From contig NIVC01000760.1 of NCBI GenBank assembly GCA_002269645.1, forward strand, positions 65,972-129,971: a stretch of DNA of 64,000 bases, in the 5' to 3' direction. The notes below the pieces were generated by a model. It saw nothing but the letters and a program-made list of their open reading frames with translations, ran no database searches and was not told the DNA's origin. Below, one piece after another: positions 1 through 64,000 of this stretch (position 1 is the first letter of the stretch; every line of letters begins with the position of its first letter). The translations under genes were made by a program, and so were the position numbers. This DNA comes from Macrostomum lignano. Lineage: Eukaryota.

Positions 1-698
1 TATCCACCCTACCTCTCTACTCTCTACCCTACCTCTCTACTCTACCCTATATATCTACTCTCCACCCTACCTCTCTACTCTCCACCCTACCCCTCTCTAC
101 TCTCCACCCTACCTCTCTACTCTCCACCCTACCTCTCCACCCTACCTCTCTACTCTCCACCCTACCTCTCTACTCTCTACCCTACCTCTCTACTCTCTAC
201 CCTACCTCTCTACTCTCTACCCTACCTCTCTACTCTCTACCCTACCTCTCTACTCTCTACCCTACCTCTCTACTCTCCACCCTACCCCTCTCTACTCTCC
301 ACCCTACCTCTCTACTCTCTACCCTACCTCTCTACTCTACCCTATATATCTACTCTCCACCCTACCTCTCTACTCTCCACCCTACCCCTCTCTACTCTCC
401 ACCCTACCTCTCTACTCTCCACCCTACCTCTCTACTCTCCACCCTACCCCTCTCTACTCTCCACCCTACCTCTCTACTCTCCACCCTACCTCTCTACTCT
501 CCACCCTACCTCTCTACTCTCTACCCTACCTCTCTACTCTCTACCCTACCTCTCTACTCTCTACCCTACCTCTCTACTCTCTACCCTACCTCTCTACTCT
601 ACCCTATATATCTACTCTCCACCCTACCTCTCTACTCTCTACCCTAAATATCTACTCTCCCCTCTACCTCTCTACTCTCCACCCTACCTCTCTACTCT
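1..698. repeat. 20-bp tandem repeat CCTACCTCTCTACTCTCCAC
   Basis: Period 20 is directly visible; the array runs off the window start. Confidence 0.9.
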
Positions 699-1344
699 GC
701 TCCTGTTCCCTGTTTCTATAATCCAACCATACCCCTCTACTCTCCTTCTTTATCTACTCTCATTCCATACTCTTCTTACATACCTCTTCTTTCTATCTAT
801 CTTGCACAAGAAAATATTTTATAACGGATATTGGCGTGTATGAGTCACATTAAAAGATATACTCGTTAATCTGACACTTTCAGCAAAAAATTGTTTTATA
901 TTTTTTTCGATCTGCATCAGATTCATATTTCTTCTTTAATTAAGCTCTTCTGTAATATATGCTTATTTTTAATAAATTTATTTCCGCACTACTAATGTAA
1001 GTATTATTAAAGCATATAACTCTGTTTTGTATTAAAAATTACTATAATATGTAAAATTAAAATTATTTTTGCCAGCAATTTTAAGACTGAAATCACTATA
1101 TGTAATGTAGAGTTATGAAATAATTTTTTAAGTGGATTTGCAATACATGTATGGCATATTCATTGTTATTTTTTCAGTTGAATTTTGCACTTTAATTGAC
1201 GCTTCAGTATAAAATTTTGAGTTCTTAATGTTCAAAATATTTACTTTATTTGAGGCTTTGTTTTAGGACTTTTGAATATTGGATTTGGGAGTTGGGATTT
1301 TCGAATGAGTATCTGGATTTTGGATTTAGAGGGGGATCAAAGTA

Positions 1345-2085
1345 TTGGGATTTTAGAATTGGGATTTTAGAATTGGGATTTGAATATTGGGATTTTAGAA
1401 TTGGGATTTGAATATTGGGATTTTAGAATTGGGATTTGAATATTGGGATTTTAGAATGGGGATCTGAATGTTGGGATCTTAGAATAATGGGGATCTGAAT
1501 ATTGGGATTTTAGAATGGGGATCTGAATGTTGGAATTTTAGAATGGGGATCTGAATATTGGTATTTTAGAATGGGGATCTGAATATTGGGATTTTAGAAT
1601 AATGGGGATCTGAATATTGGGATTTTAGAATAATGGGAATCTGAATATTGGGATTTTAGAATGGGGATCTGAATATTGGGATTTTAGAATGGGGATCTGA
1701 ATATTGGGATTTTAGAATGGGGATCTGAATGTTGGAATTTTAGAATGGGGATCTAATATTGGGATTTTAGAATGGGGATCTGAATATTGGGATTTTAGAA
1801 TGGGGATCTGAATATTGGGATTTTAGAATGGGGATCTGAATGTTGGAATTTTAGAATGGGGATCTGAATATTGGTATTTTAGAATGGGGATCTGAATATT
1901 GGGATTTTAGAATAATGGGGATTTGAATATTGGGATTTTAGAATTGGGATTTGAATATTGGGATTTTAGAATTGGGATCTGAATATTGGGATTTTAGAAT
2001 GGGGATCTGAATGTTGGGATTTTAGAATGGGGATCTGAATATTGGGATTTTAGAATGGGGATCTGAATATTGGGATTTTAGAATG
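1345..2085. repeat. About 28-bp tandem repeat GAATATTGGGATTTTAGAATGGGGATCT
   Basis: Direct inspection. Confidence 0.9.
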
Positions 2086-2704
2086 GCGATTAAGGTGTTG
2101 TAATATTTAATTTGAAATAGAAAAGAAATTTCAGCTGAGCTTTTTATGGTCATCAAATAAAGTATTTGTTATTAAATTTCAGTTAAAGCACACTATTTTT
2201 ATAAACTCGATTTTTACTCTCGCTTACATTTGCCCATAGACACACTTATTTAAACAGCCTGATTTTTACTTACTACTGTCAGTAACAAAAGACGCTTACT
2301 GCTCCAATTTTGGTTAATAATGTTTATTCTACTAACCTATATAACACATTAGTTTAGGTTTACGTCTGTGTTTTTTATTTAAATATTTCCAACAGTTCTA
2401 TGAGAAATTGCAATGCCACCTTCGACTGTAACTGTTTTCGCAACTGCAAACAATAGATAATTATAATTTGTTTATTTGTCTGTGTAGTTGCTTTAGTGAT
2501 AAATAAACGGCATTGGCTCTTCACTGCATGTCTGACAGATTGCTGCGTTGGAAACTGGGACTTGGGACTTCATCAGTTATGTTGATTTTACGTGTAAAGC
2601 CCGCTTATAAAAACTTTTTAATTATTGAATTTGCTTTTGTCTTCTTTCTGGCTGATAACGATTATTTTATATGGGCCAAGTGCAAGTTCTCCGATTGCTG
2701 ACCC

Positions 2705-3105
2705 ACCACCCTTGCAGATCCTCAGTTGCTGGGCCAGCCTCCCAGATCCTCAGTTGCTGGGCCAGCCTCCCAGATCCTCAGTTGCTGGGCCAGCCTCCCA
2801 GATCCTCAGTTGCTGGGCCAGCCTCCCAGATCCTCAGTTGCTGGGCCAGCCTCCCAGATCCTCAGTTGCTGGGCCAGCCTCCCAGATCCCCAGTTGCTGG
2901 GCCAGCCTCCCAGATGCCCAGTTGCTGGGCCAGCCTCCCAGATCCTCAGTTTCTGGGCCAGCCTCCCAGATCCTCAGTTGCTGGGCCAGCCTCCCAGATC
3001 CCCAGTTGCTGGGCCAGCCTCCCAGATGCCCAGTTGCTGGGCCAGCCTCCCAGATCCTCAGTTGCTGGGCCAGCCTCCCAGATGCCCAGTTGCTGGGCCA
3101 GCCTC
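2705..3105 (+). repeat. 28-bp minisatellite CAGATCCTCAGTTGCTGGGCCAGCCTCC (family copy 1)
   Basis: Same unit occurs at 3748-4280, 36430-38055 and 42715-43100. Confidence 0.95.
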
Positions 3106-3747
3106 TGTCTAAACTATTCATTTTCAGCTTTCCTCAATCGACTCCCAAGGCCCAGAATCAGGGTGGTTGATCAATAATTATAACTCTCTTCATCAGGTTT
3201 CTCCTTGCCGCTGGAATCCAGCTGTCGGGTTGAGTGCGTTCTATAATTAGCAGGTGCAAATTAGGCTAGCGAGCGATTGTGTATTTGTGCTGTTCGTTTT
3301 TGGCTCAAGAGGAAGCAATGCTCGGCTAAAATTTTTTTCAAGGTAATCACACTTCTCCGTAAACCAGCCGCTGCTAAAACAGCAATTTCATGTGGCTTAG
3401 AGCTGGTCGAAGTCTGGAATTAAGTGCCAAAAAATAAGTAATTACCGTTGAGCAGTCGCAGTCTGTGCCAGCTCACACCTGGCAGCGAGAAACTTCACTC
3501 CTGTAATTTTGATCCAATCGGTTTGAGCTGATTCAGAGCAGGGTTTTCTTGGAGCTGTACAATTATATCCTTCATTCCTGCTAACTTGTGGATGGTTATT
3601 AAATGTGTGTGCTAGTTTTTGGTGGCAAATGATTGATTGAATGATTGTGCAGCCAGGTTGAGGGTCTGCTGTGCTTCTAACTTGCGGTAGTTTAAAGCAT
3701 GCCTTGCTGGGCATTTTAATCTGATGGCTAGTTTTATTGACTCAGTG

Positions 3748-4280
3748 AATCCTCAGTTGCTGAGCCAGCCTCCCAGATCCTCAGTTGCTGGGCCAGCTTC
3801 TCAGATCCTCAGTTGCTAAGCGAGCCTCCCAGATCCTCAGTTGCTGGGCCAGCCTCCCAGATCCTCAGTTGCTAAGCGAGCCTCCCAGATCCTCAGTTGC
3901 TGGGCCAGCTTCTCAGATCCTCAGTTGCTGAGCCAGCCTCCCAGATCCTCAGTTGCTGAGCCAGCCTCCCAGATCCTCAGTTGCTGAGCCAGCCTCCCAG
4001 ATCCTCAGTTGCTGGGCCAGCTTCTCAGATCCTCAGTTGCTGAGCCAGCCTCCCAGATCCTCAGTTGCTGGGCCAGCTTCTCAGATCCTCAGTTGCTGAG
4101 CCAGCCTCCCAGATCCTCAGTTGCTGGGCCAGCCTCCCAGATCCTCAGTTGCTGGGCCAGCCTCCCAGATCCTCAGTTGCTGGGCCAGCTTCTCAGATCC
4201 TCGTTGCTGAGCCAGCCTCCCAGATCCTCAGTTGCTGGGCCAGTCTCCTAAGATCCTCAGTTGCTGAGCCAGCCTCCCAG
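3748..4280 (+). repeat. 28-bp minisatellite family copy 2
   Basis: Same unit with GAGCC/TTCTC variants. Confidence 0.95.
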
Positions 4281-4984
4281 AGCCTCAATTAATGGGCCAG
4301 CCTCGCATATTCTGTAATCTCTAAGCGCAACCAAAGCTGTTCACAGCAACAAACTCATGGCTATATTTTTCTGGATTTTCTTAGCTCAAGCGACAATTTG
4401 TGCGCCGCATCAGGCAAACGATCTGAAATTCCCAAACGGCCTCAGCCTCGACCTCCATCAGCAGTTTTCATATTCATAGAAATTGAGGAGTTTTGTTAAT
4501 TCAACCGCAAATTTACGAGTGTTTGGCTTTTCCCTCCTGGGGGGAGGTCGGTCCAGCGAGTTGGCTGGAATAAAATTGATTTCAGCTTTGAAACGCGATA
4601 GCGCGCGCGTTGAGCTGTGTAATGAACGGAGCCTAAATCATGCCAATTTTGATGAAGGAGTCAGCTGCCTTTTCCCCCTTATGGATCCACACTTTACTTG
4701 CTGCAACTGCCACCCTGGCAACAGAACCGAATATTAAATGAGCTGGCATCTGGGGGGGGGTGTTACAGATCGGCCAGTCTCATCTGCAATCATTTATATT
4801 CTGTCTGTTTAATCCCCCAATATCCCCTTAGCTATAGTCACTTGCTCCAATATTCCCAAATGAATGCTGCGAGTGTAATTTAGGAGTATCTGTAAATTTT
4901 ATTTTAGAAATTGCTTTCCTCAATTGGTTTCTTAGAGATTTTGTTTATTTATTCTCTGGTTCTCTGGTTAGATTTTTTCTGGGC

Positions 4985-7735
4985 TTTGTCTCACCCTCTC
5001 TCTCCCGCCCTCTCTATCTTACCCTCCCTCTCTCCCGCCCTTTCCATCTCACCCTCTCTCTCCCGCCCTTTCCATCTCACCCTCTCTCTCCCGCCCTCTC
5101 CATCTCACCCTCTCTCTCTCCCCTCTCCTCACCCTCTCTCTCCCGCTCTCTCCATCTCACCCTCTCTCTCCCGCCCTCTCCATCTCACCCTCTATCTCTC
5201 CCGCCCTTTCCATCTCACCCTCTCTCTCCCGCTCTCTCCATCTCACCCTCTCTCTCCCCTCTCCTCACCCTCTCTTTCCCGCTCTCTCCATCTCACCCCC
5301 TCTCTCCCCTCTCCTTCTCACCCTCTCCACTCTCTCAATCTCACCCTCCTCTCTCTTCTGCCCACTCCGTCTCACCCTCTCTCTCCCGCCCTCTTCTTCT
5401 CACCCTCTCTCTCCCGCTCTCTCAATCTCACCCTCTCCCGCCCTCTCCGTCTCACCCTGTCTCTTCCGCCCTCTCCATCTCACCCTCTCTCTCCCGCTCT
5501 CTCCATCTCACCCTCTCTCTCCCCTCTCCTTCTCACCCTCTCTCTCCCGCTCTCTCAATCTCACCCTCCTCTCTCTTCTGCCCGCTCCGTCTCACCCTCT
5601 CTCGTCCGCCCTCTTTATCTCACCCTCCCTCTCTTCCGCCCTCTCCATCTCACCCTGTCTCTTCCGCCCTCTCCATCTCACCCTCTCTCTCCCGCTCTCT
5701 CCATTTCACCCTCTCTCTCTCCCCTCTCCTTCTCACCCTCTCTCTCCCGCTCTCTCAATCTCACCCTCCTCTCTCTTCTGCCCGCTCCGTCTCACCCTCT
5801 CTCGTCCGCCCTCTTTATCTCACCCTCCCTCTCTCTCCCGCCCTCTCCTTCTCACCCTCTCTCTCCCGCTCTCTCAATCTCACCCTCCTCTCTCTTCTGA
5901 CCGCTCCGTCTCACCCTCTCTCTCCCGCCCTCTCCATCTCACCCTCTCCCGCCCTCTCTATCTCACCCTGTCTCTTCCGCCCTCTCCATCTCACCCTCTC
6001 TCTCCCGCTCTCTCCATCTCACCCTCTCTCTCCCGCCCTCTCCATCTCACCCTCCTCTCTCTCCCCTCTCCTTCTCACCCTCTCTCTCCCGCTCTCTCCA
6101 TCTCACCCTCTCTCTCCCGCCCTCTCCATCTCACCCTCCTCTCTCTCCCCTCTCCTTCTCACCCTCTCTCTCCCGCTCTCTCAATCTCACCCTCCTCTCT
6201 CCTCCGCCCGCTCCGTCTCACCCTCTCTCTCCCGCTCTCTCAATCTCACCCTCCTCTCTCTCCCCTCTCCTTCTCACCCTCTCTCTCCCGCTCTCTCAAT
6301 CTCACCCTCCTCTCTCCTCCGCCCGCTCCGTCTCACCCTCTCTCTCCCGCCCTCTCCATCTCACCCTCCTCTCTCTCCCCTCTCCTTCTCACCCTCTCTC
6401 TCCCGCTCTCTCCATCTCACCCTCTCTCTCCCGCCCTCTCCATCTCACCCTGCTCTCTCTCCCCTCTCCTTCTCACCCTCTCTCTCCCGCTCTCTCAATC
6501 TCACCCTCCTCTCTCCTCCGCCCGCTCCGTCTCACCCTCTCTCTCCCGCCCTCTCCATCTCACCCTCTCTCTCCCGCCCTCTCAATCTCACCCTCCTCTC
6601 TCTCCCCTCTCCTTCTCACCCTCTCTCTCCCGCTCTCTCCATCTCACCCTCTCTCTCCCGCCCTCTCCATCTCACCCTCCTCTCTCTCCCCTCTCCTTCT
6701 CACCCTCTCTCTCCCGCTCTCTTCATCTCACCCTCTCTCTCCCGCCCTCTCCATCTCACCCTCCTCTCTCTCCCCTCTCCTTCTCACCCTCTCTCTCCCG
6801 CTCTCTCAATCTCACCCTCCTCTCTCCTCCGCCCGCTCCGTCTCACCCTCTCTCTCCCGCTCTCTCAATCTCACCCTCCTCTCTCTCCCCTCTCCTTTCA
6901 CCCTCTCTCTCCCGCTCTCTCAATCTCACCCTCCTCTCTCCTCCGCCCGCTCCGTCTCACCCTCTCTCTCCCGCCCTCTCCATCTCACCCTCCTCTCTCT
7001 CCCCTCTCCTTCTCACCCTCTCTCTCCCGCTCTCTCCATCTCACCCTCTCTCTCCCGCCCTCTCCATCTCACCCTCCTCTCTCTCCCCTCTCCTTCTCAC
7101 CCTCTCTCCCCCGCTCTCTCAATCTCACCCTCCTCTCTCCTCCGCCCGCTCCGTCTCACCCTCTCTCTCCCGCCCTCTCCATCTCACCCTCTCTCTCCCG
7201 CTCTCTCAATCTCACCCTCCTCTCTCTCCCCTCTCCTTCTCACCCTCTCTCTCCCGCTCTCTCCATCTCACCCTCTCTCTCCCGCCCTCTCCATCTCACC
7301 CTCCTCTCTCTCCCCTCTCCTTCTCACCCTCTCTCTCCCGCTCTCTTCATCTCACCCTCTCTCTCCCGCCCTCTCCATCTCACCCTCCTCTCTCTCCCCT
7401 CTCCTTCTCACCCTCTCTCTCCCGCTCTCTCAATCTCACCCTCCTCTCTCCTCCGCCCGCTCCGTCTCACCCTCTCTCTCCCGCTCTCTCCGTCTCACCC
7501 TCTCTCTCCCGCCCTTTCCATCTCACCCTCCTCTCTCTCCCCTCTCCTTCTCACCCTCTCTCTCCCGCTCTCTCAATCTCACCCTCCTCTCTCTCCCCTC
7601 TCCTTCTCACCCTCTCTCCCCCGCTCTCTTAATCTCACCCTCCTCTCTCCTCCGCCCGCTCCGTCTCACCCTCTCTCGTCCGCCCTCTTTATCTCACCCT
7701 CCCTCTCTCTTCCGCCCTCTCCGTCTCACCCTCCG
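4985..7735. repeat. 2.7-kb pyrimidine-rich composite minisatellite (TCTCACCCTCTCTCTCCCGC variants)
   Basis: Almost purely C/T on the + strand, with recurring sub-units. Confidence 0.9.
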
Positions 7736-9699
7736 TTTTTCCCGCTTCCCCCGGCCACGTCAATTTCATGCATATATTAATATAAATCTTAATTTTATAA
7801 GTTAGTCTGGATTTTGTTATTTTTTTGTGCTTTTAGATTTTTGTTTATTACCATTTCTCAAGTGTGCAGAAATTTTCCAATGGAAGATGCCGTGACCCAT
7901 TTGTTTAGCCTCTAGTGCCTCTAGAAGATACTTAGTCGAATCTTGAACGGAAACTGTAACCATTTTATAAGCGGCTTTTTCTTCCGCGTCTAAGAGCATC
8001 TTTCTACATTTTGTAAAATGACGAATTTCTATTGCCACTTAAATGCGGAAGTGGCCTTTGAATTGAAATTATAAAATTGATTACATATCCTTCGACTTAT
8101 TGATTAGTAATTTAAAAGATGATTATTTATTTCATCATCATCATTAGCAGCTGAAGGAAAAAGGTAATGGACACTTTCAATTTAATCTCTGAATAAAGAG
8201 TTTCTTTCTTTAATCCTAGGATGATTGAGTTCTTGAGTTGGCAGAAATTATTCAAAATTCATTTTTCTATAAATGAATCTGTTGATTAACTTTATCTATA
8301 AATTGCAATTTTTTACTCAAATGCTTTAGTAATGGAAAAAAAGTTTTTTCACTACATATCGGTAGGGTCAGATGCAGACATGCGGTCAGTCCGGCATGCT
8401 GTTCTTTGTGTGCGTGTGTGTATACATATATAATGTGTAATTTAATAGTTAAAACGGGAAGTGCTGTGTGTTTTTTAAATTTGGTGATTGTTCGGTCGGT
8501 CGGTCGGTCGGTTGATTGGTCGGTCGGCACCGAAGTGCAGGCACCAGGGAGGTGTGTAGCGATTCTGTCGGAGTTGAAGTGGCTATAGTTGCCGGATTCT
8601 TGCACTGAAAAGGCGCAACTTGTTGATGTCGGTAAAACGCGCCCTGTAATAAATTATTTAGAAACCGATGGAAGGAATGCCTTTCACGTAGAGCAAAGAG
8701 GTTGGGAAAAAAACTGATTTTCGATACAATTTCGATTTTCAAGCCTTTTACGCGGGCTGTCTAAGATTATAGTCTAGTTAAATTGTTTATGAATTTACAT
8801 TTGTCTTCTAAGCCTCATCAGTAGCTTGGGTATTTGCTGCTCGTAACGGCGCAAAAGTCGGGGAAAAGTGTTGCGCTGGTTGGGAAACTAACAATAATTC
8901 TTGTTTAGTTGAAGTTTTATTCGCAGTTCGAACCCGACGAGGGGGTTGGGGGCGGTCTTAATCTCCCGGACCGATCGCGTAGGCCCGTGTTTAAATTAGA
9001 AAATATTATTCAAAAATTTTCTCTGCTAATTAAAACAAAAAATAAAAAAAAACACAATCGTCAAGAGTTCTTGCGCAAAAATGTTTCAAATTTCAAATGC
9101 GAGTTGTGCGACATTTCTAGATGAAAATGTTTCTAATTAAAAAAGTTTTGATTGTTAATTAGATTTTATGACCTTCGAATGCTCTTAGTTGTCGGGGAGT
9201 TGTTGTGCAATTCACAGCCATGAGGCCCAAGCCCCTAGAGAGTGTACATGCCTGACGATTAGATAGTCAGGACTGATGTACACTCTGAGTGAGCGTGTGT
9301 GTGAGTTCCCAGTGCCTGTGTACAGTATTGTTAATCTAGAAAGCTCATGAAAAGTATATACTATAACAGATGAAGGTCAATTCAAAAGACAAGCAATTAG
9401 TTCAATATCTCCGTATTCAACCTGTCAAATTTATTTACAACACAGTTGCACTCACAGCTGCTATAAATGTGTTTGATTAAGTTTTTTTAAACACGACAAT
9501 AACAAGCGTACAACACAACAGACGGCATCGAGCATGATTTGTTAATATATCAGGGAATATTGTTGAAATTTGTTCTCAGTCAGTTGAAGTGCATGGCATT
9601 TCATTTTGGATTGATAAAATTTCATATTTTATTAATAAACGTTATCATATTTTTGTACTAATTAGACTAGAGTGAATCGCAGAAAGAAGAGAATAAACT

Positions 9700-10330
9700 G
9701 CACAAACATAAGAGAGTGAACTACTGAGATAAGAGAGTGAACTGCAGAGATAAGAGAGTGAACTGCAGAGATAAGAGAGTGAACTACTGAGATAAGAGAG
9801 TGAACTGCAGAGATAAGAGAGTGAACTGCAGAGATAAGAGAGTGAACTGCAGAGATAAGAGAGTGAACTGCAGAGATGAGAGAGTGAACTACTGAGATAA
9901 GAGAGTGAACTGCAGAGATAAGAGAGTGAACTGCAGAGATAATAGAGTGAACTGCAGAGATAAGAGAGTGAACTGCAGAGATAAGAGAGTGAACTACTGA
10001 GATAAGAGAGTGAACTGCAGAGATAAGAGAGTGAACTGCAGAGATAAGAGAGTGAACTGCAGAGATGAGAGAGTGAACTACTGAGATAAGAGAGTGAACT
10101 GCAGAGATAAGAGAGTGAACTGCAGAGATAAGAGAGTGAACTAGAGAGATGAGAGAGTGAACTGCAGAGATGAGAGAGTGGACTACAGAGATGAGAGAGT
10201 GGACTACAGAGATAAGAGAGTGAACTGCAGAGATGAGAGAGTGAACTACTGAGATAAGAGAGTGAACTGCAGAGATGAGAGAGTGAACTGCAGAGATGAG
10301 AGAGTGAACTAGAGAGATGAGAGAGTGAAC
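9700..10330. repeat. 21-bp tandem repeat GAGTGAACTGCAGAGATAAGA just 3' of the NK1 stop
   Basis: Period 21; it generates the spurious ISAVHSL ORF. Confidence 0.95.
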
Positions 10331-10483
10331 GGCAGAAATGAGAGTGAGTGACAATAAGTCAAAATTGAGGAAATCATAAAACAACATAAGCAATATATTA
10401 GCCTCAAAAAAGCAAGTTTAAGAAAAAATGAAGCCCAAAAAGCAAAATCATCATCTCTCATCAGGTTGTCAGAATTGTGAAAT

Positions 10484-13695
<3,212 letters not shown>

Positions 13696-14649
13696 CTCTA
13701 TTATCGAGGGACTCAAGCTTATGGGATTGAACTTAACAAATTAGAAAAATCCCCTCAGAAATCACTTCTGGCCTTTTTAGCGGCTATAGGGGATTAGGGG
13801 AATCGATATGCGGGGTTGGTTGATGATTAATAAAAATTGAGCGCTAAGGTTAGGCAGCTCAGGGAGAATCAATCTGCCAATTATTATTAATGACGACCCG
13901 AGGACTTGAAGTGTTTATTAAAATTGCCTCTGCTGGCGGTAAGGAAGATTGCCGATTTGGAGCGCCTCTTAATGCCCGACTTTTTAAAAACGAAGGGGGA
14001 TTCTGTTCCCTCCTCTCCAGCTTTTCTAATTAGCTCTCTAACGGGCCGATTGGGGTGTTTGGGAAGAATCCTCTAAAAGCCGATTGGCCATTGGTTGGGC
14101 TTGGATGGCTTTTCATTGGGCGCGGCTTGAAACTGGGAATTCTGGGGGGCTATTAAACACCAGCTCCCGATGATTGGGGGAATGGGAGTGGGTTTCGTGG
14201 GAAAATCGGCGATGTGATCTTTTCTATTTTTTTTCCAAAGCGAAATTGAAAACTTAGAAGAGGCGCTGTGTATTGATTTCAGTGAAGAAGAAGACGGTAG
14301 AGCTCTTTGTGCCAAGTTCTTTAGTCAGATTAAAATTAGTTTTCAAGTTTGGCAAGAAACCTTCATACTTTCATTCGTAGTTAATGATTGTGTGATTTTG
14401 AAATTGAAAATTTAGCTACTGAATTTAATTACCATTCTTTTTGGGTAACCTTTTCATTATAGTCTAAAGGATTTTAGTAATTATTTTAGTCTATGGCAAA
14501 AACGTCCCTTTATACTCGTAGTCTAGGGTATTAGCTCCATTATTATAGTCTATGGTATTAAGCACCACTTTATAGTTTATGGAAAAAAGTGTCACTTTAT
14601 AGCCGACGGTATTATAGTCTATGGTATTGCATGTACCGCCAATTTATAG

Positions 14650-15360
14650 TCTATGGTATAATAGTCATTACCATAGTCTAGGTAGAAAAGAATGTATAGT
14701 TTATGGTAAAATAGTCATTACCATAGTCTAGGTAGAAAAGAATTTATAGTTTATGGTAAAATAGTCATTACCATAGTCTAGGTAGAAAAGAATTTATAGT
14801 CTATGGTAAAATAGTCATTACCATAGTCTAGGTAGAAAAGAATTTATAGTCTATGGTAAAATAGTCATTACCATAGTCTAGGTAGAAAAGAATTTATAGT
14901 CTATGGTAAAATAGTCATTACCATAGTCTAGGTAGAAAAGAATTTATAGTCTATGGTAAAATAGTCATTACCATAGTCTAGGTAGAAAAGAATGTATAGT
15001 TTATGGTAAAATAGTCATTACCATAGTCTAGGTAGAAAAGAATTTATAGTCTATGGTAAAATAGTCATTACCATAGTCTAGGTAGAAAAGAATTTATAGT
15101 CTATGGTAAAATGGTCATTACCATAGTCTAGGTAGAAAAGAATTTATAGTCTATGGTAAAATAGTCATTACCATAGTCTAGGTAGAAAAGAATGTATAGT
15201 CTATGGTAAAATAGTCATTACCATAGTCTAGGTAGAAAAGAATGTATAGTTTATGGTAAAATAGTCATTACCATAGTCTAGGTAGAAAAGAATGTATAGT
15301 TTATGGTAAAATAGTCATTACCATAGTCTAGGTAGAAAATAATTTATAGTCTATGGTAAA
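14650..15360. repeat. 50-bp tandem repeat ATAGTCATTACCATAGTCTAGGTAGAAAAGAATTTATAGTCTATGGTAAA
   Basis: Period 50, about 14 copies. Confidence 0.95.
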
Positions 15361-16444
15361 AAAGCTACTTGAATAGTATGTATATCGGCATTATCATCAT
15401 TATTATAGTCTATGGTAAAAGCGCCAGCATATCACGAGGTATATATATTGTTTAACTTAGTAGTAGACAGTAAAATAGAAAAGCCGAGGAATTAAAATCT
15501 ATATATTTTAGTGTACCATCATACGGATACCCTGTATGAACTGTCTACACGATATAGCCAATTTTTCCCACGGATTTTGATCTTCAGCCATCTCCATCTT
15601 GATGATCCCACCACCAATATCGGCAGGTCTCGGGCGTCTCGCCAGTTTGTGCACGGCATGTTTGTGTTGCCAAGCCACTATATAGCCTCCTAATGCCTCC
15701 CATGCACCTTCCCTAGAAACTTAATCTGTTACTGACCAACACGCCAGTGCTGTGGATATTCCGTTACCCCGCCGGGAATATAATTAACTGTTCACAGACC
15801 ATGCGCACACAGAGACACATGTGGGCATGAGGATGTCCATTTTTTTAAAAGCCTGCATTTTACTTATGGTCGGCCAGCACTAAATATGATTGACTTCAAC
15901 ACATATCAGCCATGCACACTTAACATAGTAACAGAATTAGATCCACTCTGAGTTACTAAGGCCCCCTATCGCATTGCGAATGATGGTCATATATTTAGAA
16001 ATGATACTATATATACTGCAGATTATATATATATAGTAAGGTCTTTGTTTTACACAATATTCCGATTCTTGACTGACAACATGTCATGCGATGCACGCGC
16101 CGTGCGCACACCTGTTGCATAATCTGTTGAACATATTAGCTGTATAAATACAGAATAGATTATAGATAGAGTTCTCTTGCTGCTAGGCAATTGACGTCTG
16201 GGATATTTCAGGGTCCATTCAAGGCTGTATAATTAGGCTGTCTTGGGATAAATTAATGTATGCTATAGAATCAGCACTGCATGCTGTTTGGATCCTGCTG
16301 TGTTTTAAAATTCAACACGGTAGTACCATAATAACGAATATGATATGCCTAATTAATTTTTACACTCATAATAATTTCGTCAATTTTGTTAATATTATAG
16401 CTAATTATCATAGCAAAATACTGCCTGATTTCTTTGAGATATTT

Positions 16445-17270
<826 letters not shown>

Positions 17271-18259
17271 GTTGCATAGTAGATGAAGCTACCGTGGTGA
17301 GGTTAACACAAAAACCGAAGTTGGAAAAGATTGTGCAGATCTCAGTGATAAGAATTTTATGAAAATAGGAGAAGAAAAGTGGGCAGACATGTACAAAGTT
17401 TCGAACGTCAGAAGAATCCTAATTGATTGATTTTGCGCGAACGTCCAGTTTGATGCTATATATTAATGCATTGTTTTTTGATGACTTCTAAATATTACAG
17501 TCTTTGTTCTTTGTTTGATCTTTGTTGCAACTTGCTGGCTATATATCTAAGTGGGAAGGTTTGGGAGACAGCATCGCCCTAACCCTGATGCAAAAATAAT
17601 AATAAGAACTAATGTTCGCAAGCTGGGGTCTTCTGACGGTTCTTTACCCGATGTTATGGTCAGTCTTTGTTCGAACTTTGGTCTTTAGTGGGAGTGCAGG
17701 ACTGGTTTCAATTAGCAAGATATAGGGGCTGTCCGTTTTGCAAGTTGTTGTGAATGAACTGACATGAATCTACCGTTCGCTTTATCTGTTAAAAATGGGG
17801 CGCAGTAGGGCGATGGCTGCATGTGTGTGGTATGTACCAAGATTTCCAACTTCAACTGGTATAGGGCATTGAATAACAAAGACTCAACTGTGGAAACTGT
17901 GTAGATCGCCAGACAAAACCGCTTGGATGAACAAAACCGTTTCCTGTCCAGCTAATTAAACCAAAACTTTTAGATGATGGAGAGAAAAAATTGGGTGAAA
18001 AATGAATCAGTTAAAAACTGAAAATTGATAAATTAATTAGGGACCCACCGCAGATTTCTGAGAGAAAAACTCGAATGTTCTGTACACGCGTGCTCTGTAA
18101 AACCTCAGAGTTCTTGGGTAGGTAGAGATGCCTTCTGTTCAGAGACCTGGATCTCGGTCTGATCTGTCAGGGACCCTTCGCCAAAAACCGTATCTGGATT
18201 CAGTGGGTTGCAAAGCGAGTTTTGAAAAGTGAATTTAACTGAACTTTTTGTCCAATTTA

Positions 18260-18468
18260 GCGCCAGCACAAGGGGCGCCAGCACCAGGGGCGCCAGCACC
18301 AGGGGCGCCAGCACCAGGGGCGCCAGCACCAGGGGCGCCAGCACCAGGGGCGCCAGCACAAGGGGCGCCAGCACCAGGGGCGCCAGCACCAGGGGCGCCA
18401 GCACCAGGGGCACCAGCACCAGGGGCGCCAGCACCAGAGGCGCCAGCACCAGGGGCGCCAGCACCAGG
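18260..18468. repeat. 15-bp GC-rich repeat GCGCCAGCACCAGGG
   Basis: Period 15. Confidence 0.95.
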
Positions 18469-19524
18469 GATGTCAACATCTATTTAGTTTAGAAACAAGA
18501 ACAGAACGCTTCCAGTCCATCGAAGACTTTCCAGAGGTCCTTGGCCCAGAATCCGCGGATTTTTACCCGATTTTCCCCAATTGATGTCATTAGGGAAGTG
18601 CAACAGTTCCCTCCTCTCTCCATCTCCCTTACCCCCCCCCCCCCACCAGATTGTTACCTGTTGATCGCGCGGGCCCGATCGCGGGAAAAGGTGTAAAAAA
18701 TGGGGCCGAGTTTGCGTGCGGCAGATTAGGGGGGCGAAAGCGTATCATCGTCTGGGCAGGGTCCTAATTGACTCCCCCAAGCCTTAGCCGGGGCCGAATG
18801 GTTAAACGTTAATTAGTGTTCGCTTCAATAAGCGAGAGCGATCGAGAGCCGCTGGGGTGGGAGGCTAGGGAAGGATGTTTGTTAACAAATACAAGAGTAT
18901 AGCAATGGGATTTATAAGGGTTAGGGATTGGAATCATCAGGTGTCTAGATTATCCCTCTCCATGCTTCCTTCCCACCCAGTTTGGGAATAGGGGAGTGTA
19001 TTTATGCATATACAATATAAGTATCTAAGCCCTCCCTTTTAATCTGCCGCAACGGCCGCTGAAGACCCCCGCGGTATGAAATTTCGCTCTAACCTGGACG
19101 GGCGAACTGTTTGCTTTATCAGATCTTATGGCGGCTTCTCCCCCACCAGATGGCAATTACTAATTATTGCTATATAAAGCGGAATGCCCCCCACCCCAAA
19201 ATCCGCTTGGTAGCAAACTTGATGAGGCAGATTTTATGTTTTAAAAAATCTGCCAAAAATGTAGTGGAAGTTGTTATTTCTATTCCATTTTTACATATTT
19301 GAACTCTCCAATGATTACCTCTTGTTTTTGCTATACAAGTGTGCAAAATTTTCAACTTTTTTGTTTATATGCACTAATTAAACTTTAATTTATCGTGTAA
19401 TACAGAGGTTCGCAGAAATTCATAGGATAATTTATTAATTAATATTAAAAAGAACTGACTACACTATTTGAAGTGTAGTCAGTTCTACCTACTACCTACC
19501 TTATTACTTACTTACCCATTTATT

Positions 19525-19975
19525 TTTTGTCTGTCTATCTATCCTACGTGTCTGTCTATCTGTCTTACCTGTCTGTCTATCTGCCTTACCTGTCTGTCTA
19601 TCTGTCTTACCTGTCTGTTCTATCTGTCTTACCTGTCTGTCTATCTGTCCTACCTGTCTGTCTGTCTATCTATCTGTCCTACCTGTCTATCTGCCTTACC
19701 TGTCTGTCTATCTGTCCTACCTGTGTCTGTCTATCTGCCTTACCTGTCTGTCTATCTGTCTTACCTGTCTGTTTATCTGCCTTACCTGTCTGTCTATCTG
19801 CCTTAACTGTCTGTCTATCTGCCTTACCTGTCTGTCTATCTGCCTTACCTGTCTGTCTGTCTGTCTTACCTGTCTGTCTATCTGTCTTACCTGTCTGTCT
19901 ATCTGTCTTACCTGTCTGTCTATCTGTCCTACCTGTCTGTCTATCTGCCTTACCTGTCTGTTTATCTGTCTTTCG
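19525..19975. repeat. 21-bp CTGTCTGTCTATCTGTCTTAC repeat
   Basis: Direct inspection. Confidence 0.85.
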
Positions 19976-20734
19976 CCCCTGTCCATCAGTTCCCTCTATA
20001 GCGTATGTTTTATTTTTGATTTTAACACAGTCTTAAGCAGCCCCTATTATTCTTAATTCCCAATATTTTCCCCTAGAAAAATCCCATTTTTAACTTGACC
20101 ATTTATATAGCGCTTATAAGTTTCAGTCCAGATGATGATGAAGGAGGCTGGCAGTTGTAATGCTAATTAAATGTACCCTCCCCCCTCAAACCCAACCGAT
20201 AAAGCAGCACACATGATACGAGAGCCGCCTATGTGGGGGCGGCTGAACGCCCCAAGCAGCTCTGCAGATTGGCATCCCAGATAAAAAACACAACGAACCC
20301 GTCTGCACCCAATTGGGAAAAACTGCTTAAGGCAAAGGCATGCCTGGTGGCTGCTATAGTGGCAACGGAAAGTGATTAGAGGCTAAACTTGATGAAGCAT
20401 CCTTCGATGGCCGATAAACCAACACTCCCAACACCCACCGTTTCAAGCCCCAACTGAAAAAAAATCTCAACAAACCTGACCCACTGCTGCGTTACAATAA
20501 GTGTTACTAATATGATTGTTAGTTTATCTTATATTTCAGTTCAGTAGGGGCCTGCAAAAGGTGCTGTATCCACGTGGGGTCGCTGCTTATAGACAATGCG
20601 GGAGACAGATTTACTTTTGGTAATAAATAAGCAGCACAGTGGGAGTTCTCTGTACCTGTCAGGGAGGCCTAAAAGCGGAGTCTGGAATGATACGTCTCTT
20701 CTACATCAATATCGTTTTACTTTTCGAGCTGGAG

Positions 20735-21435
20735 TCTGACACCTCAGTGTCTACTCTGTCTGACATCTCAGTGTCTACTCTGTCTGACACCTCAGTGTCT
20801 ACTCTGTCTGACACCTCAGTGTCTACTCTGTCTGACATCTCAGTGTCTACTCTGTCTGACACCTCAGTATCTACTCTGTCTGACACCTCAGTATCTACTC
20901 TGTCTGACACCTCAGTATCTACTCTGTCTGACATCTCAGTGTCTACTCTGTCTGACACCTCAGTGTCTACTCTGTCTGACACCTCAGTGTCTACTCTGTC
21001 TGACACCTCAGTATCTACTCTGTCTGACACCTCAGTATCTACTCTGTCTGACACCTCAGTATCTACTGTGTCTGACACCTCAGTATCTACTCTGTCTGAC
21101 ACCTCAGTATCTACTGTGTCTGACACCTCAGTATCTACTCTGTCTGACACCTCAGTATCTACTGTGTCTGACACCTCAGTATCTACTCTGTCTGACACCT
21201 CAGTATCTATTCTGTCTGACACCTCAGTATCTACTGTGTCTGACACCTCAGTATCTACTCTGTCAGACACCTCAGTGTCTACTCTGTCTGACACCTCAGT
21301 ATCTACTCTGTCTGACACCTCAGTATCTACTGTGTCTGACACCTCAGTATCTACTCTGTCTGACACCTCAGTATCTACTGTGTCTGACACCTCAGTATCT
21401 ACTGTGTATGACACCTCAGTGTCTACTCTCTCTGA
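20735..21435. repeat. 24-bp repeat TCTGACACCTCAGTATCTACTCTG
   Basis: Period 24, about 29 copies. Confidence 0.95.
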
Positions 21436-21964
21436 TACTGCACCCTTGTAACTCCGTTTCATAATCCTGGGCCTCCTTGGTTTCCAGTCACTACATAAAG
21501 TTACTGTCTGTCACAAGTGCTGACACTTTTGTTAGCTAATAAATATAAGTCATGAAACAAAGACTTCCCATTTGCTGTTTTGCTGTGTTTCTGTCAGCCC
21601 GATCCAGATGGCAGCACTCAAATTACAGGGGCTGTTTCCGCTATTTTTTAAAGATTGTCCTGTCCTTATCGCGGCTCGGTGATCTATTGGTGATAGGAAA
21701 GTTGGGAAAATTATCCCATGCCAGGTCAGGTCTCCATTGATGACGGAGCATTGTTGACTGTGTTAGTTATACGAGAACTCAATCCAGTTTTGTAAAGTAT
21801 ATAATTATAATACACACCATTCCCTAATCACACGTCTCACTTATGGGAATATTGGACTTTAAGATTCACACTCTAGAATCTCACACTTAAATCTCACTGT
21901 CAGAATCTTATTCTTAGAAGCTCACCCATGAATATTAAAGTCTTAAGAGTCTTTTCAGACAAGA

Positions 21965-22380
21965 TTTTCTCAGACAAAGCGCGAGAGAGTCAGACAAGGC
22001 GCGAGAGTCAGACAAGGCGCGAGAGAGTCAGACAAGGCGCGAGAGAGTCAGACAAAGCGCGAGAGAGTCAGACAAGGCGCGAGAGAGTCAGACAAGGCGC
22101 GAGAGTCAGACAAGGCGCGAGAGAGTCAGACAAGGCGCGAGAGAGTCAGACAAGGCGCGAGAGTCAGAAAAGGCGCGAGAGAGTCAGGCAAGGCGCGAGA
22201 GTCAGACAAGGCGCGAGAGTCAGAAAAGGCGCGAGAGAGTCAGGCAAGGCGCGAGAGTCAGACAAGGCGCGAGAGAGTCAGACAAGGCACGAGAGAGTCA
22301 GACAAGGCGCGAGAGAGTCAGACAAGGCACGAGAGAGTCAGACAAGGCGCGAGAGTCAGACAAGGCGTGAGAGTCAGGCA
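21965..22380. repeat. 18/20-bp repeat GCGCGAGAGAGTCAGACAAG
   Basis: Direct inspection. Confidence 0.9.
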
Positions 22381-23028
22381 TCAGAGTTGGTCAGTAAATT
22401 TTCTCAGCCAATTAGTAGCCCTTCCCCACTGTCTGGTGGCCGCTGCTGTGAGAGACACGGGGGGGGAGCGGCCCCAGGAAACAGGGGCCGCGCAGCCCCA
22501 GCTCAGCGGGAAATTAGCCCTCAGCCAGACAATATCGTGGGAAAAATTCGCCCCTCCGTGCATTCGTAGAAAAGAAGAGGAATTTACACTCTAGTCGCCC
22601 TCATTTCCCCTTGCCCACCCACTTGCCGGCTATTCCCGATGATTTAGCCAAAAGAGACAAAAGCAACTGCTTAGCTTAATTGCTGCTTTTAAAAAGGCTA
22701 TAGCTAGGCTAGTTAGTGAGTTAGTTATCAAAACTGCATAAGCTAAATAGTTTGAAGAAGGCACCAGGCGAGTCAGTTTAATTAAGGCAGTTCTTGACCG
22801 CGGGTTTCGACATTATCGATACTGCGAAATATTTTAGCTAATTGCTAACAGGCATTGGCAGCACTGTCGCTAGCAGGAATGTCGGTCTACTGGGGCGGGG
22901 GGGGTAATGAGGCTTATCTAACAACTTGTAAAGCTCCCTCTTTAAGGGTTAACCAGCTATTGATTGTCTGGCACTAACTGTCAATCACGGTCTTTGTTGA
23001 TTTGGGTATCACACAGACTTGATTTTTT

Positions 23029-24623
23029 CAGTCAGTCAGTCAGTCAGTCAGTCAGTCAGTCAGTCAGTCAGTCAGTCAGTCAGTCAGTCAGTCAGTCAGT
23101 CAGTCAGTCAGTCAGTCAGTCAGTCAGTCAGTCAGTCAGTCAGTCAGTCAGTCAGTCAGTCAGTCAGTCAGTCAGTCAGTCAGTCAGTCAGTCAGTCAGT
23201 CAGTCAGTCAGTCAGTCAGTCAGTCAGTCAGTCAGTCAGTCAGTCAGTCAGTCAGTCAGTCAGTCAGTCAGTCAGTCAGTCAGTCAGTCAGTCAGTCAGT
23301 CAGTCAGTCAGTCAGTCAGTCAGTCAGTCAGTCAGTCAGTCAGTCAGTCAGTCAGTCAGTCAGTCAGTCAGTCAGTCAGTCAGTCAGTCAGTCAGTCAGT
23401 CAGTCAGTCAGTCAGTCAGTCAGTCAGTCAGTCAGTCAGTCAGTCAGTCAGTCAGTCAGTCAGTCAGTCAGTCAGTCAGTCAGTCAGTCAGTCAGTCAGT
23501 CAGTCAGTCAGTCAGTCAGTCAGTCAGTCAGTCAGTCAGTCAGTCAGTCAGTCAGTCAGTCAGTCAGTCAGTCAGTCAGTCAGTCAGTCAGTCAGTCAGT
23601 CAGTCAGTCAGTCAGTCAGTCAGTCAGTCAGTCAGTCAGTCAGTCAGTCAGTCAGTCAGTCAGTCAGTCAGTCAGTCAGTCAGTCAGTCAGTCAGTCAGT
23701 CAGTCAGTCAGTCAGTCAGTCAGTCAGTCAGTCAGTCAGTCAGTCAGTCAGTCAGTCAGTCAGTCAGTCAGTCAGTCAGTCAGTCAGTCAGTCAGTCAGT
23801 CAGTCAGTCAGTCAGTCAGTCAGTCAGTCAGTCAGTCAGTCAGTCAGTCAGTCAGTCAGTCAGTCAGTCAGTCAGTCAGTCAGTCAGTCAGTCAGTCAGT
23901 CAGTCAGTCAGTCAGTCAGTCAGTCAGTCAGTCAGTCAGTCAGTCAGTCAGTCAGTCAGTCAGTCAGTCAGTCAGTCAGTCAGTCAGTCAGTCAGTCAGT
24001 CAGTCAGTCAGTCAGTCAGTCAGTCAGTCAGTCAGTCAGTCAGTCAGTCAGTCAGTCAGTCAGTCAGTCAGTCAGTCAGTCAGTCAGTCAGTCAGTCAGT
24101 CAGTCAGTCAGTCAGTCAGTCAGTCAGTCAGTCAGTCAGTCAGTCAGTCAGTCAGTCAGTCAGTCAGTCAGTCAGTCAGTCAGTCAGTCAGTCAGTCAGT
24201 CAGTCAGTCAGTCAGTCAGTCAGTCAGTCAGTCAGTCAGTCAGTCAGTCAGTCAGTCAGTCAGTCAGTCAGTCAGTCAGTCAGTCAGTCAGTCAGTCAGT
24301 CAGTCAGTCAGTCAGTCAGTCAGTCAGTCAGTCAGTCAGTCAGTCAGTCAGTCAGTCAGTCAGTCAGTCAGTCAGTCAGTCAGTCAGTCAGTCAGTCAGT
24401 CAGTCAGTCAGTCAGTCAGTCAGTCAGTCAGTCAGTCAGTCAGTCAGTCAGTCAGTCAGTCAGTCAGTCAGTCAGTCAGTCAGTCAGTCAGTCAGTCAGT
24501 CAGTCAGTCAGTCAGTCAGTCAGTCAGTCAGTCAGTCAGTCAGTCAGTCAGTCAGTCAGTCAGTCAGTCAGTCAGTCAGTCAGTCAGTCAGTCAGTCAGT
24601 CAGTCAGTCAGTCAGTCAGTCAG
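23029..24623. repeat. Perfect (CAGT)n microsatellite, about 1.6 kb
   Basis: About 398 uninterrupted units as read. Confidence 0.98.
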
Positions 24624-25029
24624 GATGGTCCGCAATGGCACTGGGGACCTTCACATGGCGGTCCAGCCAATTGTCTCTTTCCCTCAGTGTAATCAGAGAA
24701 ATAATTTTAATTGCCGCAAAGCGCCTATAATTTTCGGTTTTATTCGATCTCTTTCAAAGGTAGCGCAGCGCGAATGTCAGTGTGTGCGCCAATGTGTGTG
24801 TTGTGCGGAACACAAAGCGGATCCCAGAAGCTGCCACGCAGACCGCTTATAGCCTGGGATGCGGCGTTGATAAGGTGAGAGAAAGTGGTCAGCAGCGAGG
24901 TGATTCAGTTGAACCGGGCACAGGGACCTCCGATTTAAATTATTGGACTGGAAACCCATGCCGGCAATTGAGGCAGTGGAAATATCAGTGAGCGATATGG
25001 GAGCATATTTTAGTACTATAATTTCAACT

Positions 25030-25465
25030 CTAAGCTTCATCACCAACCCTAAGCTTCATCACCAACCCTAAGCTTCATCACCAAACCTAAGCTTCATCAC
25101 CAAACCAAAGCTTCATCACCAAACCTAAGCTTCATCACCAACCCTAAGCTTCATCACCAACCCTAAGCTTCATCACCAACCCTAAGCTTCATCACCAAAC
25201 CTAAGCTTCATCACCAACCCTAAGCTTCATCACCAAACCTAGGCTTCATCACCAACCCTAAGCTTCATCACCAAACCTAGGCTTCATCACCAAACCTAAG
25301 CTTCATCACCAACCCTAAGCTTCATCACCAAACCTAGGCTTCATCACCAACCCTAAGCTTCATCACCAAACCTAGGCTTCATCACCAACCCTAAGCTTCA
25401 TCACCAACCCTAAGCTTCATCACCAACCCTAAGCTTCATCACCAACCCTAAGCTTCATCACCAAC
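25030..25465. repeat. 19-bp repeat AACCCTAAGCTTCATCACC
   Basis: Period 19. Confidence 0.95.
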
Positions 25466-26089
25466 CGTAGCTTCTTCAATTTCTCCAATTTCCCCAATCT
25501 GAATTCCCAGTCCAGGTAAAGCCACCGATGGTCCATGGACATTGCCGGAACCAAAAGTTTGCTTATTACCGGGGCTGCCTTATCTCTCTTTACCTTGATG
25601 CCGAATTGAGGCAAAGCTTCCCCAGGAGCTATAAAATGCTATAGGTTCCGCAGCCTCGCATGGGCCCATGACTAGCGAATCTGTTATATCGTATAGACAT
25701 AAAAGATTTTGCCGACAAAATCGCATGAAAACTCCTAACTATCTAAGCTAGCGCGGCCCAATTTGCTGTTGAAATTTCCCAGATCTCCTAATATAAATGG
25801 GGGGGGGGCAGGTCTATCAAATGTCGGCAGGTAGAAGGTAGTGTGTGTAAGCTGATCAGGCTAATGTGCACCGTTTGGGTGAATGAATGACATTCAAAAT
25901 TATAACCCCAATCAGATTTGAAACTGCCTGCTAGTAAGAAGATAGTTCCTATATATACTAAAAATGTATGCACTAAGATTAGAAATTCTACTGGTCAAAA
26001 TGTGGACAATAAACTACTAGAAATAAAAGAGATTCGGATGAGATAGAACACGACTCTCATAGAGTTTGGATGGAGATGGAGAGGAGATG

Positions 26090-26525
26090 AAGAGGGAGAG
26101 ATGGAGAGGAGTGAGATGGAGAGGGGTGAGATGGAGAGGGGTGAGATGGAGAGGGGTGAGATGGAGAGGGGTGAGATGGAGAGGGGTGAGATGGAGAGGG
26201 GTGAGATGGAGAGGGATGAGATGGAGAGGGGTGAGATGGAGAGGGGTGAGATGGAGAGGGGTGAGATGGAGAGGGGTGAGATGAAGAGGAGTGAGACGGA
26301 GAGGAGTCAGATGGAGAAGGGTGAGATGGAGTGGGTAAGATGTTAAGGGGTGAGATGTTAAGGGGTGAGATGTTAAGGGGTGAGATGTTAAGGGGTGAGA
26401 TGGAGAGGGGTGAGATGTTAAGGGGTGAGATGGAGAGGGGTGAGATGTTAAGGGGTGAGATGGAGAGGGGTGAGATGTTAAGGGGTGAGATGGAGAGGGG
26501 TGAGATGTTAAGGGGTGAGACGGAG
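26090..26525. repeat. 15-bp repeat GAGATGGAGAGGGGT / GAGATGTTAAGGGGT
   Basis: Period 15, two unit variants. Confidence 0.9.
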
Positions 26526-28034
26526 AGCAAGAGCACAGGAAGCTACAGAGAAGGGCAATTACAGACTGCAGTCAGTTTCCTATTGATAAATTGAACTCGG
26601 AGTTGAAGGCCATAGCTCACAGTCTCAAATTATAGTTGTTGGCATTTTCTCCAGCCGCCCGCCTTCTAAGTAATTCCCAAAGAGATTTACGACAAACTGA
26701 CTGGCCGAGCGCGAAGATTAGGGGATGGGAATGCGGGATATTTCTGGCAGAAAATGGATTAGCTGTGGGCTGCGCCAGCCATTGGGAGGAAGAGGCCAAT
26801 TATTATTCAAGCGAGCTTTGAGCTTCTCAACACCCCCGCACAACTGCTCAAACCCCTTGCACCTGGGTCTCGGGGCTCAGCAGCCCCATCAGTCGAGTCC
26901 GGCGCAGGGACCACTGGGATATCTTGGACTGGAAAGCATCGGCAAAATCGCAACAACAAAATTAGACAAAACAATTAAGGCCAAGCAGAGCAACCGGATA
27001 ACGCGACCTCTTAAAAAATCTCACTCTCAGAATACCCAACCTTCAAAATCCCATTCTCAAAACCCTGCACCTTCAAAATCTCACTCTCAAAACCCTGCAC
27101 CTTCAAGTCTCACCCTCAAAACTAGGCACCTTCAAAATCTCATCCCCAAAACCCTGCACTTTCAAAATCTCATCTTTAAGACCTGCACCTTCAAAATCTC
27201 ACCCTCAAAATCCTACTCCTTCAAAATCTCATCCTGAACCTGCACCCTTCAAAATCTCTCAAAAGCAACGCAAACTTCAATTCAATCCACCAAATCCAAG
27301 GCCCTCACTTTTGCGGTCACATTCATGAGAAATGCGTTAATTATTAAGTTTGCTTTTAAAAAATTTCCATCAAAATCAACCTGGCAGGCCATCTAGGCAG
27401 CCAGTCCAATTCTTCAAAGAGGTCCCTGTGCAGAGTCAGTCGGTAGCATCTGCAGCTGTTCATCTCACCCATCAGCCTCCCCTTCCCGGATATTGCGGGT
27501 TGACCGTCTCCCACCCATCCCGTTCCTTGGCGGATGGATTATTACTATTATCACAGCTTAACGACTCTCCGCTGCTCAATTTTCTATAAAGCCTCGAATT
27601 TGGGGGGGGGGAAGATTTACCGTAGGGATATTTATCCCCACAGTCGGGGCAGTTCTTGGAATTGAAATTTTTTGTCATTTATAAGCTCGAATTGGCTGGT
27701 TAATAATAAAGATAAGGATTTTCAGTCACGTGACCAAAACCGGATATTGTCACCTGGCCTGGGTTATATAATTAATTATCCTTCTGGCCATTCCGTTTGA
27801 CCGCCGCAATTCTGTGTTCGGGGGTGTTGGCGCGTGAAAATCCTCTTTGTATGAGGCACGTGTCTCCCGGTCCCGTCCCTGCCCCCACTTGTATCTAAAC
27901 TCAAATTTTAAACCGACACCAGCCAAAATGAGCAGTCAATTAAATGTATGAAAATTCCATAATCTCTTTGTTTGAAATTCGAGCTAAATGTAGTGTCACA
28001 CAATGTCCTTCATCTGGAGGCTCGCAAATTCGCT

Positions 28035-29340
28035 AAATCTCCCAGTCTCTCCCACAATTCTCCCAATCTCTCCTCAACTCTCCCAATCTCTCCGCAATTC
28101 TCCCAATTATCCCAATCCCCACAATTCCCCCTAATTCTCCAAATCTCTCCTCAATTCTCACAATCTCTCCGCAATTCTCCCAATCTCTCCGCAATTCTCC
28201 TAATCTCTCCGCAATTCTCCCAATCTCTCCGCAATTCTCCCAATCTCTCCGCAATTTTCGCAATCTCTCCACAATTCTCCCAATCTCCGCGTAATTCCCT
28301 CAATATCCCCACAATTCTCCCAATCTCTCCGCAATTCTCCCAATCTCTCCGCAATTCTCCCAATCTCTCCGCAATTCTCCCAATCTCTCCGCAATTCTCC
28401 CAATCTCTCCACAATTCTCCCAATCTCCGCGTAATTCCCTCAATATCCCCACAATTCTCCCAAACTCTTCGCAATTCTCCCAATCTCCTCAATTCTCCCA
28501 ATCTCCGCAATTCTCCCAATCTCCGCAATTCTCCCAATCTCTCCGCAATTCTCCCAATTTCTCCGCAATTCTCCCAATCTCTCCGCAATTCTCCCAATCT
28601 CTCCACAATTCTCCCAATCTCCGCGTAATTCCCTCAATATCCCCACAATTCTCCCAAACTCTTCGCAATTCTCCCAATCTCCTCAATTCTCCCAATCTCT
28701 CCACAATTCTCCCAATCTCTCCGCAATTCTCCCAATCTCTCCGCAATTCTCCCAATCTCCGCGTAATTCCCTCAATATCCCCACAATTCTCCCAATCTCT
28801 CCGCAATTCTCCCAATCTCTCCGCAATTCTCCCAATCTCTCCACAATTCTTCCAATCTCCGCGTAATTCCCTCAATATCCCCACAATTCTCCCAATCTCT
28901 CCGCAATTCTCCCAATCTCCACAATTCTCCCAATCTCCACGTAATTCCCTCAATATCGCCACAATTCTCCCAAACTCTTCGCAATTCTCCCAATCTCCTC
29001 AATTCTCACAATCTCCGCAATTCTCCCAATCTCCGCAATTCTCCCAATCTCCTCAATTCTCCCAATCTCCGCAATTCTCCCAATCTCCGCAATTCTCCCG
29101 ATCTCCGCAATTCTCCCAATCTCCGCAATTCTCCTAATCTCCACAATTCGCCTAATCTCCGCGAGTTCCCCAATCTTTCTGGCAATTCTCCCAATCTCCA
29201 CAATTCTCCTTAATTTTCAGAATCCCCATAATTCTCTCAGTTCTCCTAATCTACTCAATTCTCCTAATCTCCGCAATTCGCCTAATCTCCGCAATTTCCC
29301 CAATCTTTTTAGCAATTCTCCCAATCCCTACAATTCTCAA
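28035..29340. repeat. 18/20-bp GCAATTCTCCCAATCTCTCC composite array
   Basis: Direct inspection, with higher-order CGTAATTCCCTCAATATCCCCACA insertions. Confidence 0.9.
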
Positions 29341-29941
29341 TTCTCCTGAATTATAAAACTAGCCAATTGCCCAAATCTCCCCAATCTTCCCCATAATCAT
29401 TATTGACATCTTCCTAATAATTCTACTAATCTCTTAAATATTCCGAGTCTTTCCGATTCTCAATATTTTCAATAAGCTAATCTCCCCGATATTGCTAATC
29501 TGCCAAATTCACTCCCCCAAAATCTGCAGATAACTCTGAGACGAAAGCAAGCAAGCCAAATAAATAAGCGGAGCCAAAATGCGTTTTTCTTCCAAAAGAA
29601 TAAAATTCGAAACAAAGACCAAAAACGCGCACACACTACGGTGACGAATATACTTTATGGGCAGCTTATAAAAACCATATTTTTCATATAGAAGAACAGA
29701 AAAACAGGAAACAGAAACAGGAAAATATGAGCGCCAATAAACTAATAGAATTTTCCACAACAATTATAATTAATTGACAGAAAATTAAAACATGCGTCAC
29801 AATATTATAAAATTAGAAACACGAAACAGATTGGTTGGTTAGACCAAAAATTGGCTGAATGGTGATTTTTGCTAAAAAAATATAAAAACATTGAACTACT
29901 TGATTGGTATGGCAATAAGGACAGGGTTTATAAAAAAATAG

Positions 29942-30756
29942 TGTGACGTTGTCAGTTTAAGGTGGTCCCGAAAAGGGCCGTTGGACTGCTGTTCTCCATA
30001 GTCATTCAACCCTTCAGTTTCACCGTTTCAACTAAACTTTTCCATTCGTTTATTGCGACGTTTACTTGCAGTAATGCCCAACGATTTTGTGGCAATTTCT
30101 AACTCACTGTATATTTTGCTACCCTCTCTCGCGACCGTATAAAATTGGCACGATCGATAATTTTAAGTTCTCTCGCCAGCCAATGAAATCAGTCGTGCTC
30201 GCGCTACCCCCCTCTGCGCTCTTTTATTAAACCCCCCCCGCCTGGCGGCGGGCACCCCTCACGCTTTTCGTCTCTCCTGTCCCGTTTCTTCTCTCCTTCC
30301 CTGGCTGTCTCATCTGTTTGTCTGGCTGCCTAGAGCCTCCCTATTTCTCGCCACGGCCCCTCTGTCTGGGCCAGTCTGCTCACACACTTACTTGACTGTC
30401 TCACGCCACGGCCGACGCCAAACTCGCCACTACGTTTCACTGCCTTCACTGTGCTCATAGCCACTGCTCACGTCACGTCGCCATTACATCACTCGTCTGT
30501 CGCTTGAACACTCATCCGATTTATCTTGAAAGAAACCATTGTTGCAGCCGCCAGTGCCCAGGAAACCATAGTTTGTTATTTGCCAGTAACAACCAACTTA
30601 CTATTTATATTGATAATAAAAACGACTACGGCAGTTTCCTGCCCTTATTGCCAAGTGCTCCGCTACACCATCCACTGCGCCTGAGTTGACTCCAACTTAT
30701 TTTTGGGACTAAAACGGCCCTTTTAAGGGTCACGGCCAACATCAATTAACGTGACA
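29942..30756 (+). mobile_element. Solo LTR (about 815 bp), probably Ty3/Gypsy-type
   Basis: Begins TGTGACGTT and ends AACGTGACA (8/9-bp terminal inverted repeat, TG...CA ends). Flanked by a direct ATAG 4-bp duplication (29938-29941 and 30757-30760). Internal TATAAAA at 30138-30144 and AATAAA at 30615-30620 on the + strand. Confidence 0.75.
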
Positions 30757-30949
30757 ATAGTTGAAACAGATTTACCTGTTGTTTCTGTTTAATTAAACAA
30801 ACGCACAACAAATGCAGCAACTGCGAATGCAAAAAGTTGATAAAATATGATGACGCAATTGTCGAGAGAGAAAATGCTTAGAATTTCAAACATTGGCACG
30901 CAAACTGCGCGCTAAGCTTTTATTATTGGTCGATGTTTTTCAAACCATG

Positions 30950-33900
30950 TCAGTCTTCGATGGCTTTAACAAAAATTTCAGAGTAAGGCTGCTTCTGACG
31001 CAGATGAACTCGACGCTGTTTGGCCAACTCTGTGCGCAAAACAATAAGTAAAACTGTTTGTGCCTTGATTTGCTACAAATGCTGACTTAAGTAGACATGC
31101 AAGGAAAAAGTTTACAAAACAGAGAGACTGGGTGAAAGGGGAGACTCGGATAATTAAGGAGATTGGGAAGAATAAGAGAATGGGAAGATTAGGAGAATGG
31201 GAAGATTGGGAGAATGGGAAGATTGGGAGAATGGGAAGATTAGGAGAATGGGAAGATTGGGAGAATGGGAAGAATAGGAGAATGGGAAGATTGGGAGAAT
31301 GGGAAGAATAAGAGAATGGGAAGAATAGGAGAATGGGAAGATTGGGAGAATGGGAAGATTGGGAGAATGGGAAGAATAGGAGAATGGGAAGAATAGGAGA
31401 ATGGGAAGATTGGGAGAATGGGAAGAATAGGAGAATGGGAAGAATAGGAGAATGGGAAGAATAGGGAGAATGGAAAGAATAGGAGAATGGGAGGACTGGG
31501 AGAATGAGAAGATTGGAAGAATGGGAAGATTGGAAGAATGGGAGGATTAGAAGAATTGGAAGAATAGGAGAATGGGAAGATTGGGAGAATTGAGGGATAG
31601 AGAGAATCGAGGAGATGGGGATAATGGGGAGTTTAGGAGAATTGAGAATTGGGAGATCTGGAAGTTTGAGACGGTGAGACTTTAAGAGGAAAAATGAATA
31701 AATCAGAAATGAATAAAACAAGTCTCACCAAGCAGGCCGGCAAAAGCTCTGGCAGCCTCTTTCTTTGTAGCGCCATTGGGCGGGCACAGCGACGCGAACG
31801 GCCGATAGTCGTCGCCAATCTCGCTGCCGCTGTCAGCCTGTTGCTGTTGAGACCGGCGAATTCCCTCCATCAACAGCTCCTGGTCTTGCGAAAGCGGTGG
31901 TCTGCAATCGAATTAAGTACATGCTGCACTTTGCCAAAGTTAAAGAATTAATTAATAAACTGCTTTGCTGTTTTAAATACTCAAATAGCCGCCCTCAGAC
32001 CCGGGTGTTACAAAAAACAGTCCAGGCTTGTTAAAAATTTCACCCCATCTGATCTCAAGCCAATCTTCGATTATTAATTAACCGTAGATTGACGAAATCA
32101 TAACTAATTGGGACGCACTCCGATATCATCAGTGGGCGGATGTTATTAAAAAAACGCCATTTTTTACCGATAGGTCAATCCAATCTACAGATTAGTCAAT
32201 CCAATCTACAGATTGGTCAAACCAGTCTACAGATTGGTCAATCCAATCTACAGATTAGTCAATCCAGTCTACCGATTGGTCAATCCAATCTACAGATTGG
32301 TCAAACCAGTCTACACATTGGTCAATCTAATCTACAGATTTGTCAATCTAATCTACAGATCGGTCGATACAATCTAAATATTGGCCTAAAAATGACGAAC
32401 CTTTCGGCTACAAACGAAGCGAAAACCTCTTCCGGCGGTGGTGGCGGCTGCAGAAAAAAATCTTCAAAAGCAGGCGGCGCCGGCTGCTGAGCGGGTGGCG
32501 TCATCATTGGAGGCTCTGGCTGCTGCTGCTGCTGAGGCTCCGGTTCCGGCGGCTGCTGCTGCGGCTGCTCAGCTTCCGGTGGCACGGCTTCCGACTGGAT
32601 AACGGTGGGCACCTGGACGCGTTCCTCGCTAATTCGGGGCAGATTCTGACCGGACTGCATGGATATTGTGGACATGTTGAGGCCCGAGAGCCGGGCACTG
32701 GGTCGGCCGCCAGCGGACAGTCGGGGCAGCTCATAATCAAGCAGTTCCTAGTATAGGGAATAGTTGAATGAAAGCTTGAGAATGTATAGGCTAATTATAA
32801 CCTCGACCGAGATGTCAACGTAACTTTCAATTAGACTCAGAACTTGCTCATTAGATCCCAGATTCCAATATCCCACTCCCACAAACCCAAAATCTTTCAC
32901 TCAATCCCCAATATCCCAACTCAAATATCCCTAACATCCCAATTCACATATCCCTAACATCCCAATTCACATATCCCCAACATCCCAACTAAAAAATCAC
33001 CAAGATAACAACTCAAATATCCCCAATATCCCAACTCACAGATCCCCAATATCCCAACTAAAAAATCCCCAATATCCCAGCTCAAAGATCCCCAATATCC
33101 CAACTCAGATCTCCAATATCCCAACTTAAATATCCCCAATATCCCAACTTAAATATCCCCAATATCCCAACTTGATTATCCCCAATATCCCAACTCAAAT
33201 ATCCCCAATATCCCAACTCAAATATCCCCAATATCCCAACTCAAATATCCCCAATATCCCAACTCAAATATCCCTAACATCCCAATTCAAATATCCCTAA
33301 CATCCCAACTCAAAAATCACCAAGATAACAACTCAAATATCCCCAATATCCCAACTCAGATCTCCAATATCCCAACTCAAAGATCCCCAATATCCCAACT
33401 AAAAAATCCCCAATATCCTAACTCAAACTTGAATATCCCCAATATCCCAACTCAAATATCCCCAATATAACAACTTGAATATCCCCAATATCCCAACTCA
33501 AATATCCCCAATATCCCAACTTGAATATCCCCAATATCCCAACTCAAATATCCCCAATATCCCAACTTGAATATCCCCAATATCCCAACTCAAATATCCC
33601 CAATATCCCAACTCAAATATCCCCAATATCCCAACTCAAATATCCCCAATATCCCAACTCAAAGATCCTCAATATCCTATGCCCAGATCCCAACAGCTGC
33701 GGCACTCACAGGCGGCACATAGTGAGCACTCTCCTCTCGTTTATGCTCCCAGACTCGAAGCAGTTTATCGCTCATTGGTTGCCGACTAGGCCGCAGCAGC
33801 AAGCCGGCCGCATCAACAGTAGACAAAGCCAGAGCTCTCGGACCTTTAGTTGGCGGCGGCAGAGTCAACGGTTTCATCAGCTCGTCGCCGTGATCCATAT

Positions 33901-36900
33901 TCCAGCGCAGCCGGCGGCTATTGTACTCGGTTAGGCCGTCAACAATTAGTAGGCGAGGTTTGGCGTGACGAGGCTGATGAGGCTGCGGCTGCTGCTGCTG
34001 CTGTTGCTGTCTGCGAGGCTGCAGCGGCTGCATTTCAAATTGCAGCACCGGAAAAGCTGGCGGCGGTGGTGGTGGCGGCGGCGGCGAAGTGCGCGGCGGC
34101 TGCTGGTCAGCTGGAGGCTGCATCGGTGGCGGCGACTGGCGATCGGCGGCGCTGGAGTGAGAGGAGACAATTTTCTCATTCAGAGATTCAGTGAAATCTC
34201 ACCCGGAAATTCAGTAGAATCTCACCCAGAGATTCAGTAGAAACGACACCCAGAGATTCAGTAGAATCTCACTCAGAGATTCAGTAGAATCTCATCCGGA
34301 AATTCAGTAGAATCTCACCCAGAGATTCAGTAGAATCTCACTCAGAGATTCAGTAGAATCTCATCCGGAAATTCAGTAGAATCTCACCCAGAGATTCAGT
34401 AGAATCTCACCCAGAGATTCAGTAGAATCTCACCCAGAGATTCAGTAGAATCTCACCCAGAGATTCAGTAGAATCTCACCCAGAGATTCAGTAGAATCTC
34501 ACCCAGAGATTCAGTAGAATCTCACCCAGAGATTCAGTAGAATCTCACCCAGAGATTCAGTAGAATCTCACCCAGAGATTCAGTAGAATCTCACCCAGAG
34601 ATTCAGTAGAATCTCACCCAGAGATTCAGTAGAATCTCACCCAGAGATTTAGTAGAATCTCACCCAGAGATTCAGTAGAATCTCACCCAGAGATTCAGTA
34701 GAATCTCACCCAGAGATTTAGTAGAATCTCACCCAGAGATTCAGTAGAATCTCACCCAGAGATTCAGTAGAATCTCACCCAGAGATTTAGTAGAATCTCA
34801 CCCAGAGATTCAGTAGACACGACACACAACAGTTACAGACGAGACACTCACGACACAATAGACACTCCCCCGGGCAGTCCAGCGGCCTGTGGCAATTCCG
34901 CCGTAACATCTCTGGGCAATTCAACTTCCATAGCCGTGGAAGTTGCGGCAGTAGTAGCAGGTGGCGTAGCCGGCAGTTCAACCTGGGGCTGGTCACCAGC
35001 CGCTGGTTCCGGCTGCTGCTGCTGCTGCTCTTCCATTGCTGGCAGATCTTCTTCCGCTTTTCGTTTGCCCCGACGAGTAACTCGTTCGGGCAGCTGCTCC
35101 AGCTCCGGCTGCTGCTCCCGCTGTTGCAGCATCTCTTCTTCATCGCGTTGCTGCTGCTGCTGCTCTTGCTGCTCTTGCTGTTGCTGCTGTTCGCACAGCA
35201 ATCGTTCGAAATCACCGGCCGGAAACAGCAGACGTTCGCCAGCCTTCAATCGATCGAACATGGCGCTCAGATCCAGCGGGGGAATGTCCGCTTCCGGTAG
35301 CGAGGGCAGCTCCTCTTCCGGCGGCTGCTGCTGTAGGTTTATTGGGAAAGGCGATTTCTCTCTGGTAGGTTTATTGGGAAAGGCGATTTCTCTCTGGTAG
35401 GTTTATTGGGACAGGCGATTTCTCTCTGGTAGGTTTATTGGGAAAGGCGATTTCTCTCTGGTAGGTTTATTGGGACAGGCGATTTCTCTCTGGTAGGTTT
35501 ATTGGGAAAGGGGATTTCTCTCTAGTAGGTATATTGGGAAAGGCGATTTCTCTCTGGTAGGTTTATTGGGACAGGCGATTTCTCTCTGGTAGATGTATTG
35601 GGACAGGCGATTTCTCTCTGGTAGGTATATTGGGACAGGCGATTTCTCTCTGGTAGATTTATTGGGAAAGGCGATTTCTCTCTGGTAGGTTTATTGGGAA
35701 AGGCGATTTCTCTCTGGTAGGTTTATTGGGACAGGCGATTTCTCTCTGGTAGGTTTATTGGGACAGGAGATTTCTCTCTGGTAGATTTATTGGGACAGGC
35801 GATTTCTCTCTGGTAGGTTTATTGGGACAGGCGATTTCTCTCTGGTAGGTTTATTGGGACAGGCGATTTCTCTCTGGTAGGTTTATTGGGACAGGCGATT
35901 TCTCTCTGGTAGATGTATTGGGACAGGCGATTTCTCTCTGGTAGGTTTATTGAGAAAGGGGATTTCTCTCTAGTAGGTATATTGGGAAAGGCGATTTCTC
36001 TCTCGTAGGATTATTGGGAAAGGCGATTTCTCTCTGGTAGGTATATTGGGACAGGCGATTTCTCTCTGGTATGTTTATTGGGAAAGGCGATTTCTCTCTG
36101 GTGATTAAAAGTGAATTGATTAAAGCTTAAAAATTTGGCTAACTCTTGTAAAACCAAACTTTTTCTTTACCTCACCGCCTGCGCCATCGCGTCGCCTCTG
36201 ACGTGACACCCGCGGCGTCAGAGTGGTGTGAATTTCGGCGCTGGTTCTGCCCCCAAAGTCTTTGGAGGGAGAAATGCCAGAAACGGCGCCACTGCCTGCG
36301 GCCGAGTCGGCGCCAATTAGAATTGACTGGCTGGCCGAGGGCTCCAGAGCGAAGCTCGTGTCCAAGATTGTGATGTCCTCCTGGCGGGCCGTGAACCTGG
36401 GGTGGTGACAGGTGGCGGCTACTGAGGATCTGTGAAGCGGGCTGAGAATCTGGGAGGCTGGCAGAGGTTCTGAGGATCAGGGAGGCTGGCCCAGAAACTG
36501 AGGATCTGGGAGGCTGGCCCAGCAACTGAGGATCTGGGAGGCTGGCCCAGCAACTGAGGATCTGGGAGGCTGGCCCAGCAACTGAGGATCCGGGAGGCTG
36601 GCCCAGCAACTGAGGATCTGGGAGGCTGGCCCAGCAACTGACACTCTGGGAGGCTGGCCCAGCAACTGAGGATCTGGGAGGCTGGCCCAGCAACTGAGGA
36701 TCTGGGAGGCTGGCCCAGCAACTGAGGATCTGGGAGGCTGGCCCAGCAACTGAGGATCCGGGAGGCTGGCCCAGAAACTGAGGATCTGGGAGGCTGGCCC
36801 AGCAACTGAGGATCTGGGAGGCTGGCCCAGCAACTGAGGATCTGGGAGGCTGGCCTAGCAACTGAAGATCTGGGAGGCTGGCCCAGCAACTGAGGATCTG

Positions 36901-39900
36901 GGAGGCTGGCCCAGCAACTGAAGATCTGGGAGGCTGGCCCAGCAACTGAGGATCTGGGAGGCTGGCCCAGCAACTGAAGATCTGGGAGGCTGGCCCAGCA
37001 ACTGAGGATCTGGGAGGCTGGCCCAGCAACTGAAGATCTGGGAGGCTGGCCCAGCAACTGAGGATCTGGGAGGCTGGCCCAGCATCTGAGGATCTGGGAG
37101 GCTGGCTCAGCAACTGAGGATCTGGGAGGCTGGCCCAGCAACTGAGGATCCGGGAGGCTGGTCCAGCAACTGAGGATCTGGGAGGCTGGCCCAGCAACTG
37201 AGGATCTGGGAGGCTGGTCCAGCAACTGAGGATCTGGGAGGCTGGCCCAGCAACTGAGGATCTGGGAGGCTGGCCCAGCAACTGAGGATCCGGGAGGCTG
37301 GCCCAGCAACTGAGGATCTGGGAGGCTGGTCCAGCAACTGAGGATCTGGGAGGCTGGTCCAGCAACTGAGGATCTGGGAGGCTGGCCCAGCAACTGAGGA
37401 TCTGGGAGGCTGGCCCAGCAACTGAGGATCTGGGAGGCTGGCCCAGCAACTGAGGATCCGGGAGGCTGGCCCAGCAACTGAGGATCCGGGAGGCTGGCCC
37501 AGCAACTGAGGATCCGGGAGGCTGGCCCAGCAACTGAGGATCCGGGAGGCTGGCCCAGCAACTGAGGATCCGGGAGGCTGGCCCAGAAACTGAGGATCTG
37601 GGAGGCTGGCCCAGAAACTGAGGATCTGGGAGGCTGGCCCAGCAACTGAGGATCTGGGAGGCTGGCCCAGCAACTGAGGATCTGGGAGGCTGGCCCAGCA
37701 ACTGAGGATCTGGGAGGCTGGCCCAGCAACTGAGGATCCGGGAGGCTGGCCCAGAAACTGAGGATCTGGGAGGCTGGCCCAGCAACTGAGGATCTGGGAG
37801 GCTGGCCCAGCAACTGAGGATCTGGGAGGCTGGCCCAGCAACTGAGGATCTGGGAGGCTGGCCCAGATACTGAGGATCTGGGAGGCTGGCCCAGCAACTG
37901 AGGATCTGGGAGGCTGGCCCAGCAACTGAGGATCTGGGAGGCTGGCCCAGCAACTGAGGATCTGGGAGGCTGGCCCAGCAACTGAGGATCCGGGAGGCTG
38001 GCCCAGCAACTGAGGATCTGGGAGGCTGGCCCAGCAACTGAGGATCCGGGAGGCACATCAAACGCATTTCCATGAAACAGCAGAAACCAGCTGACCTAGC
38101 AAAGGAGGAGGACTCAGCCCGGCCGGCACGGTTGCCCCCGCCGCCGCGGCGCAGCTCGGAGAACTCCAGATCTTCCGGCAGGCTGAGTCGCATCAGCTCC
38201 ATTGGTGGCTGTTCGTCGGCGCCGGTGAAATCGGCGGCAGAAAACGACTGCAACTGTTGGAGTTGGCGAAGGTCGACCCCGGCAGCGTCGGCAACCAGGG
38301 AGATGTCCAATTCGTATTGCTGATTATGGGCGGCCGAGCTAGCCTTGCCAGTTGGTCTGCATTTTTTTAGATTTAAAATAATATCATCTTGTGGAAGGGC
38401 TGAGCACATGTACATTGGAGTAGGGGGAGGCACATGTACATTGAAGTAGGGGGAGGGCACATGTACATTGGGGTAGGAGGGCACATGTACATTGAAGTAG
38501 GGGGGCTCATGTACATTGAAGTAGGGGGGGCACATGTACATTGAAGTAGGGGGGGGGCACATGTACATTGAAGTAGGGGGGCAAATGTACATTAAAGTAG
38601 GGGGGAGGGCACATGTACATTGGGGTAGGAGGGCACATGTACATTGGGGTAGGAGGGCACATGTACATTGGGGTAGGAGGGCACATGTACATTGGGGTAG
38701 GAGGGCACATGTACATTGGGGTAGGAGGGCACATGTACATTGGGGTAGGAGGGCACATGTACATTGGGGTAGGAGGGCACATGTACATTAAAGTAGAAGG
38801 TGAAAGAATCGTAGGACAGACCAATATGTACATTAGGGTAAGGAGCCGATGGGCTAGACAAAAGTACGAAGGGCTAGGCAGGAGTGGAAGGGCTGGGCAC
38901 ATGTACATTGGGGTAAGGAGTGGAAGGGCTGGGCACATGTACATTGGGGTAAGGAGTTGAAGGGCTGGGCACATGTACATTGGGGTAGGAATGGAGTCTT
39001 CCCACATAACTTAAATGCTAATTTGCGTTATTTTCATGTTTATGATGAACAAAATATTATTAAACCAATCACCAATAAATAAAAACAAATAAACCGAGCA
39101 AATACACTATCTTGTGTTTCGCGAACAAAGTTAGCAAAAGGTGCTATTATTTATAACTAAAAAAACTTTACAATGTATACTCTTTACATTCGTTGAACTA
39201 AATTGCAAAATAACAAATAAAAATTTTGAACAGAACTTAAACATCTTAACAGAGAAGCGAACAAGCAAACCTTTTAACGTCTGGTCGCCAAGAGCGACAG
39301 CAGCGTCTGTAGAACTCGGCTGTTTCCTCTATAGAGGATTATTTAATAGTATTAAAAAAGGAAATTAAAAATAGTCAATGGAGCGAAAAGCGAATTCTTG
39401 TTTAGGGTAATTTAATTTAGTACATTGCAGATATGTACTATTTGGAGCATGTACATTTTTTTATACGAGCGCACTATTATGTCAGTTTAGATTGTAGGCA
39501 TGTACCATTGGGTGAGTGTACATTGTAGGTATGTACCATTGGGTGAGTGTACATTGTAGGTATGTACCATTGGGTGAGTGTACATTGTAGGTATGTACTA
39601 TTGGGTGAGTGTACATTGTAGGTATGTACTATTGGGTGAGTGTACATTGTAGGTACATGTATGTACCATTGGGTGAGTGTACATTGTAGGTATGTACTAT
39701 TGGGTGAGTGTACATTGTAGGTATGTACCATTGGGTGAGTGTACATTGTAGGTATGTACTATTGGGTGAGTGTACATTGTAGGTATGTACTATTGGGTGA
39801 GTGTAAATTGTAGGTATGTACTATTGGGTGAGTGTACATTGTAGGTATGTACTATTGGGTGAGTGTACATTGTAGGTATGTACTATTGGGTGAGTGTACA

Positions 39901-40482
39901 TTGTAGGTATGTACTATTGGGTGAGTGTACATTGTAGGTATGTACTATTGGGTGAGTGTACATTGTAGGTATGTACTATTGGGTGAGTGTACATTGTAGA
40001 GCATGCAATTTTAGGTGTGTAAATTTTAAATACGAGTTCTTGCATGACTAGAGTGAAATTCAGGTAAGGCCGATAAAAAGCAAACTGTTTAAAATCGATA
40101 GTAAGAAGTAATTACAACACAACAAAATAAAAAAGAACTTACTTTCAAGCCAGACGACCTTCAATTGAAACACAACACAGGCGCCGTTCATCAAAAGGGC
40201 GCTTAAATAGAGTGAGAATTTTTTACTGCGCTGCTCGCAAATCTCCGCCAACAGTTCCTGGCTGTGGATTTATTAAATAAGTGCCGATATGTAGTGTAAA
40301 TAACATTGTGGCTTGAAATTTAAAGCTAAGAAATATAACTGTTGTATAATTCGGACTCACCAAGTGACGCTAATATCGCAGCTGAGAACATCGCGCGGCT
40401 TAATTGATTGACGGGTCGCGCCCAGCCAGATTAGAGCAAATTTGCCCTTCTTAACCGATAACAATTCGTGATTGTAGAACAT
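30950..40482 (-). CDS. REC8: Meiotic cohesin alpha-kleisin REC8, 9 exons: 40482-40361, 40261-40143, 38387-38096, 36396-36171, 35330-34852, 34151-33710, 32747-32401, 31901-31729, 31029-30950 (2280 nt, 759 aa)
   Basis: N-terminus MFYNHELLSVKKGKFALIWLGATRQ...CQELL...KFSLYLSALLMNG matches the Rad21/Rec8 N-domain, and the FSLYLSA motif favours Rec8 over Rad21. Also FTARQEDITI, the central LLIVDGLTEY...LTLPPPTK motif and a C-terminal winged helix FASLCPPNGATKKEAARAFAGLLELAKQRRVHLRQKQPYSEIFV. All 8 introns are GT-AG with matching phases. Confidence 0.9.
31150..31660. repeat. 18-bp GGGAAGATTGGGAGAAT-type array, REC8 intron 8
   Basis: Direct inspection. Confidence 0.85.
32170..32380. repeat. 21-bp ATCCAATCTACAGATTGGTCA array, REC8 intron 7
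   Basis: Direct inspection. Confidence 0.85.
32860..33680. repeat. 23-bp ATATCCCCAATATCCCAACTCAA array, REC8 intron 6
   Basis: Period 23. Confidence 0.9.
34180..34815. repeat. 23-bp GAGATTCAGTAGAATCTCACCCA array, REC8 intron 5
   Basis: Period 23. Confidence 0.95.
35334..36100. repeat. 32-bp TTTCTCTCTGGTAGGTTTATTGGGAAAGGCGA array, REC8 intron 4
   Basis: Period 32. Confidence 0.95.
36430..38055 (-). repeat. 28-bp minisatellite family copy 3, REC8 intron 3
   Basis: About 58 units; source of the 806-aa and 545-aa false ORFs. Confidence 0.95.
38400..39000. repeat. 24-bp CATGTACATTGGGGTAGGAGGGCA array, REC8 intron 2
   Basis: Period 24. Confidence 0.9.
39490..40000. repeat. 31-bp GTACATTGTAGGTATGTACTATTGGGTGAGT array, REC8 intron 2
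   Basis: Period 31. Confidence 0.95.
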
Positions 40483-40582
40483 TTTCGATTTTTATGGCAT
40501 GCATTAAAAATGAGCTTCTTGCTAATCATAACTACTTATACTCGTAGATAGCAGTAAACGGTTTTTGTCATTATTATTTATT

Positions 40583-40655
40583 CTGAGAAAAAAAAGCTGT
40601 TTTGCAAAAAAATAATTAAGTTGGGAGGCAACAATTATTGACTTTCTTGTTTATT
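40583..40655 (-). promoter_or_regulatory. Candidate poly(A) signal of ANKZF1 followed by a candidate trans-splice acceptor for REC8
   Basis: Minus-strand AATAAA at 40655-40650. CTTTTTTTTCTCAG acceptor ends at 40583, 100 nt before the REC8 ATG. Confidence 0.45.
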
Positions 40656-41164
40656 CATTAAAGAAAACGATCTGCCCTACACCACACTGACACAAAACAG
40701 CAAAACAAATTGCAAGAAAGTCGGAGAAGTCGGAAGCAATCCAAGTATTAAAACACTTATTTAAATAATTATCACAATATACTCCATCAAACAACTTAAA
40801 ATAATATTGTTAAGTACCCTGAATAATTGTCAAGGTTTTCTTTACGGTAAATACGAATACATATTATTAATTATTTTTTCATCACTCTACTAGCAGTAGT
40901 CTCGGCGGCAGTTTTATCCCGATGTCTGCGCAGGCAATTAGTAGAACAGAATTCGTATCGATCGTAGTGAAACGGTACTTTGCCAGTGATATCGGCGGCG
41001 CATTGAAAGCAGCGCGACAGAATCAGCGGCTTCTGATTGGTGCCGCCCGCAGACTGTTGAGACGCCGCCGCTGCCGCTAGAAGACGCCGTTCGGCGGCCA
41101 GAGCCATCTTCTGGGTGTCGCTAAGAGTCTAAAAAATGTAAAAATTTGACGCTTATAAAAAATC

Positions 41165-42095
41165 ATAATGACACCTGTATGACACCAATCATGACATCTG
41201 TGACACCAATCATGACACCTGTATGACACCAATCATGACATCTGTGACACCAATCATGACATCTGTGACACCAATCATGACACCTGTGACACCAATCATG
41301 ACACCTGTATGACACCAATCATAATGACACCTGTATGACACCAATCATAATGACACCTGTATGACACCAATCATAATGACACCTGTATGACACCAATCAT
41401 AATGACACCTGTATGACACCAATCATAATGACACCTGTGTGACACCAATCATGACATCTGTGACACCAATCATGACACCTGTGACACCAATCATGACACC
41501 TGTATGACACCAATCATAATGACACCTGTATGACACCAATCATAATGACACCTGTATGACACCAATCATAATGACACCTGTGTGACACCAATCATGACAT
41601 CTGTGACACCAATCATGACATCTGTGACACCAATCATGACACCTGTATGACACCAATCATGACATCTGTGACACCAATCATGACACCTGTATGACACCAA
41701 TCATGACATCTGTGACACCAATCATGACACCAATCATGACATCTGTGACACCAATCATGACACCAATCATGACATCTGTGACACCAATCATGACACCTGT
41801 ATGACACCAATCATAATGACACCTGTATGACACCAATCATAATGACACCTGTATGACACCAATCATAATGACACCTGTATGACACCAATCATAATGACAC
41901 CTGTATGACACCAATCATGACACCTGTGACACCAATCAAGACACCTGTGACACCAATCATGACACCTGTGACACCAATCATGACACCTGTATGACACCAA
42001 TCATAATGAAACCTGTATGACACCAATCATGACACCTGTATGGCACCAATCATAATGACACCTGTATGACACCAATCATAATGAAACCTGTATGC
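41165..42095. repeat. ATGACACCAATC / ATGACACCTGT composite array, last ANKZF1 intron
   Basis: Direct inspection. Confidence 0.9.
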
Positions 42096-42714
42096 ATCAC
42101 ATTGGCAACCCGTACCAATACTCTATCAATCCCATTGTACCTGAAACCGCTCTCGTTCGTCGGCCTCAGCCTGAGCCGCCGCTTCGGCCGCCCGTTTCGC
42201 CCGATCCCTGTCCCGTTTAGCCGCTTTAGCCGCCCGCTTTTTATCCGCCTCTTTCAATCGGCGAGCCTCCAACTGTTCAGGAGTCAGCGGCGCGGGAATC
42301 CCGGCCGACGCGTAGTCGTGCCAATCCGGCCGTTTGGCCACAAATTTTCGAAACGCCTCGCGGACAGATTTATTACCAGCCAGCTGATATGGCGTCCGGC
42401 CAGCCAAGTCGCGCTGGCAGGGGTCAGCCCCTGACTCCAGCAGGCTGAGCACTGTCCTGCCGCAGCTGTTTGACGCGGCCAGGTGCAGCAGTGTGGCGCA
42501 TTTCTGACCCAACGGCTGGCGGAGACGCTCGGCCACACTGTCCGGTTCGGAACTCGCCAACTCGGACAGCAACTGGTCCAGAGTTTCCGGATCGGCGCAG
42601 GCCACGGCAGTAAATAGCTGATTCTGGAGGGCCCAGTCGGCTGGCTGGGACGCTTCGGCGCCTGCGGGCTGAGAGCAGTTCAAGGCGACTGCAGTGCGAA
42701 TCCTGGGATGGCCC

Positions 42715-43100
42715 AGCTACTGAGGATCTGGGAGGCTGGCTTAGCAACTGAGGCTCTGGGAGGCTGGCCCAGCAACTGAGGATCTGGGAGGCTGGCCCAG
42801 CAACTGAGGATCTGGGAGGCTGGCTCAGCAACTGACACTCTGGGAGGCTGGCCCAGCAACTGAGGATCAGGGAGGCTGGCCCAGCAACTGAGGATCTGGG
42901 AGGCTGGCTCAGCAACTGACACTCTGGGAGGCTGGCCCAGCAACTGAGGATCAGGGAGGCTGGCCCAGCAACTGAGGATCTGGGAGGCTGGCCCAGCAAC
43001 TGAGGATCTGGGAGGCTGGCTCAGCAACTGAGGATCTGGGAGGCTGGCCCAGCAACTGAGGATCTGGGAGGCTGGCCCAGCAAGTGAGGATCTGGAAGGC
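42715..43100 (-). repeat. 28-bp minisatellite family copy 4, ANKZF1 intron
   Basis: Same unit as the other copies. Confidence 0.95.
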
Positions 43101-43869
43101 AGGCGGCAGCGGCCAAGCAACCGGATGGTTAGTGACAGTCAACAGTCGGATATAAGCTAGCAATCCAGAACAATCAGAGATTACTTAACCAGTATTTGTA
43201 CCTGATCATCATCTCCAGCTTCCAGGGGCTCCTCATCGCAGAGCTGCACTTGAAGGTTGCCATCACCGTTGTCGTCAGTCTTGACCGACTGCTCAGCAAC
43301 CGCAGCAGCCGAAGTAGACGAAGACGAGGATTTCTTCTTCCGCCTAGCAACACCGGAGGGCACCGGGGCCCGGCCGGAATGCCCCTCAGACATTGGAAAC
43401 TGCTGCCGGCGTCTTGTCGGCGGCGATCGATTCTGGCTACTCAATTTCGAGTCATCCTTGATTGAATCTTCCGTTGCTGCTGACTGGTTGCTTGGCAACA
43501 TAGAAGCTGAGTGCCGCTTCAAATACAAATTACCGTCTGGGGATTGGCTGACAATACGAAGGCCGCTCTCGATTCGATTGACCAGCTGTCGGGATTCCGC
43601 CTGGCCAATGGAGGCCGCATCAGCGTCCGAGTCGTAGACGTGCAGGCAGGCGAGCTCACGGTGCACCCGGACCAGCTCGCTGTGAGTTGGCCGCCTGGTG
43701 CTGATTGGGATGCGGCGAACTCGAGGATCTGATCTGATTAGTGCATGCGGTGGGTGATATCAGGGACTAGGAATACAGGTTGTAGATATATTGATCTGCG
43801 CGAAATTGCAGACTTCAGCTTAGATGATGGGGAAAATTTCATACAAATCTCAGTGGAGAGAGACTGGCA

Positions 43870-44750
43870 GGGAAATCTCATGTAGGATAAAGCTGGGGAG
43901 GGGAAATCTCATGTAGGATAAAGCTGGGGAGGGGAAATCTCATGTAGGATAAAGCTGGGGAGGGGAAATCTCATGTAGGATAAAGCTGGGGAGGGGAAAT
44001 CTCATGTAGGATAAAGCTGGGGAGGGGAAATCTCATGTAGGATAAAGCTGATGAGGGGAAATCTCATGTAGGATAAAGCAAGGGAGGGGAAATCTCATGT
44101 AGGATAAAGCTGGGGAGGGGAAATCTCATGTGAGATGAAGCTGGGGACGGGAAATCTCATGTAGGATAAAGCTGGGAAGGGGAAATCTCATGTAGGATAA
44201 AGCTGGGGAGGGGAAATCTCATGTAGGATAAAGCTGGGGAGGGGAAATCTCATGTAGGATAAACCTGGGGAGGGGAAATCTCATGTAGGATAAAGCTAGC
44301 GAGGGGAAATCTCATGTAGGATAAAGCAAGGGAGGGGAAATCTCATGTAGGATAAAGCTGGGGAGGGGAAATCTCATGTGAGATAAAGCTGGGGAGGGGA
44401 AATCTCATGTAGGATAAAGCTAGGGAGGGGAAATCTCATGTAGGAAAAGGCTAGGGAGGGGAAATCTCATGTAGGAAAAGGCTAGGGAGGGGAAATCTCA
44501 TGTAGGATAAAGCTGGGGAGGGGAAATCTCATGTAGGATAAAGCTGGGGAGGGGAAATCTCATGTAGGATAAAGCTGGGGAGGGGAAATCTCATGTAGGA
44601 AAAGGCTAGGGAGGGGAAATCTCATGTAGGATAAAGCTGGGGAGGGGAAATCTCATGTAGGATAAAGCTGGGGAGGGGAAATCTCATGTAGGATAAAGCT
44701 GGGGAGGGGAAATCTCATGTAGGATAAAGCTGGGGAGGGGAAATCTCACC
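43870..44750. repeat. 31-bp AAATCTCATGTAGGATAAAGCTGGGGAGGGG array, ANKZF1 intron
   Basis: Period 31. Confidence 0.95.
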
Positions 44751-45384
44751 GAGCATAAAGCTATGATACGGAAATCCCACGGAAAAATCAGATTAGAATA
44801 AGCAGCAAATGTCCACACAAAAAACTCACTTTGCAATCGGCGATGGAGGGCCTAGAAAGATGGCCTGCTGCTGCTTACTAATCCGAATCAATACGAAATG
44901 ACAAGCGTTCAATTCGTCAGTCCACGAGGCCAGCAGGTTTTGAATCTTCTCGCGCAGATGCGCCTCGCAACGGCGCCGAAGATTGGCGCCGGCAGATTTC
45001 GGTCCGCTAGCGCCGCCAGATTGAGAATCGCGCGCGCTCTGCAGTCCGCCCTGGCGTTTCCGTACGGCGTATTGGTGAAACGTTTTGTGAGCCACGGCTC
45101 GGCCAGATTCGTCAAATATTGCGCCGGCGAAATGACCGCCGGCTAGCATTAGAATTGCCCAGCGAAGCATTCTCGGCAGGGCGGCGGCTCGGCTCAGCAG
45201 AGACTCTTCGCTTGGGGCGGGCAGGTCGAATAGGCATCGGGCTATGCTCACGTACTCGCGGTCTTTGTTTAGGAAGAACAGACGGCCCGACTGGCTGAGC
45301 AGCTGGTGACGGGAGAGCGACGCAAAGCTGCCGTCTGACTGGCCACCGGCCTGCGGGGTCGGGGCGAGGATTCAGGGGCTAGGG

Positions 45385-45640
45385 GTTGAGGGGGATTCTT
45401 ATCTGTAGGGGTTGAGGGGGATTCTTATCTGCAGGGGTTGAGGGGCGATTCTTATCTGTAGGGGTTGAGGGGCGATTCTTATCTGCAGGGGTTGAGGGGC
45501 GATTCTTATCTGCAGGGGTTAAGGGGCGATTCTTATCTGTAGGGGTTGAGGGGGGGTTCTTATCTGTAGGGGTTGAGGGTCGATTCTTATCTGCAGGGGT
45601 TGAGGGGCGATTCTTATCTGTAAGGACGTTAGGGGCGATT
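45385..45640. repeat. 27-bp TTCTTATCTGTAGGGGTTGAGGGGCGA array, ANKZF1 intron
   Basis: Direct inspection. Confidence 0.9.
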
Positions 45641-46069
45641 TTTTTCGCAGCGATATTTTAAGCAGCTAATTTTCAGCTTACCTTGGCATCATTATTTTTA
45701 GCATAACTATTATTATCGTTCTCGGAGCTCGACGAATCCGAATCGTCTTCATCTTCATCGCCCGAGAGGCTGGACAGATCGGACGAAGCAAGCGAGCCGT
45801 CAGGTCCCGCTGCTCCACCGCCGTTGATCAGATTGATCGAATTCGGCTTCGCTAATACAAGCCTGTTGCTTAGCAACCCGATGCCGATTGTACAGATGCC
45901 AATCGGAGCGGAAATGCTCGCGCTGCTCGGCGCAACTGGAGAACTGCTCGCCGCATGTGGCGCATTGGAAAGAATCTAACTGCTGCTGCTGCTTTTGCTG
46001 CTCCTGGGGGAATAGGTTGAATTTACCTTTTAGCTTATCAAGCTGTCAATCTGCTTTTCCATGTGTCTG

Positions 46070-47440
<1,371 letters not shown>

Positions 47441-47999
47441 ATCTTTGACTTTGTGATTTAAAAAATAAAATTTTGAAAAAAAACATTAGTAGAGATTATT
47501 TTTATTTCAGCTGAAATGGGTCAAACTGCAGTGTATTTATAATATTAATTCCTACTATCCGTTTATAATGACAATAAAACTAACAAAAGCAACTAATAAA
47601 CAGACGATAACATAATTATTTCACAAATTATAAACAAGTACAAAAGTGAACCAACGTGACAAGTTGATTAATAATTCACAAAATCTATTTTTAGATTTTA
47701 TAATCGTAAATAAAAATTAGGCAAAACGATAAAGATTACAATAATAAAACAAATATAACCAATGACAATACGGTGAGATTGTAGAAATTTTTACTTAACT
47801 ACACATATAATACTTACAAGCGCATAGAAAGGTGGGACAAAAGAGTAGACACAATAAAACAATACGGAACTTAGCAGCCCACACATATGTACAGAACTTA
47901 GTTTTAGGCACTTTATTTATTTTTTAAACATAAATTTAAAACTTTAAACTTGAAGATTAAAGAGATTTGCAGAACTTGGCATTTAAGTTTGAAACTTGA

Positions 48000-48745
48000 T
48001 CTGCAGTTTGAGGAATTGAGTTGCAGTTTGGGGAATTGAGTTGCAGTTTGGGGAATTGAGTTGCAGTTTGGGGAATTGAGTTGCAGTTTGGGGATTTGAG
48101 TTGCAGTTTGGGGAATTGAGTTGCAGTTTGGGGAATTGAGTTGCAGTTTGGGGAATTGAGTTGCAGTTTGGGGATTTGAGTTGCAGTTTGGGGATTTGAG
48201 TTGCAGTTTGGGGAATTGAGTTGCAGTTTGGGGAATCGAGTTGCAGTTTGGGGATTTGAGTTGCAGTTTGGGGAATTGAGTTGCAGTTTGGGGATTTGAG
48301 TTGCAGTTTGGGGATTTGAGTTGCAGTTTGGGGAATTGAGTTGCAGTTTGGGGATTTGAGTTGCAGTTTGGGGATTTGAGTTGCAGTTTGGGGAATTGAG
48401 TTGCAGTTTGGGGAATCGAGTTGCAGTTTGGGGAATTGAGTTGCAGTTTGGGGATTTGAGTTGCAGTTTGGGGAATTGAGTTGCAGTTTGGGGAATTGAG
48501 TTGCAGTTTGGGGAATTGAGTTGCAGTTTGGGGATTTGAGTTGCAGTTTGGGGAATTGAGTTGCAGTTTGGGGAATTGAGTTGCAGTTTGGGGAATTGAG
48601 TTGCAGTTTGGGGATTTGAGTTGCAGTTTGGGGAATTGAGTTGCAGTTTGGGGAATCGAGTTGCAGTTTGGGGAATTGAGTTGCAGTTTGAGGAATTGAG
48701 TTGCAGTTTGGGGATTTGAGTTGCAGTTTGGGGGATTCAAGTTGC
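48000..48745. repeat. 20-bp GAGTTGCAGTTTGGGGAATT array between PAXIP1 and ANKZF1
   Basis: Period 20, about 37 copies. Confidence 0.95.
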
Positions 48746-49001
48746 ATTTTTGGGGATTAACATGCAATAATTTAGAAGCAAGACAAAAAACGATGCATGA
48801 AACAATTTCATAATTAACTTAAAACTAAAAAGGCCATGCAAGAAAAAAGCACAGAGAGCAATTATAAAGACATTAAAACAGACAAAAATTCGCAGAGATA
48901 AACTATACACGGATAGATAGATAAGAAGTATGCAATTGAATAAGCAAACAGACAATAGTTGATGACCAATTGTTATGCTATCAATAATTGATTTCCAATA
49001 A

Positions 49002-50034
49002 TTATTGAAATCCTTGTTTAACACTGCCAGACGACTCATCTTGCTGTTGACGCTGAACTGTAGGAGAACGATTAATCGTTGATGAAGTAGAAGATGCTGC
49101 AACAGTAGCAACAGTAGCCCCAGTAGTCCCGGATTTGGCAATATTAGATCCATCATTTTGAGCACTATTGGACACAGGTCGAACAGCTGCGTTAGGAAGT
49201 TCCGTAGCTACTGCCGTATTACTATTAGTAGTATCAACAGTAGTAGCAGTAGTATTAGTAGCAGTTACAGCTAAGCTAGGCTCCTGCTTTTCCACTTTAA
49301 TAGTAATCTGACTGGCTGAGTTAGTAGCGCCGTCAGTAGTAGATGCAGATGCGGTCGGTTTTGATGAAGCCTGAGCGTCAGATTCAGCGGAGACTGGAGG
49401 AGCAACGGCCGCAGGCGGTGGCGGCGGAGGCGGCGGTGGTGGCGACACAGGCGGTCGAATAGGGAATGGCGACTTTTTAAATTGCAACTGATGAGACAGA
49501 AGATCAACGCGCTGGTGAAGGGCGCAGTCCAATACAAATGACTCGCTTTGGACAGCTGAATGGGGGTTTAGACAGGGGGGTGGGGGTTGGGGCTGGGGTT
49601 AAATCAGTTTATTTATGCATTCTACTGACCAATAGGCGCACAGACATTTTCATAGTATGTACACTGGCCACCCGATGACAATGTACACCTCACTCCTCTG
49701 TGCCTTAGCGCTGGTCCCTAATAAGCGTGGTAACCAAGTGACTTACATTTATTAACATGGGTTACTTAAAGACAGAATTATCCTATCTTTCTGTCTTACC
49801 TCTGTTTTACCTGTCTACTTGATTTATTGTCTGTCTGTCTGTCTTACCTCTGTTTTACCTGTCTACTTGATTTAGTGTCTGTCTGTCTGTCTTACCTCTG
49901 TTTTACCTGTCTATTTGATTTAGTGTCTGTCTGTCAGTTTTACCTGTCTGTCTTTGTCTTACCTGTCTATCTGTCTGTCTGTCTTACCTGTCTAGGTGTC
50001 GATCTGTCTTTTTGTCTAGCTGTCTGTCTGTCTT

Positions 50035-50107
<73 letters not shown>

Positions 50108-53100
50108 GTGTTTTCTGTCTGTTTCTGCTTTGTCTGTTTGATATGAAATCACTTTCAAAGTCTATATCTAGCTGTATCCGTATCTTTCCTAATCTTTTTC
50201 TATTCAAAATTTTGCTATTGGAAAAGTTTATTTCGATACATATCGTCAAAACTAATAAATAAGTAACAAAACTCACCTAAGCGTCCGTGTTTACCACGCA
50301 GCAGATAGTGCACGCAGTGACAATCTTCCTCAGTGCCAACAAACAGATGCTTGGGCGCCAGCTCGCTATGGCACTGATCGGCTGGCGGCAGGCGTTCAAT
50401 AATATGCCCGCCGTTGACATTAATCAGCTTCCTAATTAGGTCATCTCGTACAGCTCCGCCGCAGCCGCCGCAGGTTGGGCCTAGACAGAAGGTATAACCG
50501 GAAAATAGCTTCCTCTGCCGGCTGGACTCTAGCACCGAGGCCAGACTGATGCCCAGCTGCCGCTCGCCATCTGTATCGGACAGTGCAAACGATTCGGGTT
50601 GCAGCCAAGCCTCTGCACTGGCCGATTCGTTCAACCAATCGGTATTAACAATTGGCACACCGCTAGATACTGCTAATAGTAGCTTAGGCGTGACAGCTAA
50701 CGATGGCGTCACTAATATTTGACACTTCTCCGATTCTGTATCTTTTAACAGACGGCCGCCTAGCTTGGCGCACAGTTGGGCGCATTGAGTTCGATCTTCT
50801 TTTGTTAGACCGGAGACGGCTACTAGCAGGGGCTCGTCTGTTGGCCGCTGCCACACTGGTCGAGTGGCAGCCGCCGCGGCGGAACTGTTGGCCGGGTCGC
50901 GGTTGACGGCGCCAGCGAGTTCGAGTCTAATAAAAACGTTTATGTGCCAATATGTATCGAAAGTACACATAAACCCCCAAAAATTGTTTCCAGAAGGAAT
51001 ACTAAATCATGCAAGACACGTATAATAGTTTATGTACCTATATCATACCTGCATTAATACTAAGTAGATGTAACATAGCCGATATGTATAGAAAAACAAG
51101 TTTACTAATAGTTAATAAAATTTCTAAATCTGCTATTGCCTCACCGATATGTATCGAAAGAAACATTTACTACATAAGGATACTATTAAAAGTACGTGAA
51201 AGGAAAAAAATAGCATTAGCTATAAATCCATCAATTTAAGACACAAAAATCCGATATGTATAGAAAAAGAGGTTGACCAATAGGTTTTTTATTCATTGTT
51301 ATAATAACGACATGTATCGAAAGTACACTTTACTGTACTTACTTGATTCTCTTAACGGAACCAGTCGAATCAGCCTGCGCCTCCTCTAATTTGCGCTTCT
51401 TATCGCCACTGTTCATTAATTTACGATTCTCCACAGCAGCCTAAAGGGGTTCGAGAAGATATGAAGATTTAGATACGAAACACATGGATAGAAGACAAAT
51501 AAATAAGCTAGTACTATACCTGCAGCATCTCAACAGTGACATGAACAGGTGTTGTCCAAGGTGCTAAAAAAGGTAGTTATAAAAATGACAAAACTTTGCA
51601 AATTAACATATGAAAAAATATTAACTGACAAAGAACCACGAGATAATGACTAACCCATCAGAGCTTCAGATTCGCCTTTAGCTAGCATTAATTCGTTATT
51701 TTTATTGGCGTCCCATCGGCTGTATTTATCGGACACTGGTTTTGCTAGGATAGCAAAACTGCCACGATATAGATCCATGACAAATTTGGCATTCACCACC
51801 TGTACACGAAAAAAGAAAAATTATGTAATTGCGTAATTTTTCATAGACTGCCTTAAAATTTAATGACGGTATTTTTGACTGCCTACTTTTAACAAAATAT
51901 ACGAGTAGTATCATTAGCATTTTTGAATAAAAGAATCGATAAATTTTTTTTGAAAACAGCTTACAGCAATGCCAAGACCACGAGCCTTATGAACAACATC
52001 TGTGTCGCCTTTTTTGCAGACAAGCACAGAAACGGTGGCGCACAATACAGGTGAATAACGAGCGCCTAAGCTTTTGATCATGTAGTACAGCTTGAGGCGA
52101 TCGTCCACAGCGAAGCCGTGAATAGCGAATACCTGAATAAAGATAATTGGCAGGCGCACTAGTATTATCATTAATAGGGACACATTTCACTGCCGCAAAT
52201 AAATGCTATAGGAGACCAGCAGGCACACGGGGATTACGAAAAACGGGAACATGTTCGCACAGGGTGTACTTTCTCGGTTAATGCGACCAAGCGCGAATTC
52301 GAACTCAGTCAACCTTGGGTCGAGAGTCAGACGCATGGGTCTAAGTCGAAAATTGATTGCCAGTAATTTGACTGTCAAACCTGAACCTAATCTGCATAAA
52401 CATATTCCAGATTTATCCTAAACCCGGGTTCCTAAACCTGACCTGAAATCTAACCTTAACCAAAATTTCACTCATTAAAACTGATCCTATTTGGGTTTAG
52501 GGACCCTAATTCCTCACCCAAACCTAAGCCCTAATTCCTAAACCTTAATTCCTGAACCTATCGTAAGCCCTAATTTTTACCTAAACCCTAATTCCTACCT
52601 AAACCTTGTTTAATTCCTACCTAAACTCAGATTCATACCTTAACCCTAATTCCTACGAAAACCCTAATTCCTACCTAAACCTTAATTCCTACCTAAGCCC
52701 TAATTCCTACCTAAACTCTAATTCCTACGTAAACCCTAATTCCGAAATCTAATCCTAAACCCCAATTCCTAAACATATCCTAAACCTTAATTCCTTAACC
52801 CTAATTCCTACCTAACCCTAATTCCTAAACCTTGACTAAATCGCTGACAGTAAATTGCCTTGCCCCCCTGATGCGTTACACCATCGCTAGCAGCTTTCTA
52901 AAAGTGTAAATAAAAAACAATAAGAAAAAGAAGAACCAACCTGATCCCGGCAATAGGACGGCGAGCTTTGCCTATCAACAATGCAGGGCAGATGCTGCAG
53001 CTCAGTTGGCGGCTCCATTGTGCCTTTGGTAATGCAGGCGGCCAACCAATTCATGCTCACTATGCGCTTCTTGTCTTGCAGAGCCTGCGCAATATAGTTA

Positions 53101-56100
53101 TGAGATATTGTTAATAAAATAAATAATCCGGTTTGCTTTATGATCTATGATAATCGTATTTTGTTTTATTGATGAGAACAGAAAAACTGAAGAGAGAAGA
53201 GGAAAGAAGAGATGAAGATAAAAGAAGAGAGGAAATGACAGAAAAGATGAGAGTAGATAAGATGGGAGAGATGAAAGGAGAGAAGAGATGAGAGGAAATG
53301 GGAGAGTGGAGAGAGAGAAGAGGAAAGAGACGAGAGAGAAGAGATGAGAGAAGAGAGAAGAGAGGAGAAAAGAGAGAAGAGGAAAAAGAGGAGAAAGAAG
53401 AGGAAAGAGGAGATAGGGGAGAGAGGAGAGAGGAGATAGGGGAGATTGGAAAGAGAAGAGGGGAAAAGAGGGGAAAGGAGAGAGAAGAGGGGAAAAGAGA
53501 GAGTAGAAAGAAGAGAGGAGAGGAGAGAGAAGAGAAAAGAGAGGAGAGAGAAGAGGGGAGAGGAGACAGGGGAGAGAGGAAAGAGAAGAGGGGAAAAGAG
53601 GGGATAGGAGAAGAAGGGAGAGGAGAGAGAGGGGAGAGGAGAGAGAAGAGGGGAGAAGAGAGGAGAGGATAGAGGAGAGAGAAGAGGGGAGAAGAGAGGA
53701 GATGACAGAGAAGAGAGAAGAGGGGAGAAGAGAGGAGAGGACAGAGAAGAGAGAAGAGCGGAGAGAAGAGAGACGAGAGAAGAGGGGAGAGGAGAGAAGA
53801 GGGAGATGGAAGAGCAGAGAGGAGGGGACAGTGGAGGAAGAATAGGGGTGAGGGGAGGAGAGCTGAGAAGAGACATAAACCATGAACAGGCCGGATTGCC
53901 ATTCTTCTAAAGCACCCCGAGGGCCAGATACTCGTAGAGAGGCTTTGCTGGTCGAAGTTTGCCCACCCTGAATTAGCACAAATACGGTTAGATATGCTGG
54001 TTTACTGGAAGATTCCTATAGCAAGCTTACTACTAGCACAAACTTACCACAAAGTACTCATCACAGGTGAGACACTCCAGAAGCACGTGAGTAACCCTAT
54101 CCGGGCTGTACCGTTGAACAGTAACACCGCCCCTAGCTTCAATTCGATCCAACCAGTGCTGCTTATATTTGGGACAATCGTTGAATGCTGGTACAAAAAA
54201 TACGCAGCCTAATAGACACAGGTCCACTGGTAATTTCTCTGGACAGTTGTGACCTACGTAGGTTGGCTTTGGCGGTGGCTGCTGTTGTTGTTGCGGCTGC
54301 TGCTGCTGCTGCTGAGCATGCATTTGAGCATGAGCAATTGACGGAGCGGCAGGTCCCCCAATCATAGTCGGAGGCTTGAGCACAGCAGATGGACCAGGAG
54401 GCTGATGAATAAGAACACCTGGTTGATGATGCTGCTGTTGCTGCGGTTGCTGATGTTGATGATGCTGTGGCATTGGCAACTGAGGATGCTGTTGCAGCTG
54501 CTGGTGCTGTTTAGCTGCCATCATAGCCGCCTGTTGCTGCTGTCGCTGTTGTTGCTGAGCTACAGCTGCGGCCACAGCGGCAGCTGACGAACTGACAACA
54601 ACTGAAGCACCGGAATGAACCGGATGCTGAGGCTGATGATGCTGCAATTGATGATGCTGCAACTGATGCTGATGTTGAATAGCTACGGACACAGGCGACT
54701 GCATGTGAGGCGACGGAGCTTGCAACTGCTGGTGCTGTTGCTGCTGCTGAATTGGATTCAAGTGAACAGTCTGCTGCTGCTGCTGCTGGTGATGATGCGG
54801 ATGCTGATGAGGCATCGGCTGAGGCTGCTGCTGTTGTTGCTGATGATGCACAGCGTGAGCTTGAGCCATCATCTGTTGCTGATGATGATGCTGAGCAGAT
54901 AAAGTCATATTAGGTTGAGCAGGCAATAAGCGAGACTGCAGATGCATAGCCGGTGCGTACTGAGGCGACTGAGGCGGCAACGGTTGAGCATAGGAAGTGA
55001 ATTGAGCAGCAGCAACTGGCGGCTGAGCATGAGAATAAACTAAGTGCTGTTGTTGCTGCTGCTGCTGCTGAGGTGGAGGAGGAGGAAAATTAGGATGCTG
55101 ATGCATAGGATGATGATGATGCTGCTGCTCAAGCTGCTGGTGCGGCGCCGGGGCTAGAAATATACTCTGAGCAGGCGTGGCCTGCTGAGTAGCCGTAGTT
55201 AAACTAGACTGAGGCGGCTGCTGAGTAGCCAATGCTGAGTTAGCAGATGAAGAGACGGCTGTACCAGTGACATTGATGCTAACACAGCTAGGCGACTGCA
55301 TGCCGCTAGGAGAGAATGCAAGGCCAGGTGTTGACGACATGGGCGAAGGCGACACTTCCGGTTGTTGTTGCTGTTGTTGTTGCTGTGGCGGCTGCAGTAG
55401 CATCGGAGTAGCTATACTACTACTAGTAGTAGTAGTAGCATTGCTAACACTCAAACCAACTGATACAATCGACGATGCTACTACAGGATTATTATTATTG
55501 CTAGGAGAAGCGGCAATAGTGCCAGCAGTAGTAGGAGCAGCAGAAACAGTTGAGGACACAGTTGAAGCAGCTGTAGTAGTAGCACCAATTTTGCCAACTC
55601 TGCTTTTGGGACTCTTGGGCGAACGAGTTTTTGCTGGCGATTTCGGCGACCGAGGCTTTTTTGGCTAAGAAAAGTTTAAAGGAATCATATTTTTAGCAAC
55701 ATAAAATAATACTGATCCTACTAATAATTATATTTAAACAGATTAAAATGCGAGGCAAAGGGGACACTAAATCACTAATCAATAAATGACTTAATGATAC
55801 GCATACTAATGCACTCAGTAAGAATACTAATGGACTCAGTAAGAATACTAATGCACTCAGTAAGAATACTAATGCACTCAGTAAGAATACTAATGGACTC
55901 AGTAAGAATACTAATGCACTCAGTAAGAATACTAATGGACTCAGTAAGAATACTAATGGACTCAGTAAGAATACTAATGGACTCAGTAAGAATACTAATG
56001 CACTCAGTAAGAATACTAATGCACTCAGTAAGAATACTAATGCACTCAGTAAGAATACTAATGGACTCAGTAAGAATACTAATGCACTCAGTAAGAATAC

Positions 56101-57543
56101 TAATGGACTCAGTAAGAATACTAATGGACTCAGTAAGAATACTAATGGACTCAGTGAGAATACTAATGGACTCAGTAAGAATACTAATGGACTCAGTAAG
56201 AACACTAATGGACTCAGTAAGAACACTAATGGACTCAGTGAGAATACTAATGGACTCAGTAAGAACACAAATGGACTCAGTAAGAATACTAATGCACTCA
56301 GTAAGAATACTAATGCACTCAGTAAGAACACTAATAGACTCAGTAAAAACACTAATGGACTCAGTGAGAATACTAATGGACTCAGTAAGAACACTAATGG
56401 ACTCAGTAAGAACACTAATGGACTCAGTGAGAATACTAATGGACTCAGTAAGAACACTAATAGACTCAGTAAGAATACTAATGCACTCAGTAAGAATACT
56501 AATGCACTCAGTAAGAATACTAATGCACTCAGTAAGAATACTAATGCACTCAGTAAGAACACTAATGGACTCAGTGAGAATACTAATGGACTCAGTAAGA
56601 ACACTAATGCACTCAGTAAGAACACTAATAGACTCAGTAAAAATACTAATGGACTCAGTGAGAATACTAATGGACTCAGTTAGAATGCTAATGGACTCAG
56701 TGAGAATACTAATGGACTCAGTAAGAATACTAATAGACTCAGTAAAAATACTAATGGACTCAGTGAGAATACTAATGGACTCAGTAAGAATACTAATAGA
56801 CTCAGTAAAAATACTAATGGACTCAGTGAGAATACTAATGGACTCAGTTAGAATACTAATGGACTCAGTGAGAATACTAATGGACTCAGTGAGAATACTA
56901 ATGGACTCAGTGAGAATACTAATGGACTCAGTGAGAATACTAATGGACTCAGTGAGAATACTAATGGACTCAGTGAGAATACAATTGGACTCAGTGAGAA
57001 TACTAATGGACTCATTATTAGCAGACAGTACAAAATACTCTCCTCAGCAGCATACCTGCGAGGGAGACGGCCTAGAAGGCGCGGATTCTTTAGTAAAAGC
57101 CAAATATTGCTGGCTAAGTATGTTCTTTACGTTTTGCTGCACAATAGCGTCTTTTTCTTCTTCGTTCAACGATTGCTCTTGATGATATTTATTGGTTTTT
57201 AATTTTTTCTGCTGTTGCTGCTGTTGCTGCTGCTGCTGGGTCATAGTGAGAGCGGCGGTTGCAGCTGCAGATGCTGCAGCAATAGTTTGAGCAGCAGAAG
57301 AAGCAACAGTAGTAGCCAAGCTGCCACTTCCAGCCATAGACATTGTTGACACGGAGGCCGCTCCGGCGGAACTAGTTGGCGAAATCAATTGCTGCTGCTG
57401 CTGCTGCTGCTGAGAAGGCGGTGTTAATCCAATCACTGGCGGGTTGCCTAGCAACTGTTGCTGCTGCTGATGAGGCTTGGCTAAACTACCACCGCTGATA
57501 GCTATACCAGAAGCTACCGGAAGGCGTTGTTGAAATGCTTGCG

Positions 57544-57577
<34 letters not shown>

Positions 57578-60500
57578 TTGTTGTTGAGGCATTGGAGCAG
57601 CAATACGCATTTGAAACGGCTGCTGTTGCTGTTGCGAAGTATGAGGCTGCGATTGCTGCTGCTGGGCCGACGTGGCAAATCTAGGCTGGGCACTAATGTG
57701 CGATACAGGCACAGCGCCAGGCGCTACCGGCTGCTGAGACTGCTGCACGCGCATCATATTCGGATTGTGAGTTAATATAGTCACCTGTTGCTGTTGCTGC
57801 TGAGTAGGAGCCTGTTGCATCTGTAGTTAAAGTTAAACGAGTAACTTAGAGCATGAGAAGGTTTGAGGGGCTTGTTGTAAAGTTTAAGCCGGGGGTTGGC
57901 AAACCCTTTTTACCTCAAGGAAACTTGGCTCATGAGAGTCGAAAAGAGAGGCAATAGATTAGAGATGGGAGAATGTAGGAAAGGGATATAGAGAAGAGAA
58001 GACGATAGGGGGTGAGAAGAGCGGAAAGAGGAGAGGGAAGAGAAGAGGAAAGAGAGGAGAGAGGCAAGAGGGGAGATGGGAGAGAGGGAAGAGAGGGGAG
58101 AGGGGAGAGGAGGGAAGACAAGAGGAGAGAGGGGAGATGGAAGAGAGAGGAGAGAGGAGAGAGGGAAGGAGAGAGCTGAGAAGAGACACAAACCCTGATC
58201 GGGCCCGCATTGCTATTGTGAAATTTCAAAGGACCAGAGGGCAGGACAGAGCCGAAATGTGGCCCGCGAATCCGAGTTTGCCGACCCCTGCTTTAAGCCA
58301 ACAAGGGCCAACCACTAGGACTAATCATTGAGCGTGACTCAATAGTCGCCTCTTAGTCGCATTACAGTAGTTTGGAGTCGTTAAAAAGTCACAAGAGTCA
58401 CCCTACAGGTCGGTGGAGTCACTAGTCAGTTGTTTGCAATGACCCTTTAGCGATTCTTATCACCGTAACGTTTTTAACTGAGGTTGTACAGCGCCCCCCT
58501 CTGACTTTCTAATTGTCAAGCATGTGTACACTTTCTGTGCCTTGTGGTAAGCCAGAGTCAGGTGTTTTATCAGGATGAAAAGCATACATAGAAACAAATT
58601 TTATCGACAATTAACTACAACCGAAACATATAACTAACCTGCTGCTGCTGCTGTATGTTAACGGACATAACTGGCACATTGTCAACGTGACTGCCAACGC
58701 GAACATCGACTGGCTGCGGCCCGCCAACCGCCGATGCGGCAGTGGGACCGAAGCTGAGCATAGCCGGTCCAGAAGCCGCTGAGCCGGCACTGCTGCCAGT
58801 CAGAGCAAAATAGGCCGACACTCTGCTTAGCCTACTAGGATGATAGTCGCTCTCCCTTTGCATAGCATTATGCTGCACAGAATCTGTAACCCAATCCGGT
58901 AGTACAACGTGTACTCTAGCTTTTAATTGAGTCAATTGATCCATTAATCTGCCGCCGCCTTGAGTAGTGACAAAATGCGTCACAGTATTATCTAATCGAC
59001 ATTTCATTTCGGCGCCCCGGAAGCTCAACAAAGCGTACAGATTGAACCAGTCCTGTCGGCCAACTTTAGCTATGAAAGCTGTAACGCCGCGGAATAATTT
59101 CTTAATACTTGGATGAAACCAATCCATCTGTTGTTGATTCTGCAGCTTGCACGATAGCAGCACCCATTGCGGTGTAACGACTTTGACATTGTGCAAATCG
59201 GCCGCTTCGGCCACTTCGTCGGCGTCTGGATCGTCGCTAATTGCTACACTACAGCTAGACGTCAATAGGCTGGTCTTACTGGCCCCATTGCGATCGAGGA
59301 GTTCCAGAGCCTGCGTGTTCACAGTGGAGAGCGGGGATTTGAGAATTGTAGAGATTTAAGCACCCATTAAGTGCCACACAAAGCCAAGATTTAAGCACCT
59401 ATTTAGTGCCACACAAACCCAAGATTTAAGCATTATTTAGTGCCACACAAAGCCAAGATTTAAGCACCCATTAAGTGCCACACAAAGCCAAGATTTAAGC
59501 ATTATTTAGTGCCACACACAGCCCAGATTGCACAAATTTAATGCCATACATTAAAATGTAAAGAAAACAGCAAATATAGCACATTATAAATAAAAGAATT
59601 CTATTTTTTTGTACAAAAAAGAACTATAATTTTCTTGAAAACATTTTTTAACTCATTGCATATAGTTAAACAATCTCAATAACTCAAGGAGATATTAATT
59701 ATCCATGTTAATATAATATAGACAAGATAGTTTTGAAAATAGTAGGAAAATAAACGTCAAGAAAAAGATAAAAGATTTTCTTGGAGTTTACTCCACCAAG
59801 AGGTTTCTGCCCTGACTAAAATCTTCAGATCCAATGGTTACCCTCTCAGTTTTGCCAGCCGCATTATTAATGCATTTGTCACCAAGAAAGTTTCCAGCAA
59901 TGTGAGCTCCAGACAAATGGAGATAGATTCTTGGGATACTCTATTGGTTCTCCCATCAAAGAGTTTTAGAGGTTGTATGATTGTGGCTTATGAATGAGGA
60001 ATGAAATTTAGGATGGGATAACACATGGCACATCTTTATGAAAGCTAGGAGTGCTTTAGTAATCATAAGTATATTGTGCTCAGATTGAGGCTTTAGGAAG
60101 CTTTGAGGCTTTATTGTAACCACTGCTTTCTATATTAGCAGACTGCAGCAATTTAACAGTGAATAGCAATTGGCAAATCAAGGCAATCCAACATAGTTTG
60201 TAAAAATGAAAGATTTATATAAAAAGCAATGCAATACAAGTGACACCATGGAAATTTCAACATCAAGTTTTACCCAAAGATACTCTAAAATTTAAATGGC
60301 CTCTTAAGAAATGTGCATTGTCTTGGTTGTTAGACTGATGTAGACTACTACAATAGATCTGAAGATATGCAACTTTTTCTCAGGGCTGCAAATTAGCTAG
60401 AAAGATTACATGATCAAAGCATAAGAACAATCATGAGAGTACTATGTTCTACACACTGGCTTTTGAAACAGTGATTGGCAGACTTTAACATCAAATGCCA

Positions 60501-62762
60501 GAAAAATCTTGCTTAGCTCTAGCTTCAGAGGAGAGGCGAGAGAAAGGATAAGAGAAAAGATAGAAGATAAAAAAGAGAAACAAGGGATAAGGGGTGACGA
60601 CAAAGAGAGTGAGGTGGGAAAACATGCTTGGGCGCAACCTTGGGATTCACTCGGCCGTTTCTATTGGCAACACACACATGTAAGTCGCTATTGGACAGAA
60701 TAGTAGTCACGTGACTGCTCTCAGCCAATAGCGACTTACATGTATGTGTTGCCAATAGAAACGGCCAGGTGATTCCCAAAGTTGTGCATGTATGTGGGAA
60801 AAGGGGGAAAGAAAAATAAGAGAAAGGAGAGAATAAGGGGTAAGAGAAAAGAGGAGTGTGAGAAGTGAGAAAAGAGAATAGAGATAAGAAGAAGAGGAGA
60901 GGAGAGATAAGAAAAGAAGAAGTAGAGATTAGAAAATGGAGATAAGTAAGCAGAAAGAAGAAAGGAAAGATAAGATAGGACTAAGAGAGGAGTGATGAGA
61001 TAGGAGATCAGAGAGGAAAGAGAAAAGAAGAGAAAGGGAAAATGAGAGAGAAAGAGAAGAGAGAAGAGATAAGGTTATATAGAAAAGAGATAAAACTAAA
61101 TAAAAAAATTAAAGATAAGAGATAAAGGAGACAAGAGAGGAGAGTAGAGAGAGAAAAGAAAAGTGAATAGAGAAAGAGCTAAAGAGCTAAAAAGAACAAT
61201 AGAGAAGGAAGAGAAGAAGAAAAGAAAAAAGGAAAAAGAAGAGAACAAAGACAGGAGTAAATAGACAAGAAATGTAATAGTGATGCTTATTTAAAAAGTA
61301 TTAGAAAAATAAAGGTTAATACCAACATATAAGTAAATTAATAGACAAGTAAAAATAAAAACAAGAGATGCAAGAGTAAAAAGAACAGTGAAAAGAGATT
61401 ATAAAGACAAAAGGAGAGAGGGTAGAAAAGAAATTTGTGAGAGCAGAGAAGAGAGACAAAGAGAGAGAAAGGGGAAAGGGAGAAAGGAAGAGGAAAAAGG
61501 AGAATAGGGATGGGAGAAAGTAAAGAGAAGAGAAAGAGAAAAGAGAGAAAAGAGAGAAGAGAGAAGAAAGGAAAGAAAATAAAGAAGACTTGAGAGATTT
61601 AAGAGAAAATAATAAAGGAAAGGAAAAAGAAAAGATAAGATGCATACATGCGCAACTTTGGGAATCACCCAGCCATTTCTATTGGCAACACAGACATGTA
61701 AGTTGCTATTGGCTAAGAGCAGTCACGTGACTACTATTCTGTCCAATAGTGACTTACATGTATATGTTGCCAATAGAAATGGCCAGGTGAATCCCAAGGT
61801 TGCACCCAAGCATGATAAGATGAGAGATAAGAGAACTGAGACCAGAGAGAAGAGAAGAAAGAAAGAGAAAGAAGAGGGACAAGAAGATAAGAGAGAAGAA
61901 TAGATAAGATGAAAAAGATAAAAAAGGCAAAAAATGGAAGATAAGAAAGGAGAAAAAAGAGAAAAGATGAATTGGAATTTAGCAGGTTTAAAATTCATGG
62001 GTTTTAATAACTTATAAATATGATAAAGTTTTGATGCAAAATAATTATGATATAAATATATGCTAAAAATTAGATAAGTAGATTAATTTTCTTAAATGCT
62101 AACACTAGGGCCTAACAGAATTATTTAATGTCTATTTAATTTTAAATCACATAAATTTTAATAAGTAATAATAAATATTTGTCAAGAAACAGGGTATATT
62201 TCATACAACAAGTAGACACAAAAAATTTTGACCAAGAAAGGTACACAGAAAAGTGCCAGTGGATTTTTTCTAAAAGTGCATATTGACTATTGTAGCTATT
62301 TAAAGATGTTTAACAATGGGATAATATTAGCACTAATATTTATTTACAAAGCTTCCTTAGGACCAAAAAATAAACTTTTATAGGCAAGAGCATTTAATTC
62401 TTTATTTTTCTCATACATAGAATGCATTATTTGTTTTGGGATAAATTTCACCCTGACATGGGACTAGGCTGGGTCAAGAAAAAGAAACTCATTTTTTATA
62501 CTTTTTAATATAAGTTTCTTTAATTTTAAAATCTTTTTTGTCTAAAGCTATATCAGGCCTAATAATTACTTAAACAGACAGCAACTTAAGCCAACAAAAC
62601 AATTTGACGAATTTTGTACATGACCAAAAAAATTTAAAAGTCTAATAATCAACAAAAAGACAACAGGAATGCAAAACTTACCAACTTATCTGAGTCTGAA
62701 CATGAAATGACATAATATCTCATACCAGCAAATAGCTTATTAGCTGGAGTAGAATTCATCAT
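49002..62762 (-). CDS. PAXIP1: PAXIP1/PTIP multi-BRCT protein, 11 exons: 62762-62682, 59310-58639, 57820-57056, 55664-54048, 53084-52941, 52132-51965, 51799-51655, 51563-51520, 51440-51343, 50926-50277, 49555-49002 (4938 nt, 1645 aa)
   Basis: N-terminal BRCT pair (LFAGMRYYVI...KVVTPQWVLLSC...LFRGVTAFI...VVLPDWVTDSV...YHP), long Q/H-rich middle, then BRCT3-6 (LLGCVFFV...VTHVLLE...KRIVSMNWL; FAIHGFAVDDR; THIL-like CQILVTPSLAVTPKLLLAVS...IVNTDWL; LFSGYTFCL...ESFVLDCALHQ). This is the 2+polyQ+4 BRCT layout of PTIP. All junctions are GT-AG and in phase. Confidence 0.92.
53180..53870. repeat. GA-rich low-complexity tract, PAXIP1 intron 4 (similar tracts at 57940-58190 and 60800-61640)
   Basis: Nearly pure purine on the + strand. 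Confidence 0.85.
55790..57012. repeat. 21-bp TACTAATGGACTCAGTAAGAA array, PAXIP1 intron 3
   Basis: Period 21, about 58 copies. Confidence 0.95.
59776..59955 (+). mobile_element. Penelope-like retroelement fragment (C-terminal RT/linker region) in PAXIP1 intron 1
   Basis: Translates FSWSLLHQEVSALTKIFRSNGYPLSFASRIINAFV...TLLVLP, which has the NGYP...LxLP(Y) pattern typical of PLE reverse transcriptases. The frame closes shortly afterwards. Confidence 0.65.
60623..60794. mobile_element. Palindromic MITE-like element, copy 1
   Basis: About 170-bp imperfect self-palindrome centred on AGTCACGTGACT, with arms TTGGG-ATTCAC-GGCCGTTTCTATTGGCAACAC-ACATGTAAGTCGCTATTGG and their reverse complement. Confidence 0.6.
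61643..61814. mobile_element. Palindromic MITE-like element, copy 2 (inverted relative to copy 1)
   Basis: Aligns end to end with the reverse complement of 60623-60794, with only scattered substitutions. Confidence 0.6.
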
Positions 62763-64000
62763 GTTTAAATTAAGCCTAAGCTAAAGTAAAAAGACCTATT
62801 AAAAAAAATTGCGTCAAGGTTGGCTTGGCTTAGGCTAAGCTAGGTCTAATCAAATTTCTTACTAAACTAGAGAAAAAGGGCTGAGGCAATGAAATTATTA
62901 GTCTTTAAATTTACTTAACATGAATTAGACCAATGCAAATGGATTTAATTAAATTTCGAGTAGGGAGCCTAGTTACAAAGATTGACATATTTCAGCAGAT
63001 CTGACGATTTTTTTACTAGGCCTAGGTCTAAGTTTTTTAAATATACACAGCGTTGATATAAGAGTCGTTGCACAAATTTGAGCTAACATATGGTGCAATG
63101 AAACAAAATGTAAAATGACCTTTTTATAATGATAAGAAACTTCTAAATTCATATTTTGATATTAAAACCTGAAAAAGGCCACAGTTTTTAATGTTTAGCA
63201 ATCTTTTGTTTGAATTTTTACTCTGTTTTATAACAACAGAAACTAAATTCTTGTCTATATTTAAGTAAAGCATGGCAAAATAATCAACACATTTGTTAAT
63301 AATATTTTGCCTAGCATAGAGTTATGTTATTTTTTTGTTATTTATTTTAACCTTGTCAGTAAAAAGTGCAATAAACTATATCGTTTTTTAAACGCAAGCA
63401 TTGCCCGTGAATTTTTTTCTATCCGGTTAATCAAGTGCGCATAGCTACATTCTGGCACTGTCAGCTCTTGTAATTTTGCCAAAATAGTAGCATTCGATCC
63501 TGTATCTCATTGCTTTACAATTATAAGTATCACAGTGACGTGACATGGCAGCTGTAAGTTTTTCCTATTGACTATGGTCAATAACAAATTTAGTCCACCC
63601 ATGCCTACTTTTGCTATGGCTTTCTAAATCTAGTCAATTCGTTTCAAATTTATTATTAATATGACTGGCATTGTTAGGGATGCTGTTGAGGCTCCCGTGA
63701 CTTGCTAGTATCATACTGTGGTGGTGGGGGGGGCTAAAGTTAATATGAATGTTTTCACTTTCAATGCAGTGGAGCTCTCAAGTTCCTGGGGTCGGGGACT
63801 TAAACAACAGAGTTTTGACGCCACATGCACCTTGGCATTGTGGTGGGGCTAAAGTTAAGATAAATGTTTTCACTTTCAATGTGAGGGGCAAGGAAAGCTG
63901 TGAGTTCCTAGAATTGGGCCATAGTTCAGAATTCGGATCATATACCACACTTCAGATCATGTAGTATACACCCAAAAATTTGGGCGTGCATTGTCTTTGC

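What the first reader, a model, noticed from the sequence alone, without database searches (positions are those of the whole stretch)
40483..40870. ANKZF1-REC8 junction looks like an intercistronic region
Only 388 bp separate the ANKZF1 stop from the REC8 ATG on the same strand. Within this gap lie AATAAA (40655-50) and, about 65 nt downstream, a strong U-rich acceptor CTTTTTTTTCTCAG (ends 40583) with no obvious upstream donor or room for a promoter. This is the poly(A)-then-trans-splice-site layout of eukaryotic operons. It would tie a meiosis gene to the promoter of housekeeping genes.
Basis: partly seen in the sequence, partly recalled or inferred. Interest (0 to 1): 0.7.

Follow-up and report, generated by a model that had tools for sequence, protein, structure and literature searches.

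The report
Flatworm two-gene operon junction, ANKZF1–REC8

Summary
The window is Macrostomum lignano scaffold NIVC01000760.1 (assembly Mlig_3_7). About 30% of this flatworm's genes are spliced-leader (SL) trans-spliced and about 15% lie in operons.

On the minus strand, 388 bp separate the ANKZF1/Vms1 stop (40873-40871) from the ATG of a Rad21/Rec8-family gene (40482). AATAAA is at 40655-40650 and CTTTTTTTTCTCAG at 40596-40583.

The operon reading is largely supported. GenBank locus tags place ANKZF1 and REC8 in one published transcriptional unit in all three assembly copies. An older UniProt model fuses the two genes.

The three copies differ just upstream of |CCATAAAAATCGAAAATG (exon start 40497) only in how many SL 3'-end bases (..TTGCATG) have overwritten an ATTGCAG| acceptor. 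The assembly was polished with RNA-seq reads, so this is best read as a footprint of SL-bearing reads. The same graded footprint marks the ANKZF1 5' end (46666), which appears to take its start codon from the SL.

I saw no reads, so co-transcription from a single promoter remains inferred.

This is an ordinary member of a known class. Interest is low.

The parts
40871..46666 (-). ANKZF1/Vms1-like gene (GenBank PAA77167.1, BOX15_Mlig018479g3). Coding exons: 46666-46430, 46003-45682, 45350-44830, 43733-43202, 42668-42141, 41128-40871. Stop TAA at 40873-40871.
   Evidence: Pfam bVLRF1, Ank and VATC. 100% match to the M. lignano protein, and the nearest named relatives are ANKZF1. Exon map.
46667..46672 (-). 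Inferred SL trans-splice acceptor of ANKZF1. It reads TTGCTG| in the window, TTCATG| in L002 and TGCATG| in L004, and is inferred to be TTGCAG| in the animal. The first exon base is 46666. SL ..GCAUG|GCC ACU would supply the start codon.
   Evidence: The GenBank CDS of both paralogous copies is 5'-partial and starts exactly at this base. The L002 and L004 copies have no in-frame Met for 246 codons.
40483..40870 (-). Gap of 388 nt between the ANKZF1 stop and the REC8 ATG. It holds the ANKZF1 3'UTR, the intercistronic spacer and a 15-nt REC8 leader. It is 29% G+C and has no tandem repeat.
   Evidence: About 97% identical among the three copies.
40650..40655 (-). AATAAA, the likely poly(A) signal of ANKZF1. 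It lies 216 nt after the stop and is followed by T/GT-rich sequence.
   Evidence: Invariant in all three copies. The cleavage site itself was not observed.
40583..40596 (-).
   Evidence: Present in the window. One T shorter in L003 and disrupted in L002 (CTTTTTGATAAG). Carries no SL footprint. The only strong acceptor in the gap as assembled.
40577..40582 (-). Second AATAAA, an alternative poly(A) signal for ANKZF1.
   Evidence: Conserved in all three copies.
40507..40540 (-). TATAAG (40540-40535) and the Inr-like TCATTTT (40513-40507, A at 40511), 29 nt apart. This is a candidate core promoter, the rival explanation.
   Evidence: Read. Conserved in L002 and L003. It could be a chance match in AT-rich DNA.
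40498..40503 (-). TGCATG, six bases identical to the SL 3' end. Read as a footprint of SL-bearing RNA-seq reads over a natural TTGCAG| acceptor. The inferred trans-splice junction is 40498|40497.
   Evidence: Window AATGCATG|, L002 AATTGCTG|, L003/L004 AATTGCAG|. The assembly was Pilon-polished with RNA-seq (PMC5730564). TTGCAG fits the published acceptor motif YTNCAG (PMC8629364).
30950..40482 (-). Rad21/Rec8-family kleisin gene (REC8-like; GenBank PAA77166.1, BOX15_Mlig018479g4, annotated only from Met at 38202). Full CDS is 768 aa in 10 GT-AG exons: 40482-40361, 40261-40143, 39328-39271, 38356-38096, 36396-36171, 35330-34852, 34151-33710, 32747-32401, 31901-31729, 31029-30950.
   Evidence: Pfam Rad21_Rec8_N. 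C-terminal domain. Exact reconstruction of the 617-aa GenBank product. Full ORF check. The paralogous copy is annotated from the MFY start.
40257..40886 (-). Splice used by the fused ANKZF1-REC8 model (UniProt A0A1I8J6X8). The donor AGA|GTGATG lies inside the last ANKZF1 exon (last exon base 40886). The alternative acceptor ccag|GAACTG lies 4 nt inside REC8 exon 2 (first base 40257).

Best explanation
ANKZF1 and the REC8-like gene are the two cistrons of an SL-resolved operon of Macrostomum lignano.

Proposed mechanism:
1. Transcription starting upstream of ANKZF1 runs through the 388-bp gap.
2. ANKZF1 mRNA is cleaved and polyadenylated after AATAAA at 40655-40650, or possibly after the second AATAAA at 40582-40577.
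3. The 35-nt spliced leader is joined to a TTGCAG| acceptor whose exon starts at 40497, 15 nt before the REC8 ATG.
4. This leaves an intercistronic spacer of roughly 55-145 nt.
5. The resulting REC8 leader contains no upstream AUG except the SL's own, which is followed by CCA UAA.

ANKZF1 is itself trans-spliced at 46666, and the SL's terminal AUG serves as its start codon.

What is shown and what is inferred:
- Shown: the gene identities, the layout, the shared published transcriptional unit, and the graded SL-like bases.
- Inferred: that those bases come from SL-bearing reads, the poly(A) site, and the absence of an internal promoter.
For: 1. **Organism.** The window is 100% identical to M. 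lignano Mlig_3_7 scaffold NIVC01000760.1.

2. **Known biology.** The species has one SL (CGGTCTCTTACTGCGAAGACTCAATTTATTGCATG). About 30% of genes are trans-spliced and 15% lie in operons. The gap between operon genes peaks near 100 bp, and the acceptor motif is YTNCAG (PMC8629364).

3. **Shared transcriptional unit.** Locus tags put ANKZF1 and REC8 as consecutive genes under one transcriptional-unit prefix in all three copies. Such units are RNA-seq assemblies that were cut into genes at experimentally mapped trans-splice and poly(A) signals (PMC5730564).

4. **REC8 boundary.** The copies read AATTGCAG|, AATTGCTG| and AATGCATG|.

5. **ANKZF1 boundary.** The copies read GATTGCTG|, GATTCATG| and GATGCATG|.

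6. **Pattern of differences.** All 7 variable positions across the two boundaries carry the SL base in ungapped register. They are nested outward from the junction. This is what end-to-end-mapped reads starting inside the SL would produce. The assembly was Pilon-polished with STAR-mapped RNA-seq.

7. **Annotated 5' ends.** The GenBank CDS of ANKZF1 in both other copies is 5'-partial and begins exactly at the first base after the junction.

8. **Fused model.** An older gene model fuses the two genes. Such chimeras are treated as a typical by-product of polycistronic precursors (PMC12582326).

9. **Leader quality.** Joining the SL at 40497 removes all upstream ATGs that joining at 40582 would keep.
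Against: - No RNA reads, SL junction counts or poly(A) tags could be inspected.
- The three copies are about 97% identical and RNA-seq reads map to all of them. The three shared-unit annotations are therefore not independent.
- A shared unit can also arise from overlapping or closely abutting UTRs.
- The GenBank REC8 CDS in copy L002 is 5'-partial and starts with KSK directly after an in-frame TAA. This implies an annotated mRNA 5' end 4-6 nt inside the exon I infer, not exactly at the junction.
- A TATAAG/Inr pair lies in the gap.
- The SL-like differences could in principle be real polymorphisms.
Confidence: 0.6

Rival explanations
1. REC8 is SL trans-spliced at 40497, but from its own promoter. 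That promoter would lie in the gap or in the 3' part of ANKZF1, as in a hybrid operon or a monocistronic trans-spliced gene. The shared transcriptional unit would then reflect read-through or abutting UTRs rather than obligatory co-transcription.
For: - Most trans-spliced M. lignano genes are not in operons; about 40% are (PMC8629364).
- TATAAG and Inr-like motifs are in the gap.
- A germline-specific gene behind a housekeeping gene would be easier to regulate with its own promoter.
- RNA-seq assemblers merge close same-strand transcripts.
Against: - The TATA/Inr pair predicts a start at 40511, only 14 nt before the junction. I judge that too short an outron to hold a branch point and pyrimidine tract.
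- The gap is only 388 bp, and most of it is needed for the ANKZF1 3'UTR.
- The distance fits the operon mode near 100 bp.
Confidence: 0.2
2. One reading: an operon in which the SL is joined at CTTTTTTTTCTCAG| (exon start 40582), giving a 100-nt REC8 leader.
For: It is the only strong polypyrimidine-AG in the gap as assembled, and it lies about 65 nt after AATAAA. That layout occurs in only 4.4% of shuffles. It is conserved in L003. It could be a minor or alternative site.
Against: - It is disrupted in L002 (CTTTTTGATAAG).
- It carries no SL-like bases.
- It has C where the published motif YTNCAG has T.
- The leader would carry four extra upstream ATGs as assembled. One of them (40529) opens a reading frame that overlaps the REC8 start out of frame.
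- The annotated L002 REC8 mRNA begins about 88 nt downstream of it.
- The T-runs can equally serve as the U-rich downstream element of the ANKZF1 poly(A) site.
Confidence: 0.1
3. REC8 is an ordinary capped, non-trans-spliced gene driven by the TATAAG/Inr core promoter in the gap. The SL-like bases are chance polymorphisms, and the shared transcriptional unit is an assembly merge.
For: - TATAAG at 40540 and TCATTTT with A at 40511 have canonical 29-nt spacing and are conserved in all copies.
- The annotated L002 5' end (equivalent to 40493-40491) lies 18-20 nt downstream of that Inr. That is compatible with 5' coverage loss.
- TGCATG alone occurs 12-13 times per strand in the window, as chance predicts.
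Against: - All seven variable positions at two independent gene starts change toward the SL base, in register and nested outward from the junction. By my own estimate, taking each derived base as one of three equally likely alternatives, the chance is about (1/3)^7.
- The least altered copy has a perfect YTNCAG acceptor at exactly that place.
- ANKZF1 shows the same pattern exactly at its experimentally cut 5' end.
Confidence: 0.07
4. The two genes form one conjoined gene that makes an ANKZF1-REC8 fusion protein by cis-splicing from 40886 to 40257, as in UniProt A0A1I8J6X8.
For: The fused model exists, and its junction uses a GT donor and an AG acceptor in frame.
Against: - The donor GTGATG is weak, and the acceptor lies 4 nt inside exon 2.
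- The fusion would delete the first 42 residues of the conserved MFY... kleisin N-terminal domain.
- The later evidence-based annotation separates the genes.
- Chimeric models are a known artefact at operons.
Confidence: 0.03

Closest known systems
SL-resolved operons of Macrostomum lignano (Wudarski et al. 2017, PMC5730564; Ustyantsev & Berezikov 2021, PMC8629364)
   Same: Same organism. Both genes lie on one strand with a 388-bp repeat-free gap, below the 1-kb criterion and close to the ~100-bp mode once the 3'UTR is subtracted. The downstream gene is inferred to be trans-spliced at a YTNCAG acceptor. Both genes were cut from one published transcriptional unit.
   Different: Nothing essential differs. 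This particular pair has not been described in any paper I could search. The trans-splice evidence here is indirect.
Caenorhabditis elegans operons (SL2-type; Blumenthal and colleagues; own knowledge)
   Same: A poly(A) signal of the upstream gene is followed by a ~100-nt U-rich spacer and then a trans-splice acceptor just before the downstream ATG. C. elegans operons are enriched for germline-expressed genes, which makes a meiotic gene in an operon unsurprising.
   Different: M. lignano has a single SL and no specialised SL2 (PMC8629364). The first gene here is trans-spliced with the same SL. No Ur element has been defined in flatworms.
Schistosoma mansoni UbCRBP-enolase polycistron and operons of parasitic flatworms (Davis & Hodgson 1997; PMC12582326)
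   Same: Flatworm SL ending in AUG, short same-strand intergenic distances, and chimeric gene models at operons.
   Different: Different gene pair. Whether ANKZF1-REC8 linkage is conserved in other flatworms was not testable here.
SL 3'-terminal AUG used as initiator methionine in flatworms (Cheng et al. 2006, J Biol Chem 281:733, cited in PMC12582326)
   Same: ANKZF1 has no genomic in-frame ATG for 246 codons, and the SL AUG is in frame at the inferred junction (SL..AUG|GCC ACU GUA).
   Different: This concerns the upstream gene, not the junction in question. At REC8 the SL AUG only opens a two-codon upstream reading frame (AUG CCA UAA).

Membership tests
M. lignano SL-resolved operon (criteria of PMC8629364) | The organism has SL trans-splicing and the locus belongs to it | tested here: met
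   The window equals NIVC01000760.1 with 0 mismatches over 24.3 kb. The proteins are named M. lignano. The SL is described in PMC8629364.
M. lignano SL-resolved operon (criteria of PMC8629364) | Adjacent genes on the same strand with no opposite-strand gene between them | tested here: met
   Both genes are on the minus strand. GenBank calls no gene in the gap. The only ORF of 40 aa or more inside the gap is a 47-aa TTG-start ORF on the minus strand (40651-40794), with no sign of being a gene.
M. lignano SL-resolved operon (criteria of PMC8629364) | Repeat-adjusted intergenic distance below 1 kb | tested here: met
   388 bp from stop to ATG, with no tandem repeat in 40483-40870.
M. lignano SL-resolved operon (criteria of PMC8629364) | The downstream gene is SL trans-spliced | tested here: met
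   Met only indirectly. Graded SL-suffix footprints at 40498|40497 across three copies of an RNA-seq-polished assembly. No reads were seen.
M. lignano SL-resolved operon (criteria of PMC8629364) | Acceptor fits the [T/C]TNCAG motif | tested here: met
TTGCAG| in L003/L004 at the inferred junction. No YTNCAG exists in the window's gap as assembled.
M. lignano SL-resolved operon (criteria of PMC8629364) | One polycistronic precursor from a single upstream promoter | tested here: inconclusive
   A shared transcriptional-unit prefix in all three copies and a fused older model point that way. An internal promoter is not excluded, and no precursor reads were seen.
M. lignano SL-resolved operon (criteria of PMC8629364) | Poly(A) signal and cleavage of the upstream gene inside the gap | tested here: inconclusive
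   Two conserved AATAAA hexamers. AATAAA occurs by chance in 51% of shuffles, and the cleavage site was not observable.
C. elegans-type SL2 operon | A specialised SL2 leader for downstream cistrons | not testable with these tools
   The literature reports a single SL in M. lignano (PMC8629364). The locus is not filed under this family; the resemblance is mechanistic only.
Rad21/Rec8 kleisin; REC8 orthologue | N-terminal Rad21_Rec8_N domain and C-terminal winged-helix domain | tested here: met
   PF04825, E 7e-12. PF04824 on the GenBank product. Weak ordered matches to the human RAD21 N-terminus, SA-binding region and C-terminus.
Rad21/Rec8 kleisin; REC8 orthologue | Orthology to REC8 rather than RAD21, and meiotic expression | tested here: inconclusive
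   The N-terminus scores 45.8 bits against human REC8 and 34.7 bits against RAD21. Expression was not testable.
ANKZF1/Vms1 | C2H2 finger, VLRF1 domain, ankyrin repeats and C-terminal VATC | tested here: met
   Pfam results. The best named relatives are ANKZF1 of amphioxus, starfish, coral and mussel at 44-57% identity.

The most novel reading that the evidence does not exclude
REC8 has no promoter of its own and is made only as the second cistron of the ANKZF1 unit. Germline or meiotic restriction of a cohesin subunit would then be imposed after transcription starts, for example by germ-cell-specific read-through of the ANKZF1 poly(A) site coupled to SL addition at 40497.
Probability: 0.25. 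Interest if true: 0.4.

Novelty: new member of a known kind. Interest (0 to 1): 0.22.

Why it matters
The biology is expected, because SL operons are common in this flatworm. The value is mostly practical.

1. Anyone wanting a REC8/germline reporter in M. lignano should not assume that the 388 bp upstream of the ATG is the promoter.
2. The public gene models here are damaged in instructive ways:
   - REC8 is truncated to 617 or 483 aa in two copies.
   - ANKZF1 is 5'-partial, or truncated to 552 aa.
   - One UniProt entry fuses the two genes.
3. The reference assembly seems to carry SL-derived bases that erase AG acceptors and create a spurious genomic ATG (ANKZF1 in L002 and L004). This is a side effect of polishing with RNA-seq in a trans-splicing organism. 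It could be screened for genome-wide, and even used to map trans-splice sites.

Tried and rejected
- **Rfam scan of the window:** no hits.
- **Word-indexed protein searches:** two searches, with the REC8 N-terminus and the VLRF1 exon, found nothing. The exhaustive search then identified the species.
- **Read-level evidence:** I did not pursue it by other means.
- **Locus tags in the literature:** the tags were not found in any searchable paper or held supplement. No paper links Macrostomum and REC8.
- **SL sequence in the window:** no 16-mer of the SL occurs, even with 3 mismatches, so there is no SL RNA gene here. SL-suffix hexamers occur at chance frequency. Those at 48834, 40001 and 31095 are identical in the paralogous copy and were rejected as footprints.
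- **Substitution clusters:** a scan for substitution clusters between copies was swamped by misaligned minisatellites and was not used as a statistic.
- **Bacterial promoter/terminator scanner:** not used, because it does not apply to a metazoan.
- **SL-donated AUG via other acceptors:** my early idea that the window's lack of an ANKZF1 ATG meant other in-frame acceptors was replaced by the junction at 46666 once the paralogous copies were read.

Full report
**1. What is there**

On the minus strand, the last exon of the upstream gene ends ...GTG ATG AAA AAA TAA, with TAA at 40873-40871. The next ATG-initiated conserved ORF (MFYNHELL...) starts at 40482. The gap is therefore 388 nt.

Pfam confirms both gene identities:
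- Upstream gene: bVLRF1 (E 2e-35), an ankyrin repeat, a C2H2-like finger, and a VATC treble clef in the last exon (E 5e-14).
- Downstream gene: Rad21_Rec8_N (E 7e-12).

The kleisin C-terminal winged-helix exons lie near 31800 and 31000. I rebuilt the complete REC8-like CDS as 10 GT-AG exons encoding 768 aa (40482-30950).

**2. Are the motifs more than chance?**

Only weakly. The gap is 29% G+C. In 2000 dinucleotide shuffles:
- at least one AATAAA appears in 51%;
- an equally strong acceptor appears in 24%;
- the AATAAA-then-acceptor layout appears in 4.4%.

A second AATAAA lies at 40582-40577.

**3. Whose genome is it?**

An exhaustive protein search found a 100%-identical protein. Cluster look-up names it Macrostomum lignano PAA77167.1, locus tag BOX15_Mlig018479g3. 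Its contig, NIVC01000760.1 of assembly GCA_002269645.1, matches window 55170-30871 with no mismatch.

M. lignano is a free-living flatworm with the following published features (PMC8629364):
- a single 35-nt spliced leader, CGGTCTCTTACTGCGAAGACTCAATTTATTGCATG;
- about 30% of genes trans-spliced and about 15% in operons;
- a repeat-adjusted gap between operon genes peaking near 100 bp, with a 1-kb cut-off;
- a trans-splice acceptor motif [T/C]TNCAG.

**4. What the public annotation says**

The Mlig_3_7 annotation first assembles RNA-seq into 'transcriptional units'. It then cuts them into genes at experimentally mapped trans-splice and poly(A) signals. Related units share a name prefix (PMC5730564).

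I reconstructed the GenBank REC8 product exactly (617 aa, from an internal Met at 38202). It is PAA77166.1, BOX15_Mlig018479g4. Two further assembly copies of the locus exist:

| Copy | Contig | ANKZF1 | REC8 |
|---|---|---|---|
| Window (L001) | NIVC01000760.1 | Mlig018479g3 | Mlig018479g4 |
| L003/L004 | NIVC01001145.1 | Mlig018479g1 | Mlig018479g2 |
| L002 | NIVC01000051.1 | Mlig005628g1 | Mlig005628g2 |

Two unrelated genes carry consecutive numbers under one prefix in all three copies. This means they were cut from the same assembled unit. In the other two copies numbering starts at ANKZF1, so the upstream BRCT-domain gene (stop at 49004-49002) is probably not part of it.

An older model, UniProt A0A1I8J6X8, fuses ANKZF1 to REC8 exon 2. 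Chimeric models of this kind are treated as a by-product of polycistronic precursors in flatworms (PMC12582326).

**5. Where is the trans-splice site?**

The three copies are about 97% identical across the gap. In L002 it is disrupted to CTTTTTGATAAG.

The more telling variation lies 15 nt before the ATG, just upstream of the invariant CCATAAAAATCGAAAATG:

| Sequence | Bases before the junction |
|---|---|
| L003/L004 | AATTGCAG\| |
| L002 | AATTGCTG\| |
| Window | AATGCATG\| |
| SL 3' end | ..ATTGCATG\| |

Without any indel, the copies differ only in how many bases, counted back from the junction, have become the SL base. L003/L004 keeps the canonical acceptor, L002 has position -2 changed, and the window has positions -2 to -5 changed.

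The same pattern appears at the ANKZF1 5' end, just upstream of the invariant GCCACTGTAGAG:

| Sequence | Bases before the junction |
|---|---|
| Window | GATTGCTG\| |
| L002 | GATTCATG\| |
| L004 | GATGCATG\| |

All seven variable positions carry the SL base, in register, and are nested outward from the junction.

[quoted passage not shown] The same paper's transcriptome mapping used end-to-end alignment. Reads that begin inside the last few SL bases would then align with mismatches just upstream of the junction. They would overwrite the positions nearest the junction most often, which is exactly the gradient seen.

I therefore read these bases as footprints of SL-bearing mRNAs, and the natural acceptor at both sites as ATTGCAG|, which fits YTNCAG.

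Independent support comes from the annotation. The GenBank ANKZF1 CDS in both other copies is 5'-partial (798 aa, ATVEKQQ...) and begins exactly at the first base after the junction. I verified this by exact reconstruction.

**6. Consequences**

- REC8 would be trans-spliced at 40498|40497. The leader is SL + CCAUAAAAAUCGAAA. Its only upstream AUG is the SL's own, followed by CCA UAA.
One of them (40529) opens a frame overlapping the REC8 start out of frame.
- With cleavage 10-25 nt after either AATAAA, the intercistronic spacer is about 130-145 nt or 55-70 nt. These bracket the published ~100-bp mode.
- For ANKZF1, the SL's AUG is in frame (AUG|GCC ACU GUA...). No genomic in-frame Met occurs for 246 codons that include the conserved zinc finger. 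The SL therefore most likely donates the start codon, as described for schistosomes (Cheng et al. 2006, cited).

**7. What remains open**

- I saw no reads.
- The three shared-unit annotations are not independent, because reads map to all three copies.
- A shared unit can arise from abutting UTRs.
- A TATAAG (40540-40535) and a TCATTTT Inr-like motif (A at 40511) are conserved with canonical spacing. However, a start at 40511 would leave only a 14-nt outron, which I judge too short for splicing.
- The L002 REC8 CDS is 5'-partial, starting KSK right after an in-frame TAA. This implies an annotated 5' end 4-6 nt inside the exon rather than at the junction. I cannot explain this offset.
It is a lead only.

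**8. Verdict**

The operon interpretation is partly supported: the right kind of mechanism, probably the wrong acceptor, and no proof of a single promoter. It is an ordinary member of a class that covers about 15% of this animal's genes, and it is already implicit in the public annotation.

Estimated probabilities:
- REC8 is SL trans-spliced at 40497: about 0.8.
- REC8 is also co-transcribed with ANKZF1: about 0.6.

Noticed in passing
window 46672-46667 and 40503-40498 (minus strand); L002 3293-3298 and 9989-9994; L004 5995-6000: The reference assembly appears to carry SL-derived bases directly upstream of trans-splice junctions. They erase the AG acceptor and, in the L002 and L004 copies, create a spurious genomic ATG for ANKZF1. 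The likely cause is polishing with RNA-seq reads.
   Followed up: yes
window 46666 onward (minus strand): ANKZF1 has no genomic in-frame ATG for 246 codons that cover the conserved N-terminus and zinc finger (read in the L002 and L004 copies). The SL's terminal AUG is in frame at the junction, so the SL probably donates the initiator methionine.
   Followed up: partly
window 45835-45829 (minus strand), ANKZF1 exon 2: The window copy reads CAATCTG where copy L002 reads CAG-CTG, a +1 frameshift. The L004 protein follows the L002 frame. This explains why GenBank annotates only 552 aa from an internal Met. It is either a degenerating duplicate or an assembly indel.
   Followed up: partly
window 40482-38203 (minus strand): GenBank REC8 models are N-terminally truncated in two of three copies: 617 aa in the window and 483 aa in L003. 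All N-terminal exons are nevertheless intact in the window's DNA. Only copy L002 is annotated from the MFY start.
   Followed up: yes
window 48770-48761 (minus strand): A 10-nt exact match to the SL 3' end (TTATTGCATG, 12 of 13 with the flank) lies between the BRCT gene and ANKZF1, just before a 20-bp minisatellite. Copies L002 and L004 read TTATTACATG. About 0.06 such matches per strand are expected by chance. It could be another trans-splice footprint or a coincidence.
   Followed up: partly
window 40642 (minus strand): The window has G here, while L002 and L003 have A (CAAGAAAGTC against CAAGAAAATC), 8 nt after the AATAAA at 40655-40650. It could be a one-base poly(A)-tail footprint marking the ANKZF1 cleavage site, or a plain polymorphism.
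   Followed up: no
window 36442-38054, 42709-43104 and about 2620-4290: The same 28-bp minisatellite unit (CTGAGGATCTGGGAGGCTGGCCCAGCAA) fills a REC8 intron and an ANKZF1 intron and also occurs, in the opposite orientation, far away in the window. Nearly every intron here holds a 17-32-bp minisatellite or a tetranucleotide array.
   Followed up: no
window 49002 to beyond 59355 (minus strand); window 10487-11816 (minus strand): Neighbouring genes. One is a large BRCT-domain gene (product 1645 aa, with polyglutamine tracts) ending 2.3 kb upstream of ANKZF1, or about 0.85 kb after removing tandem repeats. The other is a homeobox gene with long His and Pro runs.
   Followed up: partly
L002 9995-10009: The GenBank REC8 CDS of this copy is 5'-partial and begins KSK directly after an in-frame TAA. 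This implies an annotated mRNA start 4-6 nt downstream of the inferred SL junction. The offset is unexplained.
   Followed up: partly
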